Origin: Octopus sinensis
Lineage: Eukaryota
DNA: 64,000 nt
Direction: 5' to 3'
Assembly: GCF_006345805.1 (NCBI RefSeq)
Contig: NC_043000.1
Coordinates: 156,612,001-156,676,000, forward strand
The notes under the pieces were generated by a model, which saw only the letters and a program-made list of their open reading frames with translations, searched no databases and had not been told where the DNA came from. The position numbers and the translations under genes are program-made. Of the stretch, positions 1-64,000 are shown one piece after another. Each line of letters starts with the position of its first letter. The stretch's first letter is position 1.

Positions 1-645
1 CATTTATTTATTTAGTGATTGATCTTTGTGGCGCTTCGATCTTCATTATATCTTGTTTTTTTTGTAGGGGGACCACAATGGACAGCAGTATTCGAGGTGG
101 GGCCTCGTGAATGTAGAGAAGAGAAGGATGATGGTTTCATGATTGGAAAGTTCTGACGATCCATGAGCACATTCTGCGGGCAACATCGACTTTTTTGTTG
201 GTGTGTACACTCCAACTAAGGTTGCTGTTGACAGTTGCACCTAAGTCTCTGATATTATCCGATGGTTCATGTTGCTGTCCCGACGGTAATGTATATGGTT
301 GTTTGAGTGTGCATTCTCTTCCAAAGCGGATGAGCTCAGATTTTTCTTCCGTTCAACTGCATATTGTTTTTTGTGCCCACTGGTTTACTGCACATAGGTC
401 TGATTGAAGCATTGTTCGATCATATGCTCCCTTAATGACTTGCTGAAGCTTAGAGTCATCTGCAAATATTTTTATGGTGCTCTGTTCAATAGAACGTGTA
501 ATGTCATTGATATAGTTATAGACAATAAAAAGAAGTGGACTCAGCACAGTACCCTGCGGAACTCCGCTGATGACTTTTGCTGGTCTTGATTGGAGGCCAA
601 CACCCACAACATGCTGAGTCCTGTTCGTTAGGAAATACATAATCC
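1..645 (-). mobile_element. CR1/L2-like LINE reverse transcriptase fragment (frameshifted)
   Basis: ORF 353..640 has SGVPQGTVLSPLLF and FADDSK RT motifs; ORF 46..240 has RPHLEYCCPLWSP, typical of CR1-group ORF2. Confidence 0.9.
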
Positions 646-656
646 TTAACAGTATG

Positions 657-696
<40 letters not shown>

Positions 697-885
697 ATAT
701 ATAATATAATATAAATATATGTATGTGTGGTGTTGTGTATATAAATTAATTAGAGGATATGTTAACCCCATGAAGGGATGGTTTCGTCCAAGGAAATACT
801 GGTTCAATACCTAGTATTTTGGGAGAATGAGTATCCTTAAAATAGTAAGTATATATAAAGCATATAGTTTATATCCATTTAAAAT

Positions 886-1073
886 AAGAAAAGAAGATGG
901 ATATTAGGAAGTTTATAATTGTTTATTATTAACAATAAATTAGTCATCTTCAATGTACATATCTGTAATTAAATTATTGAGTATTAATTGAAACGGCTGT
1001 AAGAACCGAAGATGACCAATTTGTTGTTAATAATAAACAATAATTAACTTCCTAATCTCCATTTTCTTTTCTT
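886..1073. repeat. Imperfect inverted repeat (66-bp arms), probable PLE terminal remnant
   Basis: 886-951 is the reverse complement of 1008-1073 with a few mismatches; the spacer has GAAACGGCTGTA, resembling an HHR 3' half. Confidence 0.8.
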
Positions 1074-1123
1074 CTGTTATACACACACAAATACTCACAC
1101 ACACGCACACACGCTCACAGTAT

Positions 1124-1162
<39 letters not shown>

Positions 1163-1244
1163 CTATATAATATATATATATGATATATATATATATATAT
1201 AAATGTACATATGTATGTATGTATGTATCTATGTTCGTAAATAT

Positions 1245-1690
1245 GTAAGTCTCTCTTCTATTTTTAATTATTATAAATCTTCCACGGAGGAGGGAGCCGG
1301 TTTCCAACAAAGATACAAGGTTTCCTCTTTGGATGTAGTTAACACAGACAATTTACATTTGGAACTTAAGAAAAGTCTTGCATACTTTTACTGCTCCACT
1401 CACAGATTGGACTTGTACGAATCAGCCGGCCAATTTCTCTTTCTAAACATCCCAGTTTATCCAGATTCTCCTTTAAGTATTTACTACTGCTCCAATTGTT
1501 ATTGATATGAATATGAATTCAGAGTCTTGATATAGAAGCTGGAGTTTTCGAAGCAGTGGTCTATAGATATTGTCTTTTTCTTTGATTTTCAAAGAGATAT
1601 ATCTGCAGGGCAGCTAACCTCTATGATGGTACATACTTTGCCTCTCTGTCCCAAACAACAATATCTGGCCTGTTATTCTTGCATTTGACA
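1245..1690 (-). mobile_element. RLE-type (R2/R4/NeSL superfamily) non-LTR element 3' fragment in (TACA)n
   Basis: Manual minus-strand translation across frameshifts: KNNRPDIVVWDRE..IIEVSCPAD..KIKEKDNIY..IGA..VKVCKTFLK (PD-(D/E)xK endonuclease); (ATGT)n on both sides. Confidence 0.8.
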
Positions 1691-1703
1691 GAATGTATGT
1701 ATG

Positions 1704-1735
<32 letters not shown>

Positions 1736-1786
1736 TGTATGTATGTATGTATGTATGTATGTCATACATACAAGAGTCATCTTCGT

Positions 1787-2100
1787 AGTCATAAAGCGAG
1801 ACAGATGAGTGACAATCTGGCCACTGGTGGTGGTGTAACACACCATACTAATCATATCTGTCGGGCATGTGGAAGAGAGTGTAATTCGGCGGGAGGACTT
1901 AAACGACATGCAAAGGTACATGAAGCCCAGTTACAACTACAGCCGGCTATTACCAGTAAAGGTTATAGTTGCCAATTTTGTACAAGACATTGTAGATCTT
2001 TGGCTGGGCTAAAAAGTCACATTCGACCACAGCACCAGTAACAGTTAAGCTTCGTGCAATGGCCATACTCGATAACGAGGGGGCAGCCATAATAATAATA
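1787..2100 (+). mobile_element. RTE-like LINE 3' end with two C2H2 zinc fingers and (ATA)n tail
   Basis: CRACGRECNSAGGLKRHAKVH and CQFCTRHCRSLAGLKSHIRPQH; 3' stem-loop CTCG-ATAA-CGAG followed by a short-repeat tail. Confidence 0.7.
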
Positions 2101-2794
2101 ATATGTATGTATGTATGAATGTATTTATGTATGTATGTATGTATGTATGTATGTATGTATGTATGTATGTATGTATGTATGTATGTATGTATGTTATGGA
2201 TGTATGAAATGGATGAGTCATTCGTTAGAACTTCCAAGCATCCGAAATGTTAAATAGTGGCATTTTATTATAGATATCAGCGTTCAATTCCTGTCGCTAC
2301 CTAGGCCTTGGGTTGACTTAATCCCACGATGTTGTACTTGAATGGTCACAGGTCAACGACTGAAATCTTGAAAGCAATATTCTGTGTACTTATTCGCAGG
2401 GGCACACGCGTACAAATCTACTCAGCTATACATCCACATACAACTAGAGATAAAAACCACTCATACATGGAAGTGTGCAGACTGACAAATGTTTTCCGTG
2501 AGAACTCTTCAGTCCTCAAGTATCAGGCAGCAAATCAGAGGACATTCCTTTATTTAAATACATACCACGCTTCTAAGAATGATAAAAGTTTATTGTCTTC
2601 CTTTATCCTGTATCATGAGTTTTGAAGAGGACATTCCCAGTACACTAATTTCTGGTTACAGGATACAGGAATAAGAAAGAGAGGCACGAAAAAGAGAGAC
2701 GGACAACAGAGAGAGAGAGAGTCGTAAGGAAGTAAATATGGGGTGCAACCATGATACATACATACATATATCTATATATGTATATGTGTGTGTG

Positions 2795-2844
<50 letters not shown>

Positions 2845-3112
2845 TGTACATGTTAATATGTATCATATATGTATGGAATATTGTGCATATATATATGTAT
2901 ATATTTATATATGTGTATATATATATATGTGTGTGTGTGTATATATATTTATGTATATATATGAATATATAAAAAACACACATCCACTTAGATACCTATA
3001 TATATATATGTATATATATGTATATATATATATATGTGTGTGCGTGTAATATATTATTATATATATATATATATAAATATATATTATTATATATATATAT
3101 TAATATATATAA

Positions 3113-3184
<72 letters not shown>

Positions 3185-4450
3185 AATATATAATGTATAT
3201 GTATATATCTATATCTATGTATCTATATTGGGCTAAGGAATAATTCATGAGCGTTTCTGTTTTTCTTTCTTTCTTTTTCAAATTTGAAACTGCAAGCAGA
3301 AATATCTACTTACTTACATACATACAAAAGATGTTGAATAACGCTGCATGGATACGTGTAACTAGGATGAAATCTAAATAACAACCGAACCAATAGGATG
3401 CAAAGGGACATCACATAGCAAGATATCGATGTATTCAGAAAAAAATGTCGGGGGAGAGTTTAAAGAGATTATAATAAACGAAAGACTGTAGTAATAGTAA
3501 CACACATCTGTTATCTTTTATCTGTTACTAGCTTCAATCGAACAAATCGACCCCAAGACATTTTAAAAAGTCTATTACTTACTGTATCGGTGTATTTTAT
3601 CTAACTGCTAGGTAAAAGGACATAAACACACCAACGCTAATTTGTGAAGCGGAGATGGGGGACATACACAGACAAAGATACGCGCCCACACACATACACA
3701 CACACACACACACACACCACGCACACAGACACACACGTATATATATATATATATATACATATATATTATATATATATATACTGTATATATACACGTATAT
3801 GCGTATTTATATATGTATATATGTATATATATATGTATCTATATGTATATATGTTTGTGTGTGTGTGTGTGTGTGGTTAGGGTGCTTCACTCACGATCCT
3901 TAGATCGCAAATTAGATTGTTGGACCGGCCGCGAATTTTTTTCCCACGAGAGTTCCGGACCTCAGAATAGGTATAGGTGCAAATCTATCTAATTACTTGT
4001 CTCCTAGAATCAGCCATAACTCCACGATCGGTCGACTTACAACACCGTTCTTCGTCGTGAGTTTACTTAACCGAGTGTGTTAATTAACGTAACAACAAGG
4101 TCACGGTGAGCTCTGATTGTTCTGTATGCAAATGAGTTCATTACCTGGGCTCGAAAATCTCGTGGGAGAAAATTCGCGGACTGACCTGCTCGTTGTGCTC
4201 TTGACATATCATTCAACATTGCTTTGCGATTACTTCGACACCTGACTTGTGACACACATGTGCAGCGGCACAGACAATGTCGATTTGATGGAGGAAGAGA
4301 GCTAATGTACAACACGTGCATTTGATCACTATGGACAAATCATTTCAGCTGGCCGTCCAGCAGAATCTGAACACTCTCATGTCGCTTTCGAGCTGTGACC
4401 ACCATATGTACCGTATAGATGTGTATAAATGTGTGTTTATATATGTATTA

Positions 4451-4505
<55 letters not shown>

Positions 4506-4560
4506 TTATATATATATATATATATATGTTATTTTTGATTATATATATGTTGTGTGTGTT

Positions 4561-4599
<39 letters not shown>

Positions 4600-4604
<5 letters not shown>

Positions 4605-5090
4605 TACAGAAAACGAGAAAGAAACCATACTCTGGGATATGCCGATACACACAGATAGAGAAATTAAGGCCAACAGACCAGATATAGTTGTCAAAGATCA
4701 TGAAGAAAAAAAATGCTTTCTAATTGATGTATCAATACCGGCAGATGACAACGTGTCTCTAAAAGAAATGGAGAAACTTTCAAAATACAAAGACCTGGAA
4801 ATAGAGGTAACCAGAATGTGGAATCTAAAAACAGAAACAATTCCTATCATAGTAGGTGCATTAGGCATGATAAAAAAATATTCAGACAAATACATAACAA
4901 AAACACCAGGACTTACAAACACATATAACATACAGAAAATTGCACTGCTAGGCACTGCACACATCCTACGCAGAACACTTTCCATACAATAACCATCAGA
5001 GCATCACAACAAATCACAGCACATACCTAAGGCACACAGAGCTGCGCTCGGTAGTGAAGTGAAAGCATGCTATAAAAATATACTACTAAA
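4600..5090 (+). mobile_element. R4/Dong-like non-LTR retrotransposon 3' end (RLE domain + 3' UTR) in (TAA)n
   Basis: ILWDMPIHTDREIKANRPDIVV..LIDVSIP..EKLSKYKDL..PIIVGALG..QKIALLGTAHILR; (TAA)n on both flanks. Confidence 0.9.
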
Positions 5091-5115
5091 TAATAATAAT
5101 AATAATAATGATAAT

Positions 5116-5304
5116 TGTTTCTTTTTATTACCCACAAGGGGCTAAACATAGTGGGGACAAACAAGGACAGACAAACGGATTAAGTCGATTATATCGACCC
5201 CAGTGCGTAACTGGTACTTATTTAATCGACCCCGAAAGGATGAAAGGCAAAGTCGACCTCAGCGGAATTTGAACTCAGAACGTAACGGCAGAGTTCAAAT
5301 TCCG
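5116..5304 (-). mobile_element. SINE family B, 5'-truncated
   Basis: Reverse complement matches the 22793-23025 copy (core GTCGACTTTGCCTTTCATCCTTTCGGGGTCGAT and tail). Confidence 0.9.
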
Positions 5305-5305
5305 A

Positions 5306-5339
<34 letters not shown>

Positions 5340-5357
5340 TAATAATAATAATAATAA

Positions 5358-5912
5358 TGCCCTGATGCAGTACCAGGCAGTGGCTCTCATGGCTTCTGAT
5401 CGTAACTGATTGGAAGTGTTATCATGTACATTGTTTGTCTTGGTATAAAAGATGGGCTACAGCAAATATTTGCTCAATACCACAGATTTGCTTGTCAGTT
5501 GTTTGACCTTAGCCAGTTGAGCATGTCCACTTAGTTGCTGACGATATGTGCATCTCTGATCACGAGCAGGAAGTAGTGGGGGAGCATCATAGCCATGTGT
5601 TGAGAAGGATTCTTTGAGGTTTGAATAATTCACCTCTGGAAACATGGGGTTTCGTTCAACGGTCCTTAAACAACCCTTATCAGGGACCTTTTGAGCGGGA
5701 TGTGTTACTCGATCTGAAGAAAATTCTAACTGGGCTCCACCTGCAAGGTCATGTGCTGTTTATCTTTGATATGAGAAACCATGTCGCGCACATATGGTTG
5801 TGATGCATGTGCCTGGTGTACCCTTATCAGACGAGTAGTCATGATGGGTATACTGGGCTTCGTATATTTTACCCCAGTGTCACTTTGATGGCATGCTCTG
5901 CTCGCTCACTCA
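5358..5912. mobile_element. Unclassified ~555-bp insertion between (TAA)n tracts
   Basis: Sharp (AAT)n boundaries on both sides, higher GC than flanks, no recognisable ORF; single copy in window. Confidence 0.5.
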
Positions 5913-6843
5913 ATAATAATAATAATAATAAAAGCGAAACTCTGTTTGTTCGACTGAGACCCCTGTATCTTAGTTTACATTTGCTCTACATAGACATATT
6001 ATACGTTTTTGGAATCAGGATGGTCCCAGGATTGAAAATCTGCCCTTCATTTGATTCTCGAACATCCAGCATTGTGATCTGATTTAAAAGCATTTGGGTT
6101 GCTATTTCTAGCAGATAGAGCTTGGCTGATTCACGCTATATTCATTGGCGTTTTTCAGATGACGCCAGAAATTAAGGTGGAGATAAATGACATTCACATC
6201 GTTAGCTTTAAGTCGTGATAAGAACTTTGGGAAACATTGGCCAACAGTTGGAACAATAGAATGACTGCATTACAGAATTAATTCTTATCCGTCCTTAAGT
6301 TCTGATCAAAAACCGCCTGGGCATATAGTCATTTACTGTTGGGCTGCAGGGTCAATCAGCATGCTTTAAAGTCCGGAGTCCGTCTCTCAAGCTAGTATGT
6401 ATACATATAAGTTTAATGTACAATTTATGGCTTTATATAATCCGGTGATATTCACCAAAAAGCTCCTTTAGTGGACCAGGCTACAAACCACATAGTAAAT
6501 CAATAGGCAGGAGTGCATTGTAGAGTCCTAAGATTACTTACTGCATGAGGAGTATACAGAACATAAAGAAAACCAGGAGGTATGAGGTGAACCTATTTAT
6601 TTCATTAGTTGATATCCATAGAATGACAATCGTTTCGCTGTCAGAAGTGATCGTCATCTTATGGATCTCAACTGGTAAAATGAATATATTCACCTCATAC
6701 CTTCTCAGTTCCCTTATATTCCATACACCCCCCCATATATATATATATAACGGGAAGGTTTACGAAAATAAACAAAAGACGAAGGTAGGTGGAGTACAAA
6801 CAAACAATTGTATTAGTATGGCGCTCAGGAATAGAAATAAAAC

Positions 6844-6891
<48 letters not shown>

Positions 6892-6917
6892 ATATATATA
6901 ATATATATATATATATC

Positions 6918-6950
<33 letters not shown>

Positions 6951-6956
6951 TATATA

Positions 6957-7319
6957 CTCAGCAGCATCGTACGGCATTACTCGGGTTTGTAAGGGAAATA
7001 ACTATATAAGCATTTTTAGTGAGAGTTATAGCCAAAAAATAGCAAAAAATGCATTAAAAATGGAAAAAAATGATGGTAATTTTTTTAAAAAATCGTTGAC
7101 TCATCGTAGACATTTTTAGAGAGTTACTTCCCTTATATAATAACGAAAAAAATGCATTAAAATGGAAAAAAATGATAGTAATTTTTTTTTTAATCGTAGA
7201 CTCATCGTAGACGCGCGCTAATACCCAGAAGGGCTCGATATGAATCACGACTATAAGATACCCGCAAAATGGGAGTAGTTAGGAATCTAAATCGTAGGAG
7301 ACAGACACACACCTTACTT

Positions 7320-7325
<6 letters not shown>
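6957..7325 (-). mobile_element. Non-autonomous Helitron-like element
   Basis: Homologous to 47030-47429; degenerate 3' hairpin/CTAG end; internal ~105-bp direct repeat. Confidence 0.7.
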
Positions 7326-7382
<57 letters not shown>

Positions 7383-7424
7383 AGAGATGCGTACCGTTCA
7401 ATCGTATCGTATAATAATAATAAT

Positions 7425-7471
<47 letters not shown>

Positions 7472-8119
7472 TATGTGGGCTCAGGACGTCATGAAATGTG
7501 TACACAGAAAAATACGACCTACGAGTACATGGAATATGAACTACCTTTTCGAACATCGAAAGACACAAAGCAAGGCAACACAAAGAACGACCCTTCATCA
7601 GTTGTTGGCTGTTTTTCTACTCTCGAATTTCGAGCATTTAACAACAATATACGCTTTCGATAAAACAGTTGCACCCGCAAAGCAAATTAAATAAAATTTG
7701 TTATTTTTCGGAGGGTCAAAATTGGTAACGCAAAAAGGACAGTGAAAACAAACAAGAAAGGCTGCTAAACCTAAACGAAGTGTGGTGGCGAACGCGTAAA
7801 TCAAGCTTGGACAGGAGACACACAACAACACGTCTTCCTTGTTCCACTTGACCATCGGCCATCTTTCCTCTAACTTGAGTTTCTTTCTTTCTTTCCGTTG
7901 TGTATATGAGTATATGTGTGTGTGTACGGTATATTCTAATAAGCTTAAAGTTTATAAGCGATCACCATGTAGTGTCTAAAGAAAATAGTGAAATATCGGG
8001 ATATTCTTTAGACTATTTTCTTTAGTCATTACACAACGATTGCTTATAAAATATCATTATTATCATTTACTGAAGTGTAAAAATCAACACTTCTTACCAA
8101 GCACGCGCACACACGCATA

Positions 8120-8161
<42 letters not shown>

Positions 8162-8496
8162 ATGCATACACACTCATACATGCATACACACTCACACATG
8201 CATAGCATACACACATATCTAATTATCTGTAGACCATCCTCAGTTGATGTCGCTCAGTGCAGTTGTTTGATAATGGGTCGGAATGTCGACCAGGTTCCGG
8301 ACACACATCTAGATGTTGTGGTTCTCACACATCGTTCTTGTTCTTATATTGCAGATTAAGGAGCTCTTCCTTATATCTTAGTTATTTATTATTAATATAT
8401 TTATTCAGCTTTCGGGACCGATAAAATGAATACCGGCTGAGCACGAAAATGCTGGTCTTGAGCCAAAATTTGGAACTAATACATTTATTTATTGTA

Positions 8497-8705
8497 AGGT
8501 GGTGAGATGGCGAAATCGTTGGCTCGTCGGGCAAAATGATTAGCAGCACTTCTTCAGTCTTTAATTTCTGAGTTCAAATTCAGCTGGGGTCGACTTTGCT
8601 TTTCATTATGTCAGGGTCGATAAATTAAGTACTTGGTTATAAATGGGGGCGATATAATCGACTTACCATATCCAACAAAACTTGCTGGCCATTTGCCGAA
8701 ATTTG
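8497..8705 (+). mobile_element. SINE family B, diverged
   Basis: Head GGTGGTGAGATGGCGAAATCGTT, GAGTTCAAATTC box and core match other B copies. Confidence 0.8.
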
Positions 8706-8960
8706 TTTATTTTGCTGTTGTATAATTTTTTTTTTAGCCTACTCTAGAAAATCAACCCTAGCACTTGCAAAACGCTCCATGGTGAGTAAGGTGGGACCAG
8801 CCCAAAAGACTATCTGAACACGGGTGGCAAAGTTTCCGAGATCATCGCCTAGACACGCGCGTACACACACACACACATCCTCGCATACAGTGAGACTAAT
8901 AATCATGCATACACTCACACAGACCTACATACCGACTAGCATATACATAAATACATAAAT

Positions 8961-9190
8961 ATTTATTTCTTTATTGCCCACTGGGGGGTTAAGCATAGAG
9001 GTGGCAGACAAGGACAGACAAACGGATTAAGTCGATTACATCGACCGCAGTGCGTAACTGGTACTTATTTAATCGAGCCCGAAAGGATAAAAGGTAAAGT
9101 CGACCTCAGTGTAATTTAAAACTCAGAACGTAATGGTAGACGAAATACTGTTAAGCTCTTCGCCCGGCGCGCTAACGATGCTGCCGGCTC
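8961..9190 (-). mobile_element. SINE family B
   Basis: Reverse complement of the 22793-23025 type. Confidence 0.9.
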
Positions 9191-9769
9191 GGAATATTAT
9201 TAGATAAGTATGTAATAATGATAAGTCAACATTAAGCAATGGGCATTAGTCGGCGGCTTGTAAGAAACTTACATAATATTTCATGCACGAACAGTGACAT
9301 TTTAATATTTCATATATTTAATAGATTCACAATGGCTACCCCATAGAAAGTAAATGAATGCATGTTATACAAATTAGTGTCGTCGGTGTGTAATACTGGT
9401 TAGTGTTATTTTACTTTCCACTGCAAACATGCTATACACTGCAGGCGTGTGGCATTAAATTTATCATTGCTTTTCTAATACATGCATACATACATACAAC
9501 ATACATACATACATACAAACATACATACATACACATACATACATACTACATACACACATATCATACATGACATACATACACACAAATACACAAAACATCA
9601 CATGTATCCATATATCTATATATATATATATATAATTTGAATGTACACCACTTGGGTATGAGTGTATATTATATATATATATATATATATATTATTATAT
9701 ATATATATTATATGTATAATATGTATGTATATATAGTAGTATGTATATATGTTATATATATATATGTAT

Positions 9770-9819
<50 letters not shown>

Positions 9820-9880
9820 CTATCATACATACATTCACACACAGACACACATATATGTATATATATATATATTATATATA

Positions 9881-9930
<50 letters not shown>

Positions 9931-10170
9931 CACACACATATACACACATACAAATACGCATGTACATGTACACAGACATTCCTTATGATTTTGCACTCTT
10001 AGGTAACCTAGTTTCCCGAAGCATTCTTGTATCCTTACACAATCTTTCCGACACCAACACGCCGACACACAAACGTACACGCGTATTATAATGGAAAAAA
10101 CTATACACTTTCCCTGGAAGCGTGATATTTTTGTATCCCCAGACACAAATAATATCAAAACCATGCTGAC

Positions 10171-10210
<40 letters not shown>

Positions 10211-10406
10211 TAATATTAATAATAATAATTAATAGCGTGTATATTTATGTTTTGGCGTGTTACGTATATCGCACTCAAGTGGAGATATAAAATGGGTCCC
10301 ATATCCGTTTGTATATGTTCGTGTGGAGTGAGTTTATGTACGGTTATGTAAGCATCCCAGAATATTCGGTACAGCGAGCCTTCGCTAAAAGTACAAAACG
10401 GGATAG

Positions 10407-10441
<35 letters not shown>

Positions 10442-10522
10442 TATATATATATATATAAGTATATATATATATAAATAGATATATGTATATATATATTATA
10501 TATATATATATGTATATATATG

Positions 10523-10553
<31 letters not shown>

Positions 10554-10756
10554 TATGTATGTGTATGCAGTATGTATGTATGTATGTATGTATGTATGTA
10601 TGTATGTAGATGTATGTATGCCCATGCATGTATGTATGCATATGTATATATGTATGTATATATATATATGAATGTATGTGTATATATATATAATATATAA
10701 TATATATATATATATAATATATATATAATAATATATTATATATAATATATATATAT

Positions 10757-10950
10757 GGAGAATTCACGAAAAATCAAAAGACGAAGAAGGTGGTGTTAGA
10801 CAAAAACAGATGTACTAGTATAACGCTCGGGAATAAAAAAGTCGTTCACATTTCGAGCCTATGCTCTTCCACAGGAAAGGAACACAGAAACGAAACAAGG
10901 AGAGAAAATATAAAGAATGTGTAGTGGCTAGTGATTCTATCATGGCGAAT
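10757..10950 (-). mobile_element. PLE-like terminal fragment with degenerate HHR
   Basis: Related to 6752-6848, 34600-34690 and 56340-56512; minus strand CTGTGGA-A-GAGC-ATAG-GCTC-GAAA-TG-TG; (TA)n flanks. Confidence 0.55.
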
Positions 10951-11021
10951 ATATATATATATATATATATATATACATTACATATGGATGAATTTATGTA
11001 TATGTATATTCTTTTAGTCTT

Positions 11022-11208
11022 TTCTTCTTTTATTTGTTTCAGTCATTTGATGCGGCAATGCTGGAGTACCGCCGGACTTATTTTTTGTAAAGCTACTACT
11101 TATTGTATCGATCTATTTTGCCGACCCGCTAGATTACGGGGACTTAAACACACCAGCATCGGTTGACAAGCGATGGTGGGAGACAACATAGACACACACA
11201 GACACACA

Positions 11209-11247
<39 letters not shown>

Positions 11248-12050
11248 AGGCAGGTTGTTCATGCAGGAATAGGAATGAATGCCCAGTGGACGCCCGATGT
11301 AACACCGAGACTACAGTGTACCATACAAAGGTAGCCTCCAACAGAAGCAGCACAAATATCGATAACATCAATGCCAACGCAGGGACACAAACTAAAATTT
11401 ATGTCGGATCCTGTGAATTCAGATTGAAAATTCGCCTAAACCACCACAAATCTTCTCTCAGGGTCCCGAAGAGACGCAACACAGCACTGGCAGCATATAC
11501 ATGGCGCCTAAAGGACGATCATACGCCCTTTAACGTCGGGTGGGAATTATTGGAAACTTGTGGACCAAGACTGGAACAAGACTGTATAAAATGTGCATGG
11601 CAGAAAGATATATATAATCCTCATGAACTCACATGAACCAGGAGGAATTTGAACTAAATTCCAGGACGGAATTTACTTCAAATTGGAAAACCTAGCTATC
11701 AAGCGAAGGAAGACAACTCGGGCAGACATAATTTTTTCAGAGGAATATTTCTTGATCACCGGCGTTCTTGTGTTTAAAAAGACATTCTTTGCAGAGAACG
11801 GTTATTGTTTGGAAAAACTGAAAGGATGTTTAATTCACGGTAGATATAAAACCAATGGGTTTTTCTCTAAACTTACGTTACACATACATATATATATACG
11901 ACGAGCTTCTTTCAGTTTCTTTCTACAAATTCAATCACATGACTTTGGTCGACTCGAGGCTATAGTAGAAGACAATTGCCCAAGGTGCCATACAGTGGGA
12001 CTGAACCCGGAACATTGTGGTTGGGAAGCAAGTTTCTTACCCACAGTCAC
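11022..12050 (-). mobile_element. SINE family A split at its internal microsatellite
   Basis: Tail half at 11022-11190 and head half at 11895-12050 match the full copy at 27890-28313. Confidence 0.8.
11250..11880 (+). mobile_element. Penelope-like element GIY-YIG endonuclease fragment
   Basis: CSCRNRNECPVDARC..VY..YVGSCE..KIRLNHHKSS..TALAAYTWRLK..W; downstream frames give KMCMAERYII and LNSRTEF. Confidence 0.85.
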
Positions 12051-12189
12051 ACATACATTTACATATACATTTAAATATAAATTTACATAAATACATGCAT
12101 ACATACACACGCCCGCGCACACACACATATAAATACATCCATACATATTCATGCAGCTTTAGAAAAATTACTGGATAGACATACACACG

Positions 12190-12231
<42 letters not shown>

Positions 12232-12437
12232 GAAATGTTCAAATATCTACACTGCCTTGGTTTTTTATCTCATTACGCAAAACATTCTTATATATGTATA
12301 TATTCTCATATATATATATATATTCTTAAATATACATACTATCTATACATATAGATATATATATAGATATATATATATATATATATATATATAGATATAT
12401 ATATATATTATATTCTTAAATATACATACATATATAT

Positions 12438-12484
<47 letters not shown>

Positions 12485-12523
12485 TAAATATACATACATA
12501 TATATATATAATATATTTATATA

Positions 12524-12555
<32 letters not shown>

Positions 12556-12579
12556 GTATGTTGTATGTATGTATGTATA

Positions 12580-12835
12580 TTCTTTAGTCTTGTCTTCTGT
12601 TATTTGTTCAGTCATTGACTGCGGCCATGCTGGAGCACTGCCATTAGACGAAAACATCGACCCCCGTGTTTATGCTACCCCCCCCCTAACTTAGCGGTTC
12701 GGCAAAAGGCAATGATAGAAGATGTACTAGGCTTGCAAACAATAAGCCCTGGGGTTGATTTCTTCGACTAAAAACCCTTCAAGACGGTGCTCCAGCAAGG
12801 TCGCTGTCAAATGACTGAAACAAAGGAATAAAAGC
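12580..12835. mobile_element. Two headless SINE A tails in inverted orientation
   Basis: 12580-12665 minus and 12666-12835 plus both match the A tail (GGTGCTCCAGCATGGCCGCAGTC..TGACTGAAAC). Confidence 0.8.
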
Positions 12836-13549
12836 ATGTATGTATGTATGTATACACACACACTTATATATATATATATATATATATATAAATGTGTGTG
12901 TGTGTGTGTGTGTGAGTGCGTGTGTGTATATGTGCTTGTATTTATGTGCGTGTTCACAGGTTTCAGAATGAAATTGTCAACAGGTTATAAAAAGATACGA
13001 TGAAAGATTAGTCTATCGGAAATAACCACCCTACTAATGGTAATAACGGTAATAATGATGATGATGATGATGATGAGGTGTTTTCTTTTATTTGCTAGTA
13101 AGGCGAACGATGAGGTGGGGCGGGCAATGCAAAGACAGATATAACAATAACCTAATATCACGAGTACTTTTCCTGTAGACCGCATTGAATAGGTGTTTCC
13201 TGACCAGCTGTGACATCATCAAGACCATCCCATGCTAAAACTGAACTCATTTGCCTATTGTATACCTAACAGTGTCTTGTTTGGGTGTGTAAACTCGTCG
13301 CCAAGGCAACACGTGTGACATTATAGGTTGGGTTAAAATATGGGATCTGACAATAATAGCTCGAACGTATAATCGACACACCTGTATTTAAAATATTGCG
13401 GCACAGAACCCACACATAATCATCAGGTGCATATGAATACACCGAGACACACCCACACATATAACATAGATGGATGGTGGGACAGACTGGCAGACAAACA
13501 GACAGACTGAAAGATACACTGATAGACAAAGAGACTGGCCGGCATACAG

Positions 13550-13680
13550 AGAAGAAGGAGAAGAAGAAGGAGAATAAGAAGGAAGAGGGGGAGAAGAAGA
13601 AGAAGAAGGAGGAGGAGGAGGAGGAGGAGGAGAAGAAGAAGAAGAAGAAGAAGAAGAAGAAGAAGAAGAAGAAGAAGAAA
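13550..13680. repeat. (GAA)n/(GAG)n purine tract
   Basis: Direct reading. Confidence 0.95.
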
Positions 13681-14139
13681 TGCAATCTAAAATTACAGAT
13701 AGCAATGATAAAGCGGATGCCTAAGATGATATCATTTATTCAACTTGCTGATTATAAATGTTTATTCAGTTCAAACGAAGATGAACTTTCCGATAGAGCA
13801 GCATTTTAATGAATTTTCATGTTTGAAATGTTAAACATTTACCTCGTAATTGGATTTTAAAGCTCTATTAATTTTCTACTTTACTTTTTGTACGTATAAA
13901 TAAAGCTTGCAAATTCACTTTTGTTTACTGTATTTATCTTTTTTCATTTTAAAAATTCATAGCCTGAAACTGCATTGAATTATCAAATTAGAAATTAAAA
14001 TTCGGTATTGTGATGAGTTAATTGCTCGAGTATATTGGATAGGAATAAAACAGCAATGTAAATATTCATAAGAGCTGCGGAGCTAAATCTAATTAGGAGG
14101 ACAAGGTTTTTGATGCGTATATCTTCTTTTTTTAAATAT

Positions 14140-14593
14140 TTTTACTTTTTTCTGTCATTTGACTGTGGCCATGCTGGAGCATCACCTTTAGTCGAACAAA
14201 TCGACCCCAGAGCATATTCTGTGTAAGCCTAGTACTTATTCTATCGGGGACAAACACGGACACACAAACATACACACACATATATATATATATATATATC
14301 ATCACGTGACCGACCAGGCTATCAGATGTTGCTACACATCGCTGGTAACAATGCGCTTCGCATTGTTTTAGCATTCAAATGACGCTACCCCATAGCTAAG
14401 CGAGCAGGCCAACAGAAGAAAGAGTGAGAAAAATTGGCGGCGAAAGACTACAGCCACCCTCGTGGAGCTTTAGATGTTTTCGCTCAATAAACACTCACAA
14501 CGCCCGGTTTGGGAATCGAAACCGCGAGTCCGCTGCCCTAACCACTGAGCCATTGCGCCTCCACTATATATATACATATACATACATAAATAC

Positions 14594-14637
<44 letters not shown>

Positions 14638-14840
14638 ATATACATATATAAATATATGTATAAATATACATATATACGACGGGCTTCTTTCAGTTTCCGT
14701 CTACCAAATCCACTCACCAGGCTTTGGTCGGCCCGAGGCTATAGTAGAAGACACTTACCCAAGGTGCCACGCAGTGGGACTGAACCTATGACCATGTGGT
14801 TGGTAAACAAGGTACTTACCACACACACACTCCTGCGCCT
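14140..14840 (-). mobile_element. SINE family A interrupted by a family C SINE
   Basis: Tail 14140-14280 and head 14675-14840 match family A. Confidence 0.85.
14303..14563 (-). mobile_element. SINE family C head with an alternative 3' tail
   Basis: 14415-14563 matches the head of 54441-54826; 14303-14415 is unrelated to that copy's tail. Confidence 0.8.
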
Positions 14841-15164
14841 ATACTGGATAATTTTTGATATTATTACTGTATTTTGGACTTCTTTCCTTTATTCACTTCA
14901 AACAGTATCCAGCTATGGTTGCAACGCAATAGCTGCATCTTGAATTGAACCAGTGCCTCTAAAATATCATCTGTGTAATTGTCGACTCCTGAAGTATAGC
15001 AAAAAAAAATCTGTTTAAATAAGGACTCGAATTTTACACGAGTATGTATGTATGTATGTATGTATGTATGTATGTATGTATGTATGTATGTATGTATGTA
15101 TGTATGTATGTATGTATGTATGTATGTATGTATGTATGTATGTATGTATGTATGTGTGTGTGTC

Positions 15165-15375
15165 TCTTCTCTATTTAATTTCTTCCTCCGAAGAATGTAT
15201 GTATGTATGTATAGGCGCATCTTTGGAATGTAAATAACGAAAACAGTCACATTCTAAACCTCAGAAAAGTCTTACATAGTTTTACTGTTCCGCTTATAGA
15301 CTGTTTTTCTAATACGCGAATCACCTGGCTTATTTCTTTTTCTGAAAATCCAAACTTATCCAGATTGACAGTTAG
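15165..15375 (-). mobile_element. RLE element 3' fragment in (TACA)n, related to 1245-1690
   Basis: Shared AGAAAAGTCTT.CATA.TTTTACTG and TTATCCAGATT blocks; (ATGT)n flanks. Confidence 0.7.
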
Positions 15376-15689
15376 GCATGTATGTATGTATGTATGTATG
15401 TATGTATTTATGTATGTATGTATGTATGTATGTATGTATGTATGTATATATGTATGTATGTATGATTGTATGTATGTATGTATGTATGTATGTATGTATG
15501 TATGTATGTATATATGTATGTATGATTGTATGTATGTATGTATGTATGTATGTATATATGTATGTATGATTGTATGTATGATTGTATGTATGTATGTATG
15601 TATGTATGTACGTATGCATGTATGTATGTATGTATGTATGTATGTATGTATGTATGTATGTATGTATGTATGTATGTATGTATGTATGT

Positions 15690-16050
15690 ACTCTTTTATT
15701 GTAAATTATCTGAGTTGTTCCTCAAAGGAAGAAGCTGGTTTCTAACAAAGATAGAAAACTCCATCATTTGAATGTTGATAACAAAAGTAATATCACATGC
15801 TTATCTTCAGAAAAGTCTTGCATATTTTTATTGTTCCACTTTCAGATTGTATTTGCAACGACTTATTGGCTGGTTGATTTCTGTTTCTGGAAACTGGCAT
15901 AAATGTGAATATATAATCTGTGCATAGAAGCTATAAGTTTCGAAACCACAGACTGTTGTTATCCTCTTTCTTTTTGTTTTTCAAAAAAATATTTACATCA
16001 GTACGGCAACTGGCCTTCATGATAGTACGTAATTTTTCCTGTCTGTACCT
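15690..16050 (-). mobile_element. RLE element 3' fragment next to (TACA)n, related to 1245-1690
   Basis: Shared AGC.GGTTTC.AACAAAGATA and AGAAAAGTCTTGCATA blocks. Confidence 0.7.
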
Positions 16051-16207
16051 AATGTTTAGAATGCTTATGATAACAAATTTTCTTAATGTGGGATGACCTG
16101 GAGCTAAACACGCTGACTTTGCAATATCTCAAAGATGTGGCTGACTCTGAAAAGACTCAACAAACATTTTGATGAGCCGTAATTAACAAGATAATAAAGG
16201 TGTAGAA

Positions 16208-16557
16208 CAGGGGTTCTCAACCATTTTTTACCTATGAACGCCTTTGATTACTAACTTATTCTGGTTCCCCTCCCCCATCAAGCCATTCCTTGCTTAACAA
16301 CTAGTTTTATAGAAACTTCTTCAAAGATTCTTATTTTCTTTTTCACACGTTACTTCGCGTAGGATGAACTATGCAAAATGTTAGAAAGAGAAACCTGTTT
16401 GTAGATTATATACCAATGCGTACTTCTAAAACAAAATTTATTCTGGGACCTTTCAAATACTATTGTAGATTCATAATTTTCTTATATTGTTGCGTGGACC
16501 CATTTAAAATCTTATATGGACCCCATGGGCCATATGGAACCCGGTTGAGAACCACTG
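16208..16557. mobile_element. hAT-type MITE
   Basis: TIRs CAGGGGTTCTCAACC / GGTTGAGAACCACTG; 8-bp TSD GTGTAGAA/ATGTAGAA. Confidence 0.9.
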
Positions 16558-17902
16558 ATGTAGAAGAAAAGATAAGTTCAATAGTATTTATTCTCAAATT
16601 GCTGTGAAGCTACTACAATAAGATTGGAGAATATGGAGACAGTGGTTGACGATCTACGATTTCATTTCAATATGAATAGTAACTGATGTATTGATCAATT
16701 TTTTGTTGGTAGATTTAATCTGTCACCCCCCCCCCAGTTTAATCTCAACATTACTTCTTCCATCAGCGATCGTTGGTTGTTGATCTTCGTTTTTTGACAA
16801 AGAGTGGAAGAGCAGGGAAATTGAATCAGAAATAAGAAAAGGAACAAGAAATGTGAAAAACACAATACAAAATCTGCCAGTGGTAGAACATATTTCTTAT
16901 ATATTTTAAATTATAAATTTGAACGAATCTACAGAGAATATATTGAAATAGAATTTTAAAAAAGCCCAGAGTATTGTGACATAAGATCGATACAAATCGA
17001 ACTCAAAACAATACTCGACTCGCCGGTGATTAACTTCTACGTAGAAGGACTTACTAGCGACTCTGATATTGGCTTCCTTCTAATAAGTCCGCATTGCCTA
17101 TCCTTTAAAATATATAAAAGGTGTTAAGAAGGAAATCTTAGCATTATTTCCTCCAAGATATAGCAGTCAGATTTCCCCCGAAATCACTCCTTCGCATTCA
17201 AAATAAAAAAGAAGGATACACTGAATAATGCAATCCTATATATACTGTGTCTAATTAAAATTCGAGATGGTAAGTGAGGGACTTTTAGATCTCAGATCTC
17301 CCCTATTACACAGAACAACAGCAAAAGGTTAAGAATTAGGCGATCATATCGTTCATGCCCTCTTCATTGATTTATTGCGTTTGAAGTGAAATAACTTCAA
17401 CTAGGAATCGAAACTGCAGCATATATTCGACTTTTCAGTAGCTTAACTTCTAACTCTATATCATTCTTTATTAGAACACTAGAATCTAATTTCAAGATGA
17501 CTAAAAATTCCAGGCTCTTTATTTCTAGCGGTAGCAGAATATGAAAGAGCACTTCGTATTGCTTTCTCTCCCTTAGGCCATAAATGATCAAGTGGTTTAC
17601 AGTAGAAAATTCAAACCGGATAGAAGATTCCCTATAACTACCACCTATTTCTGGATTATATAAGGGCAAATTTTAGTAAATGCTATATAGCCCACAGCCA
17701 ACTCAGATCGAGAAGGCCTTTGAACAGAGATATTCCAGGCATGACTCATCTTTTCAATGTGTCAGGAACTACAGTATCAATGTGTTCTTCGTTATTTTCT
17801 TAAGGGCGGTAGGTTGTGATTTGTGGGAAATTATTTTCTGTTCGAGACACTTTTTAAATTGTTGGTTTAAATCTTTGTATATTAGAAATATAGAAGATAC
17901 GG

Positions 17903-18112
17903 CTTCAAAGTTTGGCACTGGGCCAGCAGTTTTTGAGGGGAAGGGGAAGTCGATTACATCTACCTCTGTACTTGACTGGTGTTTATTTTAACGACACCGA
18001 AAAGATGTAAGGCAAAATGACCTCAACGGAATTTGAACTCAGAACGTAAGGAAGGCGAAATGCCGCTGAGCATTTAGTTCGGCGCGCTAACGGTTCTAAT
18101 CAGCTCGCCGCG
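17903..18112 (-). mobile_element. SINE family B, diverged
   Basis: GGAATTTGAACTCAGAACGTAA..GCGCGCTAACG matches the B head in reverse. Confidence 0.8.
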
Positions 18113-18129
18113 TTGTAGAAGGTAAATAT

Positions 18130-18495
18130 GAATCGAAATAGATGTGTATAGCTTCACAACCAAGAGGACCCAGGTTCGTTTCTTCTTTGCAGCAACTTCG
18201 ACAAGGGTTTTTTTTCACTTTAGCATCAGATCAACGCAAGATGTTTTATCAAATCGGGTTGACGGAAACTGTGTAGAAGTTCATTGAATTGATGTTTGTA
18301 CCTGCAATTAAAAGGTACCGGCCTTATCACATAATGGGGATACATTGGTTCGAACGGAGAATTACGTTAAAAGAAGATACACGTTTCTGTAGAGTACTCA
18401 GCCACCAACATGTTAATTTAACGTGGTTCAAATGATCGAACAACGTTCAGTTTATCGAACAACTGCAATCTCATTGTCGAAACTGTCGTGAGATC
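18130..18495 (+). mobile_element. Old mosaic SINE (A-like head, C-like tail)
   Basis: GACGGAAACTG block as in A, then TGTACCTG..CCGGCCTT..TACACGT.TCTGT.GAGT.CTCAGCCAC as in C. Confidence 0.6.
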
Positions 18496-18704
18496 CATAA
18501 TCATTAATTATATAAAGCACCTTTTTGAAAAGAGATTGAAGAGTTGTGGGCCTTTGAAACTCAAGCTGTTACAGTATCTGGTAGTGTATCTTGGTGGCAA
18601 TGTTAGGATCTTTGGCACTATGCAGTGTCACCCCTTTCTGATGATTGCGTAACTTTCAATGCCACAGTTTGTTACAAGTCCTAGGATTTTTCAAATGTAT
18701 AGAT

Positions 18705-18905
18705 CAGTGGTTTTCAACCAGGGTTCCGTCAGTACAGTCCAGGGGTTCCGCAAGAAATTACAAAAATGCTAAAATCGACAGTAATTTTTAATTCTCCTGT
18801 GCAGATATGTGTGGATAAGACAATTAAATTATTGCACAGGGGTTCCTCGAGCCAGTGAAATGTTTTCTTGGGGTTCCGCTCCAGCAAAAAGGTTGAAAAG
18901 CACTG
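18705..18905. mobile_element. hAT-type MITE
   Basis: TIRs CAGTGGTTTTCAACC / GGTTGAAAAGCACTG; perfect 8-bp TSD GTATAGAT. Confidence 0.92.
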
Positions 18906-20201
18906 GTATAGATTAACACTCTACTCCTACAACGAAGGTATGAAATATATGCAATATATATATCACTGAGTGTTTTTTTTTCCCCGCTTTCGTTCTAGGG
19001 GATAGAATCTCAATTTTTATTCAGCCTTTCTCCGTAACTGACAAATCACGTTGAAACGATCTTGTTTGTATTGCATCGATGGATTACTTCTAGTTCTACC
19101 GTTAATTTTACACTGCTCTTTATAAGCTCTTTTTACAATGCTCTTTATAAGCGATTAATGATTTTCTTTCAATTTCATTCATTCATTTTCATTTAATTTG
19201 ATGTTTGCCATTTTATATACATAAAGCGAAAGATCACTTTGTCTGAACAGCTGGAGCCATGACGTTTACCAATGCCTTTGTGACTGGTAAGTGGAGGGGC
19301 AAAAGTTATCCTCAGATAGGAAAACTTTGTATAAATACAACAAAGTTCACTATACAAGAGGCAGCTGAGGGTTAACATTTAGTGTAAAAGAAAACGAAGG
19401 ATTAAGTGTTTCTTCCAAAACTTTATGGTACCTAAAAATAAAAGGCAGGTCACCGCTTGAAGATTTCTTTTTCCTTTTCTTTTTTTTTTTTATCGCAGGC
19501 TTGTTCAGTCAAGGCTGAATCGATTCTGTAAAATACAAAAGAAAATCAACCAACATCAGTCACTAAACAAAGTAGGTTAGTAGACATAAATATATTTCTC
19601 TCTGGGTGACCTTCGAAGTCGTGTAAGGACATGTTAACTCCCAGCAGCAGCAGAAGCAGAAGCAACAGCGACAGTAGCAGCAGCAGCGGTACCTGCTGGC
19701 AAGTGCTTACCTGTTATAATTGTCATTCTTGTTTCTATTGTCGGTACTGTTTGTTTACCATAGTGGTGTGAAGTTTTGCTGGTCGCTTACGTGAAAGCCG
19801 ATAAGATATGAGTCAATTTATGCAGGAAAAGGATTGGCGATTTATTTGCTTTCTTTAGTTTTTCATTTATTTTCTACCTTCGTCATCGTTAAAAATGAAC
19901 GAAGCTATAAAAATATAAAAGAATACCTATAAACGTGTACACATAGACAAATACACGAAACTATGTCTAATATGGTCGTATGTATGTATGTAAGTATGCA
20001 CGTATGCATATATATATATAAAACTATCTTCCCCCTCTCTGTATATCTATCTATCTATCTATCTATCTATATATCTATCTATCTATCTATCTATCTATGT
20101 ATTTATGTATGTATGTATGTATGCATGTATGTATGTATGTGTGTGTGTATGTATGTATGTATGTATGTATTTATGTATGTATGTGTGTGTGTGTATGTAT
20201 G

Positions 20202-20259
<58 letters not shown>

Positions 20260-20286
20260 TATCTTCCCCTTCTCTGTATATATATA

Positions 20287-20440
20287 TATAAACTTATAAA
20301 TAAGGGCAAACGAAAAGAATTTCTAATGCCAACATTTTTTTTCGTTTACCCTTATTTATAAGTTTATAAATTTAACCTTTAAAGGTATTTTTTAATATGC
20401 TGGCCATTGATAAAATTTTCTTTCGAAAAAATTTTATCTT
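20287..20440 (+). mobile_element. PLE-like tail remnant with 5' inverted arm and terminal hairpin
   Basis: 20287-20316 is the reverse complement of 20339-20368; 20341-20415 resembles the reverse complement of 38147-38216. Confidence 0.65.
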
Positions 20441-20483
20441 ACATTAGATGTATATATATAGATATATATACATGTATGTATGC

Positions 20484-20518
<35 letters not shown>

Positions 20519-20532
20519 TATGTATGTATATG

Positions 20533-20614
<82 letters not shown>

Positions 20615-21092
20615 ATGTACATATATACCTATGATATATAAATACCCTAACACACGCCTACTTACATTTATTACATAGGTAAAAGGATTTTCGCCGGCAT
20701 CAGCGATCATTGGGTGAATTAGCTGCTCGCTAAAATTCACGTGGCAGTAGATGACTATTTCAGTGACACGTGTTCTTTTAATAAGACTCTCAACCAATTT
20801 CGGTATGAAACAATGCATTACAAGGTTGAAGCTTTGAATTTCAACCACTGACCATCTGATGGGCTTCTTCACAGCCTCTGTGAAGTCGGTTCTACTTATA
20901 AATCATGGGTCGAGCCTAGGCTACGAAACAAAAAGTGAATTGCTCAAGATGTCACATAGTGGAATCGAACTTGAGCTTGAGGTTTCTTGATTGCGATGGC
21001 ATTTTTCTTTACCATTTGGCCATGCTACATCCACATAACATGTCGGCACACAGAGACGAGATAAAGACATCCTCACCCCACCTCTCTCTCTC

Positions 21093-21133
<41 letters not shown>

Positions 21134-21216
21134 CTCTTTTGTCTTAACAACGGTCAATCACACAGTAATTTCTCTTTGTATAACAGTAATTTTTCATAGC
21201 ATTTTCCCAATGGGCG

Positions 21217-21277
21217 GATAACTGAAGAGATGGAGGCGTGGATTTCCACCTCGGCATCCGAAACTCGGAGTTTTATT
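21217..21277 (+). ncRNA. Candidate type I hammerhead ribozyme
   Basis: GATAA-CTGAAGA-[GATG..GTGG ATTT CCAC..CATC]C-GAAA-CTC G GAG-TT-TTATT; intact core, palindromic stem III. Confidence 0.7.
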
Positions 21278-21379
21278 ATCGCTACCGGATAATTGTCACA
21301 TATTACATTTACAGATAAATTCCTCTCTTTACATAATATCGAGGTCTCTTTCTTTCTTTTGTTGTCTTACCATTTTTAT

Positions 21380-21445
<66 letters not shown>

Positions 21446-22176
21446 GCAGACAGACACACACACGCACACACATATATAAATGAAGGTACAAAACAACACC
21501 TACAATTTCTAGAAATGAAAGCGGAAATTTAACTCGAACAGCCACAAAAAAGCAATAACCTCATGACATATTCGAGACTGCGAGCAACATGCCACAACAT
21601 CTTTCTTTGGCGAGATAAACTCACAGAATGAAATAGTGTGACAAAATCTTATAACGTGATTTCGAAATTTCATCAATATGATCTTGTTTCTCGTCAGTGG
21701 TTTCCACACTTACTCCGGGTTAAAAGAGACAACCTACCTCGCATTCGTTCATAAGAAAAAACCGTTGAAAAGCGAGCGCTAAAATTCAACGATTATAATG
21801 TATAGTAACATGCAATAAGATATAATAATATATTAATATAAAAGGATATATTAAATACATTATGATATATGTCGTTATAGCTATTTTGCACCGTCATTTA
21901 TTAATTTTACCTTTTTCGTTTTAATTGACATAGCCATATATTATTATAATGTATTTAGTATATCTTACTTGCAACCTCTTCAATAGTCTATTGAAGAGGT
22001 TACAAGACGCAACGAAAATTTTAGGAAAATAAAAATAAGTGGAAATTTTACTGGTGAGTGTGTTAAATTATAAGGCACAAAAAGAAAATGACTCTCCCCA
22101 GACAGAACAGAATATGCTTCAACACAAGAACTCATATAAAGAATCTTACAAACCAAATCCAAATATAAATACACAC

Positions 22177-22224
<48 letters not shown>

Positions 22225-22227
22225 GCA

Positions 22228-22268
<41 letters not shown>

Positions 22269-22792
22269 GCAATGTAGTCCGGCGTTGCCCGGGTGTTATG
22301 ACCGACTGCGGTATTGTATTATTTGTGTCTTTTTTATGGGCTCAATCGACATACGAGGAATATCAAGCAAACAACGCTTCTTTATGAACATGTTTTCCGG
22401 TTATTTTCTGATGAACTATGCTGAAATTTTTGACTCCAAAATCATGTACAGTGGCAGCTTAGATTAGAATGAAATCCTTACATTGCCCCCAAAATGATCT
22501 AAAAATTGTGCGACAGAGCCTTGTTTTGGTGTTAATTTTTGTAGTAAAGTAGGATTGCTGTACAAAAAAATACTATTCGCCGGTATCTGAAAGATTGCAC
22601 AATCTTTTAATATATGATACAGCAATATTGGCAACTCATTTTCATGGCTACAAATCAGATAAGCTGAAATAGTTCTTACGTGTCCCATAATATTTGTTGA
22701 TAACAGTGAACCACACAAATATACATTAGCTACGCCAATGAAAAGCATTATGGTTTTCTATAAGCATATGTGGTATCAGTTTATATCAAATT

Positions 22793-23025
22793 AAGGCGGC
22801 GAACTGGCAGACACGTTAGCGCGCCGGGCGAAATGCTTAGCGGTATTTCGTCTGTCGTTACGTTCTGAGTTCATATTCCGCCGGGGTCAACTTTGCCTTT
22901 CATCCTTTCGCGGTCGATAAATAAAGTACCAGTTTCGCACTGGGGTCGATATAATCGACTCAATCCCTTCGTCTGTCCTTGTTTGTCCCCTCTATGTTTA
23001 GCCCCTTGTGGGCAGTAAAGAAATA
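22793..23025 (+). mobile_element. SINE family B, full length
   Basis: tRNA-like head (TGGCAGACACGTTAG, GAGTTCATATTCC), conserved core, tail; approximate TSD TATATCAA. Confidence 0.9.
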
Positions 23026-23364
23026 TATATCAATATTGATGCCAACAGAAGAAAAAAGGGATTTTTTGGGCTGTATGTATATGTAAGGATATGAATAAAT
23101 AGTGTTAGTGATGTAGGCAGTTTGGCATAAATGTATACGGGCGTTGGGCTTCTTGAAAATAAATGGGCTATGCTGGTATGCAGAGTAATGGAGCGATGAA
23201 CCTCGAAAGACTAAAAATTAAAGTAAAGTATATTAATTTTTTGCGCGAGAAAAAACTATGTTTTGCTTTTGAGTGCAAACGTGCAAAAGTAAGCAATCAA
23301 GAATTATGAATATAAAGAAATGGATGACGTATGAGAAGGTAGAGGTATCCGTATTACAGAAGGT

Positions 23365-23878
23365 AAGGATTCAAGCCTCTTCTCCTTATCTCCTCAAAGA
23401 CATACAGCATCTCGAAAGAGTCCAGAAGCTGGCTACCCGCATGGTTCTTGGTCTCAAGAATTTGTCTTATGAAGAAAGGCTGAAGACGCTCGACCTTTAT
23501 TCTCTAGAAAAACAACGACGCCGTGGTGATCGCATTCTTGCTCACAACATCATAAGCGGAAAGTGTAACCTCTCGAAAGAGCTGTTCTTCACTCCTGCTC
23601 CAGAGCGTTGGCTGCGGGGTCATTCCGAAAAGCTCTATCTGCGACGATTTCATCTCAATCGAAGGAGAGGGGCTTTCTCTGTCCAGGTTGCGGATCCGTG
23701 GAATAAGCTGCCGGACGAGATGGTGAAGATGCCGACGACCGCTTTGTTCAAAGCCTCCCTTGACCTCAAGTGGCCTGAACTCTTTACATGAACACCACCC
23801 TGTACATAACTCCATGTCCCCCTACATGGCCTTGCTTTTTGCTTTTTGAGCCAAAAAGTAACTAACTAACTAACTAAC
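23365..23878 (+). mobile_element. CR1-like LINE 3' end with (TAAC)n tail
   Basis: LERVQKLATRMV.GL..LSYEERLK.L.LYSLE..RRRGD..LRGH..WNKLP..FKASLD. Confidence 0.92.
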
Positions 23879-24573
23879 ATGGAAAGAAAGGTGCTTCATT
23901 GTGAAAAGTACCATCTCTGTAATGTTTGGGCAGGCTGCACACTTCTGCGTATGTTCAGAGAAATCGACAGTGTTTCTGGGTAAACTATGTCTTGTGTGAC
24001 AGAAAGCCCAGCATGCTAGAAACAACACGTAAATGACATTATTTCTGAAGAAATTTCCCCGCTTTCCAAAAAGCTAAAAGTGAAAGATTGGGAGTTTATA
24101 GCTTCTTGAAAGTGTTGAGGTGATGGGTGGATGTTGAGGAAGGAGATTTTAGTGTTCCTTTAAGAAAATTCTTAAAGATTCGTACTCTGTTTTTACTCCG
24201 TGGATTACCATGAAAAAAATTTCGAAAAAAGTAAAAAATGAAAAAAATGAGGTGGAGAGGGAGAAAATTAAAATATTGAGAACGTGTTTTTTGAGCGAAA
24301 TTCTAATCTCCTCTATGGAAAACAAAGAAGTCGGAAGAAATTTGGGAAAAACTAAGGGTGAGGCGCAAATGTCACCTCGGACATGCTAGAAACAACAGGC
24401 AAAGGATTTCTGCGAGAACTTCCTTTTAAGTTTATATCAAAGATCATGTTTTTAAACACGCTCATTACAAACACAAATTACAGAATAGAAAAAGGCCTTT
24501 ACAATTGGATTTGAGCTGTAATTTTGCGCGTGCACACAGCAAGAAATATCGTAATTCGTACAAAGGTTTTTAC

Positions 24574-24630
<57 letters not shown>

Positions 24631-25776
24631 ATGTGTGTGTGCAAACGTAAGTTATTTTTACATACTTTTTTTAATTCCAAAGAAGATAAACATTGAACAA
24701 TACTTTCAAAATTGGAGTTCAGCTCTGATTGTGAAGCCGTGAAGATATTTACACGTATTTGTAGGGTTAATGCGCCCCAGTAACATGTATGGAAACGTAC
24801 ACGTAAATACTGTATTAATATATGTTATCTTTACAGAGCGCGTTTGGAATTATCTATATAATTGATAGCTAAGGGTGTAAAAATTTCAATGAAATCCAGG
24901 TTTAGTCATATATCGATGAAGTTAGTGAAGTTGTAACATGTTGACAATATAATGCCTCCTTGCATTATAATGAGAAATTGAAAGAGAGAGATAATGTCAC
25001 TCTGTCTTTGGAAGAGAAAATTAATTGTCTTGTTGATAGAAAGGCAGAAAAGACAGGAAGCAGTGAAATAGAATGGGAGACATAGCCTGCCAAATGAAGG
25101 GCAAACATATTGAATAGTAACATATAGTTGACAACAGTGTCCCCATACATTATAATGGGAAATTGAAAAGAGAGAGATAATACCACTCTGTCACGCCTAC
25201 ATGTTTGTTGGTGGCTTAACAATCATGGTGAAGCCAAATTTTGGAAATATTGTTCAAGTTTGTCTTCTTTTGGAAAGAAGAACGGTATGGAAAAATAACT
25301 GTGCTATTTCAGTAGAATTCTTCGCATGCGGGAAACGTGAGACGAAAGTGAAACACTAGGAGCAAATCAAAATATTGCCCCAAAATGACCTCAAAATTGT
25401 GCGACCCGACCTCTTTTTTGAGGTTATATTAGTAGCCGAAAGATTACTTAATCTTTTGATACTTCATACATAAGAATCGGCAACTCAGTTTTCGAATCTA
25501 CAAGGAACACACGCACACACAAACTCTCTATTATGTATATATATATATATAATATATATATATGAATGAGTGAACAAACAATAGGAAACAGCACTCAACG
25601 CATTTAGAACTTACATGTGTTATTTGAACCAATTTCATTCCAGAAACCTGAAGAAGATGGGCTCCTTTAGGGACCTGCAATACTTGAAACCGAATCAAAC
25701 TGTTTTAAATAAGAATGATGATGATGATAATAATAATATTAATAATAATAATAACAACAACAACAACAACAACAAC

Positions 25777-25810
<34 letters not shown>

Positions 25811-25974
25811 TTAACAACATCAACATTCAGTCTTTCTAAGCCCTGTAAAAGAATTCGGACGTTTGGGCCTCTAACCATCCCTTTTGTGAGACCCTTAAAG
25901 CCTGGAACTTTTCAACACCCACCCCGTACATAAATCATGCATTTAAATAGCCATCCATCCACCCATCCATCCGT

Positions 25975-27426
25975 CCGTCCATACATACATCCATACACAC
26001 ATACATACATACATACATACATACATACATACATACATACATACATACATACATGCATACATGCATGCATACATACATACATGCATACATACATACAACA
26101 TACATACATACATACATACACACATACATAGTTACATACATGCATGCATACATGCATGCATACATAACTACATACATAACTACATACATACATACATACA
26201 TGCATGCATACATAACTACATACATACATGCATGCATACATACATACATATATATAACTACATACATACATACATACATAACTACATACATGCATACATA
26301 CATACATAACTAACATACATACATACATGCATACACGCATACATACTTACATACATGCATGCATACATACATAACTACATACATAACTACATACATATAT
26401 ACATACACGCATACATACTTACATACATACATACATGCATGCATGCATGCATACATACGTACATACATACACGCATACATACATACATACATACACGCAT
26501 ACATACATACATACATGCACACATACATACATACATACATACATACACGCATACATACATACATACATACATACATACATACTTACATGCATACATACAT
26601 ACATACATGCATACATACATACATACATACATACACGCATACATACATACATACATACATACATGCATACATACATACATACATACATACATACTTACAT
26701 GCATACATACATACATACATACATACATACATACATACATACTTACATGCATACATACGTACATACATACACGCATACATACATACATACATACACACAT
26801 ACATAGTTACATACATGCATGCATACATGCATGCATACATGCATGCATACATAACTACATACATAACTACATACATACATACATACATACATGCATACAT
26901 AACTACATACATACATGCATGCATACATACATACATATATAACTACATACATACATACATACATAACTACATACATGCATACATACATACATAACTACAT
27001 ACATACATACATACATACATGCATACACGCATATATACTTACATACATGCATGCATACATACATAACTACATACATAACTACATACATATATACATACAC
27101 GCATACATACTTACATACATACATACATACACGCATACATACATACATACATACATGCATACATACATACATACATACATACACGCATACATACTTACAT
27201 ACATACATGCATGCATGCATGCATACATACGTACATACATACACGCATACATACATACATACATACACGCATACATCATACATACATACATACATACATA
27301 CATACATACATACATACATACATACATACTTACATACATACATACATACTTACATGCATGCATAGATACATACATACATACATACATACATACATACATA
27401 CATACATACATACATACATACATACA

Positions 27427-27460
<34 letters not shown>
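25975..27460. repeat. Complex (TACA)n array with higher-order duplication
   Basis: TACA units with TAAC, CGCA, TGCA and CTTA variants recurring at ~680-690 bp. Confidence 0.9.
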
Positions 27461-27889
27461 CATTTGCAGGTATTTCGCATCGTTCAATTTTCAACGCAGG
27501 GAATTTTACTTTGTCTTCACATCCTTATTCAAATTCATTGCGTTGTTGCTGCTAGTGTCCCTGCTACAGCAACTCTTATCATTGTGAACAATTTCTCATG
27601 CTTGCCAGGTCCTTGTTTTCTTTGTCTCTTCTTTTGCAGGACGAAATATTTGCACTAAATTCATAAAGTTGGCAATTACGGTAGCTCCAGCGTAGCAAAC
27701 ACCAATGGTTTCATTTCCTTAAACTTTGCCGTTCATCCTTTCAGGGTCTATAAAACAAGTATCAGTTGAGTACTAGGGTCAATCTAATAGACTACCCCCC
27801 CCCCACACCAGAATTTCAGGTTTTGTGCCTATAGTAGAAAGGATATTTAGACGCTGCTTAATTGCTCTTGAGAATAGGATAATTGTTTA

Positions 27890-28313
27890 CTCTTTTACTC
27901 TTTTACTTGTTTCAGTCATTTGACTGCGGCCATGCTGGAGCACCGCCTTTAGTCGAGCAACTCGAACCCGGGACTTATTCTTTTGTAAGCCCAGTACTTA
28001 TTCTATCGGTCTCTTTTGCCGAACCTCTAAGTAACGGGGACATAAACACACCAGCATCGGTTGTCAAGCAATGCTAGGGGGCAAAACACAGACACACAAA
28101 CACACACACGCATATTTATATATATAGATATATATATATATATATATATACGACGGGCTTCTTTCAGTTTCTGTCTACCAAATCCACTCACAAGGCTTTG
28201 GTCAGCCCGAGGCTATAGTAGAAGACACTTGCCCAAGGTGCCACGCAGTGGGACTGAACCCGGAACCATGTGGTTGGTAAACAAGCTACTTACCACACAG
28301 CCACTCCTGCGCC
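27890..28313 (-). mobile_element. SINE family A, full length
   Basis: Pol III A/B-like boxes TGGCTGTGTGG and GGTTCAGTCCC, CORE-like CCTTGGGCAAGT, internal (TA/TG)n, (AAAAGAGT)n tail. Confidence 0.92.
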
Positions 28314-28639
28314 TAACTCCTGTTGCTTAAAATTCTTATCTATTCTTTTAAAATGTAGCTTTATGATTTCGATTCTTTCGGAATTTGTACATATAATATG
28401 GCGGAAGACGAGAATCAAGGTGCATGAGGTGACGGGAATTAAATTGAAAGGCAAATAGGTAACTGACCTGCGATAAGTCAATTACATATTGAAAGTAAAC
28501 GAATAGATAATGAAGGCGCTAACTGTAAAATGCGGTTAATGTTATCGCATTTGAAAGCTTTTATCTTTGTTTAAGTAATTAAACCGAAATATATCACGAC
28601 GTTTACCAAATGTATTGGACGTGTGAGTTCAGGTACCTC

Positions 28640-29128
28640 TTTGTGTGTATGTGTGTGTGTGCGTGCGTGTGTGTGTGTGTGTGTGAGAGAGAGTGTGTGT
28701 GTGTGTGAGAGAGAGAGTGTGTGTGTGTGTGTGAGAGTGTGTGTGAGTGTGTGCGTGTGTGTGTGAGTGTGTGTGTGTGAGTGTGTGTGTGTGTGTGTTA
28801 GTGTGTGTGTGTGTATGTGTGTGTGTGTGTGTGTGTATGTGTGTGTGAGAGAGTATGTGTGTGTGTGTGAGAGTGTGTGTGTGTGTGTGAGAGTGTGTGT
28901 GTGTGTGAGTATGTGTGTGTGAGAGTGTGTGTGTGAGTGTGTGAGTGTGTGTGTGTGAGTGTGTGAGTGTGTGAGTGTGTGTGTGTGCGTGTGGGTGTGT
29001 GAGAGAGTGCGTGTGTGTGTGCGTGAGAGAGTGTGTGTGTGTGTGAGTGTGTGTGTGTGTCTGCGTGTGCGTGTGTGTGTGAGTGTGTGAGTGTGTGTGT
29101 GTGCGCGTGTGTGTGTGTGTGTGAGTGT
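28640..29128. repeat. (GT)n/(GA)n compound microsatellite
   Basis: Direct reading. Confidence 0.95.
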
Positions 29129-29569
29129 GAATAATGTGAAGGTTAAATCGTGTGAAGACAGGAAAGGAAAACTATCAAATCAACTTTAGAATATATACAT
29201 GCGCACACCTCTCTCTCTCTCTCTTTCACACAAAAGCACACACGCGAGCGCTCACACCATTACACACCCACACATACGCATGGCCATGCATACCCGCCAT
29301 AGGTACACATGTGCATACTTAGTTAATTAGTGCCTTTAATGGGAATTGTTGTCGATTACTGCCAATTATTAAAGATTATTTGTTAACGTTCATTTTCCAT
29401 TGTAACAGTTTGGTTCACTTTATTTCATATATTATATGTACACAGTTCGAAAGACCGCCAGTAAGTCAGTTAATTAGCTTCAATTATTATTCTGTCCATT
29501 TAATTTAGCCCCATTCTTCAACCCATGACCGGGAAGATCTACAATCAAAGGCACTAAACATTATCCCCA

Positions 29570-29633
<64 letters not shown>

Positions 29634-30327
29634 CTTCCATTCACTTCTTTTAAATATGATGTAATTTAAGGAAAATCTTGGTATTATTTCTAGCAGATTA
29701 ACGAGAGACCTGCTATGTGCTTGTAGCCAACAGTTCCCGCGATGGCTCGTATTTCTTTTATTATGGTTGAGACGACAGCGATTGAATGTGACGACTATAA
29801 GATTGAAATCAGTTGGAATATCTTTGGTGCAGTTGGAGAGCTGAAAGTAGTAGACGGGAAAGAAAGTAAGAAGGTTGTTAATCAAAATGAAACCGTAAAC
29901 CCTCATTTAAAAGCTTAATAGCCATTTCTACTAATGGCACAAGACCTATTTAAAAGATTAATAATGAGCGCCATAACGTCCATTAATGTAACAGGGAGAC
30001 ATAATAATCCCAGTTAACCTGATTTTTGTCAGCAGTGGGCATACGAGCTTACATTTTGAGGACAGAGTACAGTCGAGGGGTCTATGGAAACTGAGTTCAT
30101 TTGTTTTATTGGCCCAGAACTTGAGAAGCCAAAGAAGGCCTTACGTAACTCCCAAGCAGGTTTCTCAAAAGTAAATAAATAAATGAATAAATAAATAAAT
30201 AAGAATTATAACCTGTTTTTGAATTATTTTGGGGGGATGCCCCTCCATCCCTCCCCTCCCATTGTCCAAAGTCCGTCTTGTGCTGCCTGTCCAAATTTCT
30301 CTAAGACGACTTGGTTATACCCTGCAA

Positions 30328-30460
30328 GTCCGCCGAGGTCGACTTTGCCTTTCATCCTTTCGGGGTCGATAAATTAAATACCAGCTGCGTACTGGGTTCG
30401 ATCTAATCGACTGGCACCCTCCCCCAAAATTTCGGGCCTTATGTCTAGAGTAGAAAAGAA
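30328..30460 (+). mobile_element. SINE family B core with second tail type
   Basis: Core as in B; tail CCCCCAAAATTTCGGGCCTTATGTCTAGAGTAGAAA, also at ~27720-27845 and ~33390-33490. Confidence 0.85.
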
Positions 30461-30789
30461 TAATACCCTGCAAGTACTTTCTGCTTTTTTAGTTACTACT
30501 GTGTTTGTTTCCTACTATCAATTGGCCGGTACTCATTTTATCAGAGAACAAAAATAAAGTGAGAGGGGGAAAATATCGTATTTGTTTTAAATACCATAAA
30601 CAATAGTAAACGAAATCAAACAAATAATATTTTAAGTCATTTACTAACTAACAGTACATAACTTGCACATAATGAAAACAGTTTATATAATGTGAAAACA
30701 AAAATATTCAATCTCTTAAATACGATGTTTCATTTTGGAACTTCTATGTATTTTCTCTGTGACATTTCTTTATAACCTTTTTAATGAGG

Positions 30790-31650
30790 AGAGAGTCTCC
30801 TAGTCTAAGAGGAGGGAAGAAAAGGGATCTAAAGGAACGGGTAAGGACTGCATCAGATTTTGAGATTCAGGGACATGAGGAGCTTTTGAAAGACCTGAAC
30901 GTAAATCCCCGTGCCTTCAGCAAAACAGAATCAAGAAGAAATCGGTAGAATAAAAAGAAAACCCTCAATCGCTGTTTCAGAGGCAACTTCTGGGTTGTCA
31001 AGAAACTATTCGAGCAATCAAAGTGTGAGACATTCAAGGTGGAGAAAGAAACTCTTGAACAACCCAAGAAAACTTATTCTCTTTGAGAGGCATTACTTGA
31101 GATTCAGAGTCTGATGTGGCCAGCGATGCCAGAAGAAATGTTTAATAACAAACCCCCCGCTCAATGAAATTTAAAAGAATTATTTCACAAATGAACCAAA
31201 TGGGGTGCCTTATCCGCTGTATAGAAATATGTTTCAATGTTCTTCGGTGATTTCAAAAATAGTTATGGTCAACGAGGAGGAACTTGAAGACCAGCAATCA
31301 GTAGATGATAGCGGATGGATGTATATTCTTAAAGAACAGAACTCGTGTATCATTTATAAGTTAATGTTATATGAATTCTGTGACTCGTATGCAACATCAC
31401 CTTTGAATATTGAGGAGTAAACTTTGTTTTTTTGCTCTGGCAGGAAGGTTAACGATATATATCTCACAAGAATTAAGTACCTAGATATGTAAGTAAAAAA
31501 AAAGTGGCACCCCGGGAGTGTCTGGATGCGTAGAGCACGTCTTGATGATTTGGTGAGAAAGACAGAGAGCTGGCACAGAGTAGATGGACCTTGGTGTTGT
31601 GTGGGTTGATATAACAAATGCCTATAAATTAGTCAGCAGCCCTACCTCAA
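30790..31650 (+). mobile_element. Decayed HERO/NeSL-like non-LTR RT fragment
   Basis: Manual translation: ESRRNR..KKLFEQSK..VEKETLE; YILKEQNS; LNIE; PGVSGCVEH; DLGVVWVDITNAY. Confidence 0.7.
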
Positions 31651-31964
31651 CTAACCATCATCTAAAGCAAATTCAAAACAACTGTATTTAACAAATAAAA
31701 CTTAAAAGTAATGAACTCATTATTTTGTTGTTTTTACATGAATCGCTACCCCATTATCGCCCCACTTTTCTTCAACACCCCCTTGGAACTTTCCACCGAC
31801 CCCAGGGGTGGGCGCAGTATTGCCCGCTTTGGGAACTACTGCTCTTCAGTAGTTCCCAAAGTGCAGCTTGTAATCGATTTTAAGTGCAATCTTCTTGAGC
31901 TCGAATTCATTCATCATTCTGTAAGAATAAATACTCTAGTTTCAGCCACTGACGTTGTAATAAT

Positions 31965-32411
31965 AACCCTTTCTACTATAGGCACAAAGCTCGAAATTTT
32001 GTGGGGAGTGGATAGTCAATTACATGGACCCCAATACTTGACCGACACTTATTTCATCGACCCCGAAAGAATGAAAGGCAAAGTCGGCCTCGGCGGAATT
32101 TGAGCTCAGAATAGAAAGACGAACGAAATGCAGCTAATTGCTCTACTCGGCTCTTGGTTCTGCGAGTTTGCTGCCTTACTAAGGTTGCGTAATAATGATT
32201 TCAAAGTTTTGCACAAGGCCAGCAATTTCGAGGGAGTGGTAAGTCGATAACATTGAAACCATTGTTTTAACTGGGACTTATTTTATCGACCTCAAAAGGA
32301 TAAGAAGCAAGGTCGACCTTGGTGGAATTTTAAATTCATAAGGTAAAGGCGGACGAAATACCACTAAGTATTTTATCCCGCATGCTAACTATTCTGCCAA
32401 CTCACCGCCTT
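31965..32411 (-). mobile_element. Two tandem SINE B copies with different tails
   Basis: 31965-32177 and 32196-32411 each carry the reverse core ATCGACC.C.AAAG.AT.A.A.GCAA.GTCG. Confidence 0.85.
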
Positions 32412-33599
32412 GCTGAGACTGTATAATAATACAATCGCTAGTATATTTTGTAATTGTTGGAATAAATTATGCTGCATTAATTAGCAGGAAGTTAGAAAAT
32501 TGTCGCCAGATAGAATGCCTTCTACTGTTTCCCGGTTTTCTGCTCTCCTGTTTTGAAATTCCGCTGAGGTCAGCTTTGCTTTTCATTTTCCGGTTGTTAA
32601 TAAATAAAACATCGGTCAAATACTGGATCGATTTCTTTCATCCTTGTAAGGTAGATAAAATAGTTTACAGCAACTCATGTCGAGTCTACGACTATATTTC
32701 AGTTCTCATATCGGAGCCCCTTTACAGTAGTTAATTTAGTTAACCTTTCTTGGGAACTCATGTATGTCATAATTCTCACCTCTAGCTAAAATCCACAGAT
32801 TTCATATCAGCTCGTGCTAAAGGGAAAATAATAAAAAAAAAACACTTACTCCGACCCTGTCTCTGTAATATAAAGCTTTGACCTAAAAGTGAAACACTCT
32901 TGTAGCTAATTTATGAGATTCGATTTACATCTAAAAGTAGCATGGGAGGTACTGTCCGCTAGCTTTAAGATAGAAAAGGTGCCACAGCCAATCGGGGAAG
33001 CTTCAAGCTAATTGCATTGTTTTTCTTCACTTCTTGTAGTTTACTGTTTTCTGTCTGCGATTTCTCTCACCACTTTTATCTAAAGCGAAGATTTCTCAAG
33101 AATTGCTTATCACATATGATTGATTTCTGTCGAAATCTGGAGAACATCACTTCCAGCTACTGTATGAGGTCAAAGAAGATAATATTGATTCTTTTTTATT
33201 TGGCAGAAAGCCATATTTTGTAGTGGAAGTTAAACTGCAAGTTGGTATAATAATACTGGTACGTTTATATAATGCAAAATAGACTTTAACGAGATTTGAA
33301 ACCGGGACATGTGAGAGACAACATCTAAACATACTATCATGCACAGTACAAAGATCGCTTATTTGTTTTGAGGTCAAATTTTGTTGCATTGACTTTGCTT
33401 ATTAAATAAGAACCTATGAGCGCTGGGGTTGACACAATCGACTAGATCCCTTCTCCAAAATTTCACTTTTTGTGCCTAGAGTAGAAAGAAGAAAGAGGGG
33501 GGAAGGGAAAATTTCTCTAACAACATTTTTTTAATGGTAAACTTGTATTTGTATGTGAAAAAGGCCACAGAACAATTATTATTGGAAGAAAGAAGGTCA

Positions 33600-34382
33600 G
33601 GCTTGGGTAAGATGGAAGATTGCAAAGATAAAGCAATGTACAAGCACTTGACAAATGAATGAAACTGAAAACAGATGGGTAAAGAAAAGAATGCATGGAC
33701 AGTTTCATAGGGATGTTGAAAATAAGACAGACAGAGAAAAAAGATGGCTATTGATGACTAAAAGTGAATTAAAACCGGAAACGGAGGCTCTAATCTGTGC
33801 TGCCCAAGAGCAAGCACTAAGACCGAATTACATCAAATACAAAATAGACAACACACCAGAAAGGGATAAGTGCAGAATTTCTGGACAAAATGGTGAAACC
33901 GTATGGCATATTACCAGTCAATGTACACCACAAGGCCAGAAAGAATATAAGAGACGTCATGACAATATAGCAAAGATTGTCTATTGGGCATTTTGCAACA
34001 AGTATAGACTTGAGAGAGCAAAAAAGTGGTACGAACATAAACCCGAAAGCATCATCGAAAATGATAATGCAAAGATCCTATGGGATTTTATGATTGAGTG
34101 TGACCATGAGATGGAGAATAGGAAGCCTGACATAGTGTTAATTGAGTAAGAAAGCAAAGGATGCTAACAACAATGTATGAGATAAGAAAGAAAAGTCGAT
34201 AGATATGACAGGTTAGCTTGGGGGTTTAAGCAGTTGTGGTCGATGAAAAAGGTGATAGAAGTACCATTAATTGTCGGAGCCCTGAGAACAGTGAGTAAAA
34301 ATCTTGAGAAGTACATGGAACAAATAGGGGCTGCAATAAAGGTAGATCACTTGCAGAAAACAGCACTGCTTGGAACCACTCG
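33600..34382 (+). mobile_element. R4/Dong-like element C-terminal region (decayed CCHC knuckle + RLE)
   Basis: MHGQF..LKPETEALICAAQEQAL..CR..ETVWHI..C..RRHD..ILWDF..RKPDIVL..PLIVGAL..LQKTALLGT. Confidence 0.9.
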
Positions 34383-35940
34383 TCTAAGCAATTTTATTGT
34401 TTTGAAACCACTATGTACCTACATACCCAGTTTCATCGGGGGTGACATCGACTTCCTGTTCCATCTTCCCAAAACAAGAGAAACGAATTCACTTTAACTT
34501 AGTTTTGATGAGGTAAGCCTTTACACCAATATTCCACATGATTTAGGAATAAAGACGATTAAATACTGAAGAGAAAAACATATAGAAGTGATGCCCAAAG
34601 CTTTCTCACTTTCTGAGCGTTAAACTAATACATATGTTTGTTGTTTACATACCCGTCTTCGTCTTTTGTTTTGTAAATTCTCACTATATTAGACACAGTC
34701 AGACTTATTCTGGAAAACATCACATTATTCTTCAGTGGAAAGAATTACATCCAAATTAAAGGCACAGCGATAGGAACGAGTTTTGCTTCCGTTTACGCGA
34801 ACTCTGTAATGGAATACTTAGAACAATAACTCTACCAAGAAGTAGAGGAAATCTATAGCAATGGATTTAGAAAGTATATTGAAAAGGCATGGAAGAGATA
34901 CCTTGATGACTGCATAATAATCTGGACAGAATCTCTAAATAATCTGGAAGAGTTCAATATCCTCCTGAACAACCTGCACTTATCTCTCCAATTTACAAAG
35001 GAGATGAGTAGTACCAAATTACCATTACTAGATATAATGGTAGTTAAAAATGACACCAACCTTACTACAGATATATACTATAAACAGACGGACACACTTC
35101 TATATCTGAGTTTTTAGTCGTGCCATCCACCATATTCAAAAAGTTAAATTCTATAGTACCTAGTCAGAAGAATTTTTATCATTGTAAAAAATGCGAATAT
35201 CAGTAACAAACGCCTAACAGGAATAAGAGAACTTTTGCTCAAATAAAAATATCTGTTTCTACTTATAGAAAATGGCATACAGCAGGTTATAAAAATACCC
35301 TTACAACAACTTAGGATAACCCAAAGAAGAGGAAAGCAAGAACAGGTCATACCGTTTATAGTGACACACAATCCATGTCACCAGAATATCTTCAACATTG
35401 CCAAAGCAAACCTACCAATCGAAGTAATGAATTAAAAAATATAATCACGGATTGAGCTACGGTTGTTAGTAAAAGACAACCTACAAATTTGAAAAAATTA
35501 TTAGCAAAGGCAAAGTTTTAACTTAGCAACAGAGATCAATCATTCACTGTATTTAAATGCAATGAGAGCCGGTGTGGCACATTCCAGTTCATACATACCG
35601 GTCAATATATGAACACAAAAACCGGAAAAATATTCACAAACGCAAATATGAACTGCAAAAGCAGAAATTTAATTTACTGCATCAAATGCCCGAAATGTGA
35701 AAAACTATATGTAGGTCAAACTGGAAATTCATTATCAGAATGTTCACGTGTTCACCGACAGCAAATTAGAGACCCAAATGCCAGTCATATACCTTTGAGT
35801 AACCGTCTAGCAACATGTAGTCGGAAAATATTAATAATATTTCCATCTCACAAACTATACAGTCCAAGTGAAATCGAGAGAAAAATCATAGAAAAGAACT
35901 TTATTGATAAATTCGAACCCAAGGTAAATAAACAATAATA
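34383..35940 (+). mobile_element. Penelope-like element RT + GIY-YIG, pseudogenised
   Basis: SFDEVSLYTNIPH, GTAIGT.FA..YAN, WKRYLDDC, YYKQTD; ORF 35609..35938 CKSRNLIYCIKCPKCEKLYVGQT; many stops. Confidence 0.9.
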
Positions 35941-36796
35941 ATAATACTCAGAGGTACTATTTCTACTGCTACGACCACTACCATTAACAACAACAACAAT
36001 ACTAAAGTTTCTCATGATGACGATAGCAAGAAAATACTAAGTCAAGAGAAAAGTCAGTAAAAATAATCTTATTTATGGTTTAAAAATCTATTAACACAAC
36101 TACTCCTACCACTACCAACGGCAACAATAATAAAGATGATGATAATGGTGATGATGATAACTGAAATGTAAAAATCCCCGAGAAATGTTGTTTACAATAT
36201 TTCTAAATATTGGTCAGGGTCAAAATACAGATTTCTTGACATGTTCAACAAACCGTGACGCTTAAAACAAAACAATCCACTTAAGTGATTTAGTGAAGCC
36301 ACATACTGATTGGTCAGAATAGTTTACAAAACTTAACATGCTGGAACCTATTCAAATCTAGGAAGTGAGTCACACATTTTAGCCATCTCACTACAGTTGT
36401 AAATTATAACTGTCACCGCTACTATATGAACCTTCATCATGGAATGCAACACATTGAAGATTTAAAGGCTGGCCCAAATTTTTTAGCTTGATGTAATAGA
36501 GAATACCTAAACACCCACTCCTATAAATTTTAATCCCCTTCCAGCGCCATTTAGACTCCTTTTCACATTTTGGTTAATGTAACCCGATTTCATTCAGGTC
36601 TACTCGGGCCATAATTTATAAGATGAGGAATTTTGTCCTAGAGGTCATGCCTTTAATTTGAGGAAAAAAATAGTTGCCGTGCAAACTCGCCAGTACTTTT
36701 CACATAGGTGTGCATATTTTCAGCTCAACCAACCAACCACATAATGCACACATTATATATATATATATATATGTGTGTGTGTACGCATTATATATA

Positions 36797-37180
36797 CAGG
36801 AGTGGCTGTGTGGTAAGTAGCTTGCTAACCAACCACATGGTTCCGGGTTCAGTCCCACTGCGTGGCATCTTGGGCAAGTGTCTTCTGCTATAGCCCCGGG
36901 CCGACCAATGCCTTGTGAGTGGATTTGGTAGACGGAAACTGAAAGAAGCCTGTCGTATATATGTATATATATATATGTGCGTGTATGTGTGTGTGTCTGT
37001 GTTTGTCCCCCTAGCATTGCTTGACAACCGATGCCGGTGTGTTTACGTCCCCATCACTTAGCGGTTCGGCAAAAGAGACCGATAGAATAAGTACTGGGCT
37101 TACAAAGAATAAGTCCCGGGGTCGATTTGCTCGACTAAAGGCGGTGCTCCAAATGACTGAAACAAGTAAAAGTGTAAAAG
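36797..37180 (+). mobile_element. SINE family A
   Basis: Near-identical to 62787-63197. Confidence 0.92.
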
Positions 37181-38345
37181 AGTAGAGAGTATATATATAA
37201 ATATAAATACAGATATATACACTTTGTATATATACATTATGTATACATATTTATATATAGAACACACACGCACATACACATATATATAAATTAACCAAAT
37301 AAATATCTGATTCATAATATTTGTTCTCATGATTGGGTGGTCGTGGTGGCGATAATAAAACTCTCTATGAATGCAGACAGACGTACAGAGAGAGAGGGAG
37401 GCGGTGGGGAAAAGAGGGACGGCGCTGGCGAAGGCAGCGGGGGAAAGATAGTAGTATCTGTCAAACATCGTTATAGAGAGAAAGTGATGGGAAGGGAGGA
37501 AACGGAGAGAGAGATGGAGGAAGACATGCAGATAAGAGAACGAGAGGAGTCTTGTGAAAGTGTGCGTTTTTTGCCCTAGTAACCACACCTTTTAAGATAG
37601 GGGTTTCTAAGCTAGCCCACTCGCATCCTCACCCCCATTTTACATGACCCTGTAAATTTTGGAGTCAATCCGACGGGATCTAGTGGCATTTAACCCGTTC
37701 CAATGCCAAAACCAGACAAACAAACTTTTCACATTTCAGATTTATATGTATATATAAATATATATATATATATATAAACATACATACACAATATATATAT
37801 ATATACACATATATATACATACACACATATATATATATATATATACACATATATACACAATATATACACATATATATACATACACAGTATGTATGTATAT
37901 ATATGTGTGTGTGTGTATGTATAAACATACATATATATATAAGCATACATATAAACATATATAAACATATATATATAAACATACATATATATAAACATAC
38001 ATATATAAACATACATATATATATATAAACATACATATATATATATATATAAACATACATATATAGATAAACATATATATATATATATATATATATAAAC
38101 ACGTATATTTATAAAGAAGGATAATATCGATATTTAAATATCGATATTATCAAGTGGTCAGCATGGGAAAAAATACCGTACAAAGGTGATAATTTTTTAC
38201 AACTAAAAATAAGGGTGTCTGAGAGACACCACCATGACGAAATAGCAGTCAAAACCCTGACTTTAAAAACCACGTTAAATGTTCATATCGTACCATGAGA
38301 TAAGACAGAGGGACAAAATAGACTAGCAAAAAATATTATTGAATA

Positions 38346-38404
38346 ATTCAAGATCCAGGATTTCTGATTTTGCTTTAAATAAGCTTTACCGTCATCGGTT
38401 GAAT
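38346..38404 (-). ncRNA. Candidate type I hammerhead ribozyme (U4C core variant)
   Basis: ATTCAA-CCGATGA-[stem II with GCTT/AAGC]-GAAA-TCC T GGA-TC-TTGAAT. Confidence 0.65.
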
Positions 38405-38828
38405 ATATCAAAGTACATAAATACAGATATATATATATGCAGAACAAACGTTATAGTTACATATACGAACGTCCATACATACATATATATGCACGTATGC
38501 ACAAGGCCAGTTAAATTTCCCGCCAAATATCCCATAAGCATGATATGGTCAAAATAAACACCGCAGTGAATATAGTGACGAATTATATAAATTTATAAAT
38601 AAGGATAATATCGATATTTAATATCGATATTATCAAGTGGTCAGCATGGGAAAAAATACCGTACAAAGGTGATAATTTTTTACAACTAAAAATAAGGGTG
38701 TCTGAGAGACACCACCATGACGAAATAGCAGTCAAAACCCTGACTTTAAAAACCACGTTAAATGTTCATATCGTACCATGAGATAAGACAGAGGGACAAA
38801 ATAGACTAGCAAAAAATATTATTGAATA

Positions 38829-38887
38829 ATTCAAGATCCAGGATTTCTGATTTTGCTTTAAATAAGCTTTACCGTCATCGGTTGAAT
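38829..38887 (-). ncRNA. Second copy of candidate hammerhead ribozyme
   Basis: Identical to 38346-38404. Confidence 0.65.
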
Positions 38888-39555
38888 ATATCAAAGTACA
38901 TAAATACAGATATATATATATGCAGAACAAACGTTATAGTTACATATACGAACGTCCATACATACATATATATGCACGTATGCACAAGGCCAGTTAAATT
39001 TCCCGCCAAATATCCCATAAGCATGATATGGTCAAAATAAACACCGCAGTGAATATAGTGACGAATTATATAAATTTATAAATAAGGATAATATCGATAT
39101 TTAAATATCGATATTATCAAGTGGCCAGCATGGGAATATATAAACATATATATAAACATACATATATAAATATATATATAAACATACATACATATTTATA
39201 AACATACATATTTAAATATATATATAAACATACATATAAACATACATATTTATAAACATACATATATATATTCTTTACTACTCTAGGCACGGGGCAGGAA
39301 TGTTTGGGGAAGTGGGGCCAGTCGATTAGAGCGCGGTTGTGTAAAACATTCAATTCACTGGTATGTCAGTTGAATCCACAAGGGCATTATGCAAATTACA
39401 AAAAAAAAAATTAAATAGAGCGATATACTTCACAATCCAATAACTTATTTATATTATAACATAATATATTATGAATAAACTTAAACAATTATTTTAAAAA
39501 AAACGTCTCGTTCATGTCGAAGACAATCTTTCGCTATTACAATAACATGCAACAA

Positions 39556-39680
39556 TCTATAAGTATAAAACTGAGAATGTGTGTCTGTCTGTCTGTCTCT
39601 CAGTCCTAAAGCTTGAGAACTACACAACCAATTTCATTCAAATTTTACACATGTCTTACTTAGGGTCCATGTAATATGTG
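39556..39680 (+). mobile_element. Helitron-like 5' end
   Basis: A|TCTATAAGTATAAAA start followed by (TGTC)n; same layout as the 5' end of 47030-47429. Confidence 0.5.
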
Positions 39681-39833
39681 CACGCTCGCTCTGGGCGCCA
39701 TTGGGGCGACTGTACACAGCTACCGGCCCACAGTCGACGCTATATCAAAATATAAAAAAGCACTACGCAGTGTCTCATATTTGTGTTTGCCCACTCAGTT
39801 GTATCTATCAATTTATCTTTGTGTGTGTATGTT

Positions 39834-39871
<38 letters not shown>

Positions 39872-39872
39872 C

Positions 39873-39906
<34 letters not shown>

Positions 39907-39934
39907 ACTTTATTTTAAGCAGCAGAAAATTCAA

Positions 39935-39984
39935 CAAAATCTGTTACTCTGAGTTTCTCGTTGCCGTTCATCAGACAGTTTTTG
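39935..39984 (-). ncRNA. Candidate type I hammerhead ribozyme (inverted copy)
   Basis: Exact reverse complement of 41761-41810. Confidence 0.75.
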
Positions 39985-40604
39985 CTAGAATGGAACTTAT
40001 ATATTAATTCAATCTATACTCTTACAAACGCTACACCTTTAAAAAGAAATGGACTTGTTTGATTGGCCCTTTAGAAAAAACGGTCAATCTTCGAGCGATA
40101 AACAAAAGGTCAAAAATATATGTATATATATATAAAAAAACTTATAAAAATTATAAAATCCGAGGAAAAAACCGAGGAAAAAACCTATTGCCGTTAATGA
40201 AGACAGTACAAAGTAATGCATAGAAATTAAACCTGTTATAAATACTGCAATACATATTTATATTAAAATCTACATATATATATCAACACACACAAAAGGA
40301 TGCGCGTAAACGCCATACATACATATACAGACGTATGAATATGAATCTAAATATACACATAAAAGCATGTGTACATATATTCACGCAAACCGTCTCGCAC
40401 GCAAGCTAAAATTCATCTATGTAGCAATTCTCATATACTGAGCAAGGAGGGGGAACGAAAGAAAGGGAAAGAGAGAAAAAGGAACGAAGGAGGGGTGGGG
40501 AAAAAACTTGTAACGATGTTATTGGCATCTATAGAGGCCAGTATACATACACAAGTTTGAATTGATACATATACATACCGTCGTGTATATGTGTGCTTAA
40601 GCAC

Positions 40605-40760
40605 AACAAATATAATTTCAAGTGCAGACTTTGCCTATTAGAGAAAATGCACATCTTATTCAAAGACAATAATTCTTTGAATCAAAGAAGTGAGTTAATG
40701 AACTTATGTAGGCACGCGGCTAAATTTAAAATGTCGAATATAAATATACCATATGGATAG
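40605..40760 (+). pseudogene. PLE GIY-YIG C-terminal remnant
   Basis: NKYNFKCRLCLLEKMHILFKDNNSLNQRSELMNLCRHAAKFKMSNINIPYG* (below the ORF-track cutoff). Confidence 0.8.
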
Positions 40761-41760
40761 AGTATATATTTTGTATTTTTGATTTTTGATTTTGATTTTG
40801 ACTCTTGAGCGCTACGACGGATTTATAGCAAAGTCTTATGTTTCTACATATATATTAGGAAAAACCTACAAACTTTGTTTTCATGTTATTGTATTGCATA
40901 GGATTACCTTGATTATTTATATTACCTTGATTATTTATAAATGACCCAAAATAGGATGTTATATTTTATTTTATATGTTTTTCGTATATATTTTTATTAA
41001 TGCACCCATTTTTTAAAAGCAATGTTTTTTTAAAAAAAGCAATGTTGTCAAAATTAGAATATTTATATATGTATGTGTATAGCAAAGCATATGTATTTGT
41101 AAGCATGCGTATCTGTGTATGTGTAAGTGAAAGTATGCTTGTGCTTAAGCACACATATACACGACGGTATGTATATGTATCAATTCAAACTTGTGTATGT
41201 ATACTGGCCTCTATAGATGCCAATAACATCGTTACAAGTTTTTTCCCCACTCCTCCTTCGTTCCTTTTTCTCTCTTTCCCTTTCTTTCGTTCCCCCTCCT
41301 TGCTCAGTATATGAGAATTGCTACATAGATGAATTTTAGCTTGCGTGCGAGACGGTTTGCGTGAATATATGTACACATGCTTTTATGTGTATATTTAGAT
41401 TCATATTCATACGTCTGTATATGTATGTATGGCGTTTACGCGCATCCTTTTGTGTATGTTGATATATATATGTAGATTTTAATATAAATATGTATTGCAG
41501 TATTTATAACAGTTTAATTTCTATGCATTAATTTGTACTGTCTTCATTAACGGCAATAGGTTTTTTCCTCGGTTTTTTCCTCGGATTTTATAATTTTTAT
41601 AAGTTTTTTTATATATATATACATATATTTTTGACCTTTTTGTTTATCGCTCGAAGATTGACCGTTTTTTCTAAAGGGCCAATCAAACAAGTCCATTTCT
41701 TTTTAAAGGTGTAGCGTTTGTAAGAGTATAGATTGAATTAATATATAAGTTCCATTCTAG

Positions 41761-41810
41761 CAAAAACTGTCTGATGAACGGCAACGAGAAACTCAGAGTA
41801 ACAGATTTTG
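41761..41810 (+). ncRNA. Candidate type I hammerhead ribozyme
   Basis: CAAAAACTGT-CTGATGA-ACG GCAA CGA-GAAA-CTC A GAG-TA-ACAGATTTTG; predicted cleavage after 41800; AATAAA at 41831. Confidence 0.75.
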
Positions 41811-41908
41811 TTGAATTTTCTGCTGCTTAAAATAAAGCATATTACTCTACCACTGGTATTTGAGTACTCTTTTTTCCACCTTGTTTCACATTTATGTGTT
41901 TACATTCC

Positions 41909-41974
<66 letters not shown>

Positions 41975-42041
41975 TTTCGTAGACAGGAACTGAAACAAAT
42001 CAATCGTATATATATATGTATGTATATATGTAAGTGTATGT

Positions 42042-44746
42042 ATTTTGATATTGGCAACATGAATGACAATGGTCAGAGACTACTTGAATTTTGCACATAC
42101 CATAACCCGTGCATCACCAACACATTCTTTGCCAACAAGCCATCCCACAAGGCATCTTGGAGACATCCGAGATCTCACCCCTGGCATCAGCTGGATCTCA
42201 TTATTACACAAAGATCCTTTCTGAATTCTGTTCAACTGACCCGTAGTTACAACAGTACAGATTGTGACACATTATTCACTAATAAGAAGCAGGGCGAGGA
42301 TTCTGCCTAAGAAAGTCCATCACTCCAAGAAAATGGGCTAACCACGCATTAACACTGCCAGAACCTCGGACCCTACACTGCGAAAATGTTTTGCTGTTTC
42401 TATCAAGGTTGCCCTCAATAGCTGCCCAACCTCCTCTGCTGAAAGTAGGTGGAATTATATCAGGGAAACTTTGTATACCACATCAATAGATACTTTCGGC
42501 ATGAGAGAAAGGCAAAACCCAGATTGGTTCAGTGCTGGGCTCTCAGAGCTGGAAACAGTTATCGAAACAAAGCGTGCAGCTCTGATGCAATACAAGAGTG
42601 ATTCTTCTACAAAGTCACTCGAAGAACTCAAAAAGGCAAGAAATAAAACCCAACTGACTGTGCAAATAGGTATTGGCAGGAAGTCTGTCAGAGTACCCAG
42701 TCAGCTGCTGACAGTGGCGACACCCATGGGATGTGTGCCGATTTGAAGAAGGCCCTCGTTCCATCCGCAACCAAGTCAGCCCCTCTGAAATCAACTACTG
42801 GAGATATTATCAAGAACCAAAGCAAGCAAATAGATAGATGGGTGGAGTACTACTAGGATCTCTACTCACGGGAGACCACGGTAGCTGAGGCTGCAATCGA
42901 GGGTGTCAAGATCTTGCCAATCATGTGTGAACTTGACAGTCTGTCATCTATAGCAGAGCTCACCAAGGCTATTGACTCCCTAACAAGTAACAAGGCTCCG
43001 AGAAAAGACGTCATCCCCTTAGATATCATCAAAACCGGCAAAAACACCATCCTGCTTCTGGCACCTTCATGAGCTCTGTGTCAGTGCTGGGAAGAGGGTA
43101 CAGTCCCTCAGGATATGCGGGATGTTAACATCATTACGCTTTACAAATACAAAGGTGAACGTGGTGATTGTAGCAATTACCGTGGAATATCTCTTCTTAG
43201 CACTGTTGGAAAGGCCTTTGCTCACATTATCCTGTCCAGGCTACAACTGCTTGCTTCTCGAATTTATCCAGAATCGCAGTGTGGCTTTAGAAGAAGCAGA
43301 TCAACTATTGACATGATATTCTCCACACGCCAACTTCAGGAGAAGTCCAGAGAGCAGAAAATGCCTTTATATATGACCTTTGTTGATTTGACAAAGGCCT
43401 TTGACTTGGTAAGTAGAAAAGGCCTCTTCATCCTGCTCCAAAAAATCGGATGTCCACCAAAGCTGCTGAGGATCATCACATCTTTCCATGATGATATGCA
43501 AGGCACCATACTGCACAATGGTTCAACATCAGCCGCCTTCCAAATGAAAAATGGGGTAAAGCAAGGTTTTGTCCTTGCTCCTACATTATTTGGCATCTTC
43601 TTCTCGCTGCTGCTGCCACATGCCTTTGCGGCATCAGATGATGGAGTGTTTCTGCACAGTAGAAGTGATGGGAAACTGTTCAATCTCTCGCGTTTGCGTG
43701 TCAAGACCAAAATCAGAAGCGTCCTGATGAAGGAGGTGCTATTTGCTAATGATGCCGCTCTGGTATCACACACAGAAGAAGACCTACGAAGGCTCATCAA
43801 TTGTTTTGAGCAAGCATGTAGCAACTTTGGCTTAGTTATCAGCCTCAAGAAGACCAACATCATGGGTCAGGCTACATCGGTCATCCCAAACATACATATT
43901 GGAGACCACAGTATAATGGAGGTAGAGAAGTTTACTTACCTTGGCTCTACCGTCAACTACAACCTATCCCTTGATGCTGACCTCAATATACTCATTGGCA
44001 ACGCAGCTGCTGTGATGGCCCAACTATCCAAACGGGCATGGGACAACAATGAGCTGACCAAGACCACAAAAATGAAGATTTACCAGACATGTGTACTTAG
44101 CACTCTACTGTATGGAAGTGAGACTTGAACGCCATACACACGCCATACTACGCCACACGCCACCTAAATATCTTTCACCTGCGCTGCCTCCGGGAAATCC
44201 TTCGCATCAAATGGCAGAATCATGTCCTCAAACAAGTAGGAATACCAAGCATGTTTGCACTCCTAACACAAAGACATATGAGATGGCTTGGACGTGTTAG
44301 CCGTATGGAAGATGACAGAATCCCCAAAGACATACTCTACGGAGAGCTTGCTGTGGGCACTAGGTCTGTGGGAAGACCGTTCTTACGATACAAGGATGTT
44401 TGCAAAAAGGACATAAATGCCTGCAACATCAATATTTCCAACAAGGAAGCAGTTGCCAGCAACCGTGGAGATTGGCGACGTACCGTAAAATAGGGAACAC
44501 AAAGAGTGACATAGAGAGAGAGGAGAAATGGAAAGACAAGAAAAGACGTCAACAAGAAAGTATGACATTACAACCAGTCAGGCAAAGTCTTCGCTACATT
44601 TGCGGCACCTGCCAGAGGAAGTGTTTGTCCAGGATAGGACTACACAGCCACAGTAGATGTATTAGGACATGAAATGTAAAAGCCGGACTAGAATATTTTA
44701 TGCGCAACTCCATTGTCTCCCGAGACAAAAAGGATGCCAACAACAA
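42042..44746 (+). mobile_element. RTE-clade LINE, 5'-truncated and pseudogenised (APE end, RT, C2H2, (CAA)n tail)
   Basis: [23 protein letters not shown]; YRGISLLS, PESQCGFR, FVDLTKAFD, GVKQG..LAPTLF, LFAND; CGTCQRKCLSRIGLHSH; stem-loop TTGTCTC-CC-GAGACAA. Confidence 0.95.
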
Positions 44747-45046
44747 TATATATGGATTTCGTCGACAGGAACTGAAACAAATTAATCGTATATATATGTA
44801 TGTATATATGTAAGTGTATGTGTGTGTCTTTGTCTCTGTGTTTCGCCCTCATCGCTTCACTACTGCTGTTCATTTATTTACATCCACTTACTGGTTTCAC
44901 AAGAACAAACTAATAGAATAAGTACCAGGCTTATCACCATAAAAAAGCACTAGGCTGTGTCTCATATTTTTGTTTGCCCAATCGGTTGTATCTATTAATT
45001 TATCTTTGTATGTGTGTGTGTATATCTATATCTATATCTATATCTA

Positions 45047-45149
<103 letters not shown>

Positions 45150-45176
45150 ATATATATATATATCCATCTATCTATC

Positions 45177-45204
<28 letters not shown>

Positions 45205-45208
<4 letters not shown>

Positions 45209-46514
45209 AAACACCCTAATGGGAGCCTTGACACCCAAATTTTAGTCATTTCTTTTATGATCCAAAACTAGGTCAAACGTACTGAATGGGTCTTTATGAA
45301 ATTTGGAAATTATATTCTATGCATAAGGGCCATAAACCCCATGACAATTCATATATTTTTGCTGTTGAGGAAATTTTAACCATAGATATTAGATACAAAT
45401 GAAGTAATATTTATAAAATTTCATCTTCTTATAAGTTATAAAGACCCCTCCATGAGGACATAACACCCACAATTTTGTCATTTTATCAAAGCAAAAACGA
45501 ATACAGTTGTGCTCTTGGAAGCTGTAGGGTTACCTGAGCATAAAAGTTGAGCATTATTTCTAATTCAATGGTACAACAGTGTAACAGTTTGCTTTGACAT
45601 ACACTTACATTGTGATTTCTGCAATGTGGTGCATAAATTGTCAAGTAAATGAGAGGTATCTTTGCTTTCACTGATTCAGTTGCAAAGAGTTGAGTAAAGT
45701 TATTTGATTGCAGAGATCCTTTCAGTCTTTTTATTATCACTCGGTCACACATAGTCCCCAGATGGTAACATTGATTTCAAGGCTTTTCCAGATGAGTGAC
45801 TGGTTATTCAAAGACATTTATAGATTTTAAATTTATTCTGTCCAGTTACATATCAGTATAGTGGTCATTTGCAAACTCCAACTTTCATTTCTCCTTAGCC
45901 CTCACGTCACACAGTTGCTAAAGTTTATTTCAGTTGGGTCACGCCCTTTCAATTGCTATAGATTCGTAATGCATCTTACGGCTGTGTCTGTCACCTGGAT
46001 GGTGAGGAATCCTACATTGGGAGTGGTAACGACTAAGGTAGGGTAACTGACTGCTTATTGTGATCATTCGTCTTTTGGTTTCCTGTAGCTTTTCTCTCTC
46101 TTACAAACCCAGTGAACATATATTTCCTATTTCAAATAAATTCAAATAATAGATATAAGACCCAAGTTAAAAAGATTCTCAACAATTCAACTTATCTGGT
46201 TGACATTAAGATGCCCACCCCCAACAGGGGCCTTAACTCTCTCATTTTAGAGCTCCATGCCCTTCATTTTTCTGGAGCAAAATCTTTTTAACAGGTTCAA
46301 TAAGACTGGAATTTTGGAATATGCGCATAAAAATCAGTAGTATGGGATATATGTGGCACGATTACAATTTTGGTGGGTGGGTGGGTGGGTTGTAAAGAGG
46401 GAAATATCCCTCATCTGCAATTTTGATAAAATTCGAAACATTAGAGGAAATATAACAGAAAAGTCTAATTTTCCAATTGTATGTAACACGGGTAACGCCG
46501 GGTATCTCTGCTAG
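45205..46514 (+). mobile_element. Helitron-like element; 5' boundary uncertain
   Basis: 3' end CGGGTAACGCCGGGTATCTCTGCTAG|T. Confidence 0.6.
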
Positions 46515-46535
46515 TATATATATATATATATATAT

Positions 46536-46760
46536 GAGCTGGCAGAAACGTTAGCACGCCGGGCGAAATGCGTTGCCGTATTTCGTCTGCCGTTACGTTC
46601 CGAGTTCAAATTCCGCCGAGGTCGACTTTGCCTTTCATCCTTCCGGGATCGATAAATTAAGTACCAGTTTCGCACTGGGGTCGATGTAATCGACTTAATC
46701 CCTTTGTCTGTCCTTGTTTGTCTCCTCTGTGTTTAACCCCTTGTGGGTAGTAAAGAAATA
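46536..46760 (+). mobile_element. SINE family B in (TA)n
   Basis: High similarity to 22793-23025. Confidence 0.92.
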
Positions 46761-47029
46761 TATAAATATATATATACATATATATATATATGATTCAACA
46801 TAAAATCAACGACTTACAAGAACATACTTTAGTCAAGGAATTTGATATACAAATTTCAATGTAAACATAAACATGAAATTTTTATACTTCATGATTCGAA
46901 TTCTTACATCGAGCACTTAAGTACGGCGCATGGATTGTCAAGGAGTCATTCCAGCACATCAGAATGCAATACACAAAACAAAATTTGATAGAAACACATT
47001 AGTTGATAGCGCTACTATCTTATATTAGA

Positions 47030-47429
47030 CTAGCAGTATCGCTCGGCGTTGCTCGGGTTTGTAAGGGAAATAACTATATAAGCATTTTTAGAGATGTAAA
47101 GTATAATAGCCATCTCAATATGGCTAACCAAAAAGGGGGGGGGGGTTACTGTAGATTTTTACGTTCTGAGATTTAATAATAAATTTTTAGACAGTTACTT
47201 CCCTTATATATGCCAAAAATGCATTAAAAATGGGAAAAATTTATGGTAATTTTTTTTTTTTAAATCGTAGACTCATCGTAGACGCGCGCTAATACCCAGA
47301 AGAGCTCGATATGAATCACGACTATAAGATACCCGGTTTTGGTTAAACTGCACCGCAAAATGTGGGAGTAGTTAGGAATCTAAATCGTAGGAGACAGACA
47401 GCACACAACCTCACTTTTATATATAAAGA
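47030..47429 (-). mobile_element. Non-autonomous Helitron, apparently complete (400 bp)
   Basis: Minus strand A|TCTTTATATATAAAA...CCCGAGCAACGCCGAG..CTAG|T: 5' TC, 3' hairpin + CTAG, A|T target. Confidence 0.85.
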
Positions 47430-47711
47430 TTCTCGTACATAAAGCTATATTTGCTCGAAGGACTTTACTTCATCGAAATACAAATTAAAAGCCATCAGAC
47501 AGATACAATGAACTTAAAATAAACCAATTAACAGGCCGAAAGTTATCTGTTAAAACAAGTTTAAAATACAGCTTGACAAATTCACCAGTTATATCAATAT
47601 TCCCACCGTCCGTGTGAACAGCAGACTAATACATGTCTGACGTTTCATTCACAGTGATGACACTGACAAGGTATTGAAGTGTTAATGGACTTGAGAATGT
47701 TATACTCTCTC

Positions 47712-47942
47712 TCTTTACTCTTTTACTTGTTTCAGTCATTTGACTGCGGCCATGCTGGAGCACCGCCTTTTTAGTCGAGCAAATCTACCCCGGATCTTAT
47801 TCTTTGTAAGCCCAGTACTTATTCTATCGGTCTCTTTTGCCGAACCGCTAAGTGACGGGGACGTAAACACACCAGCTTCAGTTGTCAAGCAATGCTAGGG
47901 GGACAAACACAAACACACAAACACATACACACACACACACAT

Positions 47943-47995
<53 letters not shown>

Positions 47996-48137
47996 CATAT
48001 ATACGGCAGGCTTCTTTCAGTTTCCGTCTACCAAATCCACTCACAAGACACTTGCCCAAGATTCCAGGCAGTGGGACTGAACCCGGAACCATGTGGTTGG
48101 TTAGCAAGCTACTTACCACACAGCCACTCCTGCGCCT
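47712..48137 (-). mobile_element. SINE family A with small internal deletion
   Basis: Matches 27890-28313. Confidence 0.92.
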
Positions 48138-48286
48138 ATGTTCCGAGCTAAACGTAAATGACTGGTAAGGAAAGTCCTCCATATAAAATATTAAGCTGAA
48201 GCACTGTAAAATCTTTATATAGATGCCCGAAAGAAAATGTTTCCTGGATACACACACACACACACACACACACACCACACACACAC

Positions 48287-48321
<35 letters not shown>

Positions 48322-48658
48322 ACATACACACACATACACACGCGCACTCCTAAACCCACTTACACAGACATGATGGGCTTCCACATAATTTCCAACTATT
48401 TCCAACTTTATTGACTGCGTTGGTCAACCCGAAGCTGTGGTCGTCACCCAAAGTTCTCCAACTGTGTCTCTAAGAAAAACTTGAAAGGTAAAAGACGACT
48501 GGTTTCGGATCTCAGGGAAGAGGAACTCTAGAAATTGACAGTTTAAGGACAAAATAGTCTTTATGTCCTCAATTAAGTTCGTTTCATCATGGCTAATACT
48601 ATGACATATAATTAATGATAGTCATAGTTTTTCTTCTTTGCAAACTATAAAAACATAT

Positions 48659-48945
48659 AGGCGCAGGAGTGGCTGTGTGGTAAGTAGCTTGCTTACCAAC
48701 CACATGGTTCCGTGTTCAGTCCCACTGCGTGACACCTGGGCAAGTGTCTTCTACTATAGCCTCGGGCCGACCAAAGCCTTGTGAGTGGATTTGGTAGACG
48801 GAAACTGAAAGAAGCCCGTCGTAGCTTAGCGGTTCGGGAAAAAGAAACTAGGCTTACAAAGAATAAGTCCTGGGGTCAATTTGCTCGACTAAAGGTGGTG
48901 CTCCAGCATGGCCGCAGTCAAATGACTGAAACAAATAAAAGAGTA
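48659..48945 (+). mobile_element. SINE family A lacking the central microsatellite block
   Basis: Head joined directly to CTTAGCGGTTCGG. Confidence 0.9.
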
Positions 48946-51900
48946 AAAAAGTGAAATAGACACAATTTGGTGTATGATTATGCAAACATAATCGAACTTG
49001 ATGGCTAATCTCTGCTTATCAAACTAAGGTGTCAGGTAAACTTTGTATAAATGCCTTATTTCCTGTGCACCAGTATGACCAGATAACAATATATTCAATA
49101 CAAAACAACGATAAGCCTAATCATCTAATAAAATGCTGCTTTTCCGGTATTTTATCTGCAATATTTCTAGTAACACTCTGAAAAACAATTTCTCTAGAAA
49201 CGCTTCATTGAATACTCGGCCTTACAAAATCAATAACCTGGGTTTTATGGTAGACATTAAATGCTTTTTATGCTTCAGTTTGTTAAAAGTACTTTATGCT
49301 TGTGTTCTTGTCACTGGAATTGCTTTTAACATTCTCAACGTAATACAAACATGAGGAAATATCTCACAAAGTTAGTAAATTTAACAATTCTGAGCTTTTC
49401 AGTCCTGGCTTTTCAAAATTTACTTCAGGTATACTATGAATATCCTAAAAAACGCTCATCGTTACGGTCAATAAGACATTGGTGTACCTTCTTAACGGCT
49501 CCTGCAATATTATAATCAATTAAAACAAAACAACACACAGAAATAGGCCTCATCAGGTGAATCATCTACGACTGTCATTAGGTGTTGTGTCGTTGTGCAA
49601 CTTTCTCTTTCGACTCACATTTCCACGGCCCTTGGAGAGTTTGGTGACAATCTCAAGATCTAATACCACATCGTTTCTTCATTCCATATGCATTTTGCAC
49701 TTGTTTCGAAACTTCATTAACTCATCAAAGAGTGTTAATGTTAGATGCCTCCCCATCTTATAAGCGATCTCTAGTTTAAATAACTTTGTTACAAATATCC
49801 AACACTTTGTTCATCTGTCCGTTTATTTTTGGTTCATTCATCTCTTATCATAGATAACACGGTATGCTCCCTGTAAATCGTTTTACATTTATTATGAATT
49901 GGTGTATAACAACACGGGTCGGTTATCAATCAAAGATTCTGCTTGAACCGCAAAAGCACCTCTCGACTGCTTTGGATACCTTGGGGGTCTAGGAACGAAA
50001 GGTATTTTACCTATATAATCTATTATTTATTTACCACTGATTTATTTAATACGGTGCTTTGTGTTAACCAAGCAGGCGACATAAACAGAGCAACAGTTAC
50101 CCTTGCATGCAAGTTTATCTTTCCCCGTGACACCGACATTGAAGAAGGTATAAGAATTAATACTAGTGACGTAGCAAGCGTTGCCGTTAGAAACCAAACT
50201 CTCGAACGACTCCGCCAATCCACTCTCTAAATTGGAACTTTATTTATCAATTGAAAAAGAGAAAAGGCCTGGATGTGAATTCGGAGTGCAAAGAATTGAA
50301 ATAAGCCCCGCAGGGTATTCTATTCAACGCTTTAAAGGTCCGGCCGATTCGTAGTGTTTTTGTCGTTATTATTATCTTGATAATAGTAACAGCGACTACG
50401 CTAGTAATAATACCATTAAGAAACACTATCTTGTTTTTCTTAGCAATAGATTTATTGCGGAGTTTCTACGTAAAAAAGAATTTTTATTATGGTTATATAA
50501 TTAATAAACAATTATCTGAATCTTATGCTCTCATAGAGAAGCTTCATAAAGAAACATTTTCTGTAATAAACTGTCAAGAAGACGTAATTCTAGATAACCA
50601 CAAACACATATTTCAGCGAGTCGAGTTGGGATTTGGGTTGGGAATTAACGTAACACTGGAGGTATTCTATTGCCTCTCTCAACAAATCTACTTTATGTGG
50701 CACGAGTTAATAAGTCTAATGCGGTCGCTCGGTTTGCAAGAAATGATAGCGAAATTTCCCTCAAACCACACCATGCTTCTTTAAAAAAAAGAAAAGAAAA
50801 GGGAAAGATAAATTGAATAATGTAGTTCAGTGGCATGCTGGTGCATGAAGACAAGATACAGGAAGATCATGGATGGATTGTCTTTTAATCATAAGTCTCG
50901 ATCAGAGTTGACTTATGATTAAAAGCTTAAACAACAACAGCAATAAATCTATGTACCTCAGCCTCAACTCAATCGACCATTTGAGGTAAACCACGTAAAC
51001 TAGATTGACCTCTTGTATAAAGAGTATTTCATATTTCGTCCGATAAATTGATGAGAAACCGAGATTATTCACCGTCTCGTCCGACTCATTGAATCCCCTG
51101 TGGGTCATGCAAGAACGAGCTGCTTTAATGTTAATAGCCATAGAGGAAAGGAAGGAACAAAAAAAAAAATGTAAAACTTTTGAGTAAAAGGTCACAGCAT
51201 TGAAGGAACTGAAACGAGAAGATATGGTTTAAAATTATCTTCAGCAAGTATGTATGTGATACCACAAGTATCTGAAATTTCTATTATAGAATAAATGCTA
51301 CACAAGTCAAAAAAAAAATATATATATATACATAAAACTAAATAGACACGAGGAGCTCTAGGTATGTTCCCAACGACATTTATGAAAAAGGTATTTGTCG
51401 AAAGAATCATATGTGCCTCTAAGAAAAATGATGTCACAGTGAAAGCCAACTTTTCTAACAATTTTCTCTCCCTCCAAGTCAATGTAATCAACTTTTATTC
51501 ATTTTTAACCTTTCTATTCCTTATAAAATAGACGATGACCTTATCATCTGTTCAGGCGGATTGCATTATTCAGTGAATTAAACCTTTAGAATTTTTCGAG
51601 AAATTTTAGTCGTTACTGCGATACTGTGATCCTTTTATCCTGGTTTATTCAAACCTAACTCGGCGGCTTTGAATGCTTATGTTGATGTTCGTTTCCAGCC
51701 CTAGAATTTTCACATTGATATTATATTACTCATTGAAGAACAACGAAAAAAGCAATTACACGGCAGAAGGTCTCGATGGAAGTCAAAGCAGTGAATAAAA
51801 CATACACATAATGAATGTGGCTTCGAGACAAACTGACTTCCTTTATCTTTAACATCGCATAGTCATCATCTAAAGTTCTGTGCAACGAACAAATAAAATA

Positions 51901-51995
51901 GCTGAGGGGTCTTAGGAATAAACTGCAACAGCAAGATTTAGATTACCAACCATTTGAAATATATTTTACATTGGTAAAAATGAGACCAATAGTGT

Positions 51996-52348
51996 GGATG
52001 GAAGCACTCCGTCGGTTACGACGACGAGGGTTCCGGTTGATCCGAATCAACGGAACAACCTGCTCGTGAAATTAACGTGTAAGTGGCTGAGCACTCCACA
52101 GACACGTGTACCCTTAACGTAGTTCTTGGGGATATTCAGCGTGACACAGAGAGTGACAAGGAAGTAAGAGTGAGAGAAAGTTGTGGTGAAAGAGTACAGC
52201 AGGGATCACCACCATCCCCTGCCGGAGCCTCGTGGAGCTTTAGGTGTTTTTGCTCAATAAACACTCACAACGCCCGGTCTGGGAATCGAAACCGCGATCC
52301 TATGACTGCGAGTCCGCTGCCCTAACCACTGGGCCATTGCGCCTCCAC
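51996..52348 (-). mobile_element. SINE family C with 11-bp TSD
   Basis: TSD ACCAATAGTGT at 51985-51995 and 52349-52359; reverse of 54441-54826. Confidence 0.92.
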
Positions 52349-52814
52349 ACCAATAGTGTAAACCTAGGAAGAACTAGAGCCTGCGAGGATTTATGTGGTC
52401 CATTTATATGCTAGAAATAACGGCAAAATTCTCTGAAACATGCATAACTTTATAGTTAAAATAAATATCCGCTGCGCAGCAATATGGTCTTGAGCTTGAT
52501 CGCATTGCTCGGTGACTTGGGTATGTTTCCTATCATACACTTCGCTCAATCACTGCATTGAAAATAGAACTTGGTCGGCGTCACTTGTGCAGAAGCCTAT
52601 CGCATGCGTATAGTATTTCAACCGAATCTCCTTGTAAGGAGTTGTTCTCATGAGTCGTATAAGCAATCCAATGTCACTCTAACAGTCATATACACACTGA
52701 ACTAGTGACTGGTCATTTAGAAATCCGCATCCAAAGACGTTTATGTTTAACAAAATGCTGAATACAATCGAAAATAATTAATTCTTAAAACACATTTAAT
52801 ATTCCAAAGGTTGA

Positions 52815-53112
52815 AAGATGGTGAGTTGGTAGAATCGTTAACACGCTGGACAAAAATTTCGTCCGACTTTACACTCTGAGTTCAAATGCCACCGGGGTCC
52901 TTTCAGGGTCGATAAAATAGGTTCCAATTGAAACACTGGGGCCGATGGAATCAAGTAGATCCTTCCACTCGAAATCTTTGGACATGTGCCAAAATTTGAA
53001 ACAAACATTTCGGGGCTCGAAGGTGGCGAGCTGAGAGATCGTTAGTACGCCAGGCAAAAGCTTAGCAGCATTTAGTCCGCCTTTACGTTCTGAGTTCAAA
53101 TTCCGCCGGGGT

Positions 53113-53113
<1 letters not shown>
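52815..53113 (+). mobile_element. Diverged SINE B copy followed by a second B head
   Basis: Two GGTG.CGAG.TG..GA.TCGTTA heads and GAGTTCAAAT boxes. Confidence 0.75.
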
Positions 53114-53147
<34 letters not shown>

Positions 53148-53158
53148 ACACACACATA

Positions 53159-53274
<116 letters not shown>

Positions 53275-53380
53275 TTATAATAAGATTAGCTCGTATACGA
53301 GTGGGTATATATTTGTAAAAAATGAAGTTTGAAAATGCTGCTATATTAGACAAATTTTAATTTTTATATATACATTATTT

Positions 53381-53424
53381 ATTTAACATGTTTCGGTTCT
53401 TGAAATGATGAACCTTATCAAAAA
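53381..53424 (-). ncRNA. Degenerate hammerhead motif
   Basis: TTT-TTGATAA-GGTTC..GAACC-GAAA-CATG-TT-AAA; two core substitutions, palindromic ACATGT. Confidence 0.5.
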
Positions 53425-53634
53425 AAATTATATATAAAAAAGATAGTTCATGCTATCAAATATAAAAAATTTCATATATAATATTCAATAGAGTCAAACA
53501 TAAAAAATTCATATATAGTAAAGCGAGGCCATGCTATATGTTTAAAGAGTATGATGTAGTAGTTCATAGTGGTGATATGCATTCAATAGAGTCATATATA
53601 TACATATATATGTATATGTATATGTATATATATA

Positions 53635-53850
53635 TTTTGATTTTTGATTTTTGATTTTTCCAGTTTCAGCTCATGAGCTGTGGCCATGCTGGGGCACCAC
53701 CATTTGGTTTGCTACATGATTTTACCTCACGAATGCTTTTTACCAAATGCCATTTGGTGCATGAGAGAGTTCGATGCAGCTGCCATCATCTGCACCTCCT
53801 GCCGTGAAGTTGGTTCATCCGGGACACCTGACAGGATATGTATGGCTATC
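53635..53850 (-). mobile_element. CR1-like LINE extreme 3' end with (AAAAATC/AAAATC)n tail
   Basis: Manual translation ILSGVPDEPTSRQEVQMMAAASNSLMHQ; 3' UTR GGTGCCCCAGCATGGCCACAG..CTGAAAC. Confidence 0.7.
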
Positions 53851-53939
53851 CTGGAAAACATTTAACCACAGTTCAGTGTATGGTCAGAGTTTTCTGCGGA
53901 TTAAAGACAAGAGAAACAGTAGCAGTAGCAGCAACACCA

Positions 53940-53985
<46 letters not shown>

Positions 53986-54440
53986 ACTACTACTACTACT
54001 ACGACTACTACTACTACTACTATATTGCACAGCTTCACTGTGTATAAATAGAAGCTTCTACAGTGTCTCACTGAAAGGCGATCGTCATGCATCATCAGTA
54101 TTTGAACATTCAAAGCAGCAGCAGCAGCAGCAATGGTTGGCGTAGTGATACCACATAGGACTATTTTGTTCTATTTACTGCACATGCTTTGAATCAATAA
54201 GCAGACGATGATGCAAAAGGAAGGAAATCAATAAAGTCAAGTATATTAATATTTTTTTTTTTTTCAAATCATCGTTGTATTCCTTCTTTTTTCCCCTTTC
54301 TGTCTGTCTGTCTGTCTACATCTCTCTCTCTTTCTCTTTCTCTTTCTCTCTCCTCCCTCAATCTCTTTCACGCGCGCGCACACACACACACAGACACACA
54401 CATTCACTCACTCATTTATCAGTACAGGTATGTGTCTTGA

Positions 54441-54826
54441 GTGGAGGCGCAATGGTCCAGTGGTTAGGGCAGCGGACTCGCGGTCATAGGATCGCGGTTT
54501 CGATTCCCAGACCAGGCGTTGTGAGTGTTTATTGAGCGAAAACACCTAAAGCTCCACGAGGCTCCGGCAGGGGATGGTGGTGATCCCTGCTGTACTCTTT
54601 CACCACAACTTTCTCTCACTCTTACTTCCTGTTTCTGTTGTACCTGTATTTCAAAGGGCCGGCCTTGCCATTCTCTGTGTCACACTGAATATCCCCGAGA
54701 ACTGCGTTAAGGGTACACGTGTCTGTGGAGTGCTCAGCCACTTACACGTTAATTTCACGAGCAGGCTGTTCCGTTGATTCGGATCAACCGGAACCCTCGT
54801 CGTCGTAACCGACGGAGTGCTTCCCA
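54441..54826 (+). mobile_element. SINE family C, full length (tRNA-Arg-like head), 11-bp TSD
   Basis: A box TGGTCCAGTGG, B box GGTTTCGATTCC; TSD ATGTGTCTTGA at 54430-54440 and 54827-54837; 3' stem-loop CGTCG..CGACG. Confidence 0.92.
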
Positions 54827-55153
54827 ATGTGTCTTGAACATACTTGCAAAGAAATAGTAATATGATGTCCCGTAACAGAGGGACATGCTTACAAACAGTC
54901 GTACACATATATCCCTATATATATATATATATATATATATGTAGACAACACAAATATTTATTGCACCCACTCAAACAACCCCCCCCACACACATATATAC
55001 ATGTATGTATGTATGTATGTATTTATGTATATGTTTGTATCACTTGAATCCTGATCTATTTTTATATGTATGTATATATACACACACATGCATATATAGA
55101 TAGTTAATAGATATAAGCATACACACATAGACATAAAGCATATATGTATGTAA

Positions 55154-55196
<43 letters not shown>

Positions 55197-55236
55197 TATA
55201 TATATATATATATGCTATATATAAGTGTATATATGC

Positions 55237-55268
<32 letters not shown>

Positions 55269-56249
55269 TTAATCGGGAAGTCTAAACCCTTTATGGAGGG
55301 GAAGCCCAGGGTAATCCCATAAACGAGCCTTCCCCATTAAAATGTACACTGCTCTACATCTTAGAGCTTGCTTCTCCAGATTTATGTTTTCTACAAACGA
55401 TATATATATATAGGTATTTTTTTACTTTTAGATAAAAGCATTTGCCTTCAAATTATTCAATAATATTCTAAGGTGCATTAAGTATAATTCACTTCATACA
55501 GATCTGCACACACGCAGCGCGTACACACACACCGATGCGCGAGGCAGCCAATCAGTGGGATCGTTAGATCGGCTGTCAAATTGCTTTGCAGTAACTGTTC
55601 CGGGCCTCTGGTTTCCGAGTTCAAGTTCCGTTGAGGCCAAGTTAACTTCTCATCTTTTCGAAATCGATAAGTAAAGTATCAGTTGTGTACTGAGGTAGAT
55701 TCTTCTCTCGCTTCACGTATTAATACACTCCTTTATTTCATTTTCTTTCCACAACCTTGAGTCGCAAAAAGCTCCTCCCAGATATGATTCATATTGTGAC
55801 GTTGTCTCTATGACTTCTTGAAGAGCTTAAAGTCTTAAACACCTAGCAGTATGGATCATTGATGTTCCGTTGTGGTTAAGCATCCAGTGGGACTTTGAAC
55901 ATTCAAAGGAGCGTTACAAATAACTACAATGGTGAAATGTATATAGGAATGCTGAAACGCTTTGAGGTTATCGCGAAAAGCCTGCTTGGGGCCCAACATT
56001 CCAAATTCTTTTACAGGGTTTAGGAAAGCTGAAGGACCGCTGCAATAAACATGAGGTAATATGTTGTATAAAATCATAATTAACAGATCCTCCGGTATTT
56101 TCTTTTACTCAAAACCAGGAACTTCTCAGAACCACCTTGTATATATACGTGGTACTTTTATAATGGTCTCTTGCTGAACCGGTAAGTTGAGGGACATAAA
56201 CACATTACCATTGCAGGTTTCCGATGCTGCGGATATATACTTTTTAACA

Positions 56250-56281
<32 letters not shown>

Positions 56282-56287
56282 ACACAC

Positions 56288-56336
<49 letters not shown>

Positions 56337-56423
56337 GAACGGGGAAAAAGACAACAAGAAGAAACAACTCGAGGATGTGGTACATGCAAAGTGTTAATAA
56401 GACGCTCAGGGAAGGAAAAAGGG

Positions 56424-56460
56424 TGTTTTACGTTTCGAGCAAAGCTCTTTTTTAGAAACA
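56424..56460 (-). ncRNA. Degenerate minimal hammerhead motif in a PLE-like terminal fragment (56340-56512)
   Basis: TGTTT-CTAAAAA-A-GAGC TTT GCTC-GAAA-CG-TA-AAACA; all stems intact, two G>A in core. Confidence 0.6.
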
Positions 56461-56513
56461 AGAGACAGAGGAAGGTCCAAAAGAAAAGGAAAACGGTTGA
56501 AAAATCGCCAACA

Positions 56514-56548
<35 letters not shown>

Positions 56549-56804
56549 ACACACACACACACACACCACACACACACACACTCACACACACACACATATA
56601 TATGAAATTGTTGACAATTCTATATCCGCTATATCGGAAATCTGCAATGGCTCCATAACTACCGTCTCGGCTACAACCTTGGAGCCCCAGTAATCTGTTA
56701 CAGCACTTACCTAGCGTACCTAGATGTTTAGATCACCTGTGAACTAAACCCCCGTACTTTGTTTGTACATATGTATGTATGTATTTATGTATGTATGTTA
56801 TATT

Positions 56805-57015
56805 TGTCTGTTTGTGTCCCAACACTGCTTGACAACCGGTATTGGTGTGTTTATGTCCCTCAACTTATCGGTTCAGTAAGAGACCATTATATAAGTACCA
56901 CGTTTAACAAAAGAATAAGTACAGGAGTCGATTATTCGATTAGTTCGATTAAAGATTCTTCAAGGAGGTGTCCCAGCATGGTCGCAGTCTGATGAATGAA
57001 ACAAGTAAAAGATAA
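56805..57015 (+). mobile_element. SINE A 3' half, diverged
   Basis: GCTTGACAACCG.T..TGGTGTGTTTA..CCAGCATGGTCGCAGTC. Confidence 0.8.
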
Positions 57016-57044
57016 AATGCACATATATGTATATATACACGTGT

Positions 57045-57091
<47 letters not shown>

Positions 57092-57352
57092 TATATATAT
57101 ATGTACATACATATATATATATATTTTTATATATACGTATACATATATATATACACACACATATATATATATATACATACGTATATATATATACATACAT
57201 ACATACATACATACATACACATATATATATATACATACATACATACACATATATATATATATATGTAGTCGACTTAATCCCTTTGTCTGTCCTTGTTTGT
57301 CCCCTCTGTGTTTAGCCCCTTGTGGGTAGTAAAGAAATATATATATATATAT

Positions 57353-57391
<39 letters not shown>

Positions 57392-57392
<1 letters not shown>

Positions 57393-58132
57393 GAATGGAC
57401 TTAGACTGTTGTGATGTCTAGGTCCGTGAGCACCAACGAGGCATTGACTCGGTGAGAGTGCTCACTGCCTTAACAGGTGGTCAGTTCTATGGTATTATCG
57501 AAGGAGAGCAATAAACCTGAAATATACTACGCAAAAACATTATCTTATTTACCAGTGTGCGTTTGTATATATGTGTGTATATGCACACACACATACATAA
57601 ATTTATGTGTGTGTCTATGTGTTTTAGTGCGTCTGTGATGTTTGCTTGAAAAGACGTCAGAGCCGGTGCATACAAATGTCGTCTGGTCAATGTCCTGTTG
57701 TTATATACTGTCGGACACTCACTAGAAACAGGATATAACTCCACGTATATTTGTTGTTGGTGCTGGTGGTGGTCATCTTTGTTGTGGTCGTTGCCATGGT
57801 GGCGCCCGTGGTGGTGGTGCTGGTGGTGATGGTAGTGGTGATGTGGTTAATACTGCGTTAGGTTTTCACTGTGTCTTTAATAATTCTAGCAAGCCGTCTT
57901 TCGTTATGGTGCTTATTGGTGGTGGTGGGTGTGGCGGTGGTGGTGGTGGTGGGTGATATTAGTGGTGATGGTGCTACTAATGATTGGTAGTTGTAGTAGT
58001 GGTATCGTTATAGATGATGTTGTGTTATTTTAGGTGATGGCGGTCGACATATCACTGGTGCTAGTGCGTAATCAGTGGAATAAATAGTTTGGTCGATCAA
58101 AGACTACTGGGAGAAGTAATCGAACAGACATT

Positions 58133-58177
<45 letters not shown>

Positions 58178-58185
58178 GAGTGTGT

Positions 58186-58223
<38 letters not shown>

Positions 58224-58450
58224 ACATATATATATGTGTGTGTATGTGTGTGTGTGTGTGTATGTATATAAAAGATTGGTGCGAATGGACTTAGACTTTT
58301 GTGATGTCTAGGTCCGCGAGCACCAACGACGCATTGACTCGGTGAGAGTGCTCACTGCCTTAACAGGTGGTCAGTGCTATGGTATTATCGAAGGAGAAAT
58401 ATACTACGCAAAACCATTATTTTATTTACCAATTTGCGTTTGTATATATG
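57392..58450. repeat. ~170-180-bp direct repeat pair (57392-57572, 58282-58450) with hairpins
   Basis: Near-identical copies 890 bp apart. Confidence 0.9.
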
Positions 58451-58574
58451 TGTATAAATCTGAGTGTATATGTATGATCATATGTGTGTATGTGTGTGTG
58501 TGTTAGTATATGTGTGTGTATGTATAGTTATTTATATACAACAGACTTCTTTCAGTTTCCGTCTGCCAAATCCA

Positions 58575-59056
58575 TAGTTGGATGACGAACAAAGGTGTGG
58601 AATTAAAGCATTTGAAGAGGCCAGGATAACACAAATAAGACTCAAAAGAGATCTAAGGAAGAATGTAAAGATCGACAAGGTGAATGACAATGACCTTTTT
58701 GTGACCACAGTCTGTGACAGACCATGCCTGTCTTTGGCTGGCCTCAAATCTCATCTGCGAACACATGGAAAACAAACCTCCACCAACTATTCTGCCTATA
58801 TGTCTGTCCCCACCTTTGAATGCAGACTATGCTAGAAGGTTTGCAAATCCAACGGAGGCCCTAAGAGGCGTTTTAAGATCCACAAAGAGCAGAACTTATC
58901 TGCACATCTTGGTGGTCCAAAATCGGAGGTGCAATCTCTGCGGTTGTCTTTTCAGAACATTGTCTTGTTTGAGAAGCCACATCAGATGCCATGATGGAGC
59001 TAAGGTGTAGGTACAGGAGGTGGTCAAACTATGCTTAAGGAGTAGACAACCACCAT
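58575..59056 (+). mobile_element. RTE-like LINE 3' end with three C2H2 fingers
   Basis: GIKAFEEARI..KR..RK; VCDRPCLSLAGLKSHLRTH; CRLC*KVCKS..KRRFKIH; CNLCGCLFRTLSCLRSHIRCH. Confidence 0.75.
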
Positions 59057-59074
59057 ATATATATATATATATAT

Positions 59075-59218
59075 AAGACTGGCTTCTTTCAGTTTCCGTC
59101 TACCAAATCCACTCACAAGGTTTTGGGCAGCCCGAGGCTTTAGTAGAAGACATTTACCACAGGTGTCTCGCAGTGGGATTGAATCCGGTTGCGAGGCAAG
59201 CTTCTTACCACACAACCA
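59075..59218 (-). mobile_element. SINE A head half
   Basis: CTTCTTTCAGTTTCCGTCTACCAAATCCACTCACAAGG. Confidence 0.85.
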
Positions 59219-59415
59219 TCTCTTTGAAAATGATAGTAATATATTTCTTCACTGTCTTGTTTGGATTAAGCGAAAACATGCCAAAAACCATTCAGGAAAT
59301 ATTCCGTAAGATGATTTTGTATTTTTTCATTTAGTTCAAACACGGTAACATGACACTTCCATAGAGCTATGGACACGTCCCCATTTCTCAAGGAACAGCA
59401 ACAACAATATTAATA

Positions 59416-59627
59416 ATTGTTTCGAATTTTGACACGCGGGCAGTAATTTCTGGGGCGGGGATAAATCGATTACATCGATCGCCGGTGCTCGACTGATACG
59501 TATTTTAACGAAAGGATGAAAGACGAAGTGGGACCTCGGCAGAATGTGAACTCAGAACGTAAAGACGGACGAAATACTGCTAAGTATTTTGCCCGGCGTG
59601 CTAACGATTCTGCCAGCTCACCGCCTT
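59416..59627 (-). mobile_element. SINE family B, third tail type
   Basis: Reverse head GCTAACGATTCTGCCAGCTCACCGCCTT. Confidence 0.85.
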
Positions 59628-59849
59628 AGACAACAGTGTTAATAAGAGTAATAATAACGATGATGATTATGATGATAGGGGGGGGTGTAGTGATGAGGAT
59701 GATATTGGTGGTGTTGACAGTAAGGGTAGTGGGAGTAGGGATATGGATACAAAGGTCTCGTAGTTTTGAGAATAAGTATAAAGCACGTTAATTGATCTCA
59801 GTTGTCAAATGCTGCATAGTGACAAACACATGCACGAAAAATCTGTGTA

Positions 59850-59864
59850 AGTGTGTGTGTTGTG

Positions 59865-59896
<32 letters not shown>

Positions 59897-59919
59897 GTGT
59901 GTGTGTGTGTGTGTGTGTG

Positions 59920-59950
<31 letters not shown>

Positions 59951-60197
59951 GTGTGTGTTGTGTGTGTGTGTGTGTGTGTTGTGTGTGTGTATGTGTGTGT
60001 GTTGTGTGTGTTGTGTGTGTGTGTGTGTGTGTTGTGTGTGTGTATGTTTGTGTGTGTGTGTGTGTGTTGTGTGTGTCTGTGTGTGTTGTGTGTGTGTGTA
60101 TGTTTGTGTGTGTGTGTATTGTGTGTGTGTGTGTGTATGTTTGTGTGTGTGTGTATTGTGTGTGTGTGTGTGTGTATGTTTGTGTGTGTATTGTGTG

Positions 60198-60233
<36 letters not shown>

Positions 60234-60360
60234 TGTGTGTGTGTGTTGTGTGTGTGTGTGTGTTTTGTGTGTGTGTGTGTGGTTGTGTGGTGTGTGTGTG
60301 TTTGTGTGTGTGTGTGGTGTATGTGTGTGTGTGTGTGTGTGCGTTTGTGTGTGTGTGCAT
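59850..60360. repeat. Interrupted (GT)n microsatellite
   Basis: Direct reading. Confidence 0.95.
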
Positions 60361-60495
60361 GTATGTATTTGTATGTTTGTTTACGTGTATCCATCTATAC
60401 AAATATATGAACCTACTTTACAATTTGTATAAACATTAGATAATGTTTTTCATTCTACGACACGCTCCATATACTTCCAACACTTATAGGTGAAC

Positions 60496-60526
<31 letters not shown>

Positions 60527-60874
60527 GACAAACAACACACACACACACACACACGTGATAATATCGAACCGTGATAAATGAGAATGAGCGCTTAACATTT
60601 GTGAATGTAAGTGTAAATATGTGCATGTATGTATTTTGTCTTTGTATGTATGTATGTATGTATGTATGTATGTATGTATGTATGTATGTATGTATGTATG
60701 CATGTTTGTATGTATGTATGTTTGTATGTATGTATGCATGTATGTATGTATGTATGTATGTTTGTATGTATGTATGTATGTATGTATGTATGTATGTTTG
60801 TATGTATGTATGCATGTATGTATGTATGTATGTATGTATGTATGTATGTATGTATGTATGTATGTGTATAGATA

Positions 60875-61082
60875 TTCTTTTATTTGTTTCAGTGATTTGA
60901 CTGCGGCCATGCTGGATCACCGCTTTTTGTCGAACAAATTGACCCCAGGACTTATTCTTTTGTAAACCTAGTACTTATTCGATCGGTCACTTTTGCCGAA
61001 CTGCTAAGTTACGGGTACGTAAACACGCAAACATCGGTTGTCAAGCGATGGGTGGGGTGGGGGGTAAACACAGACACACAAA
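60875..61082 (-). mobile_element. SINE A 3' half
   Basis: Matches the tail of 27890-28313. Confidence 0.88.
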
Positions 61083-61253
61083 CATATATGTATATATTGT
61101 GTGTGTGTGTGTGTGTGTGTCTATGTGTGTGTGTGTATATATGTATATATATATATATACACACACATACACATATATATATACACACACACACATATAT
61201 ATATATACAGATAGATAGATAGATAGATTGATAGATAGATAGATAGATAGATT

Positions 61254-61287
<34 letters not shown>

Positions 61288-61574
61288 GATAGATAGATAT
61301 GTTATACTATGTATGTGTGTGTCAAATGTTTCAAGTTCCTTTTAGAATGCTATTGATAAAAATCAGAAAGCTCTACCTTATTCTATCCATTGAGTACTTT
61401 GTTGATTAACTGTGGCCGTCTTAGTTTTAAATGCATAATCAAAGTCTATCTATGCACAAAGCTTACCTATGCAGAAACACAGACGCACACTCACGGACAT
61501 CCACACAGAAAGAGAGACAGGTAAACATAGAAAGAGAAAATTTGTAAACTGATAGGGCAATTTGTAACACGTCC

Positions 61575-61891
61575 ATCAGCAACACCGCCAGCACCACCTC
61601 CACCACTACCGTCAGCACCACCGCCACCACAATCGTCACCACCACCACCGAGACCACTGCCAACACTCAACCATTGCTACCGCCACCACCAGCACCACCA
61701 GCACCAGCACCAGCACCAGCACCACCACCACCACCACCAAGACCACTGCCAACACTCGACCATTGCTACCGCCACCGCCGCCGCCACCACCACCACCACT
61801 ATCACCACCATCGCCATCATTATAGTTATAAAATCAACTCCACTGAAACGTCGATTGGAGTAAAAATCCTCGTTGTTGTCGCTATCTCAAT

Positions 61892-61943
<52 letters not shown>

Positions 61944-61995
61944 GCTGCTGCTACTACCACTACTGCTACTGCTTCTGCTGCTACTGCTACTACTA

Positions 61996-62033
<38 letters not shown>

Positions 62034-62138
62034 CATCGCCGCTGCCGTCACCACCGGCACCTCCGTCACCACCACCACCACCGCAGCCACCACCATAAAC
62101 GCTATCACCACTACCGCCACCACTACCACAACCACAGC

Positions 62139-62170
<32 letters not shown>

Positions 62171-62268
62171 AAGTAGTAGTAGTAGTTGTAGTAGTAGTAG
62201 TAGTAGTAGTAGTAGCAGTAGTAGTAGTAGTTGTAGTTGTAGTAGTAGTAGTAGTAGTAGTAGTAGTT

Positions 62269-62303
<35 letters not shown>

Positions 62304-62410
62304 GGTGGTGGTGGTGGTTGTAGCCCCATTGTTGTCATCTCACTTCTGCATGCTTCGGCTTTAATTCAAAAACCCGATTATACTCATTATTATTATTATT
62401 ATTATCATCT
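61575..62410. repeat. Compound trinucleotide low-complexity block (CAC, TAC, AGT, GGT, TTA)
   Basis: Direct reading. Confidence 0.9.
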
Positions 62411-62786
62411 CGCTTTCGTTGCCAGTGGCTGAGGTTTACATCGTGTTTACTGTGTTTACTGACAGCAGCGACTTCCTTTGCATGTAAATAGCTTATGACA
62501 TTGGAAAATCTGCAGACGCCAGACATACTCGCAGAGATAGCAGCGGAGGAACAAGTGGCACTGGTTGCACCTCGGCAGCAGAAAGCATCGCAGCGGTAAT
62601 AATGCCAGATGGAAATTCTTATGAGCTCGCTTGACCTTATTCAAAATGGGAGTCACATGTCTCTCAAAATTGCACCCTATTGTGAAATAGTTTACAACCT
62701 ATTGGGTAACTTGACTTACCCCGTGTATAAAATAAATAAAAAAGAAGTGAAATGGTTACACTTTGTAAGTTTTTTGGTTTTTTTTT

Positions 62787-62958
62787 AGGCGCAGGTGTGG
62801 CTGTGTGGTAAGTAGCTTGTTAACCAACCACATGGTTCCAGATTCAGTCCCACTGCGTGGCATCTTGGGCAAGTGCCTTCTGCTATAGCCCCGGGCCGAC
62901 CAATGCCTTGTGAGTGGATTTGGTAGACGGAAACTGAAAGAAGCATGTCGTATATATG

Positions 62959-62991
<33 letters not shown>

Positions 62992-63197
62992 ATGTTTGTG
63001 TGTCTGTGTTTGTCCCCCTAGCATTGCTTGACAACTGATGCTGGTGTGTTTACGTCCCTGTCACTTAGCGGTTCGGCAAAGAGACCGATAGAATAAGTAC
63101 TGGGCTTACAAAGAATAAGTCCCGGGGTCGATTTGCTCGACTAAAGGCGGTGCTCCAGCTTGGCCGCAGTCAAAATGACTGAAACAAGTAAAAGAGA
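62787..63197 (+). mobile_element. SINE family A, full length
   Basis: Head, internal (TA/TG)n and tail all present. Confidence 0.92.
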
Positions 63198-64000
63198 ATT
63201 TTAAAAAATAAAAAGAGGTGCGCTTGTTCACACATGAGGGTCCTAAGGCGAAACAAATCCACCATCACAACCGCTGACGATAACAACAAAAGCAACAACA
63301 ATTACAACGGTTACAACGACACCGGAAGTGGTTATATTCGAAGCATTATGGACAAGAACAACAGGTAAAGAGACATCCCCAAATAGCAACGGCGTCGGCA
63401 GTAGTAGTAGTAGCAGCAGCAGCAGCAGTAGTAGTAGCAGTAGTAGTAGTAGTAGTAGTAAACAATACCTCTGCACTTTCCCCGCGACTGCAGGGGAAAG
63501 TTCAGAAGTATTTTACTTCGAACAATAGCAGATATTTATTTAGCAACCGAATTAGCAATAGCCGTGCTTCTATCAAGAGCCGCAGAGCATGGAGAGAAAA
63601 AAATTTGCAAATATATCTGCAGCTGCAGTTGCAGTAGCAGTAGAAACAGCAGCAACAAGTGTGATAGTAGTAGTAGTAGAAGCACAAGCAGATGGTGACT
63701 CTATATCAGTAACAGCATTCACTGCTGCAACGGAAGTGAAATCGTCAGCAACGGCATCGGCGGCAATAGCAGCAGCAGCAGAGGCAAGCAACATCAAAGG
63801 AGACAACCTTTGCTGCACACCGGTAACGTGGCAGCAACGGCATTCACACTAACAGCGGCTGCAACAGCGGTAACAGTGCACTAGCACTATGAACAACAAC
63901 AACAAGAATTAATGATAAGGCCTCGACGAAGTCTTGTAGTCGGCTAGAAGTAGCAGCCCATTATCTCTTTGCACACATTTGTATTAAGCGGTGATTTTCT

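What the first reader, a model, noticed from the sequence alone, without database searches (positions are those of the whole stretch)
39908..41910. Penelope-like element folded into a 699-bp inverted repeat with outward-facing hammerheads
Seen: near-identical arms 39908-40606 and 41139-41837 around a 532-bp spacer that starts with a GIY-YIG C-terminus (CRLCLLEK..LNQRSEL..CRH). Each arm ends in an intact CTGATGA/GAAA/GTA HHR followed by AATAAA. The inversion breakpoint lies on the palindrome GTGCTTAAGCAC. Known: PLEs often integrate with an inverted partial pLTR and carry HHRs. Inference: a template switch at the palindrome made the structure. Transcription from either side would give a ~700-bp dsRNA hairpin ending in a ribozyme, a potential siRNA or ADAR substrate.
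Basis: partly seen in the sequence, partly recalled or inferred. Interest (0 to 1): 0.75.

Follow-up and report, generated by a model that had tools for sequence, protein, structure and literature searches.

The report
Mirror-image Penelope retrotransposon insertion
This is a real but ordinary back-to-back pair of cut-short copies of a very common Penelope-like jumping gene, likely made when both cut DNA ends started copying the element's RNA rather than by a fold-back at the palindrome, and its ribozymes are predicted to be switched off by pairing of the two arms.

Summary
The arms (39908-40606, 41139-41837), the two outward hammerheads and the GIY-YIG C-terminus are real. The locus is a 5'-truncated Penelope-like element with Hydra-clade motifs (3,352-bp unit; 2,572 exact hammerhead copies in this genome) plus an inverted shorter copy, inserted in (TA)n. 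The layout is in print and is the family norm: 46 of 74 sampled loci are inverted. The palindrome is native 3'-UTR sequence, read through in 516 copies, and only 1 of 99 other copies ends near it. In 57 of 58 resolved inverted insertions one arm has the ~70-nt tail and the other lacks it. In 10 of 18 informative cases neither arm contains the other, which a fold-back cannot make. Two priming events, one from each target end, fit best (inferred). In a read-through RNA each hammerhead is predicted to be fully paired with the other arm. Expression, editing and siRNA were not tested, and contigs from four public runs did not bridge this junction. The scan has noted this class and the twin-priming reading many times on other DNA.

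The parts
39870..39907 (.). left (TA)n target tract
   Evidence: sequence
39908..40606 (-). inverted 5'-truncated copy: unit positions 2583-3282, ending at the family's 'short' end (no tail)
39941..39978 (-). type I hammerhead of the left arm, facing outward (core starts 39974)
   Evidence: span by symmetry with the right arm
40592..40605 (.). 14-bp palindrome, native to the 3' UTR; the arm ends 1 nt beyond it
40603..40609 (.). head-to-head join: 1-nt overlap, or 4-nt microhomology with a 3-nt duplication
40608..40760 (+). last 50 codons and stop of the RT/GIY-YIG ORF (conserved E and N, CxxC, CxH)
40761..41138 (+). 3' UTR part of the spacer
41139..41837 (+). right arm: 3' UTR and pLTR up to the 'short' end
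41767..41804 (+). type I hammerhead: 4-bp stem I, 2-bp stem II plus A.A, palindromic stem III; predicted cut after 41800
   Evidence: compared with the table
41838..41910 (+). 73-nt tail, on this end only; begins with a small bulged hairpin
41911..41972 (.). right (TA)n target tract; no target-site duplication can be read in the microsatellite
   Evidence: sequence

Best explanation
The locus is one insertion of a high-copy Penelope-like retrotransposon with Hydra-clade motifs in a (TA)n tract, built of two 5'-truncated copies joined head to head, likely because each cut target end primed its own reverse transcription. Shown: the anatomy, the family, the two fixed 3' ends about 70 nt apart, and one of each end per inverted insertion. 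Inferred: the element's protein cuts both strands of (TA)n; one end primes at the tail end and the other at the short end of the RNA; here one cDNA stopped at unit position 2049 and the other at 2583; the two cDNA 3' ends were joined through 1-4 nt of microhomology. The insertion is a dead fragment with 50 codons of the ORF. A read-through RNA would fold into a ~700-bp hairpin that is predicted to lock each hammerhead in duplex.
For: Family: 3,352-bp unit with a 727-aa ORF in a natural copy, and tandem copies at ~3.35 kb; 1,709 homologues among 7,995 candidates scored; the EN model's best match is the I-TevI GIY-YIG domain, Z 9.3, rmsd 2.4, 89 aligned. Abundance: 2,572 exact hammerhead 34-mers; 23 outward against 1 inward neighbouring pairs among the first 100; 47 inverted insertions in 46 of 74 loci. 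One-each rule: 44 of 44 resolved in that sample (3 unresolved) and 13 of 14 among 15 long pairs (1 tail+tail, 1 unresolved). Non-nested arms in 10 of 18 simple pairs whose 5' ends differ by more than 20 nt. 108 of 120 ends run straight into TA. Join points are scattered, mostly with 0-6 nt overlap or a short gap. Private variants are shared by both arms in 5 of 12 long pairs. In vitro, the anole PLE protein nicks and extends both target strands and starts at two RNA sites that bound the tail (PMC11167929, parts 1-2 of 4). Predicted fold: ~710 long-range pairs, all 37 hammerhead bases checked paired with the other arm on both strands; hammerhead-shaped monomer +1.6 kcal/mol against -71.6 for the antisense duplex.
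Against: At this locus the short arm lies wholly inside the long arm, so a fold-back is not excluded by geometry. Its arms share no private variant, so one versus two RNA templates cannot be told here. One long pair has tails at both ends (L118), and 28 of 74 loci have no aligned inverted partner (2 of them show a short inverted piece of tail). The in vitro work is on another clade (Poseidon) and, in the parts read, does not address inversions. PMC8557442 ascribes the tail to endonuclease-mediated resolution instead (passage). The reference unit is one natural copy (L035), and the main sample covers only the first 90 Mb of one contig.
Confidence: 0.72

Rival explanations
1. Template switch or fold-back at the palindrome: one cDNA reached the ORF end, jumped onto itself at the palindrome and copied its own 3' part.
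For: The arm ends 1 nt from a 14-bp palindrome and is nested in the long arm. Palindromes at inverted junctions of rotifer PLEs were read as self-priming (PMC3846280, passages). Some mini-insertions of this family join on a 4-nt CTAG (5 listed).
Against: The palindrome is read through in 516 copies. Of the 99 other listed exact copies only 1 has its 5' end within 10 nt of it, while 8 of the 36 fetched singly end somewhere in the 300 nt upstream. The join is not centred on the palindrome. A fold-back cannot make the 10 non-nested pairs, and gives no reason to stop exactly at the family's short end.
Confidence: 0.12
2. One priming event followed by endonuclease-mediated resolution or repair of an intermediate (for example from sense plus antisense RNA) that trims one end to the short site.
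For: This is the published reading of the tail (PMC8557442, passage); antisense templates were proposed in PMC3846280. It also gives one tail per insertion.
Against: Both ends also occur on single, non-inverted copies (22 short, 6 tail), as expected of two RT start sites; two start sites were mapped in vitro.
Confidence: 0.12
3. Assembly artefact or two independent neighbouring insertions.
For: The junction occurs once in the assembly and was not verified in reads.
Against: The arms differ at 5 places, join with no host DNA between them, and end at the two family-specific ends in (TA)n, like 57 other insertions. Many other head-to-head joints of this family appear in contigs of public runs (table 5).
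Confidence: 0.04

Closest known systems
Hydra clade of C-terminal EN+ Penelope-like elements (Craig et al. 2021, PMC8557442; section 11 and supplement passages seen), incl. Hydra-1_Obim and Hydra-2_aMil
   Same: [quoted passage not shown]
   Different: A different family from Hydra-1_Obim (different N-terminus and hammerhead, by eye); unit 3.35 kb rather than under 3 kb, owing to a ~1.1-kb 3' UTR; stem II reduced to 2 bp plus A.A; no tree was built
General EN+ PLE insertion unit: inverted 5'-truncated copy plus one-sided tail (PMC8557442 Fig. 2 legend; Pen2a_Av in PMC3846280; passages seen)
   Same: Head-to-head inverted truncated copy, tail at one end only, microsatellite target
   Different: Tail ~70 nt rather than 30-40; here the one-each rule and the non-nested arms are counted
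Minimal dimer-type hammerheads of metazoan PLEs (Cervera and de la Pena 2014, PMC4209133; parts 1-2 of 4 read)
   Same: Type I, short palindromic helix III, found as close pairs on opposite strands; single motifs showed no detectable cleavage in their test
   Different: Stem II is short here, not 7-8 bp; activity of this motif untested
Poseidon PAc of the anole (Frangieh et al. 2024, PMC11167929; parts 1-2 of 4 read)
   Same: Two RT start sites bounding the tail; both target strands nicked and extended; uncleaved RNA used as template
   Different: Other clade; inversion formation not examined in the parts read
L1 twin priming (recalled, no call)
   Same: Two primers from one target site give a 5' inversion
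   Different: In L1 the two pieces do not overlap; here both start within 70 nt of each other, so the 3' region is duplicated

Membership tests
EN+ Penelope-like element | Single ORF with RT followed by GIY-YIG endonuclease in the full-length family member | tested here: met
   727-aa ORF with YRDDG; EN model matches I-TevI Z 9.3, rmsd 2.4, 89 aligned, next three rows T4 EndoII, UvrC GIY-YIG and a restriction endonuclease. Pfam gave 0 families for this protein and GIY-YIG for 1 of 26 aligned members at E 0.024; Foldseek nothing at E<=0.001
EN+ Penelope-like element | Tandem or partial-tandem copies forming pLTRs | tested here: met
   Tandem repeats at ~3.35 kb in L031-L034, L087
EN+ Penelope-like element | Inverted 5'-truncated copy and one-sided tail | tested here: met
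   This locus and 57 of 58 resolved others
EN+ Penelope-like element | Type I hammerhead in the pLTR, conserved in homologues | tested here: met
   Core in both pLTRs of a 45%-identical homologue (L162) with different but paired stems; table of Hydra hammerheads
EN+ Penelope-like element | Target-site duplication | tested here: inconclusive
   Both flanks are (TA)n
Hydra clade | RWK motif and DKT in place of DKG | tested here: met
   RWK at residue 53; DKT in L031-L034, EKT in L035
Hydra clade | CxCX5C linker; CxxC and CxH beside the conserved E and N; no CCHH | tested here: met
   CxCX5C whole in L034, altered in L031, L032, L035; C147/C150/E153/N166/C175/H177 invariant in 26 aligned sequences; no Cys between Y63 and Y78 (by eye)
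Hydra clade | Insertion into (TA)n | tested here: met
   108 of 120 ends
Hydra clade | Phylogenetic placement of the RT with reference Hydra elements | not tested
   Reference proteins were seen only as cut text in the supplement; no tree built
Active hammerhead ribozyme | Self-cleavage | not testable with these tools
   Predicted unstable as a monomer (+1.6 kcal/mol); stem III dimer -7.4
Non-LTR retrozyme | Short non-coding tandem units each with a hammerhead | tested here: not met
   Unit is 3,352 bp and coding; definition from 10.64898/2026.07.22.740005, part 1 of 5
Hairpin siRNA / ADAR substrate locus | Transcription across both arms with small RNAs or A-to-I edits | not testable with these tools
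   No raw RNA reads were on hand for this stretch

The most novel reading that the evidence does not exclude
Inverted Penelope insertions are made by two reverse transcriptases that prime from the two ends of one cut (TA)n site at two fixed RNA positions, often on RNA from one source copy, and join their cDNAs head to head; the tail-adjacent bulged hairpin, seen also in two distant Hydra-type elements, marks the internal start. This would explain the tail and the inversion as one event and would make this family a standing source of hundreds of perfect hairpin loci in the genome.
Probability: 0.6. Interest if true: 0.5.

Novelty: new member of a known kind. Interest (0 to 1): 0.22.

Why it matters
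The locus itself matters little: it is one of many alike. The family counts (57 of 58 with one tail; 10 of 18 non-nested) bear on an open question, how PLEs build inverted insertions, and give a prediction that the existing in vitro PLE system can test. Long PLE hairpins may also feed the heavy A-to-I hyper-editing reported for octopus (PMC5625713, passages), but nothing here shows that this locus is transcribed.

Tried and rejected
Rfam: no gathering-level hit in the window and no hammerhead family at E<=10 in the region; not taken as absence. Pfam on the 727-aa ORF and on the spacer peptide: 0 families. Single-sequence fold: pLDDT 42, not used. Foldseek against PDB: nothing at E<=0.001. Sequencing runs: no RNA holder listed; contigs of 4 runs could not show this junction, and a hole proves nothing. 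Host gene: 150 of 207 filtered reading frames of the window scanned against Pfam gave RT and GIY-YIG hits and four weak hits below cut-off (zinc fingers, Ermin, DUF2956); this cannot exclude a long intron. ADAR footprint in DNA: A>G was 2 of 7 shared private changes, 5 of 42 unshared and 5 of 128 in unpaired arms; too few to say anything. AATAAA as a poly(A) signal: not supported, since copies end on the next base or ~70 nt later straight into TA, and tandem copies run through it. Palindrome hotspot: rejected. Retrozyme: rejected (coding unit). Paper searches for a printed twin-priming model of PLE inversions: 'twin priming'+'Penelope' gave 3 listings, none on this by title and abstract start; a five-term search gave 0; the library lacks most subscription papers, so absence from print is not shown. 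Look-ups of earlier notes by place and by sequence gave nothing.

Full report
Observation. The spacer begins with 50 codons identical to the end of a natural 727-aa ORF; the rest of it is 3' UTR. Each arm holds a type I hammerhead core facing outward, with AATAAA just beyond. The right copy continues for 73 nt (41838-41910) beyond the arm, and both ends abut (TA)n.

What it is. A search of the own genome with the spacer gave 979 candidates; the 40 scored were 97-100% identical. Five larger stretches showed tandem units at about 3.35 kb with RT/endonuclease frames. One natural copy (L035, 3,352 bp) served as the coordinate ruler. Its protein has no Pfam match but 1,709 homologues among 7,995 scored. 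A model of its last 191 residues built with 25 homologues (pLDDT 80.8) matches the I-TevI GIY-YIG domain best (Z 9.3, rmsd 2.4, 89 aligned); Foldseek found nothing significant. The spacer peptide holds the invariant C147, C150, E153, N166, E170, C175 and H177. RWK, DKT, CxCX5C, CxxC, CxH and (TA)n targeting are the features given for the Hydra clade (PMC8557442 section 11), though DKT and CxCX5C are altered in some copies and no tree was built. The family differs by eye from Hydra-1_Obim. The host is likely an octopus: the window holds a decayed copy resembling Hydra-1_Obim at about 11150-11960.

How common. The exact 34-nt hammerhead occurs 2,572 times, and 3,074 times with a free stem II. 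The first 100 exact matches, on the first 90 Mb of contig C1, form 74 loci with 23 outward and 1 inward neighbouring pairs. All 74 were fetched: 46 hold inverted insertions, 47 in all. Long arms are common too: 16 head-to-head pairs, this one included, among the first 100 of 295 palindrome matches. The layout is in print: an inverted 5'-truncated copy with a tail at one end (PMC8557442 passages; PMC3846280 passages) and close hammerhead pairs on opposite strands (PMC4209133).

The palindrome. It is 14 bp, native to the 3' UTR, and read through in 516 copies. The left arm ends 1 nt past it and is joined to ORF sequence 534 nt upstream in the unit, with a 1-nt overlap or a 4-nt microhomology plus a 3-nt duplication. 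Of the 99 other listed exact copies, 48 continue natively by the lists, 15 more lie in long pairs and end elsewhere, and of 36 fetched singly 8 end within 300 nt upstream, only one (L148, unit 2575) within 10 nt. There is no hotspot.

Mechanism. Copies end at two fixed places: a short end on the base after AATAAA and a tail end about 70 nt on; 108 of 120 ends run into TA. Among inverted insertions with both outer ends resolved, 44 of 44 in the hammerhead sample and 13 of 14 among long pairs have one of each; 4 were unresolved and one (L118) has two tails. Independent choice would give about half. A cDNA folding back on itself can only copy what it holds, yet in 10 of 18 simple pairs with 5' ends more than 20 nt apart the short-ended arm reaches further 5' while the other arm carries the tail. 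Two priming events, one from each target end, explain both facts; the anole PLE protein does nick and extend both strands and starts at two sites bounding the tail (PMC11167929). That step is inferred for this family. This locus is of the nested kind, so geometry alone does not exclude a fold-back here. Both arms share private variants in 5 of 12 long pairs (7 changes, 2 of them A>G), a weak hint of one source RNA; later conversion between arms could also give this. The window's arms share none.

The ribozyme and the hairpin. Stems I and III match the tabulated Hydra-2_aMil hammerhead but for the loop base, and a 45%-identical metagenome homologue has the core in both pLTRs with other paired stems, so the motif is conserved. 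Stem II is only 2 bp plus A.A, and stem III is palindromic, the dimer type whose single motifs did not cleave detectably (PMC4209133). The monomer fold costs +1.6 kcal/mol. Either strand of the insertion folds with about 710 long-range pairs, and all 37 hammerhead bases checked pair with the other arm. A read-through RNA carries one sense hammerhead and its full complement, so it is predicted not to cleave. An RNA starting inside the pLTR and running outward would escape the duplex but still has only one motif. Whether the locus is transcribed, edited or diced was not tested.

Limits. No listed contig piece from four public runs bridges the junction; raw reads were not on hand. The sample was chosen on an exact hammerhead, which selects young copies and against copies cut at the ribozyme site. 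Supplements were seen only for PMC8557442, as passages.

Verdict. Real, correctly placed, and an ordinary example of a described PLE insertion type; the palindrome switch and the working terminal ribozyme are not supported. My two-primer reading was set down before the first look-up of earlier notes. Those notes show the same class in other genomes, and 128 findings in at least 20 genomes hold the words of the twin-priming search; they are unchecked and are not counted as support.

Noticed in passing
L037-L110 (unit 3194-3218; window equivalent about 41750-41773): 62 of 120 5' ends pile up in 25 nt just before the hammerhead, with a sharp upstream edge near unit 3199; this likely marks the RNA's 5' end and gives many ~230-bp mirror-image stubs.
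   Followed up: partly
window 41843-41866: Bulged hairpin at the start of the tail, identical in 35 of 47 sampled tails; a like hairpin with other letters follows the hammerhead in L162 and, by eye, in Hydra-2_aMil.
   Followed up: partly
L054 and L076: Two loci share the same unusual filler at the inversion join and the same variant upstream sequence, hinting at a re-mobilised stub or a subfamily.
   Followed up: no
L032:6269-3969 (-): In this copy the reading frame is open from just after the hammerhead through the tail into the ORF, 766 codons stop to stop.
   Followed up: no
window 11148-11960: Decayed 3' end of another Hydra-type element resembling Hydra-1_Obim (34% identity to this family's endonuclease).
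   Followed up: partly
window 21215-21285: A third, unrelated hammerhead-like motif (CTGAAGA core, palindromic stem III) between TA tracts.
   Followed up: no
window 34830-35938: Fragments of a further RT/GIY-YIG element, Pfam GIY-YIG E 5e-4 at 35522-35935.
   Followed up: no
window 42050-44670: Decayed LINE with an RT domain (RVT_1, E 6e-31) right of the insertion, unrelated to it.
   Followed up: no
window 38134-39140: Tandem repeat of 483-bp period, the first two copies 100% alike over 300 nt; may be a young duplication or an assembly feature.
   Followed up: no
window 52000-52348 and 54441-54824: Two inward-facing copies of a tRNA-like SINE-type repeat, 96-98% alike, 2.1 kb apart: another possible dsRNA source.
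   Followed up: no
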